Shown in pieces: positions 1 through 64,000 of a stretch of 64,000 nucleotides of DNA. The notes beneath the pieces are model-generated. The model saw nothing but the letters and a program-made list of their open reading frames with translations, did no database searches and was not told where the DNA came from. The position numbers were made by a program, and so were the translations under genes. Each line of letters opens with the position of its first letter. Position 1 is the stretch's first letter. This stretch comes from an uncultured Nitrososphaerota archaeon (GTDB lineage Archaea > Korarchaeota > Korarchaeia > Korarchaeales > Korarchaeaceae): contig CAZUBM010000004.1 in NCBI GenBank assembly GCA_964618805.1, positions 1 through 64,000 of the forward strand. The letters are read 5' to 3'.

Positions 1-1
1 G

Positions 2-328
2 ATTACAATCGGATTCTCAGTATGGAACATAGGCGAGGTAGCTGTGGTTCTAGATAAATACCAGAAGAGAGGTTTCCTAAACAATGCAAGAGCCGTATTC
101 GAAAAGTTCATTGGAGAAACAAGGTTCCTCATAAAGATCAATCAGCTAAAACTAATTTCACTAAACTCCAAGACAATGATTTTGGCCACGAGTTACGTGT
201 TCAAACATGGAATTTACATAGCCGACGCTGTGCAACTAGCATCAGCCAAAGGATTTGATGAATTCCTTTCTTTTGACAAAGAGATAGCTCAGATAGCACG
301 TATCGAGGGTTTCAACGTTAAAACATAA
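2..328 (+). CDS. vapC: PIN-domain (VapC-type) ribonuclease/toxin, 5' truncated by window edge
   Basis: Frame is open from base 2 (ITIGFSVWNIGEVAVVLDKY...). C-terminal PIN motif HGIYIADAVQLASA...FLSFDKE. Confidence 0.75.
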   Translation: MTIGFSVWNIGEVAVVLDKYQKRGFLNNARAVFEKFIGETRFLIKINQLKLISLNSKTMILATSYVFKHGIYIADAVQLASAKGFDEFLSFDKEIAQIARIEGFNVKT

Positions 329-469
329 TTGAAGATGGCTTCTTGTCCCTATAAAGCATGCTTAACAATAAATCTCCTAATAGAGTTGCTACAATTAAAC
401 TAGGGGAATTGCTTTATTTGCCAATGAATCTTACACCGGCTTTGAAAGATAGAACGCATCTGTAGACAA

Positions 470-720
470 TTGCTAAAGGAGATAACAGAAGAGAAAAAGA
501 AACTTCTCTGCAGAAAGAGCTGGAGAAATTGTAATTGCATTGCTTTTCATAGGGCGCTGGAGGATAGAATGGCGTGCAGAAACAATGTAACAATATTCTT
601 GGCAAATACGGAAGGGCGGGAATGTCTTAGAATCATTGTGGCCAAAGAGGTGAAGAAATAGATGGAGTGGAAGTTTAAACTTCATAAAAAGTAGATGTTA
701 TGAAGCAGTATAGGGGAAGG
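470..720 (+). pseudogene. Degraded remnant of an archaeal ATPase/nuclease gene paralogous to 11307-12548
   Basis: RNNVTIFLANTEGRECLRIIVAKEV aligns by eye with RNDLARFLAKTDGWKCRKILVAKEA at the C-terminus of the 11307 ATPase. Flanked by stops/frameshifts; boundaries approximate. Confidence 0.45.
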
Positions 721-852
721 ATACGATAAATCCAAACTTCTAGAAGCACTGCTATTCTTTCCGAGTTAGTTTAGGGGAGGATAGCAATCTAACTTGATAT
801 CGACTCAGATAGAACCACTTTTTAATCTCTATTTTTGCTCTTGTAACGTTGA

Positions 853-1470
853 ATGAGAAAAAGGATCCTGATAAAGGTGCCGAAACTACACGACTTGGGA
901 TATAGGCTCTTCCTCCTTGAAGAAGCAGATAGGCTAGGCCTAACTGGATTCGACGCCAGAAACTTGGTTGAAGAAGGCATGCAGGCAATAGAGGTCCTTG
1001 TAGAGGGCGAAGATAGGAAGGTTAACTTATTCCTAGGTTTCGTCAAGAGATCAATGCCAGAAGGAGCTAAGGTCATAGATATAAGGGTTGAGGATTACGA
1101 AGGGGAGGTTAGATCCATAGAATCCTTTTACAGATTCTTCTCTGCCTCTCAGTTGTCCAAGATAGTCGCTATAGGGATCTCAATGATTGGGGAGCAGAGG
1201 GAAATGGGATCAGAGATGAGAGAAGGCTTTCAAACATTGGGAAACAAGATAGATACAGGATTCAACGAGCTTAGATCAGAGATGAGGCGTGGATTTGAAA
1301 CATTGGGAAACAAGATAGATACAGGATTTGGAGAGTCCATAAAAGGACAAAACATGATTTTGAAGGAATTAAAGAATTTGAGGACGGATCTGAAATCTCA
1401 TATAGAAGAACGGCTTCAAAGACTGGAGAAGGATGTGAAACTAATAAAAGAGAGGCTTGGAATCCGATAG
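853..1470 (+). CDS. Acylphosphatase-like N-terminal domain fused to a coiled-coil repeat region
   Basis: KLHDLGYR...GFDARN...IEVLVEG resembles the acylphosphatase fold with a degenerate GxVQGVGFR motif. C-terminal SEMRxGFxTLGNKIDTGF repeats and a heptad tail. Confidence 0.7.
   Translation: MRKRILIKVPKLHDLGYRLFLLEEADRLGLTGFDARNLVEEGMQAIEVLVEGEDRKVNLFLGFVKRSMPEGAKVIDIRVEDYEGEVRSIESFYRFFSASQLSKIVAIGISMIGEQREMGSEMREGFQTLGNKIDTGFNELRSEMRRGFETLGNKIDTGFGESIKGQNMILKELKNLRTDLKSHIEERLQRLEKDVKLIKERLGIR
1208..1328 (+). repeat. 66-bp (22-codon) intragenic tandem repeat, ~2 copies
   Basis: GATCAGAGATGAG...AAACATTGGGAAACAAGATAGATACAGGATT begins at 1208 and again at 1274. Confidence 0.9.
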
Positions 1471-1691
1471 CTTTGCTTCGCATTATGGGCCTTTTTTCGC
1501 TTAATAGCAAGGATTTTATGATTTGGACATTGAAAATTCTCTTCAAATTGTGGATTAACACTCAAACCGGGAAGGAGATCAATTTTCCCTTCAACTTCTT
1601 GCTAATACATTATAGTTTTTGCACTGAGAAGAAAAATTGTGAATTTATGACCTAAAAGGATAAAGATTTTAAATCATCAAAGCATCAAGCA

Positions 1692-2127
1692 ATGGATGAT
1701 AAGAGAAAAGCCTCAAACGTATTGGCTATTATTTCCTATGTTTTGATCGTTTTGGCTGTTCTTTTATACATTATATCAACTTACAACTTAGTAGAAACGA
1801 TCGTTTTTGACTATGACCTCCGAGGATGCCGTGAATGTCGATATTGTTGAGGGTCCTGGCGGCGCAACAGCGGTTATTACTGCAAGCATAGTCGGAGGAG
1901 GGATAACGAGTACAGAGGTCAATGTGAGGGTAGAGCTATTGGATCAGACTAGAAATGTCTTTCTTCAAGCTGAAAACTCCACAACCATATCTCTAGGTTC
2001 TTCAGAGAAGTTAGTCCTAAGATTTGCTAATTTATCCAGGGAATCACACGCTATTAGGATTAAAATGGGATTTAGCACGCTAAAATCCATGCAAATTGAG
2101 ATAGAATCGGAGATGACGGGTGATTAG
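1692..2127 (+). pseudogene. Membrane-anchored beta-rich protein with an apparent +1 frameshift
   Basis: ATG at 1692 gives MDDKRKASNVLAIISYVLIVLAVLLYIISTY (TM anchor). Removing one T from the T5 run at 1804-1808 fuses it to the 1807-2127 ORF. Confidence 0.55.
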
Positions 2128-2587
2128 ATGACTAGGAGAGATAAGAGCTTGGTTTGGGCATCCTTGCTTATTTTGATATTTGTCGTGGTTCCCCTTGTCT
2201 CCTTCAAATACTTCCCTTGGTTCGAGGAGTCCTTCTACGACCTTACAGGAAAAAGCCCTACCTGGCTTGTGCTCAATCTATCCATTTTGGGCTTAATATT
2301 GGCCGTCCTCAACGTCATTTACGGGATATCTAAGGAAAGAAGTTACATTTCAGTAGTGCCTAAGGTAATATCCCCATTTGTTTGGTTCTATATGGCCATC
2401 TTTTTGTTAGGGCTTGGCGATCCCTCTTCATTTGGAATAGCAAGGCTAACCCTTAGAAATGAGGATCATTATAAGCAGTAAGCTCATAGTACTTAGACTC
2501 CTAAGAGCTGTGGTAGTAGGAGTAGTTTCCAGAGTTCTGGAATTCCTGGCTATAAGGGAAGAGAGAAAAATGGGCCACAAGAGCTAG
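2128..2587 (+). pseudogene. Multi-pass membrane protein with an apparent +1 frameshift near 2450
   Basis: ORF 2128-2481 has three TM helices. The +1 frame continues EMRIIISSKLIVLRLLRAVVVGVVSRVLEFLAIREE to TAG at 2587, a plausible fourth helix. Confidence 0.5.
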
Positions 2588-2677
2588 GAAGTAGTGAAGA
2601 AATAAGATGACATCAAAAGCTAGGAAACAACAAATAGAAGTAAAGAAATAACTTCCCTTGTGGTTCCCTTCATTTCT

Positions 2678-3817
2678 TCAAGAGTTCTCGACACACATCA
2701 CATATATTCTATAAAGCTTTTCAGCCACTCTCTTCCATGAATACTCTTCTGCCTTCTTTCTGGCATATCTTCCCATGGAATCGCGTAAACTTCGATCAAA
2801 TAGCAAAGATATCGCCTCAGCTAGCTTTTTATGGTCCTGCTTAGGCACTATTATCCCATCCCTCATATGGCCAACTATTTGGCTCGGACCTTCGGTATTA
2901 GTAACTATAACTGGCTTTCCACAGGCCATGGCCTCAATTACTACTTTTCCAAAAGGTTCTACTAAAGAAGGAAGGCAGAAAATGTCAGAGCTTCTGTAAA
3001 GATCTCTTAGCCTTCTCCTTGACACTCGGCTCTCAAACACGACTTCATCACTAAGACCAAGCCTCTTAGCAATCTCGCAAAGCCTTGCCCTTTCAGGTCC
3101 ATCGCCAACTATCCTTAGCCTCACGCAGCCTTTTTTTAAAACATGTACGGCCCTTATTAGGTAGTCAATTCCCTTCCTTTTCGTTAAGTTGGCGACTGTC
3201 AGTATCTCAATAAATTCCCTCTCCACCTTATTCTCTGCTGGTGAGAAGAAGTCTGTATCCACACCAAGTGGGATTACCCATACTTTATCAGGATCTAACA
3301 TCTTCAAATACGCCTCCTTTAACCTCTTCGTTTGAACCAAGACTGCGCTTGCCCTCTTAATGGTTGAAATGTGAGCTCCATATGTAAATCTTAGGGCAGA
3401 AGGACCTATGGTGGGATGACAAATTGGGCCTATAATAAATGGAATGCCCATTCTTTTTGTAATCGAGGTAATGGGATCAGATGTAAGGCCATATACTGCT
3501 GGAAACATCCTGTGTACGAGATCAATCTTGTTTGAAAACAGGATCTCGGAGGAAATTAAAAAAGCACTCAGTTGATAATAAAAACCATTCATCAAACCAA
3601 TTATGGAACTTGAAAGCCTAATGTAGTCCCTTATAACCCTTATTTCATAAATTCTGGCGTTTTTAAGTGGTCTTTTAATCAACACATTTCCTGCTACAGC
3701 ATAAAACTTCACCCTCTCATTGAGTTGTTTCATGATATTGTATGCTGCAAGCCCCTCGCTAGCCGGATAATAATCGCTAAGCTCGTAGGCCGATGAAGAC
3801 AGCAAGACCCTCAACAT
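2678..3817 (-). CDS. Glycosyltransferase family 4 (GT-B)
   Basis: IPLGVD, VANLTKRKGIDYL, IVGDGPE and LPSLVEPFGKVVIEAMACGKPVI motifs. Confidence 0.92.
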   Translation of the reverse strand: MLRVLLSSSAYELSDYYPASEGLAAYNIMKQLNERVKFYAVAGNVLIKRPLKNARIYEIRVIRDYIRLSSSIIGLMNGFYYQLSAFLISSEILFSNKIDLVHRMFPAVYGLTSDPITSITKRMGIPFIIGPICHPTIGPSALRFTYGAHISTIKRASAVLVQTKRLKEAYLKMLDPDKVWVIPLGVDTDFFSPAENKVEREFIEILTVANLTKRKGIDYLIRAVHVLKKGCVRLRIVGDGPERARLCEIAKRLGLSDEVVFESRVSRRRLRDLYRSSDIFCLPSLVEPFGKVVIEAMACGKPVIVTNTEGPSQIVGHMRDGIIVPKQDHKKLAEAISLLFDRSLRDSMGRYARKKAEEYSWKRVAEKLYRIYVMCVENS

Positions 3818-3985
3818 ACTTCCCTAATCCCTTCTAGATGCTCCAATTCATCTCTTAACAAATATCCTTATTAATGTAGTTGCAGCACTGCAGGACTTCA
3901 GTTGAATTAAATCATTCGTTTTAACAAAAACAAGGACAACCAAGTTCATCGCTACGTCATTTAGCCATGAATCATGTTTAAGCAC

Positions 3986-4004
3986 GGTTGTTCGACGAAC
4001 AACC
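3986..4004. promoter_or_regulatory. Perfect 9-1-9 palindrome, candidate operator between the divergent GT4 and Ig-domain operon
   Basis: GGTTGTTCG-A-CGAACAACC; a related half-site GGTTGTTG lies at ~4053. Confidence 0.45.
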
Positions 4005-4133
4005 TTTGGCTTCAATGTCAAAAGTATCGTTACTAAGTGAGTTCAAGATCAAGGTTGTTGACATCAAAGTTTGACGAAAGAATTCGCTTCTAGCCTCTTA
4101 TAATACCTCTTGAACCACATTGTCCAAGATTGG

Positions 4134-5558
4134 ATGAAATTGAAACGATTTTTCAGGCCTAAAAGAATTTTGTACGCATTTCAAATCATTATTCTGGCTT
4201 TAGTGATAGCTGGCATACCCCTCGTTACTAAAGATGTGACAGCAACGGCTTCTTACAGCATCTCGATATCGGTAAATCCAACTTCAGGAGAGAAAGGAAC
4301 TAGCTTTAAGGTCATAGCAAGCGTGAGCATATCGAATATGAAGACAGGAACTGCTTACGTTATTCTTAAAACGGTCGCTCCAGATGGAACATACGCCTAT
4401 TATGCAAGCTCGGCAAAGGATGTTCCTCCCCACAGGCAATGGACCTCTGGAGATATGCCAGTCTCTCAGACTTATACTTGGACTGTGACAGCGACCCAGA
4501 AGGGGGATTACGTCTCTACGATAGAAATAGTGATCGATGGAGATGCACCTAATGGCTTCCTAAAGGACAGTAGATCTGCAACATTTAGTGTGACATCTTC
4601 TGGCGAAGTAAGTGAAGATAGCTCCTCTTCTTGGATAGATGTCTCAGTTTCTCCTAGTTCAGTCCAGCAGGGAGGAACAGTGAAAATTACAGTTTCTACA
4701 AGCAGTTGGCTACCAGCAAACCCCCAAATATTGACGTACGTATATCCACCAAGCTCAAGCAAACCAGCAACATCCTACTCTGGAAAAGGGACTTTCTCCT
4801 TCAGCGTCCCTAGCAACGCGCAAACCGGAACCTGGACTGTAAAGAGTGTTATAAGGGACAGTGCTAGTAATAAAGTGGCCCAGGACCAGGCTGTCTTTAG
4901 CGTAATCACCTCGGGAGGAGAAAAGAGTTCAGGTCTGAGCAGTTGGATACAGATAAGGTCAGTTAGACCAGGAAGCCCTTACGAGGGCCAAGCTGTTAAG
5001 ATAGCTGTGCGCTACAATTACGCTGGTGAAGAGATACATAAGAGAGTAAGACTTATCGCCTTTGGGCAGGAGATGCAGCAGAGCGCATATAAAGGAAAGA
5101 ACGACGCTTCTTTCTCCATCATCCCAACCAAGGCGGGGACCTTTACTATAACCGCCATACTAGAGGAAGAAAAGCGGTCTCCAGTATTTGGAAAGTACTG
5201 GTCGGAGGTAGCATCTGACAGCTACACGATCACAGTAAACGTTAAGCTGACAACTCAACTCGTTCTAGAGTTCCCGAAAAAGGTGTATGTAGGAGATGCT
5301 ATCAACATAACAGTGAAGCTTCTCTGCGGAGGATTAGAGCTTAAAGGGATCTCTTGCAAGCTATATGTGGATCAGAGCGTGCATAACATCTTGAGCGGAG
5401 GGACCTTCACGATAAAGGCGACTAGGACAGGGACCATAGATGTGAGTGCGAAGTTCGAGGGAGATGAGGCACACAAACCCAGCCAGAATGGTGGAGGTCT
5501 GATAGAGGTCTGGACGAAGCCCAAGATAGAAGTAGATGAGGTCAAAACAAAGGGCTGA
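4134..5558 (+). CDS. Secreted multi-Ig-like-domain protein (putative filament tip/adhesin) ending in an orphan beta-strand
   Basis: Signal peptide MKLKRFFRPKRILYAFQIIILALVIAGIPLVTKDVTA (ATG 4134 preferred to TTG 4110). About four beta-sandwich repeats (e.g. VSVSPSSVQQGGTVKITV, TTQLVLEFPKKVYVGDAINITV). No C-terminal TM; ends WTKPKIEVDEVKTKG. Confidence 0.75.
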   Translation: MKLKRFFRPKRILYAFQIIILALVIAGIPLVTKDVTATASYSISISVNPTSGEKGTSFKVIASVSISNMKTGTAYVILKTVAPDGTYAYYASSAKDVPPHRQWTSGDMPVSQTYTWTVTATQKGDYVSTIEIVIDGDAPNGFLKDSRSATFSVTSSGEVSEDSSSSWIDVSVSPSSVQQGGTVKITVSTSSWLPANPQILTYVYPPSSSKPATSYSGKGTFSFSVPSNAQTGTWTVKSVIRDSASNKVAQDQAVFSVITSGGEKSSGLSSWIQIRSVRPGSPYEGQAVKIAVRYNYAGEEIHKRVRLIAFGQEMQQSAYKGKNDASFSIIPTKAGTFTITAILEEEKRSPVFGKYWSEVASDSYTITVNVKLTTQLVLEFPKKVYVGDAINITVKLLCGGLELKGISCKLYVDQSVHNILSGGTFTIKATRTGTIDVSAKFEGDEAHKPSQNGGGLIEVWTKPKIEVDEVKTKG

Positions 5559-5567
5559 GGTGATCTT

Positions 5568-6260
5568 ATGAGACTTAGGATGGGCATTTATGCATGGCTT
5601 CTCCTTATCCTGTCTATCTCTACCTTAGCACTGGGTACGTATGCTCTAAACAAAGTATATAGAGGGAACGTGGTTGAGATAAGAGGAAGAGTTGTAGATG
5701 AACTCGGACGTGGAGTCTCTAATGCTGTAGTTCAACTTAAGGATGGAGCAACCATCTTGGCGTCGACAAAATCAGGATCAGATGGAAGCTTTATAATAAA
5801 ATGGAATGTTCCAAGCTCGTATCCATTAGGTTCAAAAACTCTCACCCTATATGTCCCAGAACAGTCTTCCATTTATGTGGAGGAGTCATCAACTTCTATA
5901 GAGATGGAGATATGGGACAAAACCACTCTAAAACTCAATTCTATTCCAAAGAAGATACATAGAGGAGATGTCGTGACAATATCTGGAACCCTAACAGTGT
6001 TAGGATCTGGTGATCCAGTTTCCGGTGTAACCATAGCTATCTCCTATGGACAAAGCGAACTCGGTTCAACAAGAACAAGTAAAGACGGTAGGTTTTCTAT
6101 ATCGTTTAAGGTTCCAAAGAATTGGAATAGAGGACCGATTACAATTATTGCTGAGTTTCCAGGATCTCCCACCATCTATCTAGATGGCTCCAAGGACTCT
6201 ACAAGCACAGCTTTGTGGATAAAACCTACTATACAGGTCAAAAGCGTAACCTCAGGATAG
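5568..6260 (+). CDS. Secreted two-domain Ig-like protein (putative filament shaft subunit)
   Basis: GAGGTGA RBS and signal peptide. Two Big/carboxypeptidase-regulatory-like repeats; the first lacks the opening strand. Ends WIKPTIQVKSVTSG. Confidence 0.75.
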   Translation: MRLRMGIYAWLLLILSISTLALGTYALNKVYRGNVVEIRGRVVDELGRGVSNAVVQLKDGATILASTKSGSDGSFIIKWNVPSSYPLGSKTLTLYVPEQSSIYVEESSTSIEMEIWDKTTLKLNSIPKKIHRGDVVTISGTLTVLGSGDPVSGVTIAISYGQSELGSTRTSKDGRFSISFKVPKNWNRGPITIIAEFPGSPTIYLDGSKDSTSTALWIKPTIQVKSVTSG

Positions 6261-6263
6261 GTT

Positions 6264-7553
6264 ATGGGCAAGAGGATGAGTTTGAGGAAGGCGATTCTCT
6301 GCCTGCTCCTATTATTTCTACTGCTCTGCTTTTCCCCCGCCTCTGCTGCATCAAAACAGACTTATATCAGAGGGCAATCAGTTCTCTTAATAGCTAGGAT
6401 TCAAGACGATCTAAACAATCCCATTCCTGGTGTAAGATTGCAGTTTGAAGATCAAACAGACAACGTATATTTAGGGGATAACATTACCGATGCAAGTGGC
6501 GTAGCTTCGATAATGTGGAATACTTCTTCATCTTCGTTAGGTCCTCACGTAATCCATGTTTGGAACATCGAACATCAGGACCTATACGTAGAAGAAAGTC
6601 ACGCTTACTTAGAAGTTCATATAATAACTCCAGCAGAACTCTCTTTCTCTGTTCAATCTCCTGGGGCTGTTAAACCTGGAGAAAGATTTGTTATCACAGT
6701 AATTGTAGAAAACTTGGGTGAAGCTAGTATAAAAGATGTTATCGTTACACTAGGCGATCAGAGGCATAATATTGGGACGATAGATGGTGGAGGTAACTCA
6801 AAGACAAGCTTTGGTCTCATTGCTCCCGAGGCTGCAGGAAACTACATAGTTCAAGGCTCTATACGCGGAGAGGAAGAAGGAACTGGGAAGGTTTTACAAA
6901 AAAGCTTCAAAGTGAGTTACAGGGTCAAGATTGAGGGATTTGGCATCTCGATAAGCGCACCATCCAATGTAGAAGAGAACGAGAATTTTGATTTCTTAGT
7001 CATGCTCAATAACATTGGAGAAGATTCTCTGAAAATTGATGTTGAAGTCGTTCTAAGTGGGGCAGCCCCTAAAAACTTTCATCGGACTGTAACGCTTCCC
7101 CCGGGGGAATCAAAGGCAATTTATTTTTCTGCTAAAGCTGGAACTGGAGATTTGCTAACTATTACAGCTACCGGAACTGCTGGTAACCTTCGGGAATCGG
7201 ATCAAGTCAGTATAAATGTGTTGCATCCTCCCCAACTCCTCGCACCTTCCCAGCCCCCATCACCTGCCTTACTACCAAGTCAAACGCCTGCTCCCCTACA
7301 ATCTCCAGAACCCCGCTCTTTACCTCCTATTACAACTGAGAACCCTCCTGTGTCTACAACTCCCTCTAAAACATCCATACCGTCAGAAACATCTCCCCGA
7401 ACAACTCCAGAAGCTAAGGAATCGATCCCTGAATCACCACCTCCTACCCACGTCATAGGGGAAAGGAAGCCATACTCCTTGAATACTGTTGTAACAATCG
7501 CCCTTGTAATATTATTATTCATAAGGAGAATCTGGAAAGTAGAAGAACCTTAA
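6264..7553 (+). CDS. Ig/CARDB-like surface protein with Pro/Ser/Thr linker and C-terminal membrane anchor (putative filament base)
   Basis: Signal peptide ending ASA. Ig-like domain, then CARDB-like domains (VENLGEA, LPPGESK), a ~75-aa Pro/Thr-rich linker and TM TVVTIALVILLFI followed by RR. Confidence 0.78.
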   Translation: MGKRMSLRKAILCLLLLFLLLCFSPASAASKQTYIRGQSVLLIARIQDDLNNPIPGVRLQFEDQTDNVYLGDNITDASGVASIMWNTSSSSLGPHVIHVWNIEHQDLYVEESHAYLEVHIITPAELSFSVQSPGAVKPGERFVITVIVENLGEASIKDVIVTLGDQRHNIGTIDGGGNSKTSFGLIAPEAAGNYIVQGSIRGEEEGTGKVLQKSFKVSYRVKIEGFGISISAPSNVEENENFDFLVMLNNIGEDSLKIDVEVVLSGAAPKNFHRTVTLPPGESKAIYFSAKAGTGDLLTITATGTAGNLRESDQVSINVLHPPQLLAPSQPPSPALLPSQTPAPLQSPEPRSLPPITTENPPVSTTPSKTSIPSETSPRTTPEAKESIPESPPPTHVIGERKPYSLNTVVTIALVILLFIRRIWKVEEP

Positions 7554-7836
7554 GAAACATGTTAAAGGATAGATTAGTTTAGCTGTACTTAAAATGCAGT
7601 ATCCTCTTAAGACCTTTAATTAACTTACCCTTTAAGTAGGTTCCGTGTCAATAGCTAAAAATCGTTCAACTGGTGAATGATAGCACCTCGCGATTGAAAC
7701 TGCCAATTCCTTAAGATTCCCTGCAAGTCAATACCAGTTCATGAGATTGCAAAGAAAAATTCTAAAGCGACTTTTTATTGGATTTCCTATCTATTCGTAG
7801 GAGATCTTAATCCTTACTTGAGGGATATGCAATGAG

Positions 7837-9240
7837 GTGGTATTGTTGAAAAAGATCTCACTGATCCTATCAGGTGGTTGTGGAACCCGTCTTTGGCCTT
7901 TAAGTAGGGAACTTTACCCAAAACAATTTGCAAAAACCTTTAACAAAAATTCGACGTTTCAAAACGCGCTTCTTAGGGCAGTGTCTACCGTTAGAGACCT
8001 CTCGCACGTGTACGTTGTGACAAACAAGGAGTATCGATTTCATGTTTTAAGGCAAGCTGAGGAAATTGGCTTCAACTTAAAAGAGGAGAATGTAATAGCT
8101 GAGCCCTTGAAAAGGAATACGGCTCCTGCCATCTACTTCGGTATAAAATGTGCCGTACCTGAGGGAGAAGATGCCCTTGTATCAGTTTTACCTGCAGATC
8201 ACGTTATCCCATCCCTCTCAGAATATGAGAAGGCCATGGAGCTGGGACTCAAAGTTGCTGAAAATGACTACTTAGTCACGTTTGGAATAAAGCCAAAGAA
8301 ACCAGAAACTGGATATGGATACATCAAAGCAGGAGAGAGGATATTTGAGGGAGCCTACAAGGCTGAGAGGTTTATAGAGAAACCCAATTTAGAGCGGGCC
8401 AAGTATTTCCTTAAGGAGGGAGGTTACTATTGGAACAGCGGGATGTTCGTCTTCAAGGCAAGCGTTTTCGAGGAGGAAGTTAGAAGATACCTGCCAGAAG
8501 TTTACGAGGCATTTTCCAAAGAGGACTGGATGAAACGTCTTGAGGAAATTTACGAGGCACTTCCAAACATCTCAGTCGACTATGGGGTCATGGAGAAGTC
8601 AGATAAGGTAGCGATAGTTCCAACGGATATGGAATGGAGCGATATAGGAAGCTTCGACTCTCTATATGAGCTCTTAGAAAAGGATCCTAATGGAAATGCG
8701 GTGATGGGGAAGTGCTATCTTATGGACTCTAGGAACAACTTAGTCATTGGCGAAAGGCTGGTAGCGATGATTGGCGTGGAAAACCTGATGGTCTTAGATT
8801 CGGGGGATGCTTTACTGATATGTCCAAGAGGAAGAGGACAAGACGTCAGAACCTTATTCAATGAATTGAAGGAGAACGGAGAAGAAGAAGCTTTACTTCA
8901 CAGAACAGTGTATAGACCCTGGGGATCCTACACAGTGCTTGAGGAGGGGCCCGGTTATAAGGTAAAAAGGATCACAGTTCTTCCTCACAAGAGGCTTAGC
9001 CTGCAGATGCACTATCACAGGAGTGAACACTGGGTAGTAATTAAGGGGATGGCTAAGGTCACGAAAGGAGATAAAGTCTTCTTCCTCAGACCTCAGGAGA
9101 GCACATTTGTGCCTCCTGGAGTTCTGCATAGGATTGAAAATCCCGGAAAAATACCTTTAGAGGTAATAGAAGTCCAGAACGGAGAGTACATAGAGGAGGA
9201 CGATATCGTAAGAGTCGAAGACGATTACAAGAGGACATAA
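7837..9240 (+). CDS. manC: Mannose-1-phosphate guanylyltransferase / mannose-6-phosphate isomerase (bifunctional)
   Basis: LSGGCGTRLWPLSRELYPKQF, RNTAPA, PETGYGYI, FIEKP, WNSGMF; C-terminal cupin RPWGSY, LSLQMHYHRSEHW. Confidence 0.95.
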   Translation: MVLLKKISLILSGGCGTRLWPLSRELYPKQFAKTFNKNSTFQNALLRAVSTVRDLSHVYVVTNKEYRFHVLRQAEEIGFNLKEENVIAEPLKRNTAPAIYFGIKCAVPEGEDALVSVLPADHVIPSLSEYEKAMELGLKVAENDYLVTFGIKPKKPETGYGYIKAGERIFEGAYKAERFIEKPNLERAKYFLKEGGYYWNSGMFVFKASVFEEEVRRYLPEVYEAFSKEDWMKRLEEIYEALPNISVDYGVMEKSDKVAIVPTDMEWSDIGSFDSLYELLEKDPNGNAVMGKCYLMDSRNNLVIGERLVAMIGVENLMVLDSGDALLICPRGRGQDVRTLFNELKENGEEEALLHRTVYRPWGSYTVLEEGPGYKVKRITVLPHKRLSLQMHYHRSEHWVVIKGMAKVTKGDKVFFLRPQESTFVPPGVLHRIENPGKIPLEVIEVQNGEYIEEDDIVRVEDDYKRT

Positions 9241-9394
9241 GAGAGAGCAACTGCTACGAAACAATCTCTCAAGCAGTTAATATACATTTTACATTTCCTA
9301 ATTTCTGAAGAGCGTTAGCTGTTAGTAACCCATAGAGAGATACAGGCGTTTAATCAAATTTTTATTATTCTCAAGCTATCGAGTAGGGATAAAA

Positions 9395-9673
9395 ATGAGC
9401 AAGGATCAGGCCATCGGAGGCTTAATTCTCGTAGGTTCTATAGTGGTTTGTGTGGTTTACATCTATGCTCTTTTTTTGACTAGTGCAGAGATAGCTATTT
9501 TGGTGCTGAAGCTTACTGGCACCATTGCTGTGTTGGGAGTCTTTGGCATCTTGGCATGGATAGGTTACACGCTAGCGACAACACCTCCTCCACCTTCAAT
9601 TGAAGAGCTGGAAAAAGAACTTGGAAAGGAGCTAGAGGAGGTGGAGAAGGAGGAAAAGAAGGAGGAGAAGTAA
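9395..9673 (+). CDS. Small two-TM membrane protein with acidic/coiled tail, DPM2-like pattern
   Basis: MSKDQAIGGLIL...Y...ILAWIGYTLATTPPPP plus E/K-rich tail; paralog at 18064. Confidence 0.75.
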   Translation: MSKDQAIGGLILVGSIVVCVVYIYALFLTSAEIAILVLKLTGTIAVLGVFGILAWIGYTLATTPPPPSIEELEKELGKELEEVEKEEKKEEK

Positions 9674-9754
9674 CCTTCGAAGTAATTGCCAGTTAAGAAG
9701 GCTTTCAGTGAATGGATTGAGATTTTAACGAAGATGTGACCCGAGAACTTGCCT

Positions 9755-10034
9755 TTATTTAGGTAGTCTTTCCAAAGCCTCCTTTAATGCTTTTCATAGT
9801 ATTGTTTTAACATTTTCTAGTCTCATTTGATTCTTTAATTAACGTCTCAAGTATTAGTATAAGCTTTTCAGAGATCTTTTCATACTTCTCTAAGATTAAC
9901 TTGAAGTTTCACCAGTCCTTTTGGCGAATTCCCTAAACTCCTTCCAATATTCCATAAAGGCTGCCTGCATTGCTCCAAATCCTTCTTGAAGCTCATTATC
10001 CAACTCTCATAAATATTCCTAAACTCCTTTATCA
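9755..10034 (-). pseudogene. Frameshifted 3' remnant of the acylphosphatase-coiled-coil gene (paralog of 18480-19064)
   Basis: Direct DNA similarity to 18480-18825 with several indels. Lacks the 5' acylphosphatase part and 63 bp of heptad repeats. Confidence 0.85.
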
Positions 10035-10179
10035 GGAGGCATTGACTTCCCTTTCCTATTTAAATTCAATTATTTTCTAAGCCCATTTGCTTTCCTTTAC
10101 TTTCTGAAACCGCTTCTCTCGAGGGATACTTACGAGAATATATCTTTAAAGGAAAAGTAGTTGAGATAAGAAAAGACTC

Positions 10180-11094
10180 ATGAAAAGGGTGACAATTACC
10201 GGAGGAGCGGGCTTCATAGGGTATTGGACTGCAAGGCGTCTTATAGAAGAGGGATTTGAAGTAAAAATCCTCGATAATCTCCACACAGCCAGGATGTCTG
10301 ATAAGATAAGAGACCTAGGCCTGGATATAATTAAAGTAGACATAAGAGATATGGAAGCCCTTAAAAACGCATTTGAAGGTTCAGATTATGTTTTGCACCT
10401 TGCTGCGTTGCTTAGCGTTGAGGAATCTTCAGAAAAACCTCTGCTGTACCATGAAATTAACGTGACTGGAACCCTAAATGTCCTTAAGGCAGCGTTGGAA
10501 ACTGGAGTTGAAAAGGTGATCTACGCCTCAACAGCAGCCGTCTACGGTCCTTCTGATGAACTCCCGATAAAGGAAGATCATCCAACCAATCCTATTTCCT
10601 TCTATGGCGTGACAAAGCTTGCTGGTGAAGCCTATTGCTCCTTGTTTTATAGAACATACGGCCTAAAGACGATAATACTACGATACTTCAATGCATATGG
10701 GCCAGGGCAATCTCAGGAATATGCTGGGGTCATAAAGAGGTTCATCGAGAGGATTAAGCATGGAAAGCCTCCAGTGATATATGGGGACGGCTATCAGACC
10801 AGGGACTTCGTGCATGTTGAAGATATTGCTAATGCGAACTTCATTGCCTTCATCAGCAATGTAGACTTTGGAATATTCAATATAGCAAGTGGAAAATCGA
10901 TAACTATACTTGATCTGGCAAAGATGATCCTAGATCTCATGGATTCTAACCTTCAACCGGTCTTTGCTCCATCCAGAAAAGGGGACATAAGGCACAGCTT
11001 GGCAGACATACGCAAAGCCAAAGAAATACTAGGATTTGAGCCTCAGATAGATTTAAGGTCAGGAATAAGGAAGTTGATTGAAGAAGGAACTTAG
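10180..11094 (+). CDS. galE: NAD-dependent nucleotide-sugar epimerase/dehydratase (GalE-like extended SDR)
   Basis: ITGGAGFIG, HLAA, YGVTK (YxxxK), LRYFNAYGP, GDGYQTRDFVHV. Confidence 0.88.
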   Translation: MKRVTITGGAGFIGYWTARRLIEEGFEVKILDNLHTARMSDKIRDLGLDIIKVDIRDMEALKNAFEGSDYVLHLAALLSVEESSEKPLLYHEINVTGTLNVLKAALETGVEKVIYASTAAVYGPSDELPIKEDHPTNPISFYGVTKLAGEAYCSLFYRTYGLKTIILRYFNAYGPGQSQEYAGVIKRFIERIKHGKPPVIYGDGYQTRDFVHVEDIANANFIAFISNVDFGIFNIASGKSITILDLAKMILDLMDSNLQPVFAPSRKGDIRHSLADIRKAKEILGFEPQIDLRSGIRKLIEEGT

Positions 11095-11303
11095 ATGCTT
11101 GTGAATTCTATTGTTATTGCGACTAAAGGAGGGTGTGATTAGCATTTCTTCTTATTTCTCTATCATTTATCCAGTGAGACGCATTAAAAGAGGTATAAAG
11201 TCTACTGTACAATTAGAATTATCTGCAAATACTCCTTTAGTTTAATGTTCTTGATGTCGATGACCCGAGACTCTTGACTCCAATGATTTTTATATTACTT
11301 TAA

Positions 11304-11332
11304 AGTATGGGTTTTATGAGTATGGGTTTTAT
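11304..11332 (+). repeat. 14-bp direct repeat overlapping the ATPase start (candidate operator)
   Basis: AGTATGGGTTTTAT at 11304-11317 and 11319-11332, just downstream of a TTTATATT TATA-like box. Confidence 0.6.
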
Positions 11333-12548
11333 AATTCCCAGATTTAAAACTAAAGAGATTGAGGAGTCCAGGGGCTGGCTGCTTTTGTTTGGAAGGAGAA
11401 AAACTGGAAAAACTTTCCTAGTTAGGAATATGCTGAAATACGACTTCTACTTTTTTGTTGGCAGGGGCAGGAAGATATTCTTGGAAGAGCACGGGAAGGT
11501 AGAGTCCCTGCCGTACGAGGTGTTCATGGAAAGGCTGAGACATCTAATTGGAGAAGATGTTTTGATAGTAATAGACGAATTTCAGAGGTTGCCCGATGAT
11601 TTCCTAGACTTCTTGCACTACGCAAAGTCGAAATCTAGATCAAAGCTGATATTGGTGGGTTCAAGCATTCAGGTATCGAGGAGAATACTATCGAGACGAA
11701 GTCCCCTCCTAGGGATAATCAAGCCAATCCATATAGGCTTAATAAGACCTCTGGATATTTTATTGGAGCTTTCAAAGCGCTTTCCTCCGTACAAGGCGAT
11801 CCAACTCTCGTCGTTGTTAAGGGATCCCTGGATTCTGGAGTTCATCGATCCTAAGGGGAGCATTGAAGAGGTATTGGAGCAAATAATTCAAGCCATCAAA
11901 TACAACGCAAGAAGCCTTGTTGGAGAGGTCTTTCAGGAAGAGGAAAAGGAGTTAACTGAGAGATACGAGGCCATACTAAAAGCTTTGGGAGATGGCCGCA
12001 ATACTCCAAGTCAGGTGGCAAATTACGTATCTAGCCTGCTAACAACGCCTCTTAAATCTCAAGATGTGAAGAAGTACATATCAAACCTGGTCGAAATGGG
12101 AATAGCTGAGAAAATAAAGATCTACGGGAAGAAAAGGCATATCTACAGGATAGAGTCGCCACTCCTAGATCTTTTCCATTATCTAGACGCTAGATACGGC
12201 TTTTACGAGGTGGACCTGCCTATTGAGCTTCTTAGAGATAAGGCAATGGATAAACTTCCGTTCTACTATGAGAATTTCGTTGTAAAGCTATTTGCTGAGA
12301 TCCTGGGGTGTGAGGTTCAGAAGACATTCAAACCAGAGTTTGATGGCGTGCTAGTGAGAGGGAAGAGGCTGGTGGCGGTGATCGAAGTGAAATACGGTGT
12401 TGCCAATAGGAACGATTTGGCCAGATTTTTGGCTAAGACCGATGGGTGGAAGTGCCGTAAAATTCTAGTGGCAAAAGAAGCTGAGGAAATGGGTGAACTG
12501 GAGGTTTATACCCCAGAAAAGATAATGGATCTCATAAGAAAGAGATAG
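11307..12548 (+). CDS. Archaeal AAA-type ATPase with winged helix and C-terminal PD-(D/E)xK-like domain (DUF234-type architecture)
   Basis: FGRRKTGKT Walker A, IVIDEFQ Walker B, LILVGSS; C-terminal EFDG...IEVK. Start may be the ATG at 11322. Confidence 0.85.
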   Translation: MGFMSMGFIIPRFKTKEIEESRGWLLLFGRRKTGKTFLVRNMLKYDFYFFVGRGRKIFLEEHGKVESLPYEVFMERLRHLIGEDVLIVIDEFQRLPDDFLDFLHYAKSKSRSKLILVGSSIQVSRRILSRRSPLLGIIKPIHIGLIRPLDILLELSKRFPPYKAIQLSSLLRDPWILEFIDPKGSIEEVLEQIIQAIKYNARSLVGEVFQEEEKELTERYEAILKALGDGRNTPSQVANYVSSLLTTPLKSQDVKKYISNLVEMGIAEKIKIYGKKRHIYRIESPLLDLFHYLDARYGFYEVDLPIELLRDKAMDKLPFYYENFVVKLFAEILGCEVQKTFKPEFDGVLVRGKRLVAVIEVKYGVANRNDLARFLAKTDGWKCRKILVAKEAEEMGELEVYTPEKIMDLIRKR

Positions 12549-12743
12549 AGAAAGAGAGAGAAGAAAATAATCATATTGGTTAAGGGCGCTGGTAAGGTTA
12601 TTGAGGAGGGATTAGAACTCTATAGTGAAGGCAAGTCAGGGCTTAAATATGTTTGGAGCCCTCAAGACATCCTTCTTAATTTTTTCTTGATGGGTTGGGA
12701 AGATAGGATAAATAGAACCTCCTAGAGGAGAGGTTCCTCTCTC

Positions 12744-13478
12744 CTAGAAACCAAAGAAGTTCCTCAGGCTTAGAGTTATGATAATAGAGGCTGTTATGAT
12801 CATGAGTAAGCGCGCTGGTAACTTCTTACACGTATAAGCTGCTAAGGGGGCAGCAGCCACTCCTCCTAAAATAAGCCCAATTACAACGTCCCAGTACTTT
12901 AACCCTATCAGGGAAGAGAACACTACAACCTCCGTTACGGTTACAAAGAACTCTGCTAAGTTCACCGAGCCTATTGTGATCTGAGGGTTGTGTCCTCCAG
13001 CCAATAAGGTGGAAGTTACAATTGGACCCCACCCTCCTCCGCCGACAGCATCAAAGAAACCGCCTACAGCGCCAAGCAGAGGTATATTTCGAACTTTAAA
13101 GGGAAAACTCCATCTTCTTAAGGCTTTGATGAGTATTAAAGAGCCCATAGCAAGGAGGTAAAGGCTCACAAAGGGCTTAAGAAAGCTCCCAACCGTAGAA
13201 CAAAGATAAGCGCCGAGAGCTCCAGAAACTATTCCGGGGACGAGTAATCTTAGACTCACTCTCCAATCTACATTCCCTGCCTTAAGGTGGGAAATTCCAG
13301 AGGCAAGTGTTGTGAATATCTCTGCAGTATGGACGCTTGCACTTGCAATAGCTGGGCTCAACCCAGCACTGATTAAAGCAGTTGTCGATGAGACCCCATA
13401 GGCCATCCCTAAAGCTCCATCAATGAGCTGAGCTAGGAAGCCAATGATCGCGTACAGTAACAGGGTGTCAATGTTCAA
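12744..13478 (-). CDS. TauE/SafE (TSUP) family sulfur-compound permease
   Basis: AQLIDGALGMAYG and FDAVGGGGWGP motifs, ~8 TM helices; last gene of the sat-cysC operon. Confidence 0.9.
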   Translation of the reverse strand: MNIDTLLLYAIIGFLAQLIDGALGMAYGVSSTTALISAGLSPAIASASVHTAEIFTTLASGISHLKAGNVDWRVSLRLLVPGIVSGALGAYLCSTVGSFLKPFVSLYLLAMGSLILIKALRRWSFPFKVRNIPLLGAVGGFFDAVGGGGWGPIVTSTLLAGGHNPQITIGSVNLAEFFVTVTEVVVFSSLIGLKYWDVVIGLILGGVAAAPLAAYTCKKLPARLLMIITASIIITLSLRNFFGF

Positions 13479-14022
13479 TTTCCTCCCCTTTTATATAGCC
13501 TAGCCTGAGGAGCTTAGCCATTATTCGCTTAGCGCACTCGTCTGGACTTTCCCTCTCGCTGTCAACTACGACTTCGGGGCTTAGGGGCTCCTCATAAGGG
13601 TCTTGAATTCCTGTCATGTCCTTGATCTCCCCAGCTAGGGCTTTATGGTAGAGACCTTTCGGATCCCGTTTCATACAGGTCTCCAAAGAGCACTTAACGT
13701 AGACCTCTACGAAGTCCCCTATGAACTGGCGGGCGAAGTCCCTGGTTGAGCGGTAAGGCGATACAAATGAAGCTATAACCACAACTCCATTCCGAGCCAA
13801 AAGGTGACTGACGTAAGCTACCCTCCTTAGATGGCGCTCCCTGTCCTCCCTGCTGAACCCTGCCTCGGGACTCAGCCACCTCCTGGCCTCGTCCCCGTCC
13901 AAGACCTCGACCTTGAGGCCCCTTTCCCTTAACTCCTTCTCCAGCTTCCTGGCAATCGTGGTCTTTCCTGAGGCTGGCAGCCCGGTAAGCCAGACCACAA
14001 AACCCCTTTCCTTGCTTCCCAT
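13468..14022 (-). CDS. cysC: Adenylyl-sulfate (APS) kinase
   Basis: VWLTGLPASGKTT, LDGDEAR, SFVSPYR, RDPKGLY, TGIQDPYEEP. Confidence 0.96.
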   Translation of the reverse strand: MGSKERGFVVWLTGLPASGKTTIARKLEKELRERGLKVEVLDGDEARRWLSPEAGFSREDRERHLRRVAYVSHLLARNGVVVIASFVSPYRSTRDFARQFIGDFVEVYVKCSLETCMKRDPKGLYHKALAGEIKDMTGIQDPYEEPLSPEVVVDSERESPDECAKRIMAKLLRLGYIKGEEIEH

Positions 14023-15419
14023 CAGGATACCTCCACCAAGGCCTTACCCCTCATTTTAGCCAATTCTTTGGCATCGAAACCCATTAAGGCTAGGACCGTT
14101 GGCGCCACATCGTATATGGAAGCCTTGGCCTCTCCCTGTTTAAGCCTTCCCTCTGGATCGTGGACAAGATATATGCCATCCCAATCGTGCACCGCATCAT
14201 CTGGCCCCGTGTCGTTTTCGGGCAGGTACCAAGTGCCGTGTCCAACCGTGCCAGCCGACCTCCAGTTCAGGTCGTCGAAGTAGACGATCATATCTGGGGC
14301 ATCCCCTCTAACTACGGGGTAGAGGTCCCTCGGCCTGTACGTCATGGTCCTCATTTCTCTTCCTTCAGGGTCCCTTACAGATTTCAGATCGTCTGCTAGC
14401 TGTCCCAACGTGGCTTCGAAGTCCTCCTTGCTAACCCTTCCCATTGGCTCTCTTCCCTTGAGGTTAACGAATATCCTCGCGTAGTAGCCTCCCCAACCCC
14501 AAGCAATCGTCCTTTCCCAGTTTATCTTTGCCTTCTTAAGCTCTGTCTGCTCCTTGGGCCTGTCCTCAAAGTAGAGGTATCCGTTATCGGCCAGCCATTC
14601 GTTAACGGCAAAGGCTCCTGTCATGGCCTTAGCCCCGTGATCCGAAACCACGAGCACGAATGCATTGCCAGCAGCCTTAACAAATCTCCCAATTCCCTCA
14701 TCAAGCAGTTTGTAGTAGCTCTCTGCAACTCCCTCGAACTCACTGTTTGAAACGTGCCTTGGATGCTCTGGATCGAAGAACTTCCAGAAGGCGTGGTGAA
14801 GCCTATCTAAACCTATTTCTACGTACCAGAAGAGGTCCCATGCCTTCACCTTCGCAAGGTGCTCTGCAACCCTTAGATGCTGCTTCGTCATTTCGAAGAG
14901 CCTTTCCACAAGAGGCCCCCTTTCCTCAACCCTGAACTCGACGTCGTGGGTAAAAGGCCCCCCTATTACCCTCTCAATTTCTAAGCGGAGCCAAGGGGGG
15001 TATGTGTAGCTCTTTGCAGTGCTTGGAGTGTGGAAGTCGCTTATCATCCAACCGCTTATTTTTCTAGGAGGATATGAGGGAGGAAAGGCTATGAGAAGAG
15101 ATTTCTTCCCTTCTTTAGCTATTATATCCCAGACAGCTGGCTCCTTAAGCTCTCTTGATGTAACTAGGTAGAACTCCCTGTACTCTCCGGGCTTTCTGTG
15201 CCTAAACCCGTACATACCAAGCTCTCCTGGGGTCTTGCTGGTTGCCATGACTGCCCACGCTGGAACCGTAATTGGAGGATGACAGCTTCTAAGAGGACCA
15301 TACTTTGCCCCATCCATGAGTTCAGAGAGGTTAGGCATCTCTGATAGGAACCTATCGAAGGCAAGGGATGGGGGAGCTGAATCCAAACCTATTACCATGA
15401 CTCTCTTGCTATCTCCCAT
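14022..15419 (-). CDS. Alkaline-phosphatase-superfamily (NPP/type I phosphodiesterase-like) protein
   Basis: VIGLDSA, PPITVPAW (Thr nucleophile), DRLHHAFW, VVSDHG, DDAVHDWDG. No signal peptide. Overlaps the cysC start. Confidence 0.85.
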   Translation of the reverse strand: MGDSKRVMVIGLDSAPPSLAFDRFLSEMPNLSELMDGAKYGPLRSCHPPITVPAWAVMATSKTPGELGMYGFRHRKPGEYREFYLVTSRELKEPAVWDIIAKEGKKSLLIAFPPSYPPRKISGWMISDFHTPSTAKSYTYPPWLRLEIERVIGGPFTHDVEFRVEERGPLVERLFEMTKQHLRVAEHLAKVKAWDLFWYVEIGLDRLHHAFWKFFDPEHPRHVSNSEFEGVAESYYKLLDEGIGRFVKAAGNAFVLVVSDHGAKAMTGAFAVNEWLADNGYLYFEDRPKEQTELKKAKINWERTIAWGWGGYYARIFVNLKGREPMGRVSKEDFEATLGQLADDLKSVRDPEGREMRTMTYRPRDLYPVVRGDAPDMIVYFDDLNWRSAGTVGHGTWYLPENDTGPDDAVHDWDGIYLVHDPEGRLKQGEAKASIYDVAPTVLALMGFDAKELAKMRGKALVEVS

Positions 15420-15472
15420 CAGATCACTTCCCTATACATCTAAAATCCCTTGAACGGAAATTGACCAAAAGA

Positions 15473-16621
15473 TCACCTCACGAACGGATCTTCGAAGCTC
15501 AAGATCACCTCAGCAATCTCTGGTCTCATTACTTCTGGAGGAGGCGTTTTCCCCTGCATAATAAGCTTCCTTATCTCGGTCCCGCTGAACCTTATCCTGT
15601 CCGACTCCAGGTGAGGACATGTCTTCTCATTTACTAAAGCCTCGCACTTATGGCAATAGAAGAACTCCCTGAAGAAAAGAGGGGTTATTCCAAGGTCAGG
15701 GAACTCCTTAAAGATCTCCTGAGCAGCGTATGGCGGATAGAAGTTGCCAACCCCGGCGTGATCCCTTCCAACGATGAAGTGGGTGCACCCAAAGTTCTTC
15801 CTCATTATTGCATGGTGAACTGCTTCTCTAGGCCCCGCATATCGCATCTCATAACGAAGAATCGCAAGGACAGCAGTATCCCTTGGATAATAGTTTTCTA
15901 TGAGCACGCGGTAGGCTTCTAATATTACATCATCCCTGAAGTCCCCAGGCTTCTTCCTCCCTATCACTGGATTGACGAAGAGGCCATCAACAAGCGCTAG
16001 TGCCGTCTTTTGAATGGCTTCATGCCCTCTATGTGGAGCATTTCTTGTTTGAAAGCCAACAACGGTCTTCCAACCCTTTTCCTTGAAGAGAACCCTGGTC
16101 TCCTTTGGCCAGAGGGTATACCTCTCATAGGGATTTGGAACCGAGCTAAGAAGGTTTATCCTCCCCCCAACAAGTACTTCTCCCATTTCCTTAACCATCT
16201 TAACCCCTGGATGTCTCTCATCCTCTGTGCCAAAGACGGCTCTAGCCAGCTCATGCTTTTCATTCTTATAGATCTCCTCAACCTCCATCGTGGCCAACGG
16301 CATCTCATGAAGGGAAAGAAGGATTTCATCGCCCTCTGATAAATCCTTAGCCTCCTCTTCGCTCAGATCAAGGAGTATAGGCATGGTCCACGGGACGTCG
16401 TTGGTAAGCCTCATCTCCTCCAGGCAGGTTCTTAGGTCTTCGCTGAGCATGAAGCCTTCTAGAGGGCTATATACTCCCCTAGCCAGGTTTTCTACTTCTA
16501 CAGCTTTTTCCAGATTTATCTTAATGGTCTGAAATTCTGACGCCTTAGCTAGTATCCTCTCCCTCCTACTCTCACTGGCCACTCTACTTATCAACCTGCC
16601 TCCGTGGGGCCTTGAGACCAT
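15473..16621 (-). CDS. sat: Sulfate adenylyltransferase (ATP sulfurylase, Sat type)
   Basis: PHGGRL, YSPLEGFM, FQTRNAPHRGHE, MRYAGPREA, HFIVGRDHAGVG, SGTEIR. Start taken at the ATG after GAGGTG (the ORF track starts at 16636). Confidence 0.96.
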   Translation of the reverse strand: MVSRPHGGRLISRVASESRRERILAKASEFQTIKINLEKAVEVENLARGVYSPLEGFMLSEDLRTCLEEMRLTNDVPWTMPILLDLSEEEAKDLSEGDEILLSLHEMPLATMEVEEIYKNEKHELARAVFGTEDERHPGVKMVKEMGEVLVGGRINLLSSVPNPYERYTLWPKETRVLFKEKGWKTVVGFQTRNAPHRGHEAIQKTALALVDGLFVNPVIGRKKPGDFRDDVILEAYRVLIENYYPRDTAVLAILRYEMRYAGPREAVHHAIMRKNFGCTHFIVGRDHAGVGNFYPPYAAQEIFKEFPDLGITPLFFREFFYCHKCEALVNEKTCPHLESDRIRFSGTEIRKLIMQGKTPPPEVMRPEIAEVILSFEDPFVR

Positions 16622-16632
16622 GGTAACACACC

Positions 16633-16851
16633 TCATTCAAGGTAGCCAAGAGCCCTTAGCCTTCGCTTTATTCGCTCCTCGTCTTCCTTCGTGAAGTCAA
16701 GCTTGGACTCCTCATAGGAGGCGACGAGCTCTCTGAGGACGTAAGTAACGTAGTCACTTACTGAGGAAAAGCCAGTGCCTTCTATCATCTTCTTAACTTT
16801 CTCATAGAGAGATACTGGGATGGATACCGTGGTATAACGACTTTTTCTCAC
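16633..16851 (-). CDS. Ribbon-helix-helix (CopG family) transcriptional regulator
   Basis: YTTVSIPVSLYEKVKKMIEGTGFSSVSDYVTYVLRE; C-terminal IKRRLRALGYLE. Confidence 0.88.
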   Translation of the reverse strand: MRKSRYTTVSIPVSLYEKVKKMIEGTGFSSVSDYVTYVLRELVASYEESKLDFTKEDEERIKRRLRALGYLE

Positions 16852-17043
16852 AAAATTTCATTAGATTCGTTATAATTAAAAAATATTTCTATGTAATTAC
16901 AAGACTAGAAGGCAGATAAAACAAATGCAAACCATCAAAACCGCTTATTTCAACAAAATTTGACGTTTTTAATTATGATTCATATATATTGATTGATCTC
17001 GTTTAAGATCTCGCTTTCAAACTCGACTTGAACTTGATTGAAG

Positions 17044-17412
17044 TCAAAAACGCCTTAAATCCAAGATCGGACTTTCCCCATCAAATAGGTCGAAACTTTC
17101 TACCCTCCAGAACACTCTCTTATCTATGCCATGAATGAAAACGAGTAGAACCTCTTCCAGCCCATGGGAGGGCCGTAGCTTAATGTAGCTCCAATTGTTT
17201 GAGATGTTTCCAGAGATTCAAGAAACGATGAGCTTGTCCCATGGAGGCAGGTTAAGCTCCTTAGCAACCTCATATCTAATGTGCTGTGGAGGTCCTGCAT
17301 AAACAAACTGCGAAAGAGCTGAAACTATGTATATTGCAAGGAAGATAATGGAAATCGACTTCCTCAATTTTACTGTTAGCACCCTGAATTTCATTTCTCC
17401 CAGCTTGACCAA
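17044..17412 (-). pseudogene. Truncated secreted protein, similar to the N-terminus of transglutaminase-like (TgpA-type) proteins; in-frame TGA at 17218-17220
   Basis: Signal peptide. Reading through the TGA gives ...RVFWRVESFDLFDG, resembling the YWRxxxFDxFDG motif, then a stop at 17044. Confidence 0.4.
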
Positions 17413-17416
17413 GATA

Positions 17417-17710
17417 TCAGCCTTTAGCCATTAAAACAGTTGGTAATGAATTCTCTGGGCACTTCAAGCCCCATCTAATAACTCTAAAGACAGTCTCAGT
17501 GACCTTCCCGCCTGGGGAGATGCTCACAGAATCTATTATCACGGGCCTGCCTAATGACATGGAGATGGCGCAAGTAATTGCGCTGCAAAAGGGACATCCA
17601 ATTCTCTCGCACATTCCTGGGAATTCTGACTCGATCTCTTTGCAAAAGCCCCTGCCTATTACGTCCTCCATTCTGATGATGAGATCTCCTTCAATGAGAA
17701 ACTCAAAATC
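17417..17710 (-). pseudogene. 3' fragment of a conserved archaeal Cys-containing (V4R-like) protein, cut at the duplication breakpoint
   Basis: FCKE...MCERIGCPFCSAITCAISMSLGRPVII. The annotated 5' part of ORF 17417-17797 is just the antisense of the manC fragment. Confidence 0.55.
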
Positions 17711-17716
17711 AAGGGG

Positions 17717-17908
17717 GTGGCCAAGGTTACGAAAGGAAATGAGGTTTTCTTCCTTAGACCACAGGAGAGCACATTCGTTCCACCTGGGGTCTTGCACAGG
17801 CTCGAAAATCTAGGAAAGATTCCTTTGGAGGTAATAGAAGTACAGAACGGGGAGTACATAGAGGAAGACGATATTCTTAGGGTCGAAGATGACTATAAGA
17901 GGACTTAA
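17717..17908 (+). pseudogene. manC: Duplicated 3' fragment of manC (last ~63 aa of the cupin domain)
   Basis: Protein nearly identical to the C-terminus of 7837-9240 with many synonymous changes; 5' part absent. Confidence 0.85.
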
Positions 17909-18063
17909 TTGCTGGAAGCTTGCTGTAAAACGAGATCAGGAGTAAGCATGTCACAAGTCCCAATTTCTGGAGTAATACACCCAACTGTGTTACAGTTAAT
18001 GCGGAGATTCTGAGCAAATTGATCAAATTTTTATTATTCTCGATCTATCGAGAAGGGATATAA

Positions 18064-18342
18064 ATGAGTAAGGATCAGGCAATTGGAGGCTTAATCCTTC
18101 TGATTTCCATAGTTGTTTGCATAGCTTACGTTTATGCTCTCTTTTTGACTAACGCTAAGATAGCCATGTTGGTGCTAAAGCTCACCGGTACTGTCGCTGT
18201 TTTGGGAGTCTTTGGAATCCTGGGATGGATAGGCTACACTTTGGCAACAACACCACCTCCTCCTCCAATTGGAGAATTGGAAAAGGAGCTAGAGAAAGAG
18301 TTAGAGCAGATGGAGAAAGAGGAAAAGGAGGAAGAGAAATAG
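18064..18342 (+). CDS. Small two-TM membrane protein, DPM2-like pattern (paralog of 9395-9673)
   Basis: MSKDQAIGGLILL...ILGWIGYTLATTPPPPP; same length as its paralog. Confidence 0.75.
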   Translation: MSKDQAIGGLILLISIVVCIAYVYALFLTNAKIAMLVLKLTGTVAVLGVFGILGWIGYTLATTPPPPPIGELEKELEKELEQMEKEEKEEEK

Positions 18343-18479
18343 AGGAACTTAGAGCTCTCCATCACTAGCTAGATCGTTTTCTCAGCAGGAATCGAGAACT
18401 TCTGCATGGAGCAATTTTAGGAGAAGTGCATATTGATGTAAATCCAAAACTGAACCAATGATTTTCAATAAATTACTTT

Positions 18480-19064
18480 TTACTTAGGTAATCTTTCCAA
18501 GGCCTCCTTTAATGCTTTCATGGTCTCGTTTAGCATCTTTCTGGTCTCATCAGATTCTTTAATTAATGTCTCAAGAATCAACGTGAGTTTTTCAGAGATC
18601 TCACCATACTTTTCCAAGATAAGCTTGAAGTTTTCATCCGTCCTTTTGGCGAATTGCCTAAATTCCTCCCTGTAATCCCCGAACTCATTTCTATAGTCTT
18701 CAAATTCCTCCCTGTAATCCCTAAACTCCTTCCAATATTCCATAAAGGCTGCCTGCATTGCTCCAAATCCTTCTTGAAGCTCATCGCCTAACTCCCCAAA
18801 AGTTATCCTAAACTCTTTGATCTCAGGCCTTACGGGAACCTCCTCCTCTTTAATTTCTCTCACTTTTGCAAGTGGATGATCTTTTATCATTTCTAGAAAT
18901 CTTGAAATCCGTTCCTTCTCACCCTGAACAAATATCTCGACGGATCCATCAGGTAGGTTTTTGACATACCCAGTTAAATCCAGATCTTGGGCCAGATCTA
19001 ATGCGTACCTCCTAAATCCTACTCTTTGAACTTTTCCAATAACTCTTAGACGACGAGCCTCCAA
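18480..19064 (-). CDS. Acylphosphatase domain fused to a heptad-repeat coiled coil
   Basis: GKVQRVGFRR, GYVKNLPDGSVEIFVQG; C-terminal EFRDYRE-type heptads. Confidence 0.85.
   Translation of the reverse strand: MEARRLRVIGKVQRVGFRRYALDLAQDLDLTGYVKNLPDGSVEIFVQGEKERISRFLEMIKDHPLAKVREIKEEEVPVRPEIKEFRITFGELGDELQEGFGAMQAAFMEYWKEFRDYREEFEDYRNEFGDYREEFRQFAKRTDENFKLILEKYGEISEKLTLILETLIKESDETRKMLNETMKALKEALERLPK
18657..18740 (-). repeat. 21-bp (7-codon) tandem repeats encoding EF(R/E/G)DYR(E/N)
   Basis: Plus-strand units CCTAAATTCCTCCCTGTAATC / CCCGAACTCATTTCTATAGTC / TTCAAATTCCTCCCTGTAATC / CCTAAACTCCTTCCAATATTC. Confidence 0.85.
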
Positions 19065-19352
19065 TACCCTAACCTACTTTTAGATAGCTTCAAAACTCTT
19101 TATGATTTATTGCTCTCTGTCGAATTTTGATTCTTATCACCAGACCTCTCAACAAAGCTCATTAGATCGTTTGATAGCAGACTGTAAGCCATTCTATCAT
19201 CTATTAGAAGGCATTAACTTCCCCTTTCCATTAAGATTCAATTATTTTCTAAACCTATCCGCTTTCTTTTTCCTTTCCTGAACTGATTTTTTTCAAAGGG
19301 TGCTCACGGGAATATATCTTTAAAGAAAAGGAGGTAAGATCAGAAAAGACCT

Positions 19353-20267
19353 ATGAAAAGAGTGACAATTACTGGAGGAGCGGGCTTCATAGGGTATTGG
19401 ACTGCAAAACGCCTTTTAGAGGGGGGATTTGAAGTAAAAATTTTGGATAACTTCCATACTGCTCGTATGTTAGAGGGGATAAGGAAACTAGACTTAGAAA
19501 TTCTCAAGGTTGATATTAGAGATGCTAAAGTATTAGAAAATGCGCTTTATGGTTCAGATTACATTATACACCTTGCCGCTCTAATTAGTGTTGAAGAGTC
19601 CGCAGAAAAGCCAGCGCTCTACCATGAGGTCAATGCAACAGGAACTCTAAATGTCCTTAAGGCAGCGGTAAAAGCAGGAGTTGAAAAGGTTGTCTATGCG
19701 TCAAGTGCAGCAGTCTATGGGATCCCTCACGAACTTCCTATTAAAGAAGATCATCCTACTAAGCCCATTTCTGTCTATGGAGCATCTAAACTTGCTGGTG
19801 AAGCCTATTGCTCCTCTTTTTACAATACCTTTGGGCTGAAGGCGATAATTCTTAGGTATTTCAATACATATGGTCCAGGCCAGTCAGAGGAATATGCTGG
19901 GGTAATAAAAAGGTTTATTGAGAGGATCAGGGAAGGAAAACCACCCATAATATATGGAGATGGACTCCAGACGAGAGATTTCATATACGTTGAAGATGTG
20001 GCAAATGCAAACCTCTTAGCTCTTAAGAGTCCGATAGATTTTGGCATATTTAACATAGCGAGCGGTGAATCAATAACAATCCTTATTCTAGCAAATATGA
20101 TCTCCGACCTTATGGGCTCTAACCTTAAGCCAGTCTTTGCTCCTCCTAGAAAGGGGGATATCAAACATAGCAAGGCAAATATTCAAAGGGCTAAAAAGAT
20201 TCTTGGGTTTGAGCCTCAGATAAATTTGAGATCCGGCATTAGAAGGATTATTGAGAGAGGAACATAG
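19353..20267 (+). CDS. galE: NAD-dependent nucleotide-sugar epimerase/dehydratase (GalE-like), paralog of 10180-11094
   Basis: ITGGAGFIG, YGASK, LRYFNTYGP, GDGLQTRDFIYV; also 304 aa. Confidence 0.88.
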   Translation: MKRVTITGGAGFIGYWTAKRLLEGGFEVKILDNFHTARMLEGIRKLDLEILKVDIRDAKVLENALYGSDYIIHLAALISVEESAEKPALYHEVNATGTLNVLKAAVKAGVEKVVYASSAAVYGIPHELPIKEDHPTKPISVYGASKLAGEAYCSSFYNTFGLKAIILRYFNTYGPGQSEEYAGVIKRFIERIREGKPPIIYGDGLQTRDFIYVEDVANANLLALKSPIDFGIFNIASGESITILILANMISDLMGSNLKPVFAPPRKGDIKHSKANIQRAKKILGFEPQINLRSGIRRIIERGT

Positions 20268-20416
20268 ATTCATAGAGAGGTATAAGGGCCTTTGTTCTAT
20301 ACACCTAGAAATGGGAAGGTTTGAGTGATCAACTTCTCCTATTCCTCCCAACCATTTATCAGAGAGAAATGATTTGAGAGCCCTAGAGCAAAAGAAATAT
20401 TGAAGAGGAAGTGAGC

Positions 20417-20690
20417 ATGATAAAAATCGTCAAACAAAATTGCTTTACTGAAGCGCTTGTTAAGCAGCCTAACTTCATCGGATTCAAGCGTTAAAGCTGT
20501 ATTGTTGTTCGGTTCTCTGGCTTGGGGAAGAAAGGAAGAGGAGTGATGTTAATATCACGATCCTGCATTAAGGGTGTGCGATTGAGGATCCAATTCTCGG
20601 AAGGAGGCGCTTCTATCATTTATTGCATGTAGCCCACCTAAACAGCTGCGAGAATAGGGCATTCTTAAGGCCATGGTAGCCGTCCATCGA
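20417..20690 (+). pseudogene. Degraded minimal nucleotidyltransferase (MNT) gene
   Basis: Frameshifted reading gives SVKAVLLFGSLAWGRK...RSDVNITILH (GSxxxG...SDxD-like motif). End approximate. Confidence 0.55.
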
Positions 20691-20952
20691 GAGATATGTT
20701 GAGATTAAAACTCTTTAAGTACCCCTATTTTCTTAATTTTATAAGAAAATATTAAAATCTCTTTTTAGAGATATAAAAATTTATTTAGATGTATCTAAGC
20801 AAAACATTTTAATATTATCACCAGGCAGAGTTAAAGAGACTCCCATAAGAAAAATTCTTCCCTTTTTACTATACCAAGTTAAAAAGAATAAACATATCCT
20901 ATATAAATGTAGCCAAATACGAAAATACAACTTTTTATTGAAAAAACCGACG

Positions 20953-21744
20953 TCAAACATATCCTTTAACCATCCCCTTTCTTATATACTTCTTTATGAC
21001 AGCTGGACGATATCCAAAGATATTCTCTTTATAAACAATGAGCTTTAGATGATATTCCTTAATCCATTTATTTATATATGGTGTCAAGTCTTTTGTCCCT
21101 AACTTTGCTTTGACGTAATCTTCAAGATTGGAGTATTTCTGATATGCTTTAGTCTCGTGATACCATTCATTCCAGAATTGTCGAAGAAACATTCTCTTGG
21201 GAGATTTGATCCTACAATTAAACTTATAAACTTTTTTAAGATGCAATTCAACACCAAACATTTCAGGAATGTCAATTCCTTTTTTCTTTTTTTCTATAAA
21301 ATATCCGTTATTGTAAAACAAAAAGCGGTGAGGTGCTTGATAAACTGGGAACTTTGTGTGCAAAAAGTCATATTCTAGTACTGTCATGGGGGCACAGAAA
21401 ATTATATTTTTTAGTCTTTTCATATATTTTTTTAAATGAAAAATACTATTTGGACCATTTGTGTGAAAGACTTCATCGCCATCTTGTATTAGAATCCATT
21501 CCTCCTCGGCTTTTTTCATGGCAAACAGTCTTGCTTCGTATAAGAACAACTCAGGCTTAACATAGATATCGGCATCTAGTCCATATCTTTCAACAACCTC
21601 TTCAATTAGCTTTACGGTTCCATCTTCAGAGCCTTTATCTACAATTATATAATGATCAACAAAATCCTTGGTAGATTCGATAGCTATCGGAGCTGTTTGT
21701 CTCTCGTTCCAAGTACACATTACACAAGCAACTTTAGGGGACAT
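20953..21744 (-). CDS. Glycosyltransferase family 2 (GT-A), AT-rich
   Basis: CVMCTWNE, IIVDKGSEDGT, WILIQDGDE (DxD). Confidence 0.85.
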   Translation of the reverse strand: MSPKVACVMCTWNERQTAPIAIESTKDFVDHYIIVDKGSEDGTVKLIEEVVERYGLDADIYVKPELFLYEARLFAMKKAEEEWILIQDGDEVFHTNGPNSIFHLKKYMKRLKNIIFCAPMTVLEYDFLHTKFPVYQAPHRFLFYNNGYFIEKKKKGIDIPEMFGVELHLKKVYKFNCRIKSPKRMFLRQFWNEWYHETKAYQKYSNLEDYVKAKLGTKDLTPYINKWIKEYHLKLIVYKENIFGYRPAVIKKYIRKGMVKGYV

Positions 21745-21973
21745 AATTTATGATTCTTAGACTAAAAAGATTTTTTAAATCTTAAGTCTAATACAAAACT
21801 ACATCTTTAGATTAATAGATATTATTTTTTAAAGAATATAATCATTAGAATATGATCATTAATCTTAATGATGAACTCATTACAAATTCTCATAAGTTAC
21901 GCGCTATTGGATTAGTAAAGCGTTGTCTTAAGCCTCTCTTACCTTATTCTGATGGATTTTAGCTAGCGCGCTG

Positions 21974-22813
21974 CTAGTCCCTAGGTTTTTTATGCATACA
22001 ATCTCTTTTGCTTAACCAGGTTCTGTATTTCTTATCAACAAGTATTGAGCTCCTTAATAGAGTGTTGAATGAGGTTATTGAGGCTAAATATCTTATATCC
22101 TTCGGCAGACAATGTCCCCCAATGCCGTTTCTCGCCTCTAAAATTTCGATGTTCCATTTAGTATTACAGGCATCACGTACTTCTTCAAAATCTATACCCA
22201 GCTCCTCACAGATCATCCTTAGTTCTTCAGCAAAGGCTATTTGAACGTAACGATATGCATTTTCCGCTATCTTAGACATTTCAGCTACTTCAACAGATGA
22301 GACAACGTGAAGAGGAATGTCTAAGAAGTCTCTGTAAAATTCTATGCCTATCTTGAGGCTCTCAGGGTTAACACCACCAATAACTCTAATCTGCTTGACT
22401 CCATACTTGTCTGGTCTTTCAGCCCAATATCTGTGTGGTACGTGGACAAGATAAATTCTTTTTTCGAAGATTTCCTCAAAAATCTTCCGAGATAAGCCTG
22501 GGATTATCGTACTTTCAATAGAAACTAATGGAACTGGCCGGGTGTCTATTCTCTTTTTTATTTTCTTACAGACATCGATAATTGGAGAGATATCAGGACT
22601 TTCCCCCTTTAGCCCCGTATATACGCATATCAAATAAACGTTTGAAGGAGGGATTTCATCCCAAGAGCACGTAGAGTTTATGATTCCCTCCTTTTTAGCT
22701 CGTTCTACGGCCTCCGAGCTGATATCGTACCCCCAGACCTCAAGTCCCTTGTTAACTACATATTTTGCGGTTGCCAAACCAATCGTACCTAGACCTATAA
22801 CGCAAACTCTCAT
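21974..22813 (-). CDS. Nucleotide-sugar dehydrogenase (UDP-Glc/GDP-Man/UDP-ManNAc family), lacking the C-terminal domain
   Basis: VIGLGTIG, IESTIIPG, AEMSKIAENAYR, GIGGHCLPKD; only 279 aa. Confidence 0.85.
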   Translation of the reverse strand: MRVCVIGLGTIGLATAKYVVNKGLEVWGYDISSEAVERAKKEGIINSTCSWDEIPPSNVYLICVYTGLKGESPDISPIIDVCKKIKKRIDTRPVPLVSIESTIIPGLSRKIFEEIFEKRIYLVHVPHRYWAERPDKYGVKQIRVIGGVNPESLKIGIEFYRDFLDIPLHVVSSVEVAEMSKIAENAYRYVQIAFAEELRMICEELGIDFEEVRDACNTKWNIEILEARNGIGGHCLPKDIRYLASITSFNTLLRSSILVDKKYRTWLSKRDCMHKKPRD

Positions 22814-23225
22814 TCAAATCCCCTTGAATTGGTTTTTGATCTTGATAAACACCCATAAAAATGGTTTGTATCAAGCAAGAAATGACAATTATAAACATTT
22901 AGAGGATCCTCATACTCTGAGAAGAATAGGAAAACTCACTATTCAGGTGATTCGTGATCATTAAATAAAGGTTTTCCATATGAGCTCTCTCCTTTGTTAG
23001 CCTCTTCCAACGAGTAGTTTAAAGGCATACATATGCATATCCAAAAAAGCTAGAAGTTCAGAACTATCCTATAAGCCCTAGTCCATTCCTAGCCTTAGAT
23101 AGAAGCTAAACTCCTTACCATTGCTCATCTCAAGAATCTCTGTGAAGAAAAAGAAGAAAGACCCAAGTAAGTTTTGACAATGAGTTTAATGCTTAAAAAA
23201 AAGACTCAGCCATTTGAGTTAACGT

Positions 23226-24182
23226 ATGTCTAGAAGAATCTTAATATTAGCTGGAGGTGGGGGTCACACTGGCTACGGTTATGCTTTGGCTCAAAGGCTC
23301 TATGGTAGGGCTCATCTGCATTTTTTGGTTCCTGAGGGGGATGTTTTAAGTCAGAAAAGGCTTAGTAAGTTTGGATATGTTGATTTCCTATTGAAGGCCC
23401 GCGGACCTAAAACTCCTACGTCGGAGTTCTTACCTAAACTGCTCAGGGCATTCGCTAAATCCTATAACAAGATATCTAGAGGATATGATGTTGTAGTTAG
23501 CACGGGTAGCAATTTTTGCATTCCACCCGGTCTGTTTGCCTGGCTTAAAGGAATTCCTTTAGTTAATATTGAGAGTCCAGTTCGCTTCACTAAACCTTCT
23601 AAGACCGCTTACATTCTACAGCACTTTTCAGACATAACCGCCTTGCATTGGGAGGAGCAGAAAAAGCTGTTAAAAAGAGGCATTGTTGTCGGACCTTTAC
23701 TTCCCAAACCCGAGGTTCAACCTTGGAATGGTGGCTACATCCTCATAACTGGAGGAACACAAGGCCATAAGCAACTTTTTGACGTTATTTCAGAGAGCAA
23801 CCTAGAAAACGTTGTTTTACAAACGGGTCGTATAGATCCTGAACCATATAGGAAAAAGCATCCTGAATGGAAAATTATTGATTTTTCTACTAAATTTCAT
23901 GAGCTCATTGCTGGAGCGGATGTAGTTGTAACGCATTTTGGCGCTACAATCTTAGAGACGTTGGTTTATCGGAAACCAGCTGTTATTGTACCTAATCCGG
24001 AGTGGACCAGAACTGCTGGGATAGAGGATGCAAAATACTTAGCAAAAAAGGTCAATGCTACATTAGTAACCAAGATAACCTTAAGGAACTTGCTAAAGGC
24101 CATAGAAGAATCAAAAGACAGAAGGTCCCCTAAATTTTCTGACGGTGCTAAGAATTTAGCTAATTTAATTCTTAAGCTTTAG
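23226..24182 (+). CDS. GT28-like / Alg14-Alg13 fusion (Agl24-type) UDP-GlcNAc transferase
   Basis: AGGGGHT, STGSNFCIP, NIESPVRFTKPSKT, HWEEQ (Alg14-like half); ITGGTQG, VVLQTG, VVTHFG (Alg13-like half). Confidence 0.75.
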   Translation: MSRRILILAGGGGHTGYGYALAQRLYGRAHLHFLVPEGDVLSQKRLSKFGYVDFLLKARGPKTPTSEFLPKLLRAFAKSYNKISRGYDVVVSTGSNFCIPPGLFAWLKGIPLVNIESPVRFTKPSKTAYILQHFSDITALHWEEQKKLLKRGIVVGPLLPKPEVQPWNGGYILITGGTQGHKQLFDVISESNLENVVLQTGRIDPEPYRKKHPEWKIIDFSTKFHELIAGADVVVTHFGATILETLVYRKPAVIVPNPEWTRTAGIEDAKYLAKKVNATLVTKITLRNLLKAIEESKDRRSPKFSDGAKNLANLILKL

Positions 24183-24232
24183 GAATAAGAACTTAGATCT
24201 CTATCTTAAGGATCCTATAGGATATCAGGTAC

Positions 24233-25045
24233 TTATTTGATTATTTGTAATCTTTGCCTCAGGGGCGCCTTAACAGGTTTATCCTTTAACTTAGCATCCC
24301 TCCACTCAAGTAACCAACCGCAAATCATCAAAGGCCTTAAACGCAGCAAAGAATGTCCAAGCGTTCTCAATAGACTTATTCCTAGAGCATACCTTCCTCT
24401 TCCACGGTTTATCTGCCCGTTTATTATGGTTTTCAGGGATATCTGCCTTATATGGTAGACTTTGACTTTTTTAGTGGATATGCTCCTCCAATTCATTTTC
24501 TCAAATCTTAAGTCAATATCTGTGTCTGGCGTGGGGACATCTCTGAATCCTCCTATTGCATCTAAACTCTTTTTCAGTACTATTCTTGCTGCTCCTCTAG
24601 GTTTTTTACCCAGAGGGGTGAATTCGTAAGTTCTTTCCCAAGCACTCACTAATTTGTTTAGTAAGGTGAATGGATAGGTTACAATGTGAGCTGCAACTGA
24701 AACAGTACTTCCACGGATCAATGGAATTAAATCTCTGAAGAAATTTGATGGAACCACGATATCTGCGTCAACTATGCTGATATATTCACCTTTAGATTTC
24801 AAATATCCAGTTTGTAAGGCTTCAGAATAGCTGTTTCTCCATCTCTTCCAGGTTTTTTCGATAACCATAACCCCATATTTCTGCGCCTTTTCAACAGTCC
24901 TGTCAGTACATCTATCCGCTACAAGTATTACTTCACTTTCAAATCCCTTTAGGGCTTTTAGTAAGCTAGATAAGCAACTATCAACGTATTTTTCTTCGTT
25001 GTGAGCGCATACTATAACTGAGACCAGTGGTCTTTTTTCCTTCAT
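24233..25045 (-). CDS. Glycosyltransferase family 2
   Basis: VSVIVCAHNEE, VADRCTDRT, IVDAD. Confidence 0.88.
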   Translation of the reverse strand: MKEKRPLVSVIVCAHNEEKYVDSCLSSLLKALKGFESEVILVADRCTDRTVEKAQKYGVMVIEKTWKRWRNSYSEALQTGYLKSKGEYISIVDADIVVPSNFFRDLIPLIRGSTVSVAAHIVTYPFTLLNKLVSAWERTYEFTPLGKKPRGAARIVLKKSLDAIGGFRDVPTPDTDIDLRFEKMNWRSISTKKVKVYHIRQISLKTIINGQINRGRGRYALGISLLRTLGHSLLRLRPLMICGWLLEWRDAKLKDKPVKAPLRQRLQIIK

Positions 25046-25359
25046 AATTTTTTCCCCGCTGAACTTGAAAAACTAATCTTGTATCATAAAAGTTTGATGA
25101 TTAACTAAATTAGGGTTGATAAGGGGCTAATGCTTAAGGAATAAAGAGCTTACCATTAAACAAGTGATAGAGGGCATTTATGGTCCTAAACTACAAGATT
25201 GATGAGCCCATCCCTATATAGTGTTGTGTCATCTCTTGAGAAAAGAGACAATATGGTAGATTTTATAATAGAGCTGGATCTGAGATAAAATAAACGTTAT
25301 ATAGTAATTTCTTTGTGAAAGTACTATTAAAGTGAGTTTCATAATAGCGAGGGATTTTC

Positions 25360-26922
25360 ATGAAGAATCAGCAGGATAAGGCCTTTAAAAGAGTGCTGGT
25401 GCTTGTCTTCGACGGACTTTCTCCTAAGAAAACGAAAGAATGGTCAGATAGCGGTCAACTTCCATCTTTCAATAGATTGATGAAAGAGGGTGCCTTTGGA
25501 GTTTTAAGGTCAACTATCCCACCAGTAACGGCTCCTGCCTCTGCAGCGGTAATGACTGGCGTACAACCAGGAAAAAGTGGTATATATGACTTGTATGAGA
25601 TCGATAGGGAAAAGTTGTCCAGAACCAGATTAAATTACCTCGGTAAATCAAGAGTTCCCACAATAATCGATGTAGCGAACATGCTGGGAATCTCAGTTGG
25701 GGTTTTTGGCATTCCTTTACTATATCCCGTTCCAAAACCAATAAATGGCTTTGCAGTAGCAGGATTTGGTGTCCCGTCCAACACCAGATTTGCAGAACCC
25801 GAATCCATCTTCAGGAGACTTAAGAAGGAAGGATACTTACCAGGTGGCATTATAATCGACCTCTCAGATCCTGAGATCCTTAAGAAACTTATTAGTTGGA
25901 TGAAGAAGGAATGGGAGTTGTTTAAGTCATTATGGATGGAATATAAGCCAGAAATTTCAATCTACTGGATTACAGGATCGGACCATGCCTCTCATTATTT
26001 TTGGGTTGACCAAGAAAAATTACTAAAAGTTTACAAGACAGCAGACGAGATACTTCAGGACGCCCTCACTCTAGTTAGTCAAGATACCTTGCTTATAATT
26101 ATGAGCGATCACGGCTTTTCCTCAATAAAAAACAGTTTCTTCCCCAATGCTTTGCTTTGGAAGCATGGATATCTGGCGTTCAGAAGATCCCTGATAACGC
26201 CTATAAAACTCATAGCCACTAGATTTGTGAGATGGGCGAGAAAGGTATTTCCAACTATAGACGCAGCGGCTGCTTTGGGTATCGCAACGAGAGAATCTCT
26301 TGTAAAAAAATTCGTTAGGTCTTTTATCTTATCATATAGAGATCTAGATTACAAGAAAACTAAGGCTCTTGCTATTGGTTCGCCTACAGAATTTTCGTTC
26401 ATTTTTCTAAGGAATGATTTGAAGGAGGGTGTCAAGGATAAAGAAAAGAGGTGTATTCAAGATCTAAAGGAGATCTTCTCCAACATCAATGTAGTTGAAG
26501 AAGTATTAGAGGGAAATGTCGTTTACAAGGGAACTGCTTTGGAAGAAGCCCCCGATTTAATAGTGAAACTAAAGGATGATGTTGTTTCGATGACTTCAAA
26601 TATCCCACACAGTAAGACATCTGTTGGAGGACCACCTTGGTCACAGTTCAGAGGCAAGCATCAGAGAAATGGGATTATCGGTATCTTAGGTCCCGGGGTA
26701 AAAAAAGGAGCTAAGCTAGTCTCGGACATATGCGATATCCTACCAACAATTTTACACGCTCTTGGCTATCCCATCCCGGACTACGTAGATGGTAAACCCA
26801 TAATAGATGCATTTATAGAGGAAAGTCCTATGAAAGGAGGAATTAGGTTCTTCTCACCTGTAAAGCTCAGAACTCGCTATGTAGTAAAGTCGATAAAGAG
26901 AAAATTATCCTATAGAAAATAA
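25360..26922 (+). CDS. Alkaline-phosphatase-superfamily (NPP/type I phosphodiesterase-like) protein, second paralog
   Basis: LVFDGL, STIPPVTAPA (Thr nucleophile), DHASHYFW, IMSDHGF, GKHQRNG, DILPTIL. Confidence 0.85.
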   Translation: MKNQQDKAFKRVLVLVFDGLSPKKTKEWSDSGQLPSFNRLMKEGAFGVLRSTIPPVTAPASAAVMTGVQPGKSGIYDLYEIDREKLSRTRLNYLGKSRVPTIIDVANMLGISVGVFGIPLLYPVPKPINGFAVAGFGVPSNTRFAEPESIFRRLKKEGYLPGGIIIDLSDPEILKKLISWMKKEWELFKSLWMEYKPEISIYWITGSDHASHYFWVDQEKLLKVYKTADEILQDALTLVSQDTLLIIMSDHGFSSIKNSFFPNALLWKHGYLAFRRSLITPIKLIATRFVRWARKVFPTIDAAAALGIATRESLVKKFVRSFILSYRDLDYKKTKALAIGSPTEFSFIFLRNDLKEGVKDKEKRCIQDLKEIFSNINVVEEVLEGNVVYKGTALEEAPDLIVKLKDDVVSMTSNIPHSKTSVGGPPWSQFRGKHQRNGIIGILGPGVKKGAKLVSDICDILPTILHALGYPIPDYVDGKPIIDAFIEESPMKGGIRFFSPVKLRTRYVVKSIKRKLSYRK

Positions 26923-27089
26923 CTCGGTAGAAAGGAATTTCAAGTCTTTACTAAGTTTTTGACCTTTCTCGGAATCAGATAAGCTTTATTATGATTAACT
27001 TTTGCCTTTTTTACTTTCTCTACAAGAATGAGATAACAGATTTAGTTTCAATTTGATTGAGTAGCTAGACAAAGGCTTTCTAGTTTTTA

Positions 27090-27949
27090 CTCTTTTAACT
27101 ATGAGGTAAGGGACTGTTCTGAATATCGGACATTCACATTGCAAGGATTTTAGAAAACAAACTTCTCACCTAAGAATTCACCATGGTCTGGATTAGAACA
27201 ACCCGCCCGTCAAGTCGCCTTATAACAAACGTAAGTGTCTCTAGCACTATCAAAAGATTAGCGGCATATGCCTTTCATGGTTCATTGATGCCGCATATCC
27301 TTCTTGTTGCATCTAAAGAGCATGAAGGTGCAGTTTAAGCAATTCCCTCGTCTTAAAAGTTATTCCTTTGCTTAGATCTAGCTCTTTGAAAATCCCATCA
27401 GCAATTTGACGATCCTCTCCATACTATTGTAAAATCCTCTACGTCTCTGAGAGGATATTCCGCTTAGAACTTCTCCTTTTTGAAAATCTGAAGCTGGAAA
27501 ACCAGAAACAAAGTATCTTGGCATATATAAAGAGTGTGAGGTTGGAGATGATGAGCAATGATTCTCTTATCCCTTCCTCTCTTTAATGTGTCTAAAAGAG
27601 TTTTGTGACCTTGCTTGGCAAAACTGTGCCCAACACTCAAATCCAAAGCATAAACCCACACATCTATAATTCTTGCAAAGCGAGACCTTGCAGAAAATCC
27701 TCCAAATTGTAAGGGAGAGGAATTAATAAATGGATTAGCCGAGATATATATTGTATCACTGTAAAGTGATGTGAAAGTGTTTTTAAACCACTCAGAAGTA
27801 CAAGAGCCTCTAGATGTTATCTTTAGAAGTTCTCCTTCAAAAAAATATCGATAAAATCTTTCAAAAAAATCGAACCTACAAGCGTCCAGAATAATAGCAA
27901 CATCCCAATCCTGATCCATTAGATTAAAGGCTTCCCTGATGAGCGTCAC
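27090..27949 (-). pseudogene. Degraded sulfatase-like / AP-superfamily gene
   Basis: DWDVAIILDACRFD, SRGSCTSEW, ISANP and HLQPH lie in ORF 27464-27949. DHGEFLGE and VPYLIV occur in broken frames near 27100-27200. End approximate. Confidence 0.65.
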
Positions 27950-28173
27950 CTTTTAAGAGATTTTCAGATGATTATATTAACCTTTAGCCTGCGTTAAATC
28001 AACATGAAGGTAATAACTATCATTAGAAAACATGATTGCTGCAACTTTCTGTCAGCTGTTTTAATTAAGAGTAGCTGCCATTACTTCTTTGTTTTAAAGA
28101 CATTGACGCAAGTCTTCATCGCTTAACTATATTATCCTCTCTTAAAACATTTGGCCTTATTACAAAAGTTAAA

Positions 28174-28941
28174 TCATTGTAATTGTGCTTCTGTTCCAAA
28201 GAACTTCCTAAGATCCTTTAATGTACCAAAATCAAACGCACCACTTTCTTCATCAATCACTATAACCCTAAAAGATTCAAGATCGATTTTTCTTAATAAT
28301 GGAGAAAAAGGAAGCAATCTAAAGCTAATATCAGCACCAGGCGCCAAGGGGGAGACGGCTGGTAGGATTACAAGACAAGAATCATTCATCTTTCTAACCA
28401 AGTGACACTTAAACTTAGTTTTAGCTCCAACTTCATCTCTAAAGGTTATTGCTGGATGCTCGTGACCCATAACGATAATTCTTGCTCGTTTGAAAACTTC
28501 TTCTGGGACTCTCTTATGGCCGTGAACAAAAAGATATCTCCGAAGTAAAAAGAAAGGGTCATGGAAGGGTACTCGTCTTCTTTTGAGGATGGGGATGAGG
28601 TAATTATCGTGGTTCCCTCTAACAATGTGTAGTGCCACCCTTTGCTGAAGAGTATCTAATAGATCTAGAACCTCTATCCACTCCTGCCTACTTGCCTCTC
28701 CGAACTCGTGTTTTACATCTCCAACGATTATCAGAAGCCGGGGATTCAACTCATCCAAAAGATAAAGAACCCTCTCCTTTATTTTTGGATACTGGCTCTT
28801 GGGAAGGTGTATTCCCAACTCTAGGAGGGCCTCCTCATAACCTATGTGAAGATCTGCTATCGCTAATGCCTTGATTTCCTTTATGAAGACACCATAGGGA
28901 ACCAGCTCGATCCCTTCAATTATCTCCACCTTTTGCAACAT
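28174..28941 (-). CDS. Calcineurin-like metallophosphoesterase, Lhr-associated type
   Basis: ADLHIGYE, GDVKHEF, RGNHD, HGH, MGHEHP; overlaps the lhr 3' end. Confidence 0.9.
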   Translation of the reverse strand: MLQKVEIIEGIELVPYGVFIKEIKALAIADLHIGYEEALLELGIHLPKSQYPKIKERVLYLLDELNPRLLIIVGDVKHEFGEASRQEWIEVLDLLDTLQQRVALHIVRGNHDNYLIPILKRRRVPFHDPFFLLRRYLFVHGHKRVPEEVFKRARIIVMGHEHPAITFRDEVGAKTKFKCHLVRKMNDSCLVILPAVSPLAPGADISFRLLPFSPLLRKIDLESFRVIVIDEESGAFDFGTLKDLRKFFGTEAQLQ

Positions 28942-31900
28942 AGACCTCCCTCCCTATCATCTTTATCACCATGTTGTGAAGCCTTGCAAGCATCTGCCTC
29001 CTGCTCTCCATCAGCACTATGTCGCTCATCCCCTGAAGCACTATGTTGTGGGAGAATGGAGATGGCACCCTTGTTGGCTTAAGCATCACAACCTGAATCT
29101 TTCCCTTCCTGATCTTCCTAAGAACTTCCATCGCATTCCTAACGTCCATGAAGTCCTCCAATATCTCCCTGTAGGTTTCCTTCACCAGCGGAAATTCCCT
29201 AAGCTCCTTAACCACCTGAAGTATCTTCTTGGCGTTGAACTGCCTCCTCCTTATGCTGGTCTCCATCCCCTTGTATCTTCTGAGGAGCATCAATCCCCTC
29301 GTTGCAACGTGCCTGAACCTCCTTAAGAAGAGCTCAGTCCTTTCAACCGCTTTCTTAAGGATGGATGGGAGCTCCTCAGGTTTTATGTTCCTCAGGTATG
29401 ACTGACGAACCTCGACTCCAGGTGGGTAAACGATTGCGAAGCCGTGATCCCCAACAATGACGCCGAGGTTCCTCCTTACCTTAATTCCGGCTAAGTACGC
29501 AACTGCCCTTGAAAGGGCATCGTTGACCCTTCTTCCGAAGAGTGCGTGGTAGACAACGTACTTCTTGCCGTCTTCATCCACAAATACCTCAACCAAAAGC
29601 ACCCTGTCGGAGGGGAACTTCCTAACCCCTCTGGACTTAAGGTAAAGCCACTCCTCTCTGAAGTATCGCAAAATCGCGTTTGCTATGTTTTGATCTGCCC
29701 CGCAGTTCTTCATTATCCAGCTCACGATCTCCTCATTCTTTACTCCCTTCTCAAGCCACTTAAACATCTTGCCCCTGAACCTCGAGATCTCTAAAGCTAG
29801 ATCGTAGCTTAAAGGCAGCATCTCGCTGAACCAGCTTGGAACGGTCGGCTTCTCATCGTATGCAGGCATAACTACAGCTGTAAATCCCCTAACCGTCTTT
29901 ATGAACTCATAAACCCTTCCTCCAAGGACAAACCTATCTCCAGGCATGAGCCTCTCAAGGAACTCCTCCTCTATGCTGCCAAGCCTTTTTCCTCCAATGG
30001 TTCTAACCCTCACTCTAACCTCATCAGGGATAGTACCGACGTTTTGAGAGTAAATGGCCCTTGCAAGCTTGCCCCTTCTTCCAAAAACCCCTTCCTCTGG
30101 ATCATACCATATCTTCCCGTAGACCTTGTAGGCCTCCATCTCCGAGTAGGCTCCTGACAGGTACCTAAGAACCCTCTCAAAGTCATTCCATTCGAGATCC
30201 TCGTAAGGATATGCCCCCCTAACGAGTTCATATGCCTCCTTAACCTTCCACTTCTGTTCGATTGCCATTCCAGCTATGTGCTGTGCAAGAACATCTAGAG
30301 CGTTTCTTGGCATGTGAGCTCTGTCTAGATGTCCTGACATGGCTTCCTTCAACATTATTGCAACCTCTACAGCATCATCCCTATCTGAGCATATGAGTAT
30401 GCCCTTGCTAACCTCACTCAGCCTGTGGCCGGCCCTTCCAACCCTCTGTATGGCTCTTGTCACAGATTTGGGCGAGCCTAGCTGGACAACCAAGTCTATG
30501 TACCCTATATCTATCCCTAACTCAAGGGATGTCGAACTGACTATTGCTCGAAGCTCCCCACTCTTCAACTTCTCCTCTACGTCGTGCCTTACAGTCCTTG
30601 AAAGGGATCCGTGATGGGCTGCCACGTCATCCTTCTCTATCTCCTCAACGTAAAGGGGAAGTAGCTGCCTCAACTTAAAGGCAACCCTTTCGGCCCCGCT
30701 TCTTGTGTTTGTGAAGATGAGAGTTGTCCTGTGCTTCCTGATGAGGTCGCAAAGTATCTTGTACATCTTATCGTTTATCTTGCTAAAGGGTGTGTAGATA
30801 AGGTCTGGAACTGGAGCAATCACGCGAAGATCCATTTTCTTCGCGTAAGTTGTGTCAACTATCAGGCAGTCCCTTGGTTTCCCGTTTTTAAAGCCTACTA
30901 GGAACTTTGCAACCTCTTCCAGCGGATTTATCGTTGCTGAAAGGCCTATCCTTATTAAGGGCCTTCCTACGAGATGTTCCAACCTTTCAAGGGAGAGGCT
31001 AAGGTGCACTCCTCTCTTACTCTCCACAAGGCTGTGAATCTCATCTACAATGACCCATCTAATCTTTCTCAGCTTTTCCCTGAACTTTGGAGCTACAAGG
31101 ATTATGGCCAGGGTCTCTGGTGTGGTGATGAGTATGTGGGGAGGTTTTCTCAACATTTTCTGTCTTTCACTTGTGCTCGTGTCCCCAGTCCTTACTGCAT
31201 GCCTTATCTCCGGTAACTCAAGGCCCTTCTTCTTTGCAAGCTCGCGTATCTCCTCTAATGGCACCTTCAGGTTCCTGTAGATGTCGTTGTCCAGAGCCCT
31301 TAGAGGGGAGACGTAGATGGCAAACACGAAATCTTCCAGCTCACCTTTCCTAGCCATAGAAAGGAGCTCGCTTATTATGCCGATAAAAGCGGTCAAAGTA
31401 TTGTGAAGGACTATGCCACCTCTTCCTCCAATGAAATTTTGGAGGTTAGGAACAGTGAAGTCGATTAGTTTACCTTTGTAACTTACCTTACGGATTTTTC
31501 TTATCCTGAGGTAAAGAATATCAGAATCCCTAATTTTTTCGAGATAATTCAGAACACGTAAGTTTTTCACACCAAATTCTCTGCAATCCTCTTTTAGAAG
31601 CTCATACAACTTGTTTGCCGCATTTAATGTGATTTTTCCAGTTCTTCTTGCGACTTCGTATATGTTTCCGTATCTTTCTTCAAAGATGTCCCATAGCATG
31701 TTAAGGGATTTTGGAATCTCGCTTAAGTATTTTAGATCGATTAGAAACTTGAATAAGTGGTCTCCACTACTTTTGGTTTCTAATTTTGTCTTGAATTTCA
31801 GCGGAGGATCTCTTTCTAGCCCTATTTTCTCGTAAAATTTCTTGAGGTTTTCTTTACCGTGAATGTAGAGGAGATGATATGTTTCCCTTTTTCTCTCAGG

Positions 31901-33301
31901 TGTGTTAGATGCGTATTTACGTTGTTCACCTAAACATGGAAATATTCCAAATCTTAGGAGCATAAAGGAGATTTTGTCTATTACATCCCTACTTGCTTGG
32001 GCTAATGCTATTTGAGTCCCTATTTCTGCATCTAGGCTGATGAACCACCTTAAGAAGGTACGCATTAAGTCCTTATCCAGGTTAAGAATCCAACGAGGCA
32101 TTATCTTCCTTTTTTCCCTGCTGCAGGGTTGCAGGTCCAAATAAACAGATACAAATGTGCAAAAAGCTCTTGAATTGATGTTCCAATCCCTTTCGTTCTT
32201 TTGCGTCAGCTCTATCCCAAATAATTGCTTGGAAATTTCTAAGAATTCTCTTAATAGCTTCACATTCTTAGACTGCGATACTGAGATAAAGTCAACAACG
32301 CCTCTCTTTACTCGGCTGGATTGAATATGACCTTCGCTAAGGACAAAAGATATCCACTTAACAACTTCCTCAGTGACAGATTCTGGATATTTGAAGGTAT
32401 CTATGCTTCCGTTCTCCAATAAGACGAAGAGCCTATTTCTCTCAATATCTTTAGGAAAGGCACGTTTCAAGACTTCGATGATAAGCTCTCTCCCATAACT
32501 TGTTTCACCTCTGAAAAACTTCCATACGGTAGTTGTCCCGATGCCAGTTAATTTTGCAATTTTCGAATAGCTTAACCCACAGAAGACTCTTACCAAATTC
32601 AATTCCTTATCGTTAAGAGACTGGAATCCAGATTTGGAGATTTTCTCCCTCAGTTGGACATAATCACTGTATGTCAACACCTTTTTGAAGTTCTTCCTCA
32701 GCGTATCAATAGCTTTGCCTAGGGGAAGATCGATTTCTGGGCTCTGATAATCAATTCTCCTGATAACAGCTATCATGTCTCCAACTCTTAATTCCTTGGC
32801 AGGAATCCATCTTCCAAAACCATCCGCTGTAGCCACCAACAAAGGATGATCTGGAGTGACTTTGATCTTCCGTCCTGCTTCTGTTTCTATGACCAAAATT
32901 TCCCCTTGGTAATCTTGAGCAAATACAAAGGCAGGAATCTTAACAGTATTCGTTTCCTTTAATGAAAATACCCTAAGAGATGGAATGAAGTAAAGTTCTC
33001 CATCTTCAATGTAAGCCAAGAGTTTTCCCATGCTTTTTGCTTTAGAGATTATTTCTTCTCCTCTCACTAACTGTACTATTCCATTAAGCTCGATTAGAAT
33101 TTGCTGATCTGGTGTAATACATTTTCCTGAGCCAGTAGGGCTTGAGATAAGGACATTCTTTCCTTCATGGATTGGGATTATGCCATACCTTTGGGGAGGA
33201 GTCAAGTCCTCGAAATTTAAGTCAAACCACTCGGAGACGAGTGGATCTAGCACAGAGAGCACTTCCTCCTTAGTGTACTGCCTAGTCGCCCTCCTTATCA
33301 A
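28916..33301 (-). CDS. lhr: Lhr-family SF2 helicase precursor containing one intein (extein ~887 aa)
   Basis: SSPTGSGK|intein|TLTAF, SPLRAL, TTPETL, DEIH, GLSAT, HHGSL, SLELGIDIG, QRVGRAGH. Confidence 0.93.
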   Translation of the reverse strand: MIRRATRQYTKEEVLSVLDPLVSEWFDLNFEDLTPPQRYGIIPIHEGKNVLISSPTGSGKCITPDQQILIELNGIVQLVRGEEIISKAKSMGKLLAYIEDGELYFIPSLRVFSLKETNTVKIPAFVFAQDYQGEILVIETEAGRKIKVTPDHPLLVATADGFGRWIPAKELRVGDMIAVIRRIDYQSPEIDLPLGKAIDTLRKNFKKVLTYSDYVQLREKISKSGFQSLNDKELNLVRVFCGLSYSKIAKLTGIGTTTVWKFFRGETSYGRELIIEVLKRAFPKDIERNRLFVLLENGSIDTFKYPESVTEEVVKWISFVLSEGHIQSSRVKRGVVDFISVSQSKNVKLLREFLEISKQLFGIELTQKNERDWNINSRAFCTFVSVYLDLQPCSREKRKIMPRWILNLDKDLMRTFLRWFISLDAEIGTQIALAQASRDVIDKISFMLLRFGIFPCLGEQRKYASNTPERKRETYHLLYIHGKENLKKFYEKIGLERDPPLKFKTKLETKSSGDHLFKFLIDLKYLSEIPKSLNMLWDIFEERYGNIYEVARRTGKITLNAANKLYELLKEDCREFGVKNLRVLNYLEKIRDSDILYLRIRKIRKVSYKGKLIDFTVPNLQNFIGGRGGIVLHNTLTAFIGIISELLSMARKGELEDFVFAIYVSPLRALDNDIYRNLKVPLEEIRELAKKKGLELPEIRHAVRTGDTSTSERQKMLRKPPHILITTPETLAIILVAPKFREKLRKIRWVIVDEIHSLVESKRGVHLSLSLERLEHLVGRPLIRIGLSATINPLEEVAKFLVGFKNGKPRDCLIVDTTYAKKMDLRVIAPVPDLIYTPFSKINDKMYKILCDLIRKHRTTLIFTNTRSGAERVAFKLRQLLPLYVEEIEKDDVAAHHGSLSRTVRHDVEEKLKSGELRAIVSSTSLELGIDIGYIDLVVQLGSPKSVTRAIQRVGRAGHRLSEVSKGILICSDRDDAVEVAIMLKEAMSGHLDRAHMPRNALDVLAQHIAGMAIEQKWKVKEAYELVRGAYPYEDLEWNDFERVLRYLSGAYSEMEAYKVYGKIWYDPEEGVFGRRGKLARAIYSQNVGTIPDEVRVRVRTIGGKRLGSIEEEFLERLMPGDRFVLGGRVYEFIKTVRGFTAVVMPAYDEKPTVPSWFSEMLPLSYDLALEISRFRGKMFKWLEKGVKNEEIVSWIMKNCGADQNIANAILRYFREEWLYLKSRGVRKFPSDRVLLVEVFVDEDGKKYVVYHALFGRRVNDALSRAVAYLAGIKVRRNLGVIVGDHGFAIVYPPGVEVRQSYLRNIKPEELPSILKKAVERTELFLRRFRHVATRGLMLLRRYKGMETSIRRRQFNAKKILQVVKELREFPLVKETYREILEDFMDVRNAMEVLRKIRKGKIQVVMLKPTRVPSPFSHNIVLQGMSDIVLMESRRQMLARLHNMVIKMIGREVYVAKGGDN
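31400..33121 (-). mobile_element. Intein (574 aa) with LAGLIDADG-type endonuclease, in the Lhr Walker A
   Basis: Starts CITPD after GSGK; block B VTPDHP; ISFVLSEG and FLRWFISLDA endonuclease-like blocks; ends IVLHN followed by Thr. Confidence 0.92.
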
Positions 33302-33342
33302 ACCAGATATCCTTGGCGTAGCGAATAAAAAAGTAAGACGGG

Positions 33343-36324
33343 TTACCTCAAAAGCTCAGATTCGTACCTCTTTAGGTATTCAACTGCATCAGAAACGTTT
33401 CTGAACAGAGATCTTACTTCCTCCACGTCCTTTGCCGATATTTTATCCCTTCCGTTTGCCCTAGCTCTAACTCCGGCTATGCTCAATATCTGGACAGCAT
33501 GCCTTAAAGATGTAGCTCCTCCTATCTCCTTGAGGAGGGCCAATGCCTCTTCATCAGCTTTGATATCCTCCTCCTTCATCCTTATCTTCAAGATCTCTTC
33601 TATTTCCTCTGGCTTATACTTCTCAGTAGTTATGATTACTAACCTGTCCAAGAGGTCAAGAGGAAGTCCGAAGGGGGCCTTCTCGTCGGTGCCCCTTATG
33701 GTCGTCACCCCCCTGTTAGTCGCCATAACTATTATTGGTACGAGCTCCCCTTCCATCGCCCTCGTAAGGAAGCTAAGGGCCTCTATGTCCATCATGTGGA
33801 TGTTATCTATGAAGAGCACTCCTGGAATTATCTCAGCTCTGCGTTGTTCCACCCATTCGTTAACTTGCTGATCTACAGCTGCCCTTATCTCTGGATCTAT
33901 CTCTTTCTCTGTAGTGCCTCCAAAGAGAAGGGAGAAGAACCCTCCTCCCCTTCTTTTCATGAACATCTCATCGAGGTCAGCAAGTGTTAGGGTGTAAACG
34001 AACTCTTTCTTCTTAAGAACGGGTCCGCTTGGTTTTGGAATTACCTCTGCCTCTCCTACATCATATCTCTTTCCAATGCTCTCAGATACGCCTACCTTAG
34101 ATATCCTTCCGGTATCAGCATCTATCTGGATGATGTCGCCCTCCCTTATCCCGTTCTGAACGACCGTGTAAGCAACGGACTGCCCTGCCTCAATCGTCTT
34201 CTTCTCATCTTTCGTCTCTAATGTTATCCTCACGCTTTCAGGGACCTTCTGATATGGATTATAGGGGTTTGATGTCCATCTGACGTGTATGTCGGTTACC
34301 TCTCCCTCGTAGATGTCCCTCATCTCCCTTATCCTTACTCCTATTGCCTGCCTCATAGCATCCATAAGCACGTCAGTCTTCTTCCTTTCTGCGCTGTATA
34401 TCTCAGAGCCAGTTATGGCTATGAAAGGCACGTCTCTTCCAAGCTCCCTTGCCATTGCTACAGCAATCGCAGTATTATGGACCACAATACCTCCAAATCC
34501 TGCTATGAACGTGGGGGATTCCTCATTTACGCACAAATCGTAAACATAGATTTGATGATCTGACTCTATCATGTGTACCTCCTTAACGTAGTCCCAGAAG
34601 ATGTCGGAGAAAGCTAGCTTATGAAGTACCTCGGAATTACCTATCTTGTTGTTCTTAACAACTCTTTGCAGCATTTTCCTGGAGATCCTTCTGAAGTTTC
34701 TGTTATTCGGAGACAACTCATATCTATATCCTCCCTTAGATCCATAGAACTCGCCTTTGCTCTTTTGAAGCTTCTTTCTCGCTATTTTAAGCCTTTTTCT
34801 CACTCCAGGGATGAAGTCCACGTTTGTAGAGCTCGCTCTTTTGTGAAGAGTTTCGAGTCTCTCCCTTCTCTTCTTTGTAAAGAATCCTATCTCCTCCCTA
34901 AACTTCTTAACGAATTCTCCTCCTGAAACCACAATTCTGTAGTAGATGCGCTTTTCTCCATTGACTGAGATCTCTCTTTTGCGAATCCTAGCTACTATAC
35001 CAAATCTCAGGAGCAAGTAAGCAAGTTTGTTTGCGATGTTTTCGCTTGAGGTATTAATCGATATCTCCTCGTCGCTGATGTCTGATTCTCCTTCACAGAA
35101 CGCCCTTAAGAATGCCCTTACACATTCGTCGTCACTCCTTAGGATGAAATTCGGTACGTCTTTGTAGCGTGCTCTCCTCCCAACGCTGTATCCTATTGCC
35201 TTAAGGTACTCAGCTAGGCTCCATGAATTTACCCTCACAGCTGGAGTCCTGTCATAAGTTATTCTATGAGTTCTAAGTTTGAACAACTTCCTTACTAGAT
35301 GCTCAAACCTCCTCAGCAGAGCTTCATCAGTGTTGTGGAATCTTACGGAATATATGCGTCTTTTTTCATCCACATATTCGTCGCACTCCGAAATAAGATA
35401 GCCGATGAACTCTGCAAGCTCTGGAGTTACGCTTGAAGGGGCCTCTATTGGAAGTGTCCTGCTATAAAGTGAATATCTGACTAGGAAGGGGTTTTCCAAG
35501 TTGTTAAGGCTTTCGAGGTAAGGCATGTCCTTGATGACCCATTTTCGCGCTGTTTCTGGACAAACTTCGAACTCTCTTGCTATTTCGCGATATGAAGCCC
35601 CACCATCCCGCAGAATAATTGCCCTTGCCCTCTGTGCTCTCCTACTCAAAATGTATCTAACAGATCTCTCACTATACTCTCTCACATCTTTCTTAAGCTG
35701 GAGGTTATTTGATGGACTAACTTGAACTCTCCTAGGAACGGCTATGTGGGAGCCCGCCTTGAGTTCTCTGGCCCTAACGAACCTGATCTCTCCGTCCTCT
35801 ATTGTCAGAAATGGATGCTCTCCTGTAACTGTTATGCTCCTTCCTGATCTCGTTACAACTTTGAATAAAGGTTCCTCCACCTTCTGTCTGTACACGTAGC
35901 TGATATCCTGATTTTCAAACGTAAGGGTGTTTAGATTCAAAGATATCACAGTTATCTTCTTGTTAGGTTTTACGAGAACCTCATTTTCGCTTAATTTCAC
36001 GGTTTCTCCATCTCTAATGGCTTCCTCAAATATCTTCTCTATCTCCATCAGTGAGCCATCGCCAAGAAGGACGGGAGTATCCTCAACTACACATTTTCCC
36101 GTTCCTGGAGGGCCAGCTAGTAAGACTGCCTTCCCCGCAAGCTTTCCCTCTTTGGCCATGTTAACTATGAGGCCTGCAGCTTCCCTTGCCCTTATCTGTC
36201 CGACCATTCCGTCAGCTACCCTAAGTGCCTTCATGTTCTCATCCAAACCGAGCCCTCTTATGTGGCTGTGGGCCCCTATTCTTCTGGAAATAACCCTGAC
36301 AGCTGATTCTCCTATGTCGGACAG
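33343..36324 (-). CDS. tip49: TIP49/RuvB-like AAA+ ATPase precursor containing one intein (extein ~453 aa); probable CTG start
   Basis: RIGAHSHIRGLGLD lies upstream of the TTG at 36246. GPPGTGK|intein|TAIA, GSEIYS, YEGEV, PGVLFIDNIHM, MATNRG, PLDLLDRL. Confidence 0.92.
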   Translation of the reverse strand: MSDIGESAVRVISRRIGAHSHIRGLGLDENMKALRVADGMVGQIRAREAAGLIVNMAKEGKLAGKAVLLAGPPGTGKCVVEDTPVLLGDGSLMEIEKIFEEAIRDGETVKLSENEVLVKPNKKITVISLNLNTLTFENQDISYVYRQKVEEPLFKVVTRSGRSITVTGEHPFLTIEDGEIRFVRARELKAGSHIAVPRRVQVSPSNNLQLKKDVREYSERSVRYILSRRAQRARAIILRDGGASYREIAREFEVCPETARKWVIKDMPYLESLNNLENPFLVRYSLYSRTLPIEAPSSVTPELAEFIGYLISECDEYVDEKRRIYSVRFHNTDEALLRRFEHLVRKLFKLRTHRITYDRTPAVRVNSWSLAEYLKAIGYSVGRRARYKDVPNFILRSDDECVRAFLRAFCEGESDISDEEISINTSSENIANKLAYLLLRFGIVARIRKREISVNGEKRIYYRIVVSGGEFVKKFREEIGFFTKKRRERLETLHKRASSTNVDFIPGVRKRLKIARKKLQKSKGEFYGSKGGYRYELSPNNRNFRRISRKMLQRVVKNNKIGNSEVLHKLAFSDIFWDYVKEVHMIESDHQIYVYDLCVNEESPTFIAGFGGIVVHNTAIAVAMARELGRDVPFIAITGSEIYSAERKKTDVLMDAMRQAIGVRIREMRDIYEGEVTDIHVRWTSNPYNPYQKVPESVRITLETKDEKKTIEAGQSVAYTVVQNGIREGDIIQIDADTGRISKVGVSESIGKRYDVGEAEVIPKPSGPVLKKKEFVYTLTLADLDEMFMKRRGGGFFSLLFGGTTEKEIDPEIRAAVDQQVNEWVEQRRAEIIPGVLFIDNIHMMDIEALSFLTRAMEGELVPIIVMATNRGVTTIRGTDEKAPFGLPLDLLDRLVIITTEKYKPEEIEEILKIRMKEEDIKADEEALALLKEIGGATSLRHAVQILSIAGVRARANGRDKISAKDVEEVRSLFRNVSDAVEYLKRYESELLR
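34474..36093 (-). mobile_element. Intein (540 aa) with LAGLIDADG-type endonuclease and HTH, in the TIP49 Walker A
   Basis: CVVEDT after GTGK; VTGEHP; LAEFIGYLISEC and FLRAFCEGES blocks; VYDL...IVVHN followed by Thr. Confidence 0.92.
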
Positions 36325-36403
36325 TTCAACTCACCCCCTTGCTCCAACACCAATTCTCCAATAAAGCTATTATGAGAAGTTGATCTGTCGCGTTTAAATA
36401 CGT

Positions 36404-36421
36404 TTTTGTTACTTTTGTTAC
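36404..36421 (+). promoter_or_regulatory. Tandem 9-bp direct repeat between the TATA box and the HTH-MNT start
   Basis: TTTAAATA at 36393-36400, then TTTTGTTAC-TTTTGTTAC, then ATG at 36426. Confidence 0.55.
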
Positions 36422-36425
36422 CTAT

Positions 36426-37007
36426 ATGGATTATGAGGAACTTATTACTCCAAAGGAGGCAAGGGCAATACTAAGGGTTAGCAACAAGACTCTTTGGTCG
36501 TGGCATAAAAAAGGGATAGTCAGGGCCGTTAGACTCCCAAGTGGAAGATTGCGTTACTACAAGAGCGATATAGAAGCCATTGTAAGGGGGAAGAAGAGGG
36601 AAAATCTGTTAGAAAAGCTAAGAAATGCTCTTATGCATGAAGAAAACGTGTTAATAGCATATCTATACGGATCAAGAGCCAGGGGCGATTATCGTGAGGA
36701 AAGCGATGTAGACGTTGCCGTTCTAGTAAAGGATCCGCCAACTCCAGAGGAAAACCCATTCTATGAGACCGAGCTTTCGCTTAGGCTAAGTAAAGCAGTT
36801 GGAAAAGATGTAGAGGTCAGGCTCCTTAATGATAAGCCCCTGATTTTCCTTTGCCAAGTTCTAAAACATGGAAAACTAATAATTTCCAAGGATGAAAAGA
36901 CTAGAGTAAAATTTGAAGCTTCTACTTTGGACAGATGCTTTGATTTCAAGCCAATCCTCGATTCATATAACAGAATGAGAGAAAGGAGGATAGAGGCATG
37001 GAAATAG
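36426..37007 (+). CDS. mntA: MNT (MntA-type) antitoxin with N-terminal MerR/excisionase-like winged HTH
   Basis: LITPKEARAILRVSNKTLWSW...RLPSGRLRY, then YLYGSRARGDYREESDVDVAV. Confidence 0.85.
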   Translation: MDYEELITPKEARAILRVSNKTLWSWHKKGIVRAVRLPSGRLRYYKSDIEAIVRGKKRENLLEKLRNALMHEENVLIAYLYGSRARGDYREESDVDVAVLVKDPPTPEENPFYETELSLRLSKAVGKDVEVRLLNDKPLIFLCQVLKHGKLIISKDEKTRVKFEASTLDRCFDFKPILDSYNRMRERRIEAWK

Positions 37008-37423
37008 ATAGAGAACTGATTCACCTCAGGATAGACTTAATTGAGAGAAACCTGAAGTTGTTGGAAGAGATAGCATCCGAGGGATACGAAAGTTTCGAGA
37101 GGAGTTACAGGGATATAATGGCATCCAAACACGCCTTGCTAGAGTCGATAGAAGCTTGTCTTGATATCGCTAACCACATAATAGCTGTAAGGGGATATAG
37201 AAGGCCCAAAGATTACGTTGATATATTCAAGATCTTAGAAGAAGAGAAGATAATAGACAAGGACCTTTCCGAAAGGCTACAAAGGATGGCCAAGTTCAGA
37301 AACATCTTAGTCCACAGATATACAGAGATAGAGACTCGTAAGCTTTATACCATAATGACTAAGGACGTCAAAGACATTGTTTCCTTCGTGAAGGCCATAC
37401 TTGAATTGATTAGAAGAAAGTAA
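36998..37423 (+). CDS. hepT: HEPN (DUF86/HepT-like) RNase toxin
   Basis: IEACLDIANHII and FRNILVHRY (Rx4H plus adjacent Tyr); overlaps mntA. Confidence 0.88.
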   Translation: MEIDRELIHLRIDLIERNLKLLEEIASEGYESFERSYRDIMASKHALLESIEACLDIANHIIAVRGYRRPKDYVDIFKILEEEKIIDKDLSERLQRMAKFRNILVHRYTEIETRKLYTIMTKDVKDIVSFVKAILELIRRK

Positions 37424-37542
37424 GCCCTTAAACCTGATTATGATCTCAAAAGCTTGCTGAGGGACCTCTTATCCGTTAACGAGTCTCTCAGATTTTCCGC
37501 ACATTTATAGCAAATACTGATCCAGAAAACGAGGAGAGGAAG

Positions 37543-38697
37543 GTGCCCGATCTTATGATAGGAAAGGATGAGTTCCAGAAAAGGGTTGGGAAGTTAAAGA
37601 AGTGGATGGAAAAGAAGGATGTAGACGCTTCTCTCTTCTTCCCAGGGTCAAACATGCTTTATCTTAGCGGAACGAAGAACGCAGGTTTGCTCGTAGTTCC
37701 AATCGATGGAGACCCATTCCTGTTGGCTAGGTACGCTTTTGGAGATGCTCTTGCAGAGGAGGAATCTCCTTTCGAACTGAAAGTGGTTAAACCCTATTAT
37801 GGAATTGAGAAAAAGCAAGTAAAAAGCGTTAACCTCCTAAAAGAGGCAAAGGAGGTTTTGGCCAGCCATAAAATTAGGGTAAAGAGGCTTGGTGTCGAGA
37901 AGTCTAGAGTTGCTTCTCTAAAAGAAGTGAGGAAGGTTTTCAGGGCAAAGAGGAGATCAGTTCCCCTTCTGGATGCTGGATCCTTTGTGGAAAACCTCAG
38001 AATGGTAAAGAGCAGCTTGGAAATAGATTTGATCAAGAAAAGCGCTGAAATATCTGCTAAAGCCCTAGAATACGTGGTAGATGACCTTAAGCCAGGGGTA
38101 ATGGAAAAGACAATAGCCAACAAGCTTGAGTTTCTTATGAGGGACTTGGGTGCATCTGATCTAGCCTTCCCGTCCATAGTTGCCTTTGGAGAAAACACGT
38201 TTAACGCCCATCATGTGCCTACTGTGAGGAAATTAAAGGAAGGGGATTTAGTGCTTTTCGATTGGGGAGCAAAGTTCTCTGGGTATTGCAGTGATACTAC
38301 AAGAACATTTGTCTATGGAAAACCAAGCAGTAAGATTGTTGAGAGGTTTGAGGCTGTTGCTGAAGCCCAGAACGAGGGATTAAATGCTGTAAAGGCTGGA
38401 GCTCCTTTTGAGGATCCAGATGTTGCTTCGAGAAAGGTATTGGAAAAGTACGGGTTGATCGAGGAGTTCGTTCATTCCTTAGGTCATGGTCTAGGGCTTG
38501 ATGTCCACGAGATGCCCAGACTACTCGTAGGGGCCAAGGGAAAGCTGAAGGAAGGCATGGTGGTGACCGTTGAGCCAGGAGTATACATAAAGGGGTGGGG
38601 AGGAATAAGGATAGAGGATACAGTTATTGTAAAAAAGAGAGAAGCTGAAGTGTTAACCACAGGAATTCCAAAAGAAATAGATTTCCTAAAGCGCTAA
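37543..38697 (+). CDS. Xaa-Pro aminopeptidase/prolidase (M24B)
   Basis: DWGAKFSGYCSDTTRT, HSLGHGLGLDVHE, TVEPGVY, GIRIED. Confidence 0.93.
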   Translation: MPDLMIGKDEFQKRVGKLKKWMEKKDVDASLFFPGSNMLYLSGTKNAGLLVVPIDGDPFLLARYAFGDALAEEESPFELKVVKPYYGIEKKQVKSVNLLKEAKEVLASHKIRVKRLGVEKSRVASLKEVRKVFRAKRRSVPLLDAGSFVENLRMVKSSLEIDLIKKSAEISAKALEYVVDDLKPGVMEKTIANKLEFLMRDLGASDLAFPSIVAFGENTFNAHHVPTVRKLKEGDLVLFDWGAKFSGYCSDTTRTFVYGKPSSKIVERFEAVAEAQNEGLNAVKAGAPFEDPDVASRKVLEKYGLIEEFVHSLGHGLGLDVHEMPRLLVGAKGKLKEGMVVTVEPGVYIKGWGGIRIEDTVIVKKREAEVLTTGIPKEIDFLKR

Positions 38698-38748
38698 CAT
38701 GTTGATTGAAGTTAGAGAGAAGCCAGCATTTCCTTCCATCAAAACACT

Positions 38749-39084
38749 TTATAGATCTCCGAACCATAATGGTGTGACGTTTGTAGCTATCCACATCATA
38801 ATCTCAGCGAACTCCTTAAGCACCTCTTCAGCTCCTTCTTGAGGGGGAAGGTCAGGGTACGCGTCCTCTCTAGCTGGATGTAAGGTCAGGTGATTAAACA
38901 TTATGCTTCCAGAGTCGTCTCTAACCCCTATTACATGTCCTTTATACCTGAATAGGTAAAAGAACCATGTTTCATGTATATCAAGTATTCTAATGGGAGG
39001 ATAACCGAACATGTGGATCATCTTAAAAAAATCTTGGAAGCAAAGAGGGCATATCGTACGCAATATAAGGATCCTTTTCAACAC
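38749..39084 (-). CDS. Hypothetical protein
   Basis: 111-aa ORF overlapping the upstream ORF by 7 bp; CPLC near the N-terminus; no family recognised. Confidence 0.5.
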   Translation of the reverse strand: MLKRILILRTICPLCFQDFFKMIHMFGYPPIRILDIHETWFFYLFRYKGHVIGVRDDSGSIMFNHLTLHPAREDAYPDLPPQEGAEEVLKEFAEIMMWIATNVTPLWFGDL

Positions 39085-39323
39085 CTAGATCCATTTTTCT
39101 CCTTTAACTCCTTCAGATATGCCTCTCCTAATGGTTCTACTTGCTCTAGGAACTCTTTAATCCGTTTGCCTAAGATTTCTGTGATATCATCATAAAGTTC
39201 TTTTAAGTGCTCTAAATACGATAATAACATGCCCTTGTTGTACCACGGATTCTTTTCCATTTCTTTAGCCATCTTTATATCTTCAAGCATCCATTCAATA
39301 AGAGATCCTCTCAAGGCAATCAC
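39078..39323 (-). CDS. Hypothetical helical protein
   Basis: 81-aa ORF whose GTG start overlaps a GAGGTGA motif; no family recognised. Confidence 0.5.
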   Translation of the reverse strand: MIALRGSLIEWMLEDIKMAKEMEKNPWYNKGMLLSYLEHLKELYDDITEILGKRIKEFLEQVEPLGEAYLKELKEKNGSRC

Positions 39324-39464
39324 CTCGAATGAGCTTGTCCCTGTTCACATTAATCACTAAAGCCATGTTAAAAAGGCCATTTATAGGAAAAAAGAATTGT
39401 ATTGGAAGCAGAAATAAGTATAATTCATAAATCTTCCGCTTAAGTTTCTGGGCTTCTGACATAG

Positions 39465-39962
39465 TTAATCAAAGCTGATGCCCATCTTGTTTAACGCAAC
39501 ATATACGACGTTTGAGAAAACTATGCCTGAGACTGCTTGGATCACGTTACCAGGTAACTCGACCGCAGCAGCCCCTACTCCGTACAAGTATGACTCGACA
39601 AGGAAATAGCCGATTACCATCTCGAAGGCTCCTAAGCAAGTCCCTATCAAGATGAAGAACTTCTTTCTCTTGGATATCTCACCGGCTATAGCCCCTTCTA
39701 TCCCCTTGATGATAAGCGTCCAAGGAGCCCAGTGAGGATAGCCCCCCATGATATCCGCTAGGGCAGAGCCTATTCCACCAGCCGCTCCTCCGACGACCGG
39801 CCCAAGAAGGATCGCAAACAAGAGGACCATGGTGTCGCCCAAGTTAATATAACCCCTTGTTGGGGCTATGGGCACTCTAATCATCAAAGTGGCGACAGCA
39901 ACCAGAGCTGCTCCAACTGCTAGGCCAGCTGCCTTCTTAGAAGTATCCTGCTGCATTGTCAA
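39465..39962 (-). CDS. ECF transporter substrate-specific (S) component
   Basis: GYINLGD, GGIGSALADI, WAPWTLIIKGIEG. Confidence 0.88.
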   Translation of the reverse strand: MTMQQDTSKKAAGLAVGAALVAVATLMIRVPIAPTRGYINLGDTMVLLFAILLGPVVGGAAGGIGSALADIMGGYPHWAPWTLIIKGIEGAIAGEISKRKKFFILIGTCLGAFEMVIGYFLVESYLYGVGAAAVELPGNVIQAVSGIVFSNVVYVALNKMGISFD

Positions 39963-40012
39963 TATAACTTAGTTTTTACTTATATGTCAGTATGGTAGAT
40001 TGAATATTTGAT

Positions 40013-41449
40013 ATGAGCTATGTAAGCTCCCTTTACTGTGAGAGGTGTAAGACGTCCTATAGTCCAGAAAAACTTAGAAACAGATGTGAGAAATGTGAAG
40101 GACCATTAAACGTTGGATATGATTTTGATAAGCTTAGAGAAGTCCCAGTTAAGAGAAATTGGGTTTCCAGGGCAGGAGGAATTTGGAAGTACTGGGAGCT
40201 TCTGCCAAGCATTCCAGAGAAGGCCATCTCTCTGGGAGAGGGAAATACAAGGCTGCACAGAGCGAAGAAGATAGGCCCTAAGATTGGTCTTGAGGAACTC
40301 CTCATAAAGGACGAGACCACAAACCCAACAGGATCCTTTTTGGACAGAGGCGCATCCGTTCTTACAACCAAGCTGATTGAGCAAGGCTTTAATGGAGTCC
40401 AGGGGAGTTTTAAGGGAAATCTTGGAGCCTCTTTGGCAGCATACTCAGCTAGAGCAGGTCTCAAATGCATTATAAGGCTTGAAGGAGGTATAGATCTAGC
40501 CAAACTTTACCAGATGATAGCCTATGGCGCTGAAATATTGCTTCCAAACAGCAAATACTCCCTTGAAACCTCTGATTTAATGTACTTAGCAGACAACGCG
40601 GATCCATTCCTCATAGAAGGGCATAAAACGATAGCGTTTGAGATAGTCCAGGCTCTTGGTTGGAGAGAACCTGATTGCATAGTTGTCCCTGTCGGGAGTG
40701 GGGGTTTGATATGGTCCTTGTGGAAAGCTCTTGAGGAGTTGAAGCAAGTTGGGATTATAGATGGCAACAAAACTCGTTTGATTGGGGTCCAATCCTCCGT
40801 ATGCTCCCCAATAGCTGATGAGATAGCTGGAGAACACGAAGAGAAAGCCATAACAAAACCGCATATCGCAAAAGATCTCGTTTTTTATCTTCCAGAGAGG
40901 AGATTCGAGGCTGTAGAAGCCATAAAGAGGAGCAAAGGGTGGGCTTACGTTGTTTCAGAAGAAGACATGTTAATGGCAGCAAGAACTCTCGCTAAGGAGG
41001 AGGGGATCTTTGCAGAGCCTGCAGCTGCATCTACTATCGCATGCGTCCAAATGATGGTTGAGAATGGAAGCCTAGATCCATCTGATCAAGTTGTCTGCGT
41101 TATCACAGGTTCCGGTCTAAAGGATCCAATTGTTGCGATGAAAGAGCTTGAAAGGAACATAGCCTTGGAGAAATTCATAAGGGGAGAAGCTCCTAGCATA
41201 TTTCCGATTGGGAGCACGAAGGAAAAAATCCTTAGGATCCTAAAGGAAAGGCCCTATCACGCCTATGGTATTTGGGCCAGGCTTAAGGAGGAGGGCGTGG
41301 AGATAAGCACATCTGCTGTGTATCAGCACCTCTCGGGCTTGGAGGAAAGGGGATTAATAGCCAAAACTAAGGAGGAATTGGTCTCAGGGAGGATTAGGAT
41401 AATCTATTCGTTAACAGAAAAAGGAAAGGAGTTGGTGGATCTTTTTTGA
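40013..41449 (+). CDS. Threonine-synthase-like fold-type II protein (PLP Lys replaced by Leu) fused to a C-terminal PadR-like wHTH
   Basis: CxxC-CxxC Zn ribbon, SLGEGNT, NPTGSF-L-DRG, VPVGSGG, EPAAA, ITGSGLKD; tail ILKERPYHAYGI...AVYQHLSGLEERGLI...YSLTEKG. Confidence 0.8.
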   Translation: MSYVSSLYCERCKTSYSPEKLRNRCEKCEGPLNVGYDFDKLREVPVKRNWVSRAGGIWKYWELLPSIPEKAISLGEGNTRLHRAKKIGPKIGLEELLIKDETTNPTGSFLDRGASVLTTKLIEQGFNGVQGSFKGNLGASLAAYSARAGLKCIIRLEGGIDLAKLYQMIAYGAEILLPNSKYSLETSDLMYLADNADPFLIEGHKTIAFEIVQALGWREPDCIVVPVGSGGLIWSLWKALEELKQVGIIDGNKTRLIGVQSSVCSPIADEIAGEHEEKAITKPHIAKDLVFYLPERRFEAVEAIKRSKGWAYVVSEEDMLMAARTLAKEEGIFAEPAAASTIACVQMMVENGSLDPSDQVVCVITGSGLKDPIVAMKELERNIALEKFIRGEAPSIFPIGSTKEKILRILKERPYHAYGIWARLKEEGVEISTSAVYQHLSGLEERGLIAKTKEELVSGRIRIIYSLTEKGKELVDLF

Positions 41450-41458
41450 GAAGCAGAA

Positions 41459-41830
41459 CTAATTTGAAGGTTTCTCGAGGTCATAGTCGGACCAAGGAAT
41501 TAATGGATTCAGATTTCCGCTCAAATAGGCCCTTATTGCATCTTTAAGCGTCCTACAATCTCCTTCTAAGGCCACAACACCATTCTCTAGCATTAAAGTC
41601 ACGGCAGCATCGTCTAAAGGATTGGCCAGTATTGCATCTGGTTGTAGCTCTAGGAATACTTCTGGTAAGAAGTTTGGGTGCAGGTCTGATGTGTCAACAA
41701 AACCTATCTCCTCTAAAGCACCCGTGCAACCAAATTCTATCACAGCAAGCTGCCTAATCTCCCCTGCTTTTAATGCTATCTCTGAGTGGAAACCCCTTGG
41801 CCTTGATATAGGAACTACTAATCTAACCAA
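41459..41830 (-). CDS. NifB/NifX-like (FeMo-cofactor-binding fold) small protein
   Basis: MxRLVVP start, PDAILA, LENGVVALEG, TLKDAIRAYLSGNL pattern. Confidence 0.55.
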   Translation of the reverse strand: MVRLVVPISRPRGFHSEIALKAGEIRQLAVIEFGCTGALEEIGFVDTSDLHPNFLPEVFLELQPDAILANPLDDAAVTLMLENGVVALEGDCRTLKDAIRAYLSGNLNPLIPWSDYDLEKPSN

Positions 41831-41878
41831 TGTCGCTCTTCTACCTTCAGTGGTACTGAGAATATAAACCTTCTTAGC

Positions 41879-44650
41879 TTACTCCTCCAACATGATTAGC
41901 TCTTCATCTTTAAGTTCCAATCTCATCTCAGGATGGAGTTTGGCAAATCTGGTTAAAGCAACTATTCTTAATTCCTTAGGTATCGTTGTAAGAAGGGAAG
42001 CAGGTGCTCTACCCCAGAGACTTAACATCATCTTTATCCTGCCCTCTATCTTGTTCCAAGATCCTAGAAGTTCCTCAAGCGAATCTAAATGCCTATCAAG
42101 GGAAATCATGTTCGATTCTAAGCTATCTAAGAGCTGCTTTGCGTAATCATATCTTTTTTCAGAGATTTCAACCCTTATATCATCAAGGAGCCTACGCAGA
42201 GAGTCAACCCTGTTAACAAGACCAGTGAATCCTTCTTCTTCGATTCCCTTCGATCTCTGATGAAGGGAAGCCAATCTCCCGGCTATTTGATTTAACCTTG
42301 CTTCCAGCTCTCTTTGTATCATGGGAACCTCTACTTCTACCCTCGGCACCTCTGGAGCAGGAACGGGAACCTCCTCTACTTTTGCTGGCCTTGGTGTGAT
42401 TATCTCTATTTCTTCTGGCTTTACCTCTTCGACATAGACTGGAGCCAGCTTTTCTTCTTTCTTAGCTCTAGCTGCTTTAAGAACTATTATAAGAGGTATG
42501 CCAGCTATCAGGCCTAGAACAACGAAACGTGAGCCCCATACACCTATGTATGGTTCGAGCAGGTTTGTAATTGGTGCAACAAGATTCCAGAAGCTCTCCA
42601 ATGGACTTATTGGAGCAGGAGTCGGAGCTGGAGTTGGAGATGGGGTTGTTGTTGGGGTCTGGGTTGGAACACCGACTCCTACGGAGATTCCTACAGAAGT
42701 TTCCTCTATGAACTCCTCCTTATGAAATATCTTAATGACTATGTTAGAAGAACCGCTCTCAACAGCCTCTAGATGTAGGAGAACTTCTTTCTCCTCTCCG
42801 GCCTTCAAGGGGCCTACTTCAACAGAGCTTTTGTTTGTGATGTCCGATGAGGCCTCTATTCTGAGGACAACGTTATCAAGCAATCTATTCTTCACTTTAA
42901 CCTTCAAGTTCACCGTATCCCCTTTGTTGACATTAATAGTAGTTGGGGAGACGCTCTCTATCAACTTACCCTTAACACAAGTCGCATGAAGCTCAGCTTC
43001 TCCTACCTCAGTTTCGTTTAATTTTGCAATTATCTTGAAGCTTAGATCTCCAGGAGCTGTAGGAATGGTTTGAATCGAGAAGGGCTTTTCAACTCCAGCA
43101 TCGACCCATCCTAAGGGAACAGCTTTATTCATAATGCCCTCTCCAACTAATACAAGTTCTAGCTGCCCGCTAGCATTAACTAGCACATTTCCCGATATTT
43201 CAGCGGTTTCACCTACCGTTAGCTTCCCTAACTCAGGGATCTTGAACGTAGCAAAGCCTACGACCTTTGTAGGTGCTACTCCTGCTTCCTCATAGGGAAG
43301 CTCGATTCTGTGGAACCAAGATATGTTTCCATTTTCCGTCAGAACCTTAAGTTCTACGTACGAGAAGGGTTTTGAGAGCCTGAAGCTAAAACTAGTCTTC
43401 CTAGTTCTAAGCAACGGAGTCAATGAAGGCATCATCTCGAGCCATAGAAGATCACCCTCTGGCGATCTTACTTCTATCGTCGGGACAATCGTATCGTTAG
43501 AGTAGAGTGAAGCAACTCCTTCAATAAATACCGTTAGGTTCTCTAGTGCCTCAAGCTTTTGAACAACAAAGGCAGCCCTTGGCAACTTTATGCTCATGAG
43601 GGAGCCGTTTAAATCGAGGAATATCATGCTCCACCGCTCAGGATCCAGCCTTAACCTGAAAACAGGCTTGAACTCCTCATATTCAGGAATGTATACTTTC
43701 TTGCCGACGTTTAAATCGTATATGAAGATACCTTCATTTCTACTCCAGAAGACAAGCGCCTTCCCAGCAATTATTGGCTGGTCAAAAGCGTTCTTTGCTA
43801 ACCTCAGGAATCCCTTGATTTTCCTCTCATTTACATCTATTATGTTAAGGAGACCTCCAGTAGACATGACATAGGCCTTGCTCCCTAACCAAGGGATTTC
43901 ACCGGCAACTACATTTCCTCCCTTTAACTTTACAGATTCTGGAAGAACTTCGCCCGTTGCTGGATCAACGAAGTAAATGTTCGATTCTACACCTGAAAGA
44001 AGGTAATCACCACAGAGTCCTAGAGCCACGACTTCTGGGGTGAATTCTTGATCCCAGATTACCTCACCGCTCTCGGCTCTTAGCGCCATGAGATGCTTTT
44101 CACATCCTACATAAGCAACATTATCATATGCCGTAAGAACCTCTATCGAACCAGGAAGCTCTACGGTCCAGGCCTCTTCTCCTGTGTTCTTGTCAAATGC
44201 TGAAAGTATTCCTCCCTCAATAGGAACCAAAATCAAGTCTCCTACTGAAAGAAGTCGGGAATTGTAGCTTCTATCAGTATCTCCGGCTAATTTCGTGTAG
44301 TATGCTCTTCTGCCTGTCATTAGATCAAAGGCCATGAAGAAGTTAGTAGCTCTCTCACCAGTCGCAACGTAAACCCTTCGCCAATCAACCCATACATCCG
44401 GAATTGCAACTCCTCCTAGAGGTGTTTCCCAAAGAAGTTCCCCACTCTTTGCATCTACGGCAGCTAGTATAGTCCCAGCCCTCCTTATGGTAATTATCTT
44501 GTCTCCAGCAACAAAAGGAGAGGATCTTTTGATTCTTGGAGCTAGATTGCCCACCTCTATCGGCTCTAGGGCATAATAGTAAGGTTGAGCTTGGATCCAT
44601 ATCGATGATAAGAAGATAAGCATTAAGAGGATAAGTAGAGAGCGCTTCAT
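41879..44650 (-). CDS. Large membrane protein: PQQ/BamB-type beta-propeller, Ig/CARDB domains, PT linker, TM, cytoplasmic coiled coil
   Basis: Repeats AVDAKSGELLW, AFDKNTGEEAW, ALRAESGEVIW; PTTTPSPTPAPTPAP linker; TM FVVLGLIAGIPLIIVL; helical tail. Confidence 0.8.
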   Translation of the reverse strand: MKRSLLILLMLIFLSSIWIQAQPYYYALEPIEVGNLAPRIKRSSPFVAGDKIITIRRAGTILAAVDAKSGELLWETPLGGVAIPDVWVDWRRVYVATGERATNFFMAFDLMTGRRAYYTKLAGDTDRSYNSRLLSVGDLILVPIEGGILSAFDKNTGEEAWTVELPGSIEVLTAYDNVAYVGCEKHLMALRAESGEVIWDQEFTPEVVALGLCGDYLLSGVESNIYFVDPATGEVLPESVKLKGGNVVAGEIPWLGSKAYVMSTGGLLNIIDVNERKIKGFLRLAKNAFDQPIIAGKALVFWSRNEGIFIYDLNVGKKVYIPEYEEFKPVFRLRLDPERWSMIFLDLNGSLMSIKLPRAAFVVQKLEALENLTVFIEGVASLYSNDTIVPTIEVRSPEGDLLWLEMMPSLTPLLRTRKTSFSFRLSKPFSYVELKVLTENGNISWFHRIELPYEEAGVAPTKVVGFATFKIPELGKLTVGETAEISGNVLVNASGQLELVLVGEGIMNKAVPLGWVDAGVEKPFSIQTIPTAPGDLSFKIIAKLNETEVGEAELHATCVKGKLIESVSPTTINVNKGDTVNLKVKVKNRLLDNVVLRIEASSDITNKSSVEVGPLKAGEEKEVLLHLEAVESGSSNIVIKIFHKEEFIEETSVGISVGVGVPTQTPTTTPSPTPAPTPAPISPLESFWNLVAPITNLLEPYIGVWGSRFVVLGLIAGIPLIIVLKAARAKKEEKLAPVYVEEVKPEEIEIITPRPAKVEEVPVPAPEVPRVEVEVPMIQRELEARLNQIAGRLASLHQRSKGIEEEGFTGLVNRVDSLRRLLDDIRVEISEKRYDYAKQLLDSLESNMISLDRHLDSLEELLGSWNKIEGRIKMMLSLWGRAPASLLTTIPKELRIVALTRFAKLHPEMRLELKDEELIMLEE

Positions 44651-44707
44651 GTCGAATCAAGAGACCCTAACGATATTAAAAAATACTCAGGTTAAGAGCA
44701 AAAATGG

Positions 44708-46804
44708 ATGGTAAACATCACTAAGGTCCTGAACTCTTTCATCTCTTGGATGGAACTGAGGGGCTATAGGCCTGGGACCATAAGGCAATACTCTTATGAC
44801 GCTAAAAGGTTCTTGCTATGGCTAAAGAAGGATCCAACAAAAGTTGATGAACAAGAAATCTCAGAATATCTGCTTAAGATAAAATCTGAGAGGAGCCTTA
44901 GCAATAGCACAATGCTGAGAAGGATAGCCTCTCTAAGGACATTCTACGAGTTTTTAGTAGATCAAGGCATGATGCAGACTAATCCTGTAACGATAAGGAG
45001 GCCGAGAGTTAGAAGGAAGCTACCAAACATCCTTTCAAGGGAGGAGGTAGAAAGGCTTATCTTAGCTGGGAGAAATGAGAGAGATAGGCTTCTTCTCAGG
45101 CTTTTATATGCTACTGGAGCTAGAGTAAGCGAGATATCATCCTTAAAATGGGAAGATGTTAATGTAAAGGAGAAAACCGCTATTATAAGGGGAGGAAAAG
45201 GAGGAAAAGACAGGATTGTTCTTTTTGACGATGTAACAGCAAGAGAACTCGCGAAGTATAAGAGCAAACACGGAGGTCAGGGCAGGATATTTCCTCTTTC
45301 TCCAAGGACCATCCAAAGGATTGTTAAAATGGCAGCTGCCAGAGCAGGACTGCACAAAGAAGTTCATCCCCACACCTTGCGTCACTGCCTTCATCCAGAA
45401 ACTAGAGTACTCACTTCAAATGGATTTCTACCGGCTAAATTATTGTTCTTCTTTAATCATGAGGTTCTTACAATTGATCCTTCTGATCACTCCTGGAAGG
45501 CATGCAAAGTTTCTCAAAAATTACATCACATCGCCGATAGACTTCTTTCGATTTGGGCAGGAGGAAGAGAGCTTATATGCACACCTGAGCACACGGTTTT
45601 TGTCCTTAGGAAAGGAAGGATCGTAGAAATTCAAGCTGGCGAGTTAAGCGTAGGTGATTACATTGCTGGAGTGGGGAGAATACCATTTAATACTGGCAGA
45701 CGGTATCTGGATGCAGATCTCTGGCAATTAATTGGATATTATGTAGGAGATGGAGCCTTATGTGAAGAACGCAGAGTAGTTAGGCTTTGCGATAAACAGA
45801 AGGAAATCGCAGAGCATTACAAGAAGATTGCTGAGAACTATGGTTTTAACTCATCTATCAAGAAGATTGGAAATAGCTACGAGGTACACATCCATAGTGT
45901 CACATTTATGGAGTTGCTCAAAACGTTGCTACTTGATAAGGTCTCTTCTCAAAGAAGGGTACCTGTTAAGCTATTTGAAGCAACGGAAGAAGAGAAGTGG
46001 GCGTTTATCTCTGGATTCTTGGATGCTGAGGGCTGGCAGAGGAAAGATGGCGTAATAGCCTTTGCTAACAGCAACAAAGAACTTCTGAAGGACATACAAA
46101 TGTTGCTGTTGAGTACAGGAGTGCATGCAAATTTGGAAAAGAGGATAAGAAAAGTTAAGCTGCCAGGTGGGAAAATCATTGAGAACAATAAAATCTATTA
46201 CCTCTTGATTTGCAGAGGGGAGGATATAAACAAATTCGTTGAGAATTCGAGATCTATTAAGGATCTTTTCAAAATAAGGAGGTTAAGAGTTCTTTCTCAG
46301 AAGAACCAAGTAATTCCAGTTCACGACCTACTGAAAGACATTTACAGGAGAAGGAAAGAGGAAGGAAAGCCTGTAGGTACGCTCTGGAGATATAGTAAGA
46401 TTCCTCCCTCGAGAGATAAGTTAAGAGAGCTTCTGAAAATGCTAGAAGACGAGCCTGAATACGAGTTGTTGAAGAAATTATGTGAGCAGGATGTGGTGTG
46501 GCTAAAGGTTAACAATATTGAGAGGAGCGGTGGATATTCCGAATACTTGAAAAATAAGGAGGTCAAGATCACGAGATTTACAGTTTACGACTTCGAGGTG
46601 GATCAAACTAACACATTGGTGACAGATGGTATATTAAGCCATAATTCGATGGCAACCCACCTTCTCGAGAGTGGGGCAGACCTGAGGGCAATCCAGGAAC
46701 TCTTAGGTCACGCTTCACTAAGCACAACTCAGATATACACCCACGTTTCCAGGGAACATTTGAAAAGGGAGTATAAGAAGTTATGGGAGAATAAGAAAGG
46801 ATAA
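44708..46804 (+). CDS. xerA: XerA-type tyrosine recombinase precursor containing one intein (extein ~278 aa)
   Basis: SAM-like N-domain, [25 protein letters not shown]|intein|[34 protein letters not shown]. Confidence 0.9.
45386..46645 (+). mobile_element. Intein (420 aa) with LAGLIDADG endonuclease, directly after the HxxRH catalytic motif of XerA
   Basis: CLHPET start, CTPEH block [10 protein letters not shown] and [10 protein letters not shown] blocks, VYDFEV...ILSHN followed by Ser. Confidence 0.93.
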
Positions 46805-46814
46805 AGAAGGAACA

Positions 46815-47759
46815 TCACTCTACCCTAACTCTTTTCCTCTCAACACCAGCTTCTAACATCCCTCCTTTCGCAAATCCATACCATAAACCAACCCCGCTAT
46901 GAGCGTAGCCGATTCTTCCATCCTTATCTATGGCTATGAAACCAAGTGGGGTCTTTGTCTTCTTCCACAACCTTACAAGGACTTCTTCCACGGCCTTTTG
47001 GGGATGAAATCCTTCTGATATCAGATCAACAACTTCTTTTGCACCTAAGACCTTCATGGCAGCCTCTCCTAACCCAGTACCGGAGCAAGCTCCAGCCCTA
47101 TTTGCATAAGTACCTGCGCCAATTATTGCGCTGTCTCCAACCCTCCCTGGAAGCTTCATCATGATCCCACCCGTAGATGTTGCTGCTGCAAGATGCCCTT
47201 TTTCGTCGACAGCTACAGCCCCAACAGTATCAGCTATGTAGCTCTTTATGAGTTGTGCAGAAGGTAAATAAGATGGAAAGCCTTTTTTCCCAACTCCTTT
47301 CATGTAAGCTTCGTATAGCTCTTTCCTACTTTCACAAATTAGATTTTCATCAGTTCTCATCCCTATTATCGATGCGAATTTCCTTGCCCCCTCTCCTACC
47401 AGCAATATATGTGGAGTTTCCTCCATTATAGCTCTAGCTAGAGTAATAGCGTGTTTGACTCCTTTTACTCCACCAACAGCTCCTGCTCGGAGCGATGTAC
47501 CGTCCATGATCGAGGCATCTAGCTCAACCTCTCCAAGTATGTTGAGAGAGGAGCCATATCCGGCGTTGAATAAAGGGCTATCCTCCATGTATCTAACAGA
47601 GGCTTCAACCGCATCTAAAGCTGATCCTCCATCCAAAAGCTTATCATAACCCCTTCTAACAGCCTCTCTGAGCTCATTTACTCTCTTAGGATCTTCTCGT
47701 AGCTTACCATAGATCCTAACTCCACCATGGATAACTATAGCTTTCATTAATCCAATCAC
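46815..47759 (-). CDS. iaaA: Isoaspartyl peptidase / plant-type L-asparaginase (Ntn hydrolase)
   Basis: IVIHGG, FNAGYGS, ELDASIMDG, DTVGAVA, ATSTGG, PGRVGDS. Confidence 0.92.
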   Translation of the reverse strand: MIGLMKAIVIHGGVRIYGKLREDPKRVNELREAVRRGYDKLLDGGSALDAVEASVRYMEDSPLFNAGYGSSLNILGEVELDASIMDGTSLRAGAVGGVKGVKHAITLARAIMEETPHILLVGEGARKFASIIGMRTDENLICESRKELYEAYMKGVGKKGFPSYLPSAQLIKSYIADTVGAVAVDEKGHLAAATSTGGIMMKLPGRVGDSAIIGAGTYANRAGACSGTGLGEAAMKVLGAKEVVDLISEGFHPQKAVEEVLVRLWKKTKTPLGFIAIDKDGRIGYAHSGVGLWYGFAKGGMLEAGVERKRVRVE

Positions 47760-49498
47760 TCATGGGAAAATATTAAGGAAAGTGTCCCCTCCTTGGCGGA
47801 ATCTACTCTCGCAAACCCGTATCTTACAAGTTGCACTATATCTCCAACCCTTAGCTCCCTCATATCTGGCTCTCCGTATCCGCCAACGACTTCATAGCTG
47901 TAAATGCTCAATGGACGGAAGAGTTTGACTGGCACAAATCCGGTGGCGGGGACCCAATGGATTATCCTAACGTCAGTCTTCGTGCTTGGTACGTACCTTG
48001 CCGTAACCTCATCTGCCAATATGCTTCTAATTCTAACATTTGTAAGCCTCCACAGCCTTACTTCTTCTTCCTCCTTTAGCTGTTTCAAGTCTTCTTGGGA
48101 GATGTAGAGTTCAATCCTTCCATCACTGCTCTTTAATGAGATCTTCCTAACTCCTGCCTCCGGTTTGGAAGGATTGACAGGGATATCGGCTTCTAATTCA
48201 TCAGGAACTTCCATCAGTACCATTTTAATTGGATTTGGAACGAACATGAATCTAGGAGCTATTGGATCTAGTATCCTCCTATTTTCAGCAAAAATTGCAT
48301 TCATGCTTATGGTGACGTCGACCTTGCTCGGTCCTAAGTTGTAAAAGAACCTGACCAGAGCCCTTGGATCAATCCCCCTTTTTAGTATGCCCCTTATAGT
48401 TGGCAGTCTTGGATCATCCCAACCGCTAAGTATCCCAGAGGCGATCAGAGGCCTGAAATACCTCTTTGAGAGGGGTATTCCTTCTACAGTAACCCTTCCA
48501 AACTGGATCATTTCGTACTGCCTCAGCCCAAGCATCCTGAGTATGGTCCTCTGAACCTCGACATGAGGCTCAAATTCTTTGCTTCTATGGGCATGGGTAA
48601 CACCAGTTAGGGCATCTTCAACGCTTACTGAGAAATCATAGGTTGGGTAGACCCTGAACCTATATCCATGAATTGGATGCGGGTGCTCTACGATCCTGAA
48701 AATCCCAGGATCCCTCATTGTTCTGTTTGGATGCCTCATATCAGTTTTAAGCCTAAGATGAGCTTCTCCCTCCTTAAAGCTTCCATTCAGCATCATTTCC
48801 CACAGTTCCAAGTTCTTTTCTGGGGCCTGCTTTCTGTGCTCACATTCTATTCCCAAATTCCTGTTCTTCCTCACGACAGGGGCAGGACATGTGCACACGT
48901 AAGCATTTCCGTCCTCAATGAGCTTTTTGGCAAACTCATACATCTTTGGAATGTCATTAGACTCTATTACCTCTTGATCCCACTTTCCTGGTGCTAAACC
49001 GAGTTCTTCTTCAGCTGCCTCTAAAATTATCCCTAGTTCCTGCCTTATAGCATCATAATACTCCAATTTCTCCACTCTGGGGTTTGTGTCCTCAAACCTA
49101 AGGAAAAATTTGCCCTTGTAGAGCCTAGCATAAATGAACGGAACTAGAAGTCCTTTCACATGCCCTAAAGTAGGATAGCCGTTGGGCTCTGGTGCCATCC
49201 TAGTTACAATGACTTCATAAGCTTCAGCATTTGGGAGAGGAGGCCATTTTCTCTCTTCTTCCTTCTTTTCCTCTAAAACAACACCTAATTCTAGAGAAAG
49301 TTCCTCTAATGATCCTCTATCCAGCTTGTTGACCTCTTCAACCACTTTCTTTACATCTTCTATCAGCTGCTTAACACGATTTCTGAGCTCTGGCCTTTCT
49401 GCAATTACTTTGGAGATAACAGGCCCCACTTTTGCCTTACCATACTTCAGAGCATTTTTTACTGCATGATGCCTTATCAGCCTTATCAAATCATCCAA
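47756..49498 (-). CDS. gltX: Glutamyl-tRNA synthetase (archaeal type)
   Basis: TRMAPEPNGYPTLGH (HIGH variant), LRFEDTNP, YPTYDF, LSKR, GWDDPRLPT, QLVRYGF. Confidence 0.93.
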   Translation of the reverse strand: MDDLIRLIRHHAVKNALKYGKAKVGPVISKVIAERPELRNRVKQLIEDVKKVVEEVNKLDRGSLEELSLELGVVLEEKKEEERKWPPLPNAEAYEVIVTRMAPEPNGYPTLGHVKGLLVPFIYARLYKGKFFLRFEDTNPRVEKLEYYDAIRQELGIILEAAEEELGLAPGKWDQEVIESNDIPKMYEFAKKLIEDGNAYVCTCPAPVVRKNRNLGIECEHRKQAPEKNLELWEMMLNGSFKEGEAHLRLKTDMRHPNRTMRDPGIFRIVEHPHPIHGYRFRVYPTYDFSVSVEDALTGVTHAHRSKEFEPHVEVQRTILRMLGLRQYEMIQFGRVTVEGIPLSKRYFRPLIASGILSGWDDPRLPTIRGILKRGIDPRALVRFFYNLGPSKVDVTISMNAIFAENRRILDPIAPRFMFVPNPIKMVLMEVPDELEADIPVNPSKPEAGVRKISLKSSDGRIELYISQEDLKQLKEEEEVRLWRLTNVRIRSILADEVTARYVPSTKTDVRIIHWVPATGFVPVKLFRPLSIYSYEVVGGYGEPDMRELRVGDIVQLVRYGFARVDSAKEGTLSLIFSHE

Positions 49499-49502
49499 CT
49501 TC

Positions 49503-51020
49503 TTAGTCCCCGCTTATTGGTATTGTAACTACGAGCCAATCGTCATCGTCCAGAATATAAGGCTTGCACTCCGTCCAAACATATGGATCGACCAAAGAAT
49601 CTTTTATGAGGCCTTCACAGAAAGGCACATAGATCCTATGGGTCTTAACTATCCAAAGCTTGCTTGCTTGAAACTGAAGGAGGAATCCAACTTCATCCCA
49701 AGGAACTATATCGTCTCCAACCTCATTAACATCCGTTAAATTAAGGGAATGGTCTGTCTGTGGGCCATAATCGATCCTGAGATCTATCCTGGCCCACTCA
49801 GTGGTCAGGGAAAATTCAGGTATGTAGAAATTGATGGTAGTTGGATTTCCGTCGGGGCCGGGGGATATACTGAAGGACCCACTCCTTTCGATACTGAGGT
49901 TTAACCTTACCAAACTAGTGCCAAGAAGTACCCTTCCACTATACTCAAAAATGACAAGCTCGAACCGTCCATCTGGTTCTATAGTCTCGATCTGTAGGAA
50001 GGCCTCTCCATTGGTCCAAGGAATTGGAACAAGCTCGTCCTTCTTGAGCACAGCTCCTTCCACAAATACCGTGAAGTTAGAAAAGAGCGGGTTGTAACGC
50101 ACTGATGCCCATGTCCAAGGTCCTGGGGCTTCTAGAGAGTAAGAATAGGAGCTAGAGTATACTCCAAGAAATATGGAGACGTTCTCTCCTAATCCTATGC
50201 TCCTTGATTGATTAACGTTCTTCTCGAGGTAAAACGCGTTGTATTTTCCGTTAAGAGGGAACTCATTGTCGTTGGCTCCTCTAATTATGTACCATCCAGT
50301 ATCGTTCTGAGTTATTACCCAAACCCTCGTTACACCAGAAGGAACATCTCCTTCTCTCGTTATGTTCAAGAAGGAGATTTCAGGTGGAGCAGGAGGAGGT
50401 CTGTATATCTTATAATCCCTTAATGAGAGTGGAAGGCCATATCTGTTGAGCACAACTACCGCCCAATAGTCTTTACTATCCCCAAGCTCAACAAGCTCTA
50501 TAGCTGAAGCGTAAGTAGCATATCTGTTTGTTCCAGCGACGTAAATTAGGGTATAGTTCTCGTTCCAGGGATTTGGCATAGCTCCAACTATTCCAACCTC
50601 CAAGTTACCACCCCATGTCCCTCCTGGTGAGAAATCGAGCTTGAAGTACCAACCATCTTCACCTTTGAAAAAGAGAAACATTGAAGTCTCATTAACTGTT
50701 TTAGAAAGCGTGTTAGCAACAGGTCCACCTACAACAATGAGATGATTGCCCCTAAGATCGGATTGTGTCACTCTGCTCGCGTTTAATATCGTGACATCCC
50801 CTCCAAAGGAGGTTATGTAATCTGAAATGAGTTCTGCTGCTTCAACATCCATGTGTGCTGCATTTTCTCCATAAACAATGAGCGTCTTTGGCCCTTCTTT
50901 GGTCATAAGAACTGTTTTTAGAGGACAAAATGGTCTAAGATTCTCTTCAACTCCTCTAACTTTATGAAGAATCGTTATTGATAGTATAATTAACACAAAT
51001 AGTAAGAAGGTCCTTCTCAT
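49503..51020 (-). CDS. Secreted protein with an S-layer-type domain
   Basis: Signal peptide from ATG 51020; IVYGENAAHMDVEAA, LIVVGGPVAN and YVAGTNRYAT match archaeal S-layer N/C-terminal domain motifs. Confidence 0.7.
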   Translation of the reverse strand: MRRTFLLFVLIILSITILHKVRGVEENLRPFCPLKTVLMTKEGPKTLIVYGENAAHMDVEAAELISDYITSFGGDVTILNASRVTQSDLRGNHLIVVGGPVANTLSKTVNETSMFLFFKGEDGWYFKLDFSPGGTWGGNLEVGIVGAMPNPWNENYTLIYVAGTNRYATYASAIELVELGDSKDYWAVVVLNRYGLPLSLRDYKIYRPPPAPPEISFLNITREGDVPSGVTRVWVITQNDTGWYIIRGANDNEFPLNGKYNAFYLEKNVNQSRSIGLGENVSIFLGVYSSSYSYSLEAPGPWTWASVRYNPLFSNFTVFVEGAVLKKDELVPIPWTNGEAFLQIETIEPDGRFELVIFEYSGRVLLGTSLVRLNLSIERSGSFSISPGPDGNPTTINFYIPEFSLTTEWARIDLRIDYGPQTDHSLNLTDVNEVGDDIVPWDEVGFLLQFQASKLWIVKTHRIYVPFCEGLIKDSLVDPYVWTECKPYILDDDDWLVVTIPISGD

Positions 51021-51207
51021 CGCATGGACTAGGAAATAGCATCTGATATATTTGGAGTGTAAGTTAACCAACTCTCTTCTAAAAGTTAATCATCGTACTC
51101 CTGATAATTTATTTTATCAGTAACCCCAGGGCATATCATAGAGGCCCAACTCTCAATCTGGGGTGGTATCATCATCTAAGTAAGGAGAAATATCGATCAT
51201 ATTAAAA

Positions 51208-51945
51208 CTAAGAGGTCTCCCATTTCCTCGACTTCATGCCTCTTCTTATTAAACCATCTCTTATGGCTCTTGCAATTATACTAGCCGCAGCAACTTCAAG
51301 ATATCTTCTATCTGCCTCATTTTCCAATATCAATCTTGCTCTTACCTTCTTAGTTAGAGGTTCTAGCTTTTCTCTAAGTTTTCTCTCATCAAAAGAATCA
51401 ACTATCACCACATCAATTCTTTTTAAAGAGGAAATCACACTTTCTAGAGCTTGAGCATGCCACATAGCTAGCAATTCGTTTAGATTACCCCTTTTCCAAA
51501 TTCTCTTGAACTCAGTAGGGGAAACGACAACAGTTCCTATTGCAAGGGCTGCCTCTCTCATCTTATTTGCAATTTCCATCAATCTCTCTTTTTTTGCTAT
51601 TTTGCTTTCGACGAGTCCAGCTGAAACAGCCTTGCTCCTGCCTTCATCATCCAGAGCTACGGCACACACAACAAGGGGACCTTCTGCCTCTCCTTTACCC
51701 ACTTCATCAATGCCCACTCTAATTCCTAAGCCCTTAAACATCTTAGAGACAATATCCGCTAGGCCTTCGTTGAAAACTACGGTACCTGTCGAATACGCTA
51801 TTAATAACTTGTCCTCAAATCTCACCCTGTATTCCTCGTACTCATTCTTTTTCTGAATCTCTTGACCTCCTAATTTTAATAGGAGCTCTTTGAGCTCTTC
51901 AAGTTTTTCATGAGGAAGCACTACGCTTAACTGCTTTTTTACCAA
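51208..51945 (-). CDS. Type 2 ribonuclease H, RNase HIII-like (N-terminal TBP-like domain)
   Basis: N-terminal YEEYRV...LIAYSTGTVVF, then VGIDEVGKGE..GPLVVCAV and EADRRYLEVAAASIIAR. Confidence 0.75.
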   Translation of the reverse strand: MVKKQLSVVLPHEKLEELKELLLKLGGQEIQKKNEYEEYRVRFEDKLLIAYSTGTVVFNEGLADIVSKMFKGLGIRVGIDEVGKGEAEGPLVVCAVALDDEGRSKAVSAGLVESKIAKKERLMEIANKMREAALAIGTVVVSPTEFKRIWKRGNLNELLAMWHAQALESVISSLKRIDVVIVDSFDERKLREKLEPLTKKVRARLILENEADRRYLEVAAASIIARAIRDGLIRRGMKSRKWETS

Positions 51946-53203
51946 TTAACCACCCTATAATAGCAGTAAACATGAGGAAACTTAGAGCAAGAACGACCTT
52001 GATGTTAAATTTAGCCCTTTTCACAAGAATTGTGAATTTGAAGGACTTGCTGACTTGATCATGGGGATACTCGTTGTTCCAGTAAACTCTGAAAAATATC
52101 GTTTCGTTTCCAGCACCACATACTGGCAAGATCATTTCAACATTTTTGAATTCTCCTGGTTTAAGATTTCCTACTTCTACAACTGCTTTTTCTTCACCTA
52201 GTTTACCTAAAATGATGACTCTCTTAGCCATAAAGGAGCCTATGTTCACGACCTCTATGTTTAAACGAAGTTCGCTACCATTAACGGCTTCTGATGGTAC
52301 ATCTACAGAAATATTAACCTCTGTTTTCTTTATCACTGTTATATTTGTGCTAGTCTCTATTACTTTCCTTCTGTCTAATACCCAAAACTCAAGCTCAGCC
52401 CTTATCTCATGAATACCGCCAGGCGTCTTCTCATCAATTTCAATGTATACTGGCCTTGGAAACCTGACGGAGCGTCCTGGTCTCAAAAAAGATCTGCCAA
52501 ATATGTCTACAAGCGGTATTATTTGAGGTTTGTTTGGGGACGGGGGAATTATCCTGAGAGTTAAGTTTGTTATGTTAAATGGGGGTACTGGCTCTACATG
52601 CATTATAGTAACCACGACTCCTACAGTATGAGGGGGATCTATCTCTTTAGGCTCAGCTTTTATTGAAAAAATGGGTCCAAAGGTTCTAATTTTAATCTCT
52701 TCCGATGCCGAATAATCTACAGGATACAACTCATTGCCTTCCTCATCTATCTCTCTTGCTAAAGCGGTAACGCGTATGTTGTAAGTCCCTATCTCACAAT
52801 CAAGGGAAACATGAACACTTGCTATCAGATTAAGGTTTCCTATATCTCCACTAGCCCTAACCATGACATTTAACCCGTTGATCTCTTTGGTTATGGTTCC
52901 ATTGCCAGTTACATCCAAACTTTTTATGTTACAATTCATACTGGGCGGTATTTCGATGGAAATATTGATCTCTCTCATTTTTCTCTTTGTAGTAACGATT
53001 CCTCCAGTTGGTGATGTAAAGAACTTTGAAACGTTGTACCTTATCTCAAATTCTCCCCCCTGCATCACCACGTCGGGACTTACATCAAGCCATGCGTAAT
53101 GACACTCAACTCTCCCTATCCTCATGTAAGCTGGGAGAAGCAAAAGAGCGATTAGAACTATAATTCCCTTCGATTTCATCCAAATGGAAATTCTAGACCT
53201 CAA
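51908..53203 (-). CDS. Membrane-anchored surface protein with Ig/CARDB-like domains
   Basis: Signal peptide, VVNIGS...VGNLKPGE CARDB motif, C-terminal TM. Confidence 0.7.
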   Translation of the reverse strand: MRSRISIWMKSKGIIVLIALLLLPAYMRIGRVECHYAWLDVSPDVVMQGGEFEIRYNVSKFFTSPTGGIVTTKRKMREINISIEIPPSMNCNIKSLDVTGNGTITKEINGLNVMVRASGDIGNLNLIASVHVSLDCEIGTYNIRVTALAREIDEEGNELYPVDYSASEEIKIRTFGPIFSIKAEPKEIDPPHTVGVVVTIMHVEPVPPFNITNLTLRIIPPSPNKPQIIPLVDIFGRSFLRPGRSVRFPRPVYIEIDEKTPGGIHEIRAELEFWVLDRRKVIETSTNITVIKKTEVNISVDVPSEAVNGSELRLNIEVVNIGSFMAKRVIILGKLGEEKAVVEVGNLKPGEFKNVEMILPVCGAGNETIFFRVYWNNEYPHDQVSKSFKFTILVKRAKFNIKVVLALSFLMFTAIIGWLIGKKAVKRSASS

Positions 53204-53260
53204 TTTATAGTTTACTTAAGGTAAACAGCGAAAATCAGATGTTATAGAGCTAAATAAACC

Positions 53261-53291
53261 TAGTAACACCAAAATATTAAAATAGTAACAC
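53261..53291 (+). promoter_or_regulatory. TAGTAACAC direct repeat (22-bp period) upstream of the metal ABC operon
   Basis: Copies at 53261-53269 and 53283-53291, bracketing an AT-rich TATA-like segment. Confidence 0.45.
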
Positions 53292-53306
53292 TTTTATTTT
53301 AGCTCC

Positions 53307-54266
53307 TTGAGAACTCCAACTGTGAGCAGAAGCACTCTTGTCCTAGCTACCATTTGTTTAGCGCTATTATTAGTTATTCCTGTCAAGATTGATGCTGAAA
53401 AAACCAAACCTACAGTAATCTGTACCACTAGCGTTCTAGGAAGCATAGTAAAGGATCTTGCTGGCGATAAAGTTGAAGTGATCATAATAGTTAGCACATC
53501 TACCTGCCCAGCCCACTATGATGTGAGCCCAAGCGATGTAGAGGCTGTAATGAAAGCAAGCTTGATACTCTATCATGGGATGGAGGCATGGCTAAGCAAA
53601 TTGGTCGAGACTTCGGGGTCAAAAGCGACCCTTGTCAAGATCTCAGGGCCTTGGAACACTCCAGAAGGAGCCTCAAATTATTACATTCGTGTGGCAAGTA
53701 CTCTGGATGAGAACTTGGGTCTTAACACATCAGAAAGACTCCAGAAATGCCTTGAAAGCATAAACGTGACCGCAGAGCGCCTTAGAGCAGAAGCTGAGGA
53801 GAGAGAGGTGGATGAAGTTAAGGTAATCTGCATGACATGGCAAAAGCCTTTTGTCTCATGGCTTGGTTTCAATGTGATAGCCGAGTTTGGACCTCCAGAA
53901 AAGCTTTCGTCAGCTGATGTAGCTGAATTAGTGGAAATTGGTCAAAAAGAGGGAGCAATGCTCGTTATAAGCAATCTTCAGAGCGGAATAGGGTATGGAA
54001 AGTACATAGCAGATAGCATAGGGGCCATTCACGTCGTCCTCACAAACTTCCCCGATCCTGAAGAAGGACTCTTTAACCTATCAAATGTCTTTACGCACAA
54101 TGCTGAGGCCCTTTTCAATGCCATTGAGGAATATAAGTCGATAGAGGAGATGAAAGCTTTGCAAAGGTCTTTGCACCTCCATAAGATGCTGTCATATTCG
54201 CTTGCAATCATAGCCGCAGCAGAAGCAGCAATCCTGATTTATCTTCTTTCAGCTAGGAGGAGGTAA
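53307..54266 (+). CDS. Metal ABC transporter substrate-binding protein (ZnuA/TroA cluster), C-terminally anchored
   Basis: VICTTSVLGSIVKDLAGD, CPAHYDVSPSD, ILYHGME; C-terminal TM. Confidence 0.85.
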   Translation: MRTPTVSRSTLVLATICLALLLVIPVKIDAEKTKPTVICTTSVLGSIVKDLAGDKVEVIIIVSTSTCPAHYDVSPSDVEAVMKASLILYHGMEAWLSKLVETSGSKATLVKISGPWNTPEGASNYYIRVASTLDENLGLNTSERLQKCLESINVTAERLRAEAEEREVDEVKVICMTWQKPFVSWLGFNVIAEFGPPEKLSSADVAELVEIGQKEGAMLVISNLQSGIGYGKYIADSIGAIHVVLTNFPDPEEGLFNLSNVFTHNAEALFNAIEEYKSIEEMKALQRSLHLHKMLSYSLAIIAAAEAAILIYLLSARRR

Positions 54267-54268
54267 GT

Positions 54269-54667
54269 TTGTTAACCCTTGAGGAAGCAGCTTCTTTCCA
54301 CGGACACCTAGGTCCTTTCCTTACAATAGGATACCTTGCGGGAAAGATGGCCACAGAACTCTTGAAACCAAGGGACATACATGATATGAAGGCTATCGTT
54401 AGTTTGCCATTGAAAACTCCTTTCTCATGCATAATCGATGGAGTACAATGCTCCTCAAGATGTACCCTTGGAAAACTCAACATAAAGGTAAGGAACTCTG
54501 AAAAAGTGACTATTATATTTGAGAATAGAGATGGAGGGAGGATAGAGCTTCAGGTTAAAGAAGATGTAATAGAAAGATGTCTCACCCTTAGCATGGAGGA
54601 AGCTGTGAAGTGGCTGTTAAGTCTGAAACGAGAGGAGATCTTCAAAGCGAACTTGCAATTAAGCTAG
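54269..54667 (+). CDS. FmdE-family protein
   Basis: FHGHLGPFLTIG and SCIIDGVQCSSRCTLGK. Confidence 0.88.
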   Translation: MLTLEEAASFHGHLGPFLTIGYLAGKMATELLKPRDIHDMKAIVSLPLKTPFSCIIDGVQCSSRCTLGKLNIKVRNSEKVTIIFENRDGGRIELQVKEDVIERCLTLSMEEAVKWLLSLKREEIFKANLQLS

Positions 54668-55326
54668 TCAACGTCTCAACATATTACTCTGGGGAAACTA
54701 AGCCAGCAATAAGGGACATATCCTTAGAAATCCGTGCTGGAGATCTCGTCCTCATATCTGGACCTAACGGCGCAGGGAAGACCACGCTTCTCGAGACAAT
54801 CCTTGGACTCCTCAAACCTAAGAAGGGAAGAATCCTATTGCTAGGCCACGAAATACCAAAAGAGGCTTCCTTAGTTAGAAAAATGTGTAGCTATCTCCCC
54901 CAAGACTTTATGAAACCTGCTGGAGAGCCCTTTTCAGTAAAGGAAGTTGTGGCAATGGGCCTATCTCCTATAAGGCCCCTTGGTAAGCTTAATTCAGCTG
55001 ATTGGGAAGCAGTATACGATGCCTTGGAGATTCTTGGTGTCAAAGACCTAGCTGAAAGGCCTTTCGGAAGGCTTAGCGGGGGACAGCAACAGAAGGTCAT
55101 GCTTGCTAGGGCCCTTATAAGAAAACCTAAGGTGTTGTTCTTGGACGAACCTTTTAGCTCCTTGGACAGGGAGTCAAGGGCATATCTATCCGAAGAAGTC
55201 CTTCCAGAACTTGTAAAAAAAGGGACCACTGTGCTCTTAGTAAGTCACGATGTAACTTTCAAGCCATCGGACTGCAGCATGATAGTTCACATGAAGGATG
55301 GGGTTATAGTTAAGGTGGAGGGATGA
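54610..55326 (+). CDS. Metal ABC transporter ATP-binding protein (ZnuC-like)
   Basis: GPNGAGKTT, YLPQ, LSGGQQQK, FLDEP, VSHD. Confidence 0.92.
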   Translation: MAVKSETRGDLQSELAIKLVNVSTYYSGETKPAIRDISLEIRAGDLVLISGPNGAGKTTLLETILGLLKPKKGRILLLGHEIPKEASLVRKMCSYLPQDFMKPAGEPFSVKEVVAMGLSPIRPLGKLNSADWEAVYDALEILGVKDLAERPFGRLSGGQQQKVMLARALIRKPKVLFLDEPFSSLDRESRAYLSEEVLPELVKKGTTVLLVSHDVTFKPSDCSMIVHMKDGVIVKVEG

Positions 55327-55329
55327 ATC

Positions 55330-56151
55330 TTGCTACCCTTAATTCTCACAGCAACTATTGCTGGGGCATTGGCAGGCTCATTATGTGGATGTACGGGCGT
55401 TCTATGCGATAGATTGGGCCTAAGGACCGTTGCTTTTGCTGTTGCACATGCCGCTTTAGCTGGGGCTGCTCTCAGCTTTCTAGTAGGCGTAAGCTCCATA
55501 GTTCTCGGGATGATCTTTGCCCTACTTACAGCACTTATCCTAGGACCTTTAGCTGATACCTTTGAGATACCTATAGACATGGTTTCAATGACCCTTTTCT
55601 CCCTTTACAACGCTTTGACCTTTATCTTCCTAATTCTGTCGCCTGGCATCGTCTTAGCGGCTGAGAAGGTCAGCCAAGTGTTATGGGGAAGCGTGCTTGC
55701 GGTTACCCCAGATTACCTAATAATCCTGTTCACAATAGCCATCCTCTATGCTCTATTTCTGGTTACCCTTTGGCACAGGATAGCCCCAATACTATTTGAT
55801 AAGAGATTGGCAGAAGCAGAGGGCATAAACGTTAGGGCATATACTTATGCCCTAATTGCCCTTACTGGTCTGGTTGTAGTCCTCACTTTACGGATCACAG
55901 GAGGCTTTTTGGTCTTCTCTTTGGTTTATATACCAGCTTCTAGTGCTTTGCAGCTTTCTGAAAATATGAAAAGGATAGTAGCACTCTCAGCCATACTTGG
56001 TCTTACATCAGCGATTGCTGGAGTCTACGTTAGCTTTCTTGCAGATCTCCCAGTTGGCTCAAGCATCGTGATATGCGCAGCAGGTATACTGCTCATCGCA
56101 AGTATTGCAGGATACTTCCGCAGGAAATCGCTGATTAAGTTTGTCAGTTAG
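55330..56151 (+). CDS. Metal ABC transporter permease (ZnuB/ABC-3)
   Basis: AVAHAALAG, LWGSVL, FDKRLAEAEG; multiple TM helices. Confidence 0.9.
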   Translation: MLPLILTATIAGALAGSLCGCTGVLCDRLGLRTVAFAVAHAALAGAALSFLVGVSSIVLGMIFALLTALILGPLADTFEIPIDMVSMTLFSLYNALTFIFLILSPGIVLAAEKVSQVLWGSVLAVTPDYLIILFTIAILYALFLVTLWHRIAPILFDKRLAEAEGINVRAYTYALIALTGLVVVLTLRITGGFLVFSLVYIPASSALQLSENMKRIVALSAILGLTSAIAGVYVSFLADLPVGSSIVICAAGILLIASIAGYFRRKSLIKFVS

Positions 56152-56264
56152 GATGAAGTCTGTGCAACTAGCACTAAAGTTTAAGGATCGATTAAGGAGC
56201 TCTCTTTATTGTTAGAATAAATGGTTCCTCAACATTAATTATGGGAGCTAGGGGGTATTATTAA

Positions 56265-56996
56265 ATGGAAGCGATAAAGGCCAGAGGTCTAACGAAGATA
56301 TTCGGGGATCTGGTGGCAGTTGATCACATAGACCTCGATATACCAAGCGGAGTGGTGTTTGGCTTACTTGGACCTAATGGTGCAGGAAAGACGACGACGT
56401 TCAGGATGATATATGGAGTTCTTAGGCCAACTGAAGGAAGAGTTTGGGTCTATGGACACGATGTCTCAAAAGAGCCTGTAAAGGCAAAGAACTTGATAGG
56501 AGTCCTTCCAGAGGATACTGGAATATATCCTAGACTGACAGCAGAAGAGAACCTCATATACTTCGGGAAACTGCATGGAATGCCTGAGACGGAACTAAAG
56601 AGGAAGATAGAAGAGTACCTCTCGATTTTAGAGCTGGAAGAAAAGAGAGATTTCATAGCAGAGAAGCTTAGCAAGGGACAGAGGAAAAAAGTGGCATTCA
56701 TAAGGGCAATATTGCATGATCCCCCTATCCTGCTTTTAGACGAGCCTACAAGCAGCGTAGATGTCGTTAGTGCCAGGGATATAAGGAATATGATTAAAGA
56801 TTATGCTAAGAAAGGAAATACAGTTGTCCTTGCCTCTCACAACATGCTTGAGGTTGAGCAGCTTTGTGACATAGTTTCCATCATGCATAGGGGCAAGATA
56901 ATCCACACAGGCTCTATAGATGAGATCAAGAGGCTAGAAGGAGTTAAGGAATTGGAAGATGTCTTTGTAAGGCTCGTTAGGGCGGAGGTCTTCTAA
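56265..56996 (+). CDS. ABC-2 exporter ATP-binding protein (NatA-like)
   Basis: GPNGAGKTT, LSKGQRKK, LLDEPT, ASHNM. Confidence 0.9.
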   Translation: MEAIKARGLTKIFGDLVAVDHIDLDIPSGVVFGLLGPNGAGKTTTFRMIYGVLRPTEGRVWVYGHDVSKEPVKAKNLIGVLPEDTGIYPRLTAEENLIYFGKLHGMPETELKRKIEEYLSILELEEKRDFIAEKLSKGQRKKVAFIRAILHDPPILLLDEPTSSVDVVSARDIRNMIKDYAKKGNTVVLASHNMLEVEQLCDIVSIMHRGKIIHTGSIDEIKRLEGVKELEDVFVRLVRAEVF

Positions 56997-56998
56997 AG

Positions 56999-58312
56999 AT
57001 GCTCTGGAGATGGAGGGGATCATCGGGAAAGGTCAAACTTACTAAGGCTCTAGGTCAAATAGGCTATGGAATAGACAACAAAATTCTACTAGTAGCTTGG
57101 AAGGAACTTACTGAAGCTCTTAGAGACAGAAGGACAATTCTCAATGTGATATTGCTTCCCATGATCCTGATGCCAATATCCATGGCTCTACCCCTCATGT
57201 TAATGGCTCCTGGAGGGGCCGTTCAACCCATTACCGTCATGGTTGTGAAGGATCTTCCATCAATAAGCCTCATAGAGGAAAGGATCCTTCCTAAAGCGAA
57301 AATAAATGCGACCGTAATATATTCAGATATAAACGCAACAAAATGGATCCTAGAAAATAAAGCAGACCTCGTTGTCTTGATCCCTGAGGGGTTCTACTCT
57401 AACCTAAGTTCGAGCGGCTCTGCTACCGCCTTCATCTACTACGACCCGTTTAGCATGAAATCTGAGATGGCAATGACCCAACTTCAGCTTGTTTTCGGTG
57501 AGTTATCAAAGGAGGAGATAGAAAAAAGGCTTAAGGAAGTCAATCTGTCTCCAGAGTTTGCAAGACCAATTCAAATTGTTGGAAAGGAAGTTTCAAAGGT
57601 AGAAGCAACGCCAGCAGCCATAATAGGAGCTATGATCCTCCCAATGATGGTTGGAATCTTAGCAGTAACTGGAGCTGGAACATTTGCCCTTGACATGATA
57701 GCAGGTGAAAGGGAAAGAAAGACGATAGAAGCTCTTCTTACTGCTCCAATCACAAAGTTGAAGCTTCTAGTTGGTAAGTATGTTACTATGCTGGTTCTCT
57801 CAATTCTAAGCGGGGCCTCGATGCTGATCTCATTTCTCTTAGCCTCCTTCCTCATGGTAAACTACGCTATAGCTCCCTCCTTTCCCTCAACACTCCCATC
57901 TGGGGAAATTATGAACGTCTCATTTTCCTTAATGCCCTCCGGACTTAATCCATTGTTGTTCCTTCTAAGCCTAGCGTTTGCAATCGTGTTAGCAGGGCTT
58001 ACCGGCGATGCCCTTATAGTCGTAGGATCTTCATTTGCAAAGAGCTTTAAGGAGGCCCAGCAGTACACGGGCGTAGTGACCGCAGGATTCATAATTCCCT
58101 TAATATCTGTAGTTTACCTCCCTCCAAGGCTATTTTGGCCTTTCAGGATGTTGCCGATTACGAGCATTGCCCTCCTTGTAAGGGACGTTATGGTAAATCC
58201 GGGTGATAAGGCAGCAATAATGACGTCTTCGGCAGCTTCTATATTATATCTAGTGTTATTCCTTCTTTTAAGTGCCAAACTTTTCGGCAGGGAGGCAGTC
58301 GTTTTCGACTAA
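56999..58312 (+). CDS. ABC-2 exporter permease (NatB-like)
   Basis: KELTEALRDRRT, IAGERERKTIEALLTAP, AKSFKEAQ. Confidence 0.88.
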   Translation: MLWRWRGSSGKVKLTKALGQIGYGIDNKILLVAWKELTEALRDRRTILNVILLPMILMPISMALPLMLMAPGGAVQPITVMVVKDLPSISLIEERILPKAKINATVIYSDINATKWILENKADLVVLIPEGFYSNLSSSGSATAFIYYDPFSMKSEMAMTQLQLVFGELSKEEIEKRLKEVNLSPEFARPIQIVGKEVSKVEATPAAIIGAMILPMMVGILAVTGAGTFALDMIAGERERKTIEALLTAPITKLKLLVGKYVTMLVLSILSGASMLISFLLASFLMVNYAIAPSFPSTLPSGEIMNVSFSLMPSGLNPLLFLLSLAFAIVLAGLTGDALIVVGSSFAKSFKEAQQYTGVVTAGFIIPLISVVYLPPRLFWPFRMLPITSIALLVRDVMVNPGDKAAIMTSSAASILYLVLFLLLSAKLFGREAVVFD

Positions 58313-58347
58313 AGAATTATTATCTTGCTGTGCGATGCTCTTAGAGG

Positions 58348-59520
58348 ATGTGTCCATTAAACATAGTAATCGTTGGATCTGGTATAGGAGGGGTTGCTGC
58401 AGCTTGGAATGCGTCTAGATTTATCCCAGATGCAAGAGTAAAGCTAATTGGGGACGAAAACATCTATGTAAGGCATAAGATAAGGTACGTAGCCCATGGA
58501 CTCGACATTTCTCTAGACACAAGCCACTTGGAATCTAATGGGGTTGAGATAATAAGGGATAGGGCAATAAAGATAGATAGGAACGGAAGAACTCTTCTAA
58601 CCGAAAAATCCGGAGAGATCTCCTATGATTATCTGATACTTGCAACTGGGGCGGAGCCATCGAAGCCAAAAGTACCAGGAGGCGAGTTCGCCAGGGGATT
58701 TAGGAGGAAAGACGACGTAGAATATTTGGCAAGGGAAAGACCGGAGGAAGTAGCTATAGTAGGAGCAAGCTATGTTGCCTTGCACGCAGCTCAAACGTGC
58801 AAGGACCTTGGCTTACTTCCTTACGTGATAGTGAGGTCAAGGCTAATAAGGAAGTCCCTGGAGCCGGAGTTATCGGAAGAACTTGAGACTAAACTAAAGG
58901 ATAGAGGAATAAGATTTGTGCATGGGAAGCTTCAAAGAATTGAAGAGGATGGACCTGTGGTAGATGATACGAAGGTAAGGGCCGATCTTACAATAGCTGC
59001 TACAGGTGTAAAGCCAAACTCTAAACTGGCGAAGGAGGCGGGGCTTGAACTTTGGTGGAATAACATCAAAGTAGATCAACAAGGAAGGACCTCTGATCCA
59101 AAGATTTTTGCCATTGGCGATGTGAGCAATTGCTACAATCCTATAACTAAGAAGATCGATTACTTTGGATTGGGTACTGTAGCAACTATCATGGCTTATA
59201 ACAGCATCAAGGCCATAAAAGGCTCAAAAGGAGCCCTTAAAACACCAAGATATCAAAAAGATGTCTTCTTTAGGGACATTTATGTTAAATCAATTGGATT
59301 TACATCTCCAGAGGCAGAAAAAGCTGGATTTACACCGGATAGAAAGGAAATTAGGGAAGAGGGCGAAATTTCTTATTTGATTTATGATGAGCCATCTGGA
59401 AGGTTAATAGGATATTCCTCTATCTCAAATAAGGAATCAGGTCGCAAGGACCTCCTGATCCTGAAGGCAGTTCTGAGAGGAGCAAGGATTTCAGAAGTGT
59501 TGGAATCAATTCAAAGCTAA
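58348..59520 (+). CDS. FAD/NAD(P)-dependent oxidoreductase (NADH oxidase/CoADR-like fold)
   Basis: IVGSGIGG, YDYLILATG, TSDPKIFAIGD. Confidence 0.85.
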   Translation: MCPLNIVIVGSGIGGVAAAWNASRFIPDARVKLIGDENIYVRHKIRYVAHGLDISLDTSHLESNGVEIIRDRAIKIDRNGRTLLTEKSGEISYDYLILATGAEPSKPKVPGGEFARGFRRKDDVEYLARERPEEVAIVGASYVALHAAQTCKDLGLLPYVIVRSRLIRKSLEPELSEELETKLKDRGIRFVHGKLQRIEEDGPVVDDTKVRADLTIAATGVKPNSKLAKEAGLELWWNNIKVDQQGRTSDPKIFAIGDVSNCYNPITKKIDYFGLGTVATIMAYNSIKAIKGSKGALKTPRYQKDVFFRDIYVKSIGFTSPEAEKAGFTPDRKEIREEGEISYLIYDEPSGRLIGYSSISNKESGRKDLLILKAVLRGARISEVLESIQS

Positions 59521-60002
59521 GCAGAGCCTTCTAGGAATCCAACCTCCTTTGCCCTTTGTAACGCTCCAGCAACCATTTCGTATACGCCTAAAAGGGTTTC
59601 TCCTCTCTTCTCCAACTCCTTTATCTCATCTAGACTCATCCAACACCAATCATCATGCTCTTCAGGAGTTAGTACGGGATCTCCCTCTGCCTTAGAAACG
59701 TACAACGGTATCACGAACTGAACGGCAGACCTCTTGTTTCCATAGGTATATGAATAAGTATCTACTGCAATCATGTCCTTTGGATCTATGCAGAACCCTG
59801 TTTCCTCCCTCAGCTCTCTACAAGCTGCATTCCTGGGGCTCTCCCCAAACCTCATTCTACCACCTGGAAGCTCCCACTTCCCAGGATATCTCTTTCTAAA
59901 ACCTCTCCGGAGAATCAGAACCTTACCCTGCCCATTCAGGATAACAACGCAGGGTACCACCATTACTCTAGCCCTTGAATGATTTGCCCTCCTTTCCCTC
60001 AT
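59517..60002 (-). CDS. NUDIX hydrolase
   Basis: Nudix box WELPGGRMRFGESPRNAACRELREETG. Confidence 0.92.
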   Translation of the reverse strand: MRERRANHSRARVMVVPCVVILNGQGKVLILRRGFRKRYPGKWELPGGRMRFGESPRNAACRELREETGFCIDPKDMIAVDTYSYTYGNKRSAVQFVIPLYVSKAEGDPVLTPEEHDDWCWMSLDEIKELEKRGETLLGVYEMVAGALQRAKEVGFLEGSA

Positions 60003-60415
60003 ATTAAAGAGCGCCTCTCCTCAGGAGGTTTTGCGTAGATAACATCAATAATCATTGGTGCCCCGCAGGCGGGGCATGGCTTATCCCACCTCTTCCCTAC
60101 ATACTCCCCTTCTTTAAACTCCCTTTCTGACTTGAAATTGCACTTCAAACATCTGACTAATGTCATATATTTCCATTTTGGCCCCTTTATTCCTCTGATT
60201 GCTTTAATAACATCAATAGATGTCTTTATTGCTATCCCTATCCCCATTACCCCAGCAAATACTTTGAATAGAGAGTTAGTGTTTCCAATGTTGCCTTTCT
60301 TTAGTTCATGCCAAATCATCCATGTTGAAAAGAGGACAAGTGCTCCTACTAGCGATATCCAAAAGAAATACCATCCCATGCTTATCCTAGCTTCCCCTTC
60401 CTTCTTAGCTGGCAA
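59999..60415 (-). CDS. Two-TM protein with C-terminal zinc ribbon
   Basis: Two TM helices, CLKC...EREFKEGEYV...CPAC; co-oriented and overlapping with the DUF1512 gene. Confidence 0.7.
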   Translation of the reverse strand: MPAKKEGEARISMGWYFFWISLVGALVLFSTWMIWHELKKGNIGNTNSLFKVFAGVMGIGIAIKTSIDVIKAIRGIKGPKWKYMTLVRCLKCNFKSEREFKEGEYVGKRWDKPCPACGAPMIIDVIYAKPPEERRSLI

Positions 60416-61562
60416 CTCTAGAGACCTCCAACCTGTTACCTATTCCTGCTGAGTTACCAACGCCGACAACTATGACGTAGTCACCCTCAGAAGTCCTTTG
60501 GAGTATTGCTTCTTTAACCCTTTCAACTACCTCATCTGCCTTGCTTGCAATCTGCTTTGTCATTGCAGCAACAGCTTCTGCAAAGTCTTCCTTGATAACG
60601 ATGGCATCCAGAGGAATCCCATACTTAGTGGCAATCTCCTCTATCTTCCACCTCTCCACCCCTATTCCTCCTATGGCTGCTCCTACTCCTTCAGCAATTT
60701 CCCCTGTTTTCTCTCCCTCTAGCTTCAAAGCAGCGTCTATCATGACTATTCTGTTGACATTTCCCGCTCTCGATTCTATAATCCTCTTAAGTGCTTCTCC
60801 CGGCTTCCCTACCTCACCACCAGGCCCTTTTGCTTTGAGAACGAGTACACGCCTTCCCTCTATATCAAGTTCAGCCCCAACTACGTTCTCTCCAAAATCT
60901 ATTATCTTTGAATCTCCTATCAACTTGAGAGCAACTAACGGGCCAATTCCATCTCCCATCGGCAAGCCCAGCTTTGAGGCATCAACAGACATCCTCCAGG
61001 CTCTGGCCATCCTCATTATCTCCGGGAGCTGCATTTGTATCTGGGCTATGTATATCATGTTTTGCGTCTTCTTACCTAAAACGAAGAAGTGCCTAACTAC
61101 CCTAAAGATAAAATCTAGTGTTATTGTGCTCTCCAACAGGTCTCTCAAGTTAGCAAGTGCGATGTCATCAGAGGCTGGAGCGACCTCCTTTATGAAGAAA
61201 TTTAACCTATCTTCTCTGTTCCTTACGATATGATCGAGCTTCAAGACAGCACCAGCAGGATCAAGGGTTGCAGGTACTATCATGAAAAATCCAATAAAAC
61301 GCTCTAAAGCCTTCTTTATTACTTCCTTCTCCCTTCCATACTTAGAAGCTGTTTCAACGAACTCTCTTTCAGCTTCAAGCCTGAATCTATTTAGTTGATC
61401 TAAGGCCCTACCGATCTGTCCCATCCAGACCTGTATCTGTAATTTGCTTGCGTAAAAATTCAGAATAACCATAAATATCAAAAAGACCATCCATGAAAGC
61501 CAATCATCCATATTCTGCTGTAGCATAGCAAGCATACTCATCACAGCTGAGAAACCAATCAT
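60405..61562 (-). CDS. DUF1512-family protein
   Basis: PATLDPAG, PMGDGIGP, KAKGPGGEVGKPG, MIDAALKLEGE, AEGVGAAIGG, GVGNSAGI. Confidence 0.85.
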   Translation of the reverse strand: MIGFSAVMSMLAMLQQNMDDWLSWMVFLIFMVILNFYASKLQIQVWMGQIGRALDQLNRFRLEAEREFVETASKYGREKEVIKKALERFIGFFMIVPATLDPAGAVLKLDHIVRNREDRLNFFIKEVAPASDDIALANLRDLLESTITLDFIFRVVRHFFVLGKKTQNMIYIAQIQMQLPEIMRMARAWRMSVDASKLGLPMGDGIGPLVALKLIGDSKIIDFGENVVGAELDIEGRRVLVLKAKGPGGEVGKPGEALKRIIESRAGNVNRIVMIDAALKLEGEKTGEIAEGVGAAIGGIGVERWKIEEIATKYGIPLDAIVIKEDFAEAVAAMTKQIASKADEVVERVKEAILQRTSEGDYVIVVGVGNSAGIGNRLEVSRVAS

Positions 61563-61831
61563 CTTCCCTAAGCCACCTTAACAGCCTTTTAAATAACTCG
61601 GTTGATCTTCCTACGTCAAAGAAATCAAATTTTGTCTTTATAAAATATTTCATGAAGTCCCAAAACCAAGCATAAGGGCTCTTCTCAAATGCCCTAAAAT
61701 AGAATAGCCAGAAACCCTCAGTTACTAGCTGACTGAAATTTCCACCAATTCATGCTTGAAATTTTGTCCATCAGATGTCTTAACTCAATTATTTTCAGTA
61801 AAAGCCTTTAGAAAAACTCTAAAAATGGAAG

Positions 61832-61924
61832 CGGGCCCGGCGGGATTCGAACCCGCGACTTCCGGGTTTCCCCGTGCTTATTTACATAAAAGCCCGGCGC
61901 TCTACCATGCTGAGCTACGGGCCC
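61832..61924 (-). tRNA. tRNA-Lys(UUU) with a 19-nt intron at 37/38 (61868-61886); CCA not encoded
   Basis: Minus strand reads GGGCCCG TA GCTC AGCATGGTA GAGC G CCGGG CTTTTA [TGTAAATAAGCACGGGGAA] A CCCGG AAGTC GCGGG TTCGAAT CCCGC CGGGCCC G. Upstream AAAATTTATGTA is a BRE/TATA-like element. Confidence 0.95.
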
Positions 61925-62058
61925 AGCAACTTCTATACTTTGAAGTACATAAATTTTGGTGTGTTTGAACTCTAATCTCTGCGCTCATTTGATTGTTATG
62001 TAAATCTTTTTTAATAATGAAATTATGCAAACATGATTCAAACTAAAGGGGAATTAAA

Positions 62059-62568
62059 ATGCAGAGACGACGAGGTATCGGGGATAAGGAGATCAAAGTT
62101 TTGAGAATGTTAGTAGAGGATGGTAGGATCACCTATACCGGTATAGCGAAGAAATTGGGCATGAGTCCTGCGGGAGTGATGAAAAAGGTCAGAAAACTAG
62201 AGGAATTTGGCATAATCAAGGGCTATACAGCCATCGTAGATCATGCTAAGCTTAGAAAGCCTTACAAGTACGTAATTATGATAAAAACAGAGCCTGGCAA
62301 ACACCTTGATGTAGCTAAATCGATACATGAGGATATGAAGGAGAGCGTGCTGGAAGTACACACGATAACAGGACCATATGACGTGATAGTTAAGCTACTG
62401 GCTGGGAACAGTGAGGAACTGAATGAGCTTTTAAAGAAACTTCATAGAATAGAAGGAGTGAGGGAAACGAACACTTCCCTAATATTGGAGACCATAGAAG
62501 AGAGGCCCTCAGTGGTGCCCGAAGATATTCATCTCCCAATTCTAACTAGAGAATCAAGAGAAGAATGA
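62059..62568 (+). CDS. Lrp/AsnC family transcriptional regulator
   Basis: LVEDGRITYTGIAKKLGMS...LEEFGIIKGYTA; ITGPYD. Confidence 0.92.
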   Translation: MQRRRGIGDKEIKVLRMLVEDGRITYTGIAKKLGMSPAGVMKKVRKLEEFGIIKGYTAIVDHAKLRKPYKYVIMIKTEPGKHLDVAKSIHEDMKESVLEVHTITGPYDVIVKLLAGNSEELNELLKKLHRIEGVRETNTSLILETIEERPSVVPEDIHLPILTRESREE

Positions 62569-62577
62569 ATTTTCGGA

Positions 62578-63564
62578 TTAGAGGAAAGTCCAATCCTTTC
62601 CTAGCGGAGCAGCCTTAACGTTAAGCTTCATTCTTAAGTAAGAAGTAAGGTCGTTTGAGAAGCCAAACACGGTGTAAACCTGCCTAGCCTTAGACCTCCT
62701 AACGATCTCTAAGAGACCATTAAAGTCGGCATGAGAGCTTAGCGGAAATGCTCTATGAACTCTCTTTGGTCTTAAGATCAGTGCCCAACCTGTTGCTATA
62801 GCCAACTTGCTTCCATCTATTAGAACGTTAGAACATGGGCCTTTAACAACTGCAGACCTAAAGTCCTCTATCTCCTGAAGTCTCTCATAGCTTAGTTCGA
62901 AGAAAGGTTTGCAGACCGAACTCATCCTTTCAACCTCCTCGGTAACGAGGACCTTAAGCCTTGTTGCTTTGTTCAAAAGAGCTATGATCTCTTGGGCCTT
63001 TCCCAAGGGATATACGGAGAAGATGGGTATTGAACCCTCAGAGACAACTGAAAGGGTCCATTCTACTATTTTTGCCCTAACAAGGTCTTGATCAGGAAAT
63101 CTGAATTTTGGGTTCCCATAAGTTGATTCTATTATTAAGACATCTGCTTCAGGAACTTCTGCAGGGCCTTCTACAGCCAACCCTCCTCTAGGATTCACAT
63201 CACCGGTATATAGTATCCTATATCTCCCCTTCTCCAACAAAAACATGGCTGAACCTGGTACATGCCCTGCAATAAGGGGAGTGACCCTGAATTGGTCAAT
63301 TTCTATCTCTTTTCCGAAGTCAGAAAGGACTAAAGATTCCTTAGGAGCTTGAAAAACGGATTCTAATGCTTTCCCAGTGATGGTAGTTGCTATCATTTCT
63401 GACTTTGGATTTCTAACATCTCTAGGGACATGATCGGAGTGTGCATGAGTTATTAGAGCCGTAACTCCACTAAGAGTTCTTCTTGGGTCCATGATGATCC
63501 TAGATCCATTTGAAACCTCTATTCCATTGTTCCACCTAAGTTTCATGCCCTTAGTCTTTCCCAT
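62578..63564 (-). CDS. Metallo-beta-lactamase / beta-CASP-like nuclease
   Basis: ITHAHSDH, AGHVPGS, YTGD, IIESTYG, YPLGKAQE, SSHADF. Confidence 0.88.
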   Translation of the reverse strand: MGKTKGMKLRWNNGIEVSNGSRIIMDPRRTLSGVTALITHAHSDHVPRDVRNPKSEMIATTITGKALESVFQAPKESLVLSDFGKEIEIDQFRVTPLIAGHVPGSAMFLLEKGRYRILYTGDVNPRGGLAVEGPAEVPEADVLIIESTYGNPKFRFPDQDLVRAKIVEWTLSVVSEGSIPIFSVYPLGKAQEIIALLNKATRLKVLVTEEVERMSSVCKPFFELSYERLQEIEDFRSAVVKGPCSNVLIDGSKLAIATGWALILRPKRVHRAFPLSSHADFNGLLEIVRRSKARQVYTVFGFSNDLTSYLRMKLNVKAAPLGKDWTFL

Positions 63565-63611
63565 CTCAATCTTTTTATTCCTTCTGTTCTAGCTCAAGCA
63601 GGGGGAACATC

Positions 63612-63779
63612 ATGAGCAAGAGGAAGAGAAGAAGGGAATTCATGCCAATGTCTACAGCTGGTATCTTGACTTTCAGCCAAGAGAGCTCTGAAGGGTTAAT
63701 AGTGCCTAAGTGGTTTCCAGTGGCCTTATCAGCGTCTCTTGCTGTGGCAATAATGGTTCTTCACCTAGTTATGGCCTGA
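63612..63779 (+). CDS. secG: Protein translocase subunit Sec61beta/SecG (55 aa, below ORF-track cutoff)
   Basis: MSKRKRRREFMPMSTAGILTFSQESSEGLIVPKWFPVALSASLAVAIMVLHLVMA: basic N-terminus, AGI motif and a single C-terminal TM. Confidence 0.75.
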   Translation: MSKRKRRREFMPMSTAGILTFSQESSEGLIVPKWFPVALSASLAVAIMVLHLVMA

Positions 63780-63788
63780 GGTGAGCCT

Positions 63789-64000
63789 TTGCTGATATCA
63801 GAGGCAGAGAAAATAATCAAAGATACTTATGAAAAGCGAGATAAGAGAAGAGGAGTTCCTTTAACCTTCCTTCACCTTGTTGAAGAGGTAGGGGAGCTTG
63901 CTAGATCTTTAAGGAATAAGGATAGAGAACAAATAGGAAGAGAGCTAGCAGACGTTTTTGCCTGGCTACTCAGCGTGTCATATCTCTTGGAAATAGATCT
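63789..64000 (+). CDS. mazG: MazG-like nucleotide pyrophosphohydrolase, 3' truncated by window edge
   Basis: TTG after GAGGTGAG; RDKRRG...LVEEVGELA...ELADVFAWL. Confidence 0.85.
   Translation, partial: MLISEAEKIIKDTYEKRDKRRGVPLTFLHLVEEVGELARSLRNKDREQIGRELADVFAWLLSVSYLLEID

Follow-up and report, generated by a model that had tools for sequence, protein, structure and literature searches.

Strand donation is a recurrent route by which bacteria and archaea build extracellular fibres without energy. The chaperone-usher, WxL (Elr) and CPR Pam pili are assembled by strand donation and have a dedicated tip and base, which in the Elr and Pam systems is retained at the wall or membrane of the cell; in all three an N-terminal or linker donor fills a missing core strand, with PapD-like or DUF916 chaperones, according to the available portions of the reports (10.64898/2026.10.17.759780, PMC13278184). 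The type V pili of Bacteroidota (FimA/Mfa1, with the tip Mfa3-4 and the anchor Mfa2/FimB) use a C-terminal donor strand; their subunits are lipoproteins in which removal of an N-terminal segment by Arg-gingipain opens the acceptor, tip, shaft and anchor are encoded in one cluster, and the tip lacks a donor while the anchor donates (PMC8512630, as far as its accessible text goes). In archaea, the donor-strand filaments include the threads, the bundling pili (AbpA, AbpX, TafE) and the Pyrodictium cannulae, which are exported by Sec or Tat, joined head to tail and, in the accessible sections of the reports, described without a known chaperone (PMC9715654, 10.64898/2026.01.04.697558). In particular, the Sulfolobus threads (Saci_0406/0405) have an N-terminal donor, a putative donor-only cap encoded beside the main subunit and an unknown polarity (PMC9715654, in part), and AbpX has an N-terminal donor, a C-terminal one being reported only for an engineered self-complemented form (10.64898/2026.01.04.697558, in part). 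According to the first-pass annotation of the DNA considered here, no archaeal Ig-fold filament with a C-terminal donor strand was known to have been described, and the literature searched indeed offered no archaeal filament whose natural donor strand is C-terminal.

Three adjacent, co-directional open reading frames, P1, P2 and P3, of an uncultured korarchaeal organism probably encode a new type of donor-strand-linked fibre, in which the donor is C-terminal, the anchor is an acceptor and no chaperone was found. They lie in a stretch of 64,000 nucleotides (the window; contig CAZUBM010000004.1, assembly GCA_964618805.1), with the following features:

4134 to 5558, plus strand: P1, 474 aa from the ATG at 4134, putative distal cap subunit (ORF listing)
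5511 to 5555, plus strand: junction Trp and putative C-terminal donor tail of P1, W-TKPKIEVDEVKTKG (alignment, DSSP, AF2 model)
5568 to 6260, plus strand: P2, 230 aa, putative extender subunit (ORF listing)
5568 to 5645, plus strand: signal peptide of P2 (by eye)
5646 to 5915, plus strand: domain D1 of P2, predicted acceptor, without an A strand (DSSP, P2-P2 model)
5916 to 6218, plus strand: domain D2 of P2, A strand present (AF2 model, DSSP)
6216 to 6257, plus strand: junction Trp and putative C-terminal donor tail of P2, W-IKPTIQVKSVTSG (alignment, P2-P2 model)
6264 to 7553, plus strand: P3, 429 aa, putative membrane-anchored base subunit (ORF listing)
6264 to 6350, plus strand: signal peptide of P3 (by eye)
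6351 to 6626, plus strand: domain D1 of P3, putative acceptor (colinear alignment with the P2 N-terminus)
after D1, plus strand: two CARDB-like domains of P3 (Pfam CARDB)
7221 to 7448, plus strand: Pro/Ser/Thr-rich stalk of P3 (composition)
about 7473 to 7523, plus strand: transmembrane (TM) helix of P3
7530 to 7550, plus strand: conserved cytoplasmic end of P3, IWKVEEP

The P1 frame may alternatively open at TTG 4110 (482 aa). The spacers measure 9 nt between P1 and P2 and 3 nt between P2 and P3, with overlaps instead in genus g2, and the P2 start codon is preceded by GAGGTGATC, a sequence that overlaps the P1 stop; this tight packing says nothing in favour of an excess of P2. Each protein has a signal-peptide-like N-terminus, called by eye from a basic start, a hydrophobic core and an A-x-A-like site. 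The earlier reading of a separate signal peptide for each gene is borne out at 10/10 three-gene loci, and every string that it had quoted from the sequence was found again in P1, P2 and P3. Neighbours of the operon in the window include genes for a glycosyltransferase, ManC and an epimerase, and an S-layer-like protein (PF05124) is encoded at 49503-51071 of the same window.

The key to the arrangement lies in the ends of the proteins. P1 contains VKLTTQLVLEFPKKVYVGDAINITV and terminates in EVWTKPKIEVDEVKTKG, the stretch from W to stop spanning 5511-5558, and P2 contains EIWDKTTLKLNSIPKKIHRGDVVTISG and terminates in ALWIKPTIQVKSVTSG followed by the stop (6216-6260); each tail is an extra strand of the pattern W-x-K-P-x-I-x-V. 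Past their hydrophobic N-termini P2 continues with LNKVYRGNVVEIRG and P3 with ASKQTYIRGQSVLLIA, that is, once the signal peptide is removed both open where the tail strand would end, D1 of P2 starting at the predicted cleavage site. BLASTP aligns P2 31-227 with P1 283-470 across both tails (E 1e-4), and a junction inside P1, SSW-IQIRSVRPG-SPYEGQAVKIAVRY, can be aligned with the tail of P2. The same two-domain unit recurs in giant tandem Big_3_5/CarboxypepD_reg proteins, with profile matches of up to 526 bits (P0006, 2989 aa; P0013, 2937 aa; P0016, 1852 aa; each with a hydrophobic, TM-like C-terminal segment by eye). There, 10 of 36 P2-profile matches extend to at least position 220, and in all ten the next residues open a domain of the type G-x-x-[IV]-x-[IV]-x-G-x-[LV]-x-D, as judged by reading the printed sequence context; the counterpart of the tails in these chains is the strand ahead of each domain. 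The giant proteins are single covalent chains, whereas P1-P3 are three ORFs with stops and separate signal-peptide-like starts at 10/10 loci; among the best 150 of 6255 library matches, three have at most 230 aa (P0004, P0028, P0099) and 147 have 564-6305 aa. The anatomy of the sequences, the way it is conserved and the homology between tail and A strand are direct observations, and the proposal that the tails are orphan first strands agrees with both the giant-repeat counterpart and the P1-P2 alignment. These comparisons support the view that, in P1 as in P2, the C-terminal tail acts as a first strand severed from the domain to follow.

Structure predictions are consistent with this division. 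Mature P2 was modelled by AF2 with a pLDDT of 93.1, two of five models being confident (93.1, 92.9) and the remainder lying at 73-75. DSSP assigns an A strand to D2 (93-97) and no counterpart to D1, and the tail is without secondary structure after residue 191 (192-204) in the monomer model. D1 on its own reaches pLDDT 88-98 and the Pfam family CarboxypepD_reg (38-86, 53.5 bits, cut-off 32.3) covers it from profile position 2; therefore, the absent strand would be an added edge strand and not a core strand like that of chaperone-usher pilins. Big_3_5 matches P2 at 124-203 with 31.0 bits, under the cut-off of 35.5, and the protein has no Cys. P1 consists of its signal-peptide-like N-terminus, four beta-sandwich domains (1-116, 130-220, 233-331 and 337-422 in the AF2 model, mature numbering from 4248; pLDDT 80.8) and the donor tail, and since its first domain opens with an A strand of its own, SYSISISV, P1 would be donor only. 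Past residue 422 (423-436) DSSP finds no secondary structure, and the last pLDDT block of the monomer model is 51. Among the matches listed by Foldseek searches of the PDB were macroglobulin, titin and further Ig tandems but no fimbrilin; the P1 model matched solely macroglobulin-type domains of C3/A2M. Weak Pfam matches of P1 are to A2M_BRD, Big_3_5 and BatD, and GGLIEVWT.P is invariant in 8/8 aligned sequences of P1 and its paralogue P1'. P3 resembles P2 from the signal peptide onwards (BLASTP, P2 1-148 colinear with P3 5-154, E 2e-6; P2 profile match, E 1.5e-20). Its stalk holds 23 P, 12 S and 10 T per 76 residues; no conserved motif was found ahead of the TM helix, the conserved part being behind it, and the C-terminal motif W[KRG]VE[EDK][PR] occurs in two ORFs genome-wide, P3 and its paralogue P3'. 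According to the first-pass annotation, a tail folded back on its own chain, or an acceptor complete by itself, would speak against donation. The former was not seen, the tail having no secondary structure in the P1 and P2 monomer models; the latter holds in part, D1 being modelled with confidence alone and covered by CarboxypepD_reg almost from the start of the profile.

Complex modelling covered the P2-P2 pair and relied on a single predictor and an alignment of little depth. The check proposed earlier for P2 with P2 gave the docking expected: in the predicted complex, the tail of one copy pairs antiparallel with the first long strand in the N-terminal domain of the other, head to tail, with a score of 0.59 against 0.01 for the best of three controls (range 0.00-0.01). 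Of 30 proteins solved as one-chain pairs 20 reach the score mark of the tool, and of 23 solved as single chains one does; by the tool's own statement the rate among single chains may be as high as 19 in 100. These counts calibrate only roughly a model made from a custom six-row alignment. The runs share at least 98% of contacts, with a partner pLDDT of at least 92. To the predicted interface the donor, copy 1, contributes its tail (mature residues 189-204) and a small part of D2, and the acceptor contributes residues 2-5, 8-21, 24, 27, 29, 68, 70, 76-79, 81-83, 85 and 87 of copy 2, and since 197-202 stand against 17-10 the pairing is antiparallel. The interface is asymmetric and leaves one tail and one acceptor free, which in this model is what a chain requires.

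Ten loci (the window, G037, G003, G004, G006, G007, three metagenome contigs and G040), from two classes and three genera of a single small phylum, show the three genes in this order together with the tails, the acceptor N-termini and a signal peptide for each gene, so that the synteny looked for recurs, tails and acceptors included, at 10/10 three-gene loci. P2 is a single mid-operon gene in all ten. In G040, from the other class, both tails are altered in step (P1 WSKPHFENI, P2 WSKPHFKDI), and at two paralogous loci (G000:C7 and G034:C17) P1' is followed directly by P3', without P2. The distribution is narrow: a search of the phylum gave 8 of 43 genomes at E<=1e-12, with 0/21 in genus g4. 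The tail is retained in 13/13 P2 and in 11/11 full C-termini of P1/P1', and L216, W217, P220, T221 and I222 of P2 are invariant in 9/9 sequences. Across 13 P2 sequences the majority fraction is 0.69 for the tail (0.77 for its core, WxKPTIxV), 0.49 for the homologous internal strand and 0.59 for the rest of D2; D1, at 0.78, is better conserved than any other part of P2, and the tail core ranks 60th of 197 eight-residue windows, other stretches being more conserved. Donor-side interface residues reach 0.70 versus 0.57 for the rest of D2 and tail, whereas predicted acceptor-interface residues show no special conservation (0.772 versus 0.780 for other D1 residues; 5994 of 10000 random subsets attain the observed mean). 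A scan of 4821 stop-to-stop genome frames found the tail on P1, P2 and P1' alone, the four further genome matches of the tail regex being apparently unrelated. In the same genome, G000 (93.7% complete), there were 0 matches to PapD-like chaperones (PF00345; control positive in E. coli and D. radiodurans), to TasA-like proteins (PF12389; control positive in B. subtilis) and to the exosortase family (PF09721), a search of limited sensitivity with a positive control in 1/14 genomes.

We consider it rather probable that P1, P2 and P3 form a Sec-exported fibre whose subunits are joined non-covalently, head to tail, by C-terminal beta-strand donation. The beads would be macroglobulin/Ig-like, transthyretin-like domains, which giant repeat proteins of other archaea string covalently; here three separate polypeptides would result from cuts placed precisely where the first (A) strand of a domain meets the rest. 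P1 and P2 would each carry this A strand as their closing 13-14 residues (W-x-[KR]-P-x-[IF]-x-[VI]), and after signal peptide removal the N-terminal domains of P2 and P3 would begin just past it. A docked tail would run antiparallel on the first long strand, shield the opposite-sheet hydrophobics L68, V70, Y77, I85 and M87 and rebuild a junction resembling that within P2. P3 would be the base, acceptor only, with a Pro/Thr stalk, a TM helix and a conserved cytoplasmic end; P2 the extender, acceptor and donor at once and in principle able to bind itself; and P1 the distal cap, donor only, with four beads. We infer the docking of P1 to P2 and of P2 to P3, the presence of one or more P2 copies per fibre and the order in which the subunits assemble; the fibre may be supposed to serve in adhesion or as a spacer.

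With type V pili the putative fibre would share the C-terminal donor, P2 residues 189-204 on D1 in the model, as well as an acceptor opened when an N-terminal segment is lost and a single cluster for all its subunits. Its polarity would be reversed, with a cap that only donates and an anchor that only accepts; P1-P3 lack a lipobox Cys at their N-termini, opening would be by signal-peptide removal in contrast to the type V lipoproteins, the host is an archaeon with a single membrane, and no FimA/Mfa-type family appeared in a Pfam scan of P1-P3 at E<=1. Measured against the available parts of the sources, an anchor that accepts and a cap that donates is the reverse of chaperone-usher, WxL and type V pili alike. 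With chaperone-usher, Elr and Pam pili it would have in common the chaining by strand donation and the special subunits for tip and base, and with the archaeal filaments the export, the head-to-tail joining and the lack of a known chaperone, the threads also having a putative donor-only cap. A chaperone-usher assignment was rejected, as mature P2 and P3 open directly with a domain, the putative donor is a C-terminal edge strand and there is no PapD_N match in G000; so was one to threads or TasA-like bundling pili, given the C-terminal donor and the lack of PF12389 matches in G000. Threads and AbpX have pilin-like or jelly-roll (Peptidase_M73-type) folds, unlike the Ig/transthyretin-like beads of P1-P3, and their accounts, in the parts available, describe no membrane-anchored base such as P3.

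The first-pass annotation had P2 self-polymerise into a shaft, a claim weakened by the two paralogous loci, which run from donor to anchor without P2. The extender is therefore dispensable and P2 may be a single spacer, thus making a fixed-length P3-P2-P1 stalk as likely as a long filament. Such a membrane-anchored 1:1:1 stalk of about nine beads, in which P1 would insert into P2 and P2 into P3 by the same strand donation as in the fibre, is possible with n = 1 as its natural state, the case to which this estimate refers. Donor and anchor suffice at the P1'-P3' loci, the genes are spaced or overlap like a co-translated unit, and one P2 gene sits mid-operon at 10/10 loci; against this, the P2-P2 model lies above the mark with an open head-to-tail interface, and the P1 and P2 tails share [KR]-P-x-[IF]-x-[VI] at every locus and changed together in G040, which argues for interchangeable rather than private acceptors. 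It is similarly tentative, and on balance doubtful, that the locus represents an unrecognised class of archaeal fibre, a split repeat adhesin whose modules rejoin by a C-terminal donor with no chaperone found, the anchor being acceptor and the cap donor, with a P2 homopolymer of a length set by the P2:P1 ratio, growth at the distal acceptor end and the two-gene paralogue as a short version.

That the three are independent Ig-like surface proteins, their tails being leftovers of fission of a longer repeat protein or short extensions lying on their own domains, without strand donation between subunits, is improbable. A fission leftover should decay, whereas the tail is kept in every P2 and P1/P1' C-terminus and above the internal strand (0.69 versus 0.49); it is unstructured in both monomer models, the complex controls scored 0.00-0.01, and donor and acceptor features always co-occur, at 10 three-gene and two two-gene loci. 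The idea draws on the confidence of D1 as a lone domain, the ordinary conservation of the predicted acceptor interface, the abundance of bead domains (6255 library proteins at E<=1e-3) and the frequency with which structure predictors place chains side by side. Very improbable is a tail that serves as a signal for a partner other than D1, such as S-layer docking or a processing/sorting enzyme: the motif has its homologue in an ordinary A strand, with no hydrophobic or TM segment behind it, PF09721 gave no match (with the limited control noted above), and no PrsW-family protease adjoins the operon in the window or at L016. Short conserved C-terminal motifs are nevertheless typical of such signals, the window does encode the S-layer-like protein, and upstream of the operon lie a PrsW-family membrane protease at the genus g2 locus L015 (Pfam) and a similar ORF, by eye, at L017.

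Should the proteins form a fixed three-protein stalk, this would still be an unusual surface-protein assembly, of narrower interest. The set of parts is small, the tail having 13 residues and the acceptor domain 90, and is testable in vitro despite the uncultured host. If strand donation by P1-P3 is true, it would represent a C-terminal-donor system on an Ig/transthyretin-like bead, with an explicit polarity because the acceptor-only subunit bears the membrane anchor, and it would reveal an evolutionary route to such assemblies in which a covalent repeat protein splits at a strand boundary.

The candidate filament genes are three co-directional ORFs, P1 (putative cap), P2 (putative extender) and P3 (putative membrane-anchored base), with spacers of 9 nt between P1 and P2 and 3 nt between P2 and P3:

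4110/4134-5558, + strand: P1, ORF of 482/474 aa
5568-6260, + strand: P2, ORF of 230 aa
6264-7553, + strand: P3, ORF of 429 aa

A GAGGTGATC box lies upstream of the P2 start and overlaps the P1 stop, and a TTATAA seen by eye about 30 nt 5' of ATG 4134 favours this ATG as the P1 start, as a hint only. The host is an archaeon, since a partial SSU rRNA on a different contig of its genome scores 745.5 bits against the archaeal model RF01959.

The strings on which the first-pass annotation had built its case were all recovered in place. P1 ends in W-TKPKIEVDEVKTKG and P2 in W-IKPTIQVKSVTSG; past the signal-peptide-like N-termini, which were assigned by eye in all three proteins, P2 reads LNKVYRGNVVEIRG and P3 reads ASKQTYIRGQSVLLIA; in the internal domain of P2, the sequence is W-DKTTLKLNSIP-KKIHRGDVVTISG. 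In Pfam, the first P2 domain matches CarboxypepD_reg (residues 38-86, profile 2-51) and the second matches Big_3_5 (residues 124-203, profile 2-75) under the Pfam cut-off, with weak A2M_BRD/Big_3_5/BatD matches in P1 and CARDB in P3. The proteins are also related to one another by BLASTP: P2 is colinear with the N-terminus of P3, starting at the signal peptide (E 2e-6), and it aligns with the two C-terminal domains of P1 over a stretch that includes both tails (E 1e-4). In a further segment of the P1 comparison, the P2 tail matches a junction inside P1, SSW-IQIRSVRPG, after which comes the next P1 domain. P3 further carries a stalk of 76 residues, rich in Pro, Ser and Thr.

The origin of the tail becomes apparent in distant relatives. 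A profile built from nine P2 sequences and run against the library with no limit on length collects 6255 proteins at E ≤ 1e-3 among 1.84 billion representatives, and 147 of the best 150 are repeat proteins of 564-6305 aa, the other 3 having at most 230 aa. When the profile is compared with three of these giants, 10 of 36 domain matches reach at least profile position 220, i.e. into the tail, and in all 10 the next residues open the following domain, as in ...LKLNTTINITNIT followed by NTKIGNNVTISGVLVDENNNPI. The split counterpart in the window is ...LWIKPTIQVKSVTSG, a stop, and LNKVYRGNVVEIRGRVVDELG. Thus, the P2 tail and the mature N-terminus of P2 or P3 rebuild a junction that is covalent in other archaea and bacteria. 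A homologue search restricted to near-equal lengths returned five proteins, query included.

With P2 or the P2 profile as query, matches occur in 7/38 genomes of the order at E ≤ 1e-5 and, at E ≤ 1e-12, in 8 of the 43 genomes that make up the host phylum in the collection searched. By genus, with the window genome excluded, they are present in 2/4 genomes of g1, 4/5 of g2 and 1/1 of g8, and the same searches gave none in g3 (0/1), g4 (0/21), g5 (0/4), g6 (0/2), g7 (0/2), g9 (0/1) and g10 (0/1). Three more loci came from metagenome contigs; a separate scan of genome contigs gave one match, which is bacterial and unrelated (L004, 30% identity over 69 residues). The order P1-P2-P3 is found in 10/10 three-gene loci, including that of G040, a genome of another class, so that the synteny for which the first-pass annotation had suggested searching does exist. 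The possibility of a single broken gene, already dismissed there, is ruled out, as the stops, the separate signal-peptide-like starts and the gene order recur in all ten. In one locus (L025), P1 is spread over two frames (ORFs of 122 and 231 aa), a split that could reflect a frameshift or misassembly in that contig only.

Mature P2 and P3 begin at the domain itself across the ten loci, and the tails keep their motifs, ...GGLIEVWT[KR]P.I... in P1 and ...LW[VI][KR]P[TN]I.[VI]... in P2. In G040 both tails have changed together, to ...VYVWSKPHFENI... and ...EVWSKPHFKDI..., respectively. Contig ends cut P1 in G037, P1 and P3 in L023, and P3 in L024. Across 13 P2 sequences, the majority fraction is 0.78 in D1, the N-terminal predicted acceptor domain lacking an A strand, 0.69 in the tail (core 0.77), 0.59 in the rest of the second domain, D2, and 0.49 in its internal A strand; the tail is therefore well conserved and not the best conserved stretch, since its core ranks 60th of 197 windows. 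Conservation is enriched on the donor side of the predicted interface (0.70 vs 0.57), and no enrichment was found for the predicted acceptor-interface residues within D1 (0.772 vs 0.780).

Two further features of these termini were observed. Gln is the predicted first mature residue in eight of nine P2 sequences compared, the window P2 having Leu, and, by eye, in about seven of eleven P3 and P3' (the P3 paralogue) sequences; the P2 of G040, which is not among the nine, starts with Ala; judging from sequence, an N-terminal Gln would allow pyroglutamate beside the acceptor site. A Cys lies near the end of the P1 tail in L015, L016, L018, L023, L024 and L025, from g2 and related contigs, mostly as ...VGCGE(G), with VGCEG in L018 and ISCSKGD in L023, and is absent from L017 (G006). 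A disulphide lock is unlikely, because the P2 acceptor domains listed contain no Cys.

A paralogous version of the device consists of two genes only:

G000:C7:89822-92487 (L002 35-2688), window genome: P1' of 463 aa and P3' of 421 aa
G034:C17 (L010 604-3272), minus strand: P1' of 459 aa and P3' of 430 aa

At both loci the P1' tail reads EVWTKPVL..., P3' follows directly with no P2 between, and P3' ends in a TM helix and LWKVEKP or FWGVEEP. Among 4821 frames of the window genome, the tail is confined to P1, P2 and P1' (four other regex matches look unrelated) and the anchor motif to P3 and P3'. This distribution supports the donor-acceptor pairing as the putative core of the device. At the anchor end, P3 has a C-terminal TM helix followed by W[KR]V[EN].. 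in the seven g1/g2 three-gene loci whose C-terminus is present. In the window this cytoplasmic end lies at 7530-7550, and the longer form [IVLF]W[KRG]V[EN][EDKQ][PR] is kept in g1, g2 and the P3' paralogues (L015-L019, L025, L002, L010); the G040 P3 ends otherwise, in ...KEEEP. No conserved motif was seen before the TM helix among the P3 C-termini compared. The conserved end may bind a partner in the cytoplasm or serve as a retention signal.

Mature P2 (AF2, 6-row alignment; pLDDT 93.1, pTM 0.75; two of five models above 92, three at 73-75) forms two beta-sandwiches, in which the first strand of domain 2 (93-97) has no counterpart in domain 1 and residues past 191 lack secondary structure. Mature P1 (8-row alignment, pLDDT 80.8) forms four beta-sandwich domains with an unstructured tail at 423-436. 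Foldseek against the PDB returned only macroglobulin-type/Ig tandems (complement C3/C5, alpha-2-macroglobulins, titin), with no functional lead for the P1 cap, and by sequence profile the PDB yielded a single hit, a SusC-homologue N-terminal domain (E 3.8e-4).

The P2+P2 model, built from two mature copies and proposed as a check in the first-pass annotation, places the tail of copy 1 on D1 of copy 2, with a score of 0.59 (runs 0.60, 0.59 and 0.59) against 0.01 for the best of three controls. The mark for this score is reached by 20/30 proteins solved as same-chain pairs and 1/23 solved as single chains, counts that apply only roughly to P2-P2, for which a custom alignment was supplied. Contacts coincide between runs to at least 98%, with partner pLDDT of at least 92; these figures express the confidence of a model and are not measurements. 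The interface is asymmetric, with residues 106, 158-159, 162-163 and 189-204 of copy 1 facing 2-5, 8-21, 24, 27, 29, 68, 70, 76-79, 81-83, 85 and 87 of copy 2. The register of the closest pairs (201 with 11-13, 199 with 13-15, 197 with 15-17, 202 with 10) indicates antiparallel pairing of the tail with the first long strand of D1, and contacts 198-68, 201-85/87 and 192-77 indicate that its hydrophobic side faces the opposite sheet.

In the assembly that we propose, the signal peptide would be removed after export, leaving P3 on its 76-residue stalk with a free acceptor domain at the far end; the P2 tail would dock there and expose a new acceptor, on which either more P2 copies or P1 would dock, the latter ending the chain as it has no acceptor. 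The reverse order, cap first and anchor last, is equally possible; the order, the P2 copy number and a ligand of the four-bead cap are points that we infer. The first-pass annotation had P2 self-polymerising into a shaft. In favour of this, the predicted P2-P2 complex is open and head-to-tail, leaving one tail and one acceptor unoccupied, as chain growth requires; against it, the two-gene loci do without P2, so the extender is dispensable and the case for a shaft is weaker. Given strand donation, a shaft of self-polymerising P2 is about as likely as a fixed P3-P2-P1 stalk.

Known fibres offer partial parallels in the texts consulted. Sulfolobus threads (PMC9715654) and AbpX use N-terminal donor strands, the only 'C-terminal donor strand' of AbpX being an engineered self-complemented construct (10.64898/2026.01.04.697558); the donors of WxL (Elr) pili are N-terminal and that of Pam pili is a linker strand, and the two systems have membrane-anchored chaperones (10.64898/2026.10.17.759780, PMC13278184). 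Further archaeal donor-strand filaments are the cannulae and the AbpA and Taf pili. Type V pili have C-terminal donors, with a tip lacking a donor and a lipid-anchored base that donates (PMC8512630). The putative C-terminal donor of P1 and P2 is a shared feature, but the polarity would be reversed, the cap donating and the anchor accepting. No archaeal filament with a C-terminal donor strand was found in the literature searched. Queries for a PapD-like chaperone (PF00345), a TasA-like protein (PF12389) and an exosortase-family gene (PF09721) found none in the window genome.

Other genes of note lie in the window and, in one case, beside the operon of another genome:

28916-33301, - strand: intein + LAGLIDADG gene, Lhr-type helicase
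33343-36246, - strand: intein + LAGLIDADG gene, TIP49/RuvB-like ATPase
44708-46804, + strand: intein + LAGLIDADG gene, Xer-type tyrosine recombinase
49503-51071, - strand: 522-aa protein, PF05124, outer domain of S-layer-like family (E 8.2e-10)
61831-61924, - strand: 94-nt tRNA, 'tRNA-???' with undetermined anticodon (ARAGORN)
L015 1915-2694, - strand: PrsW-family intramembrane metalloprotease, PF13367 (E 1.6e-28), immediately upstream of the G003 operon

Given the separate candidate S-layer protein at 49503-51071, P1/P3 are less likely to have an S-layer role. The tRNA may be an intron-containing archaeal one. An ORF similar to the PrsW-family gene was seen by eye in G006 (L017 2001-2780, - strand); neither the window nor L016 has such a gene beside the operon.

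All in all, strand donation is the best-supported reading of how P1, P2 and P3 are linked, on the strength of the sequence logic, the conservation and a single complex model that passed its mark, and we regard it as somewhat probable. For an uncultured lineage, the proposed operon offers a prediction that is both clean and testable.
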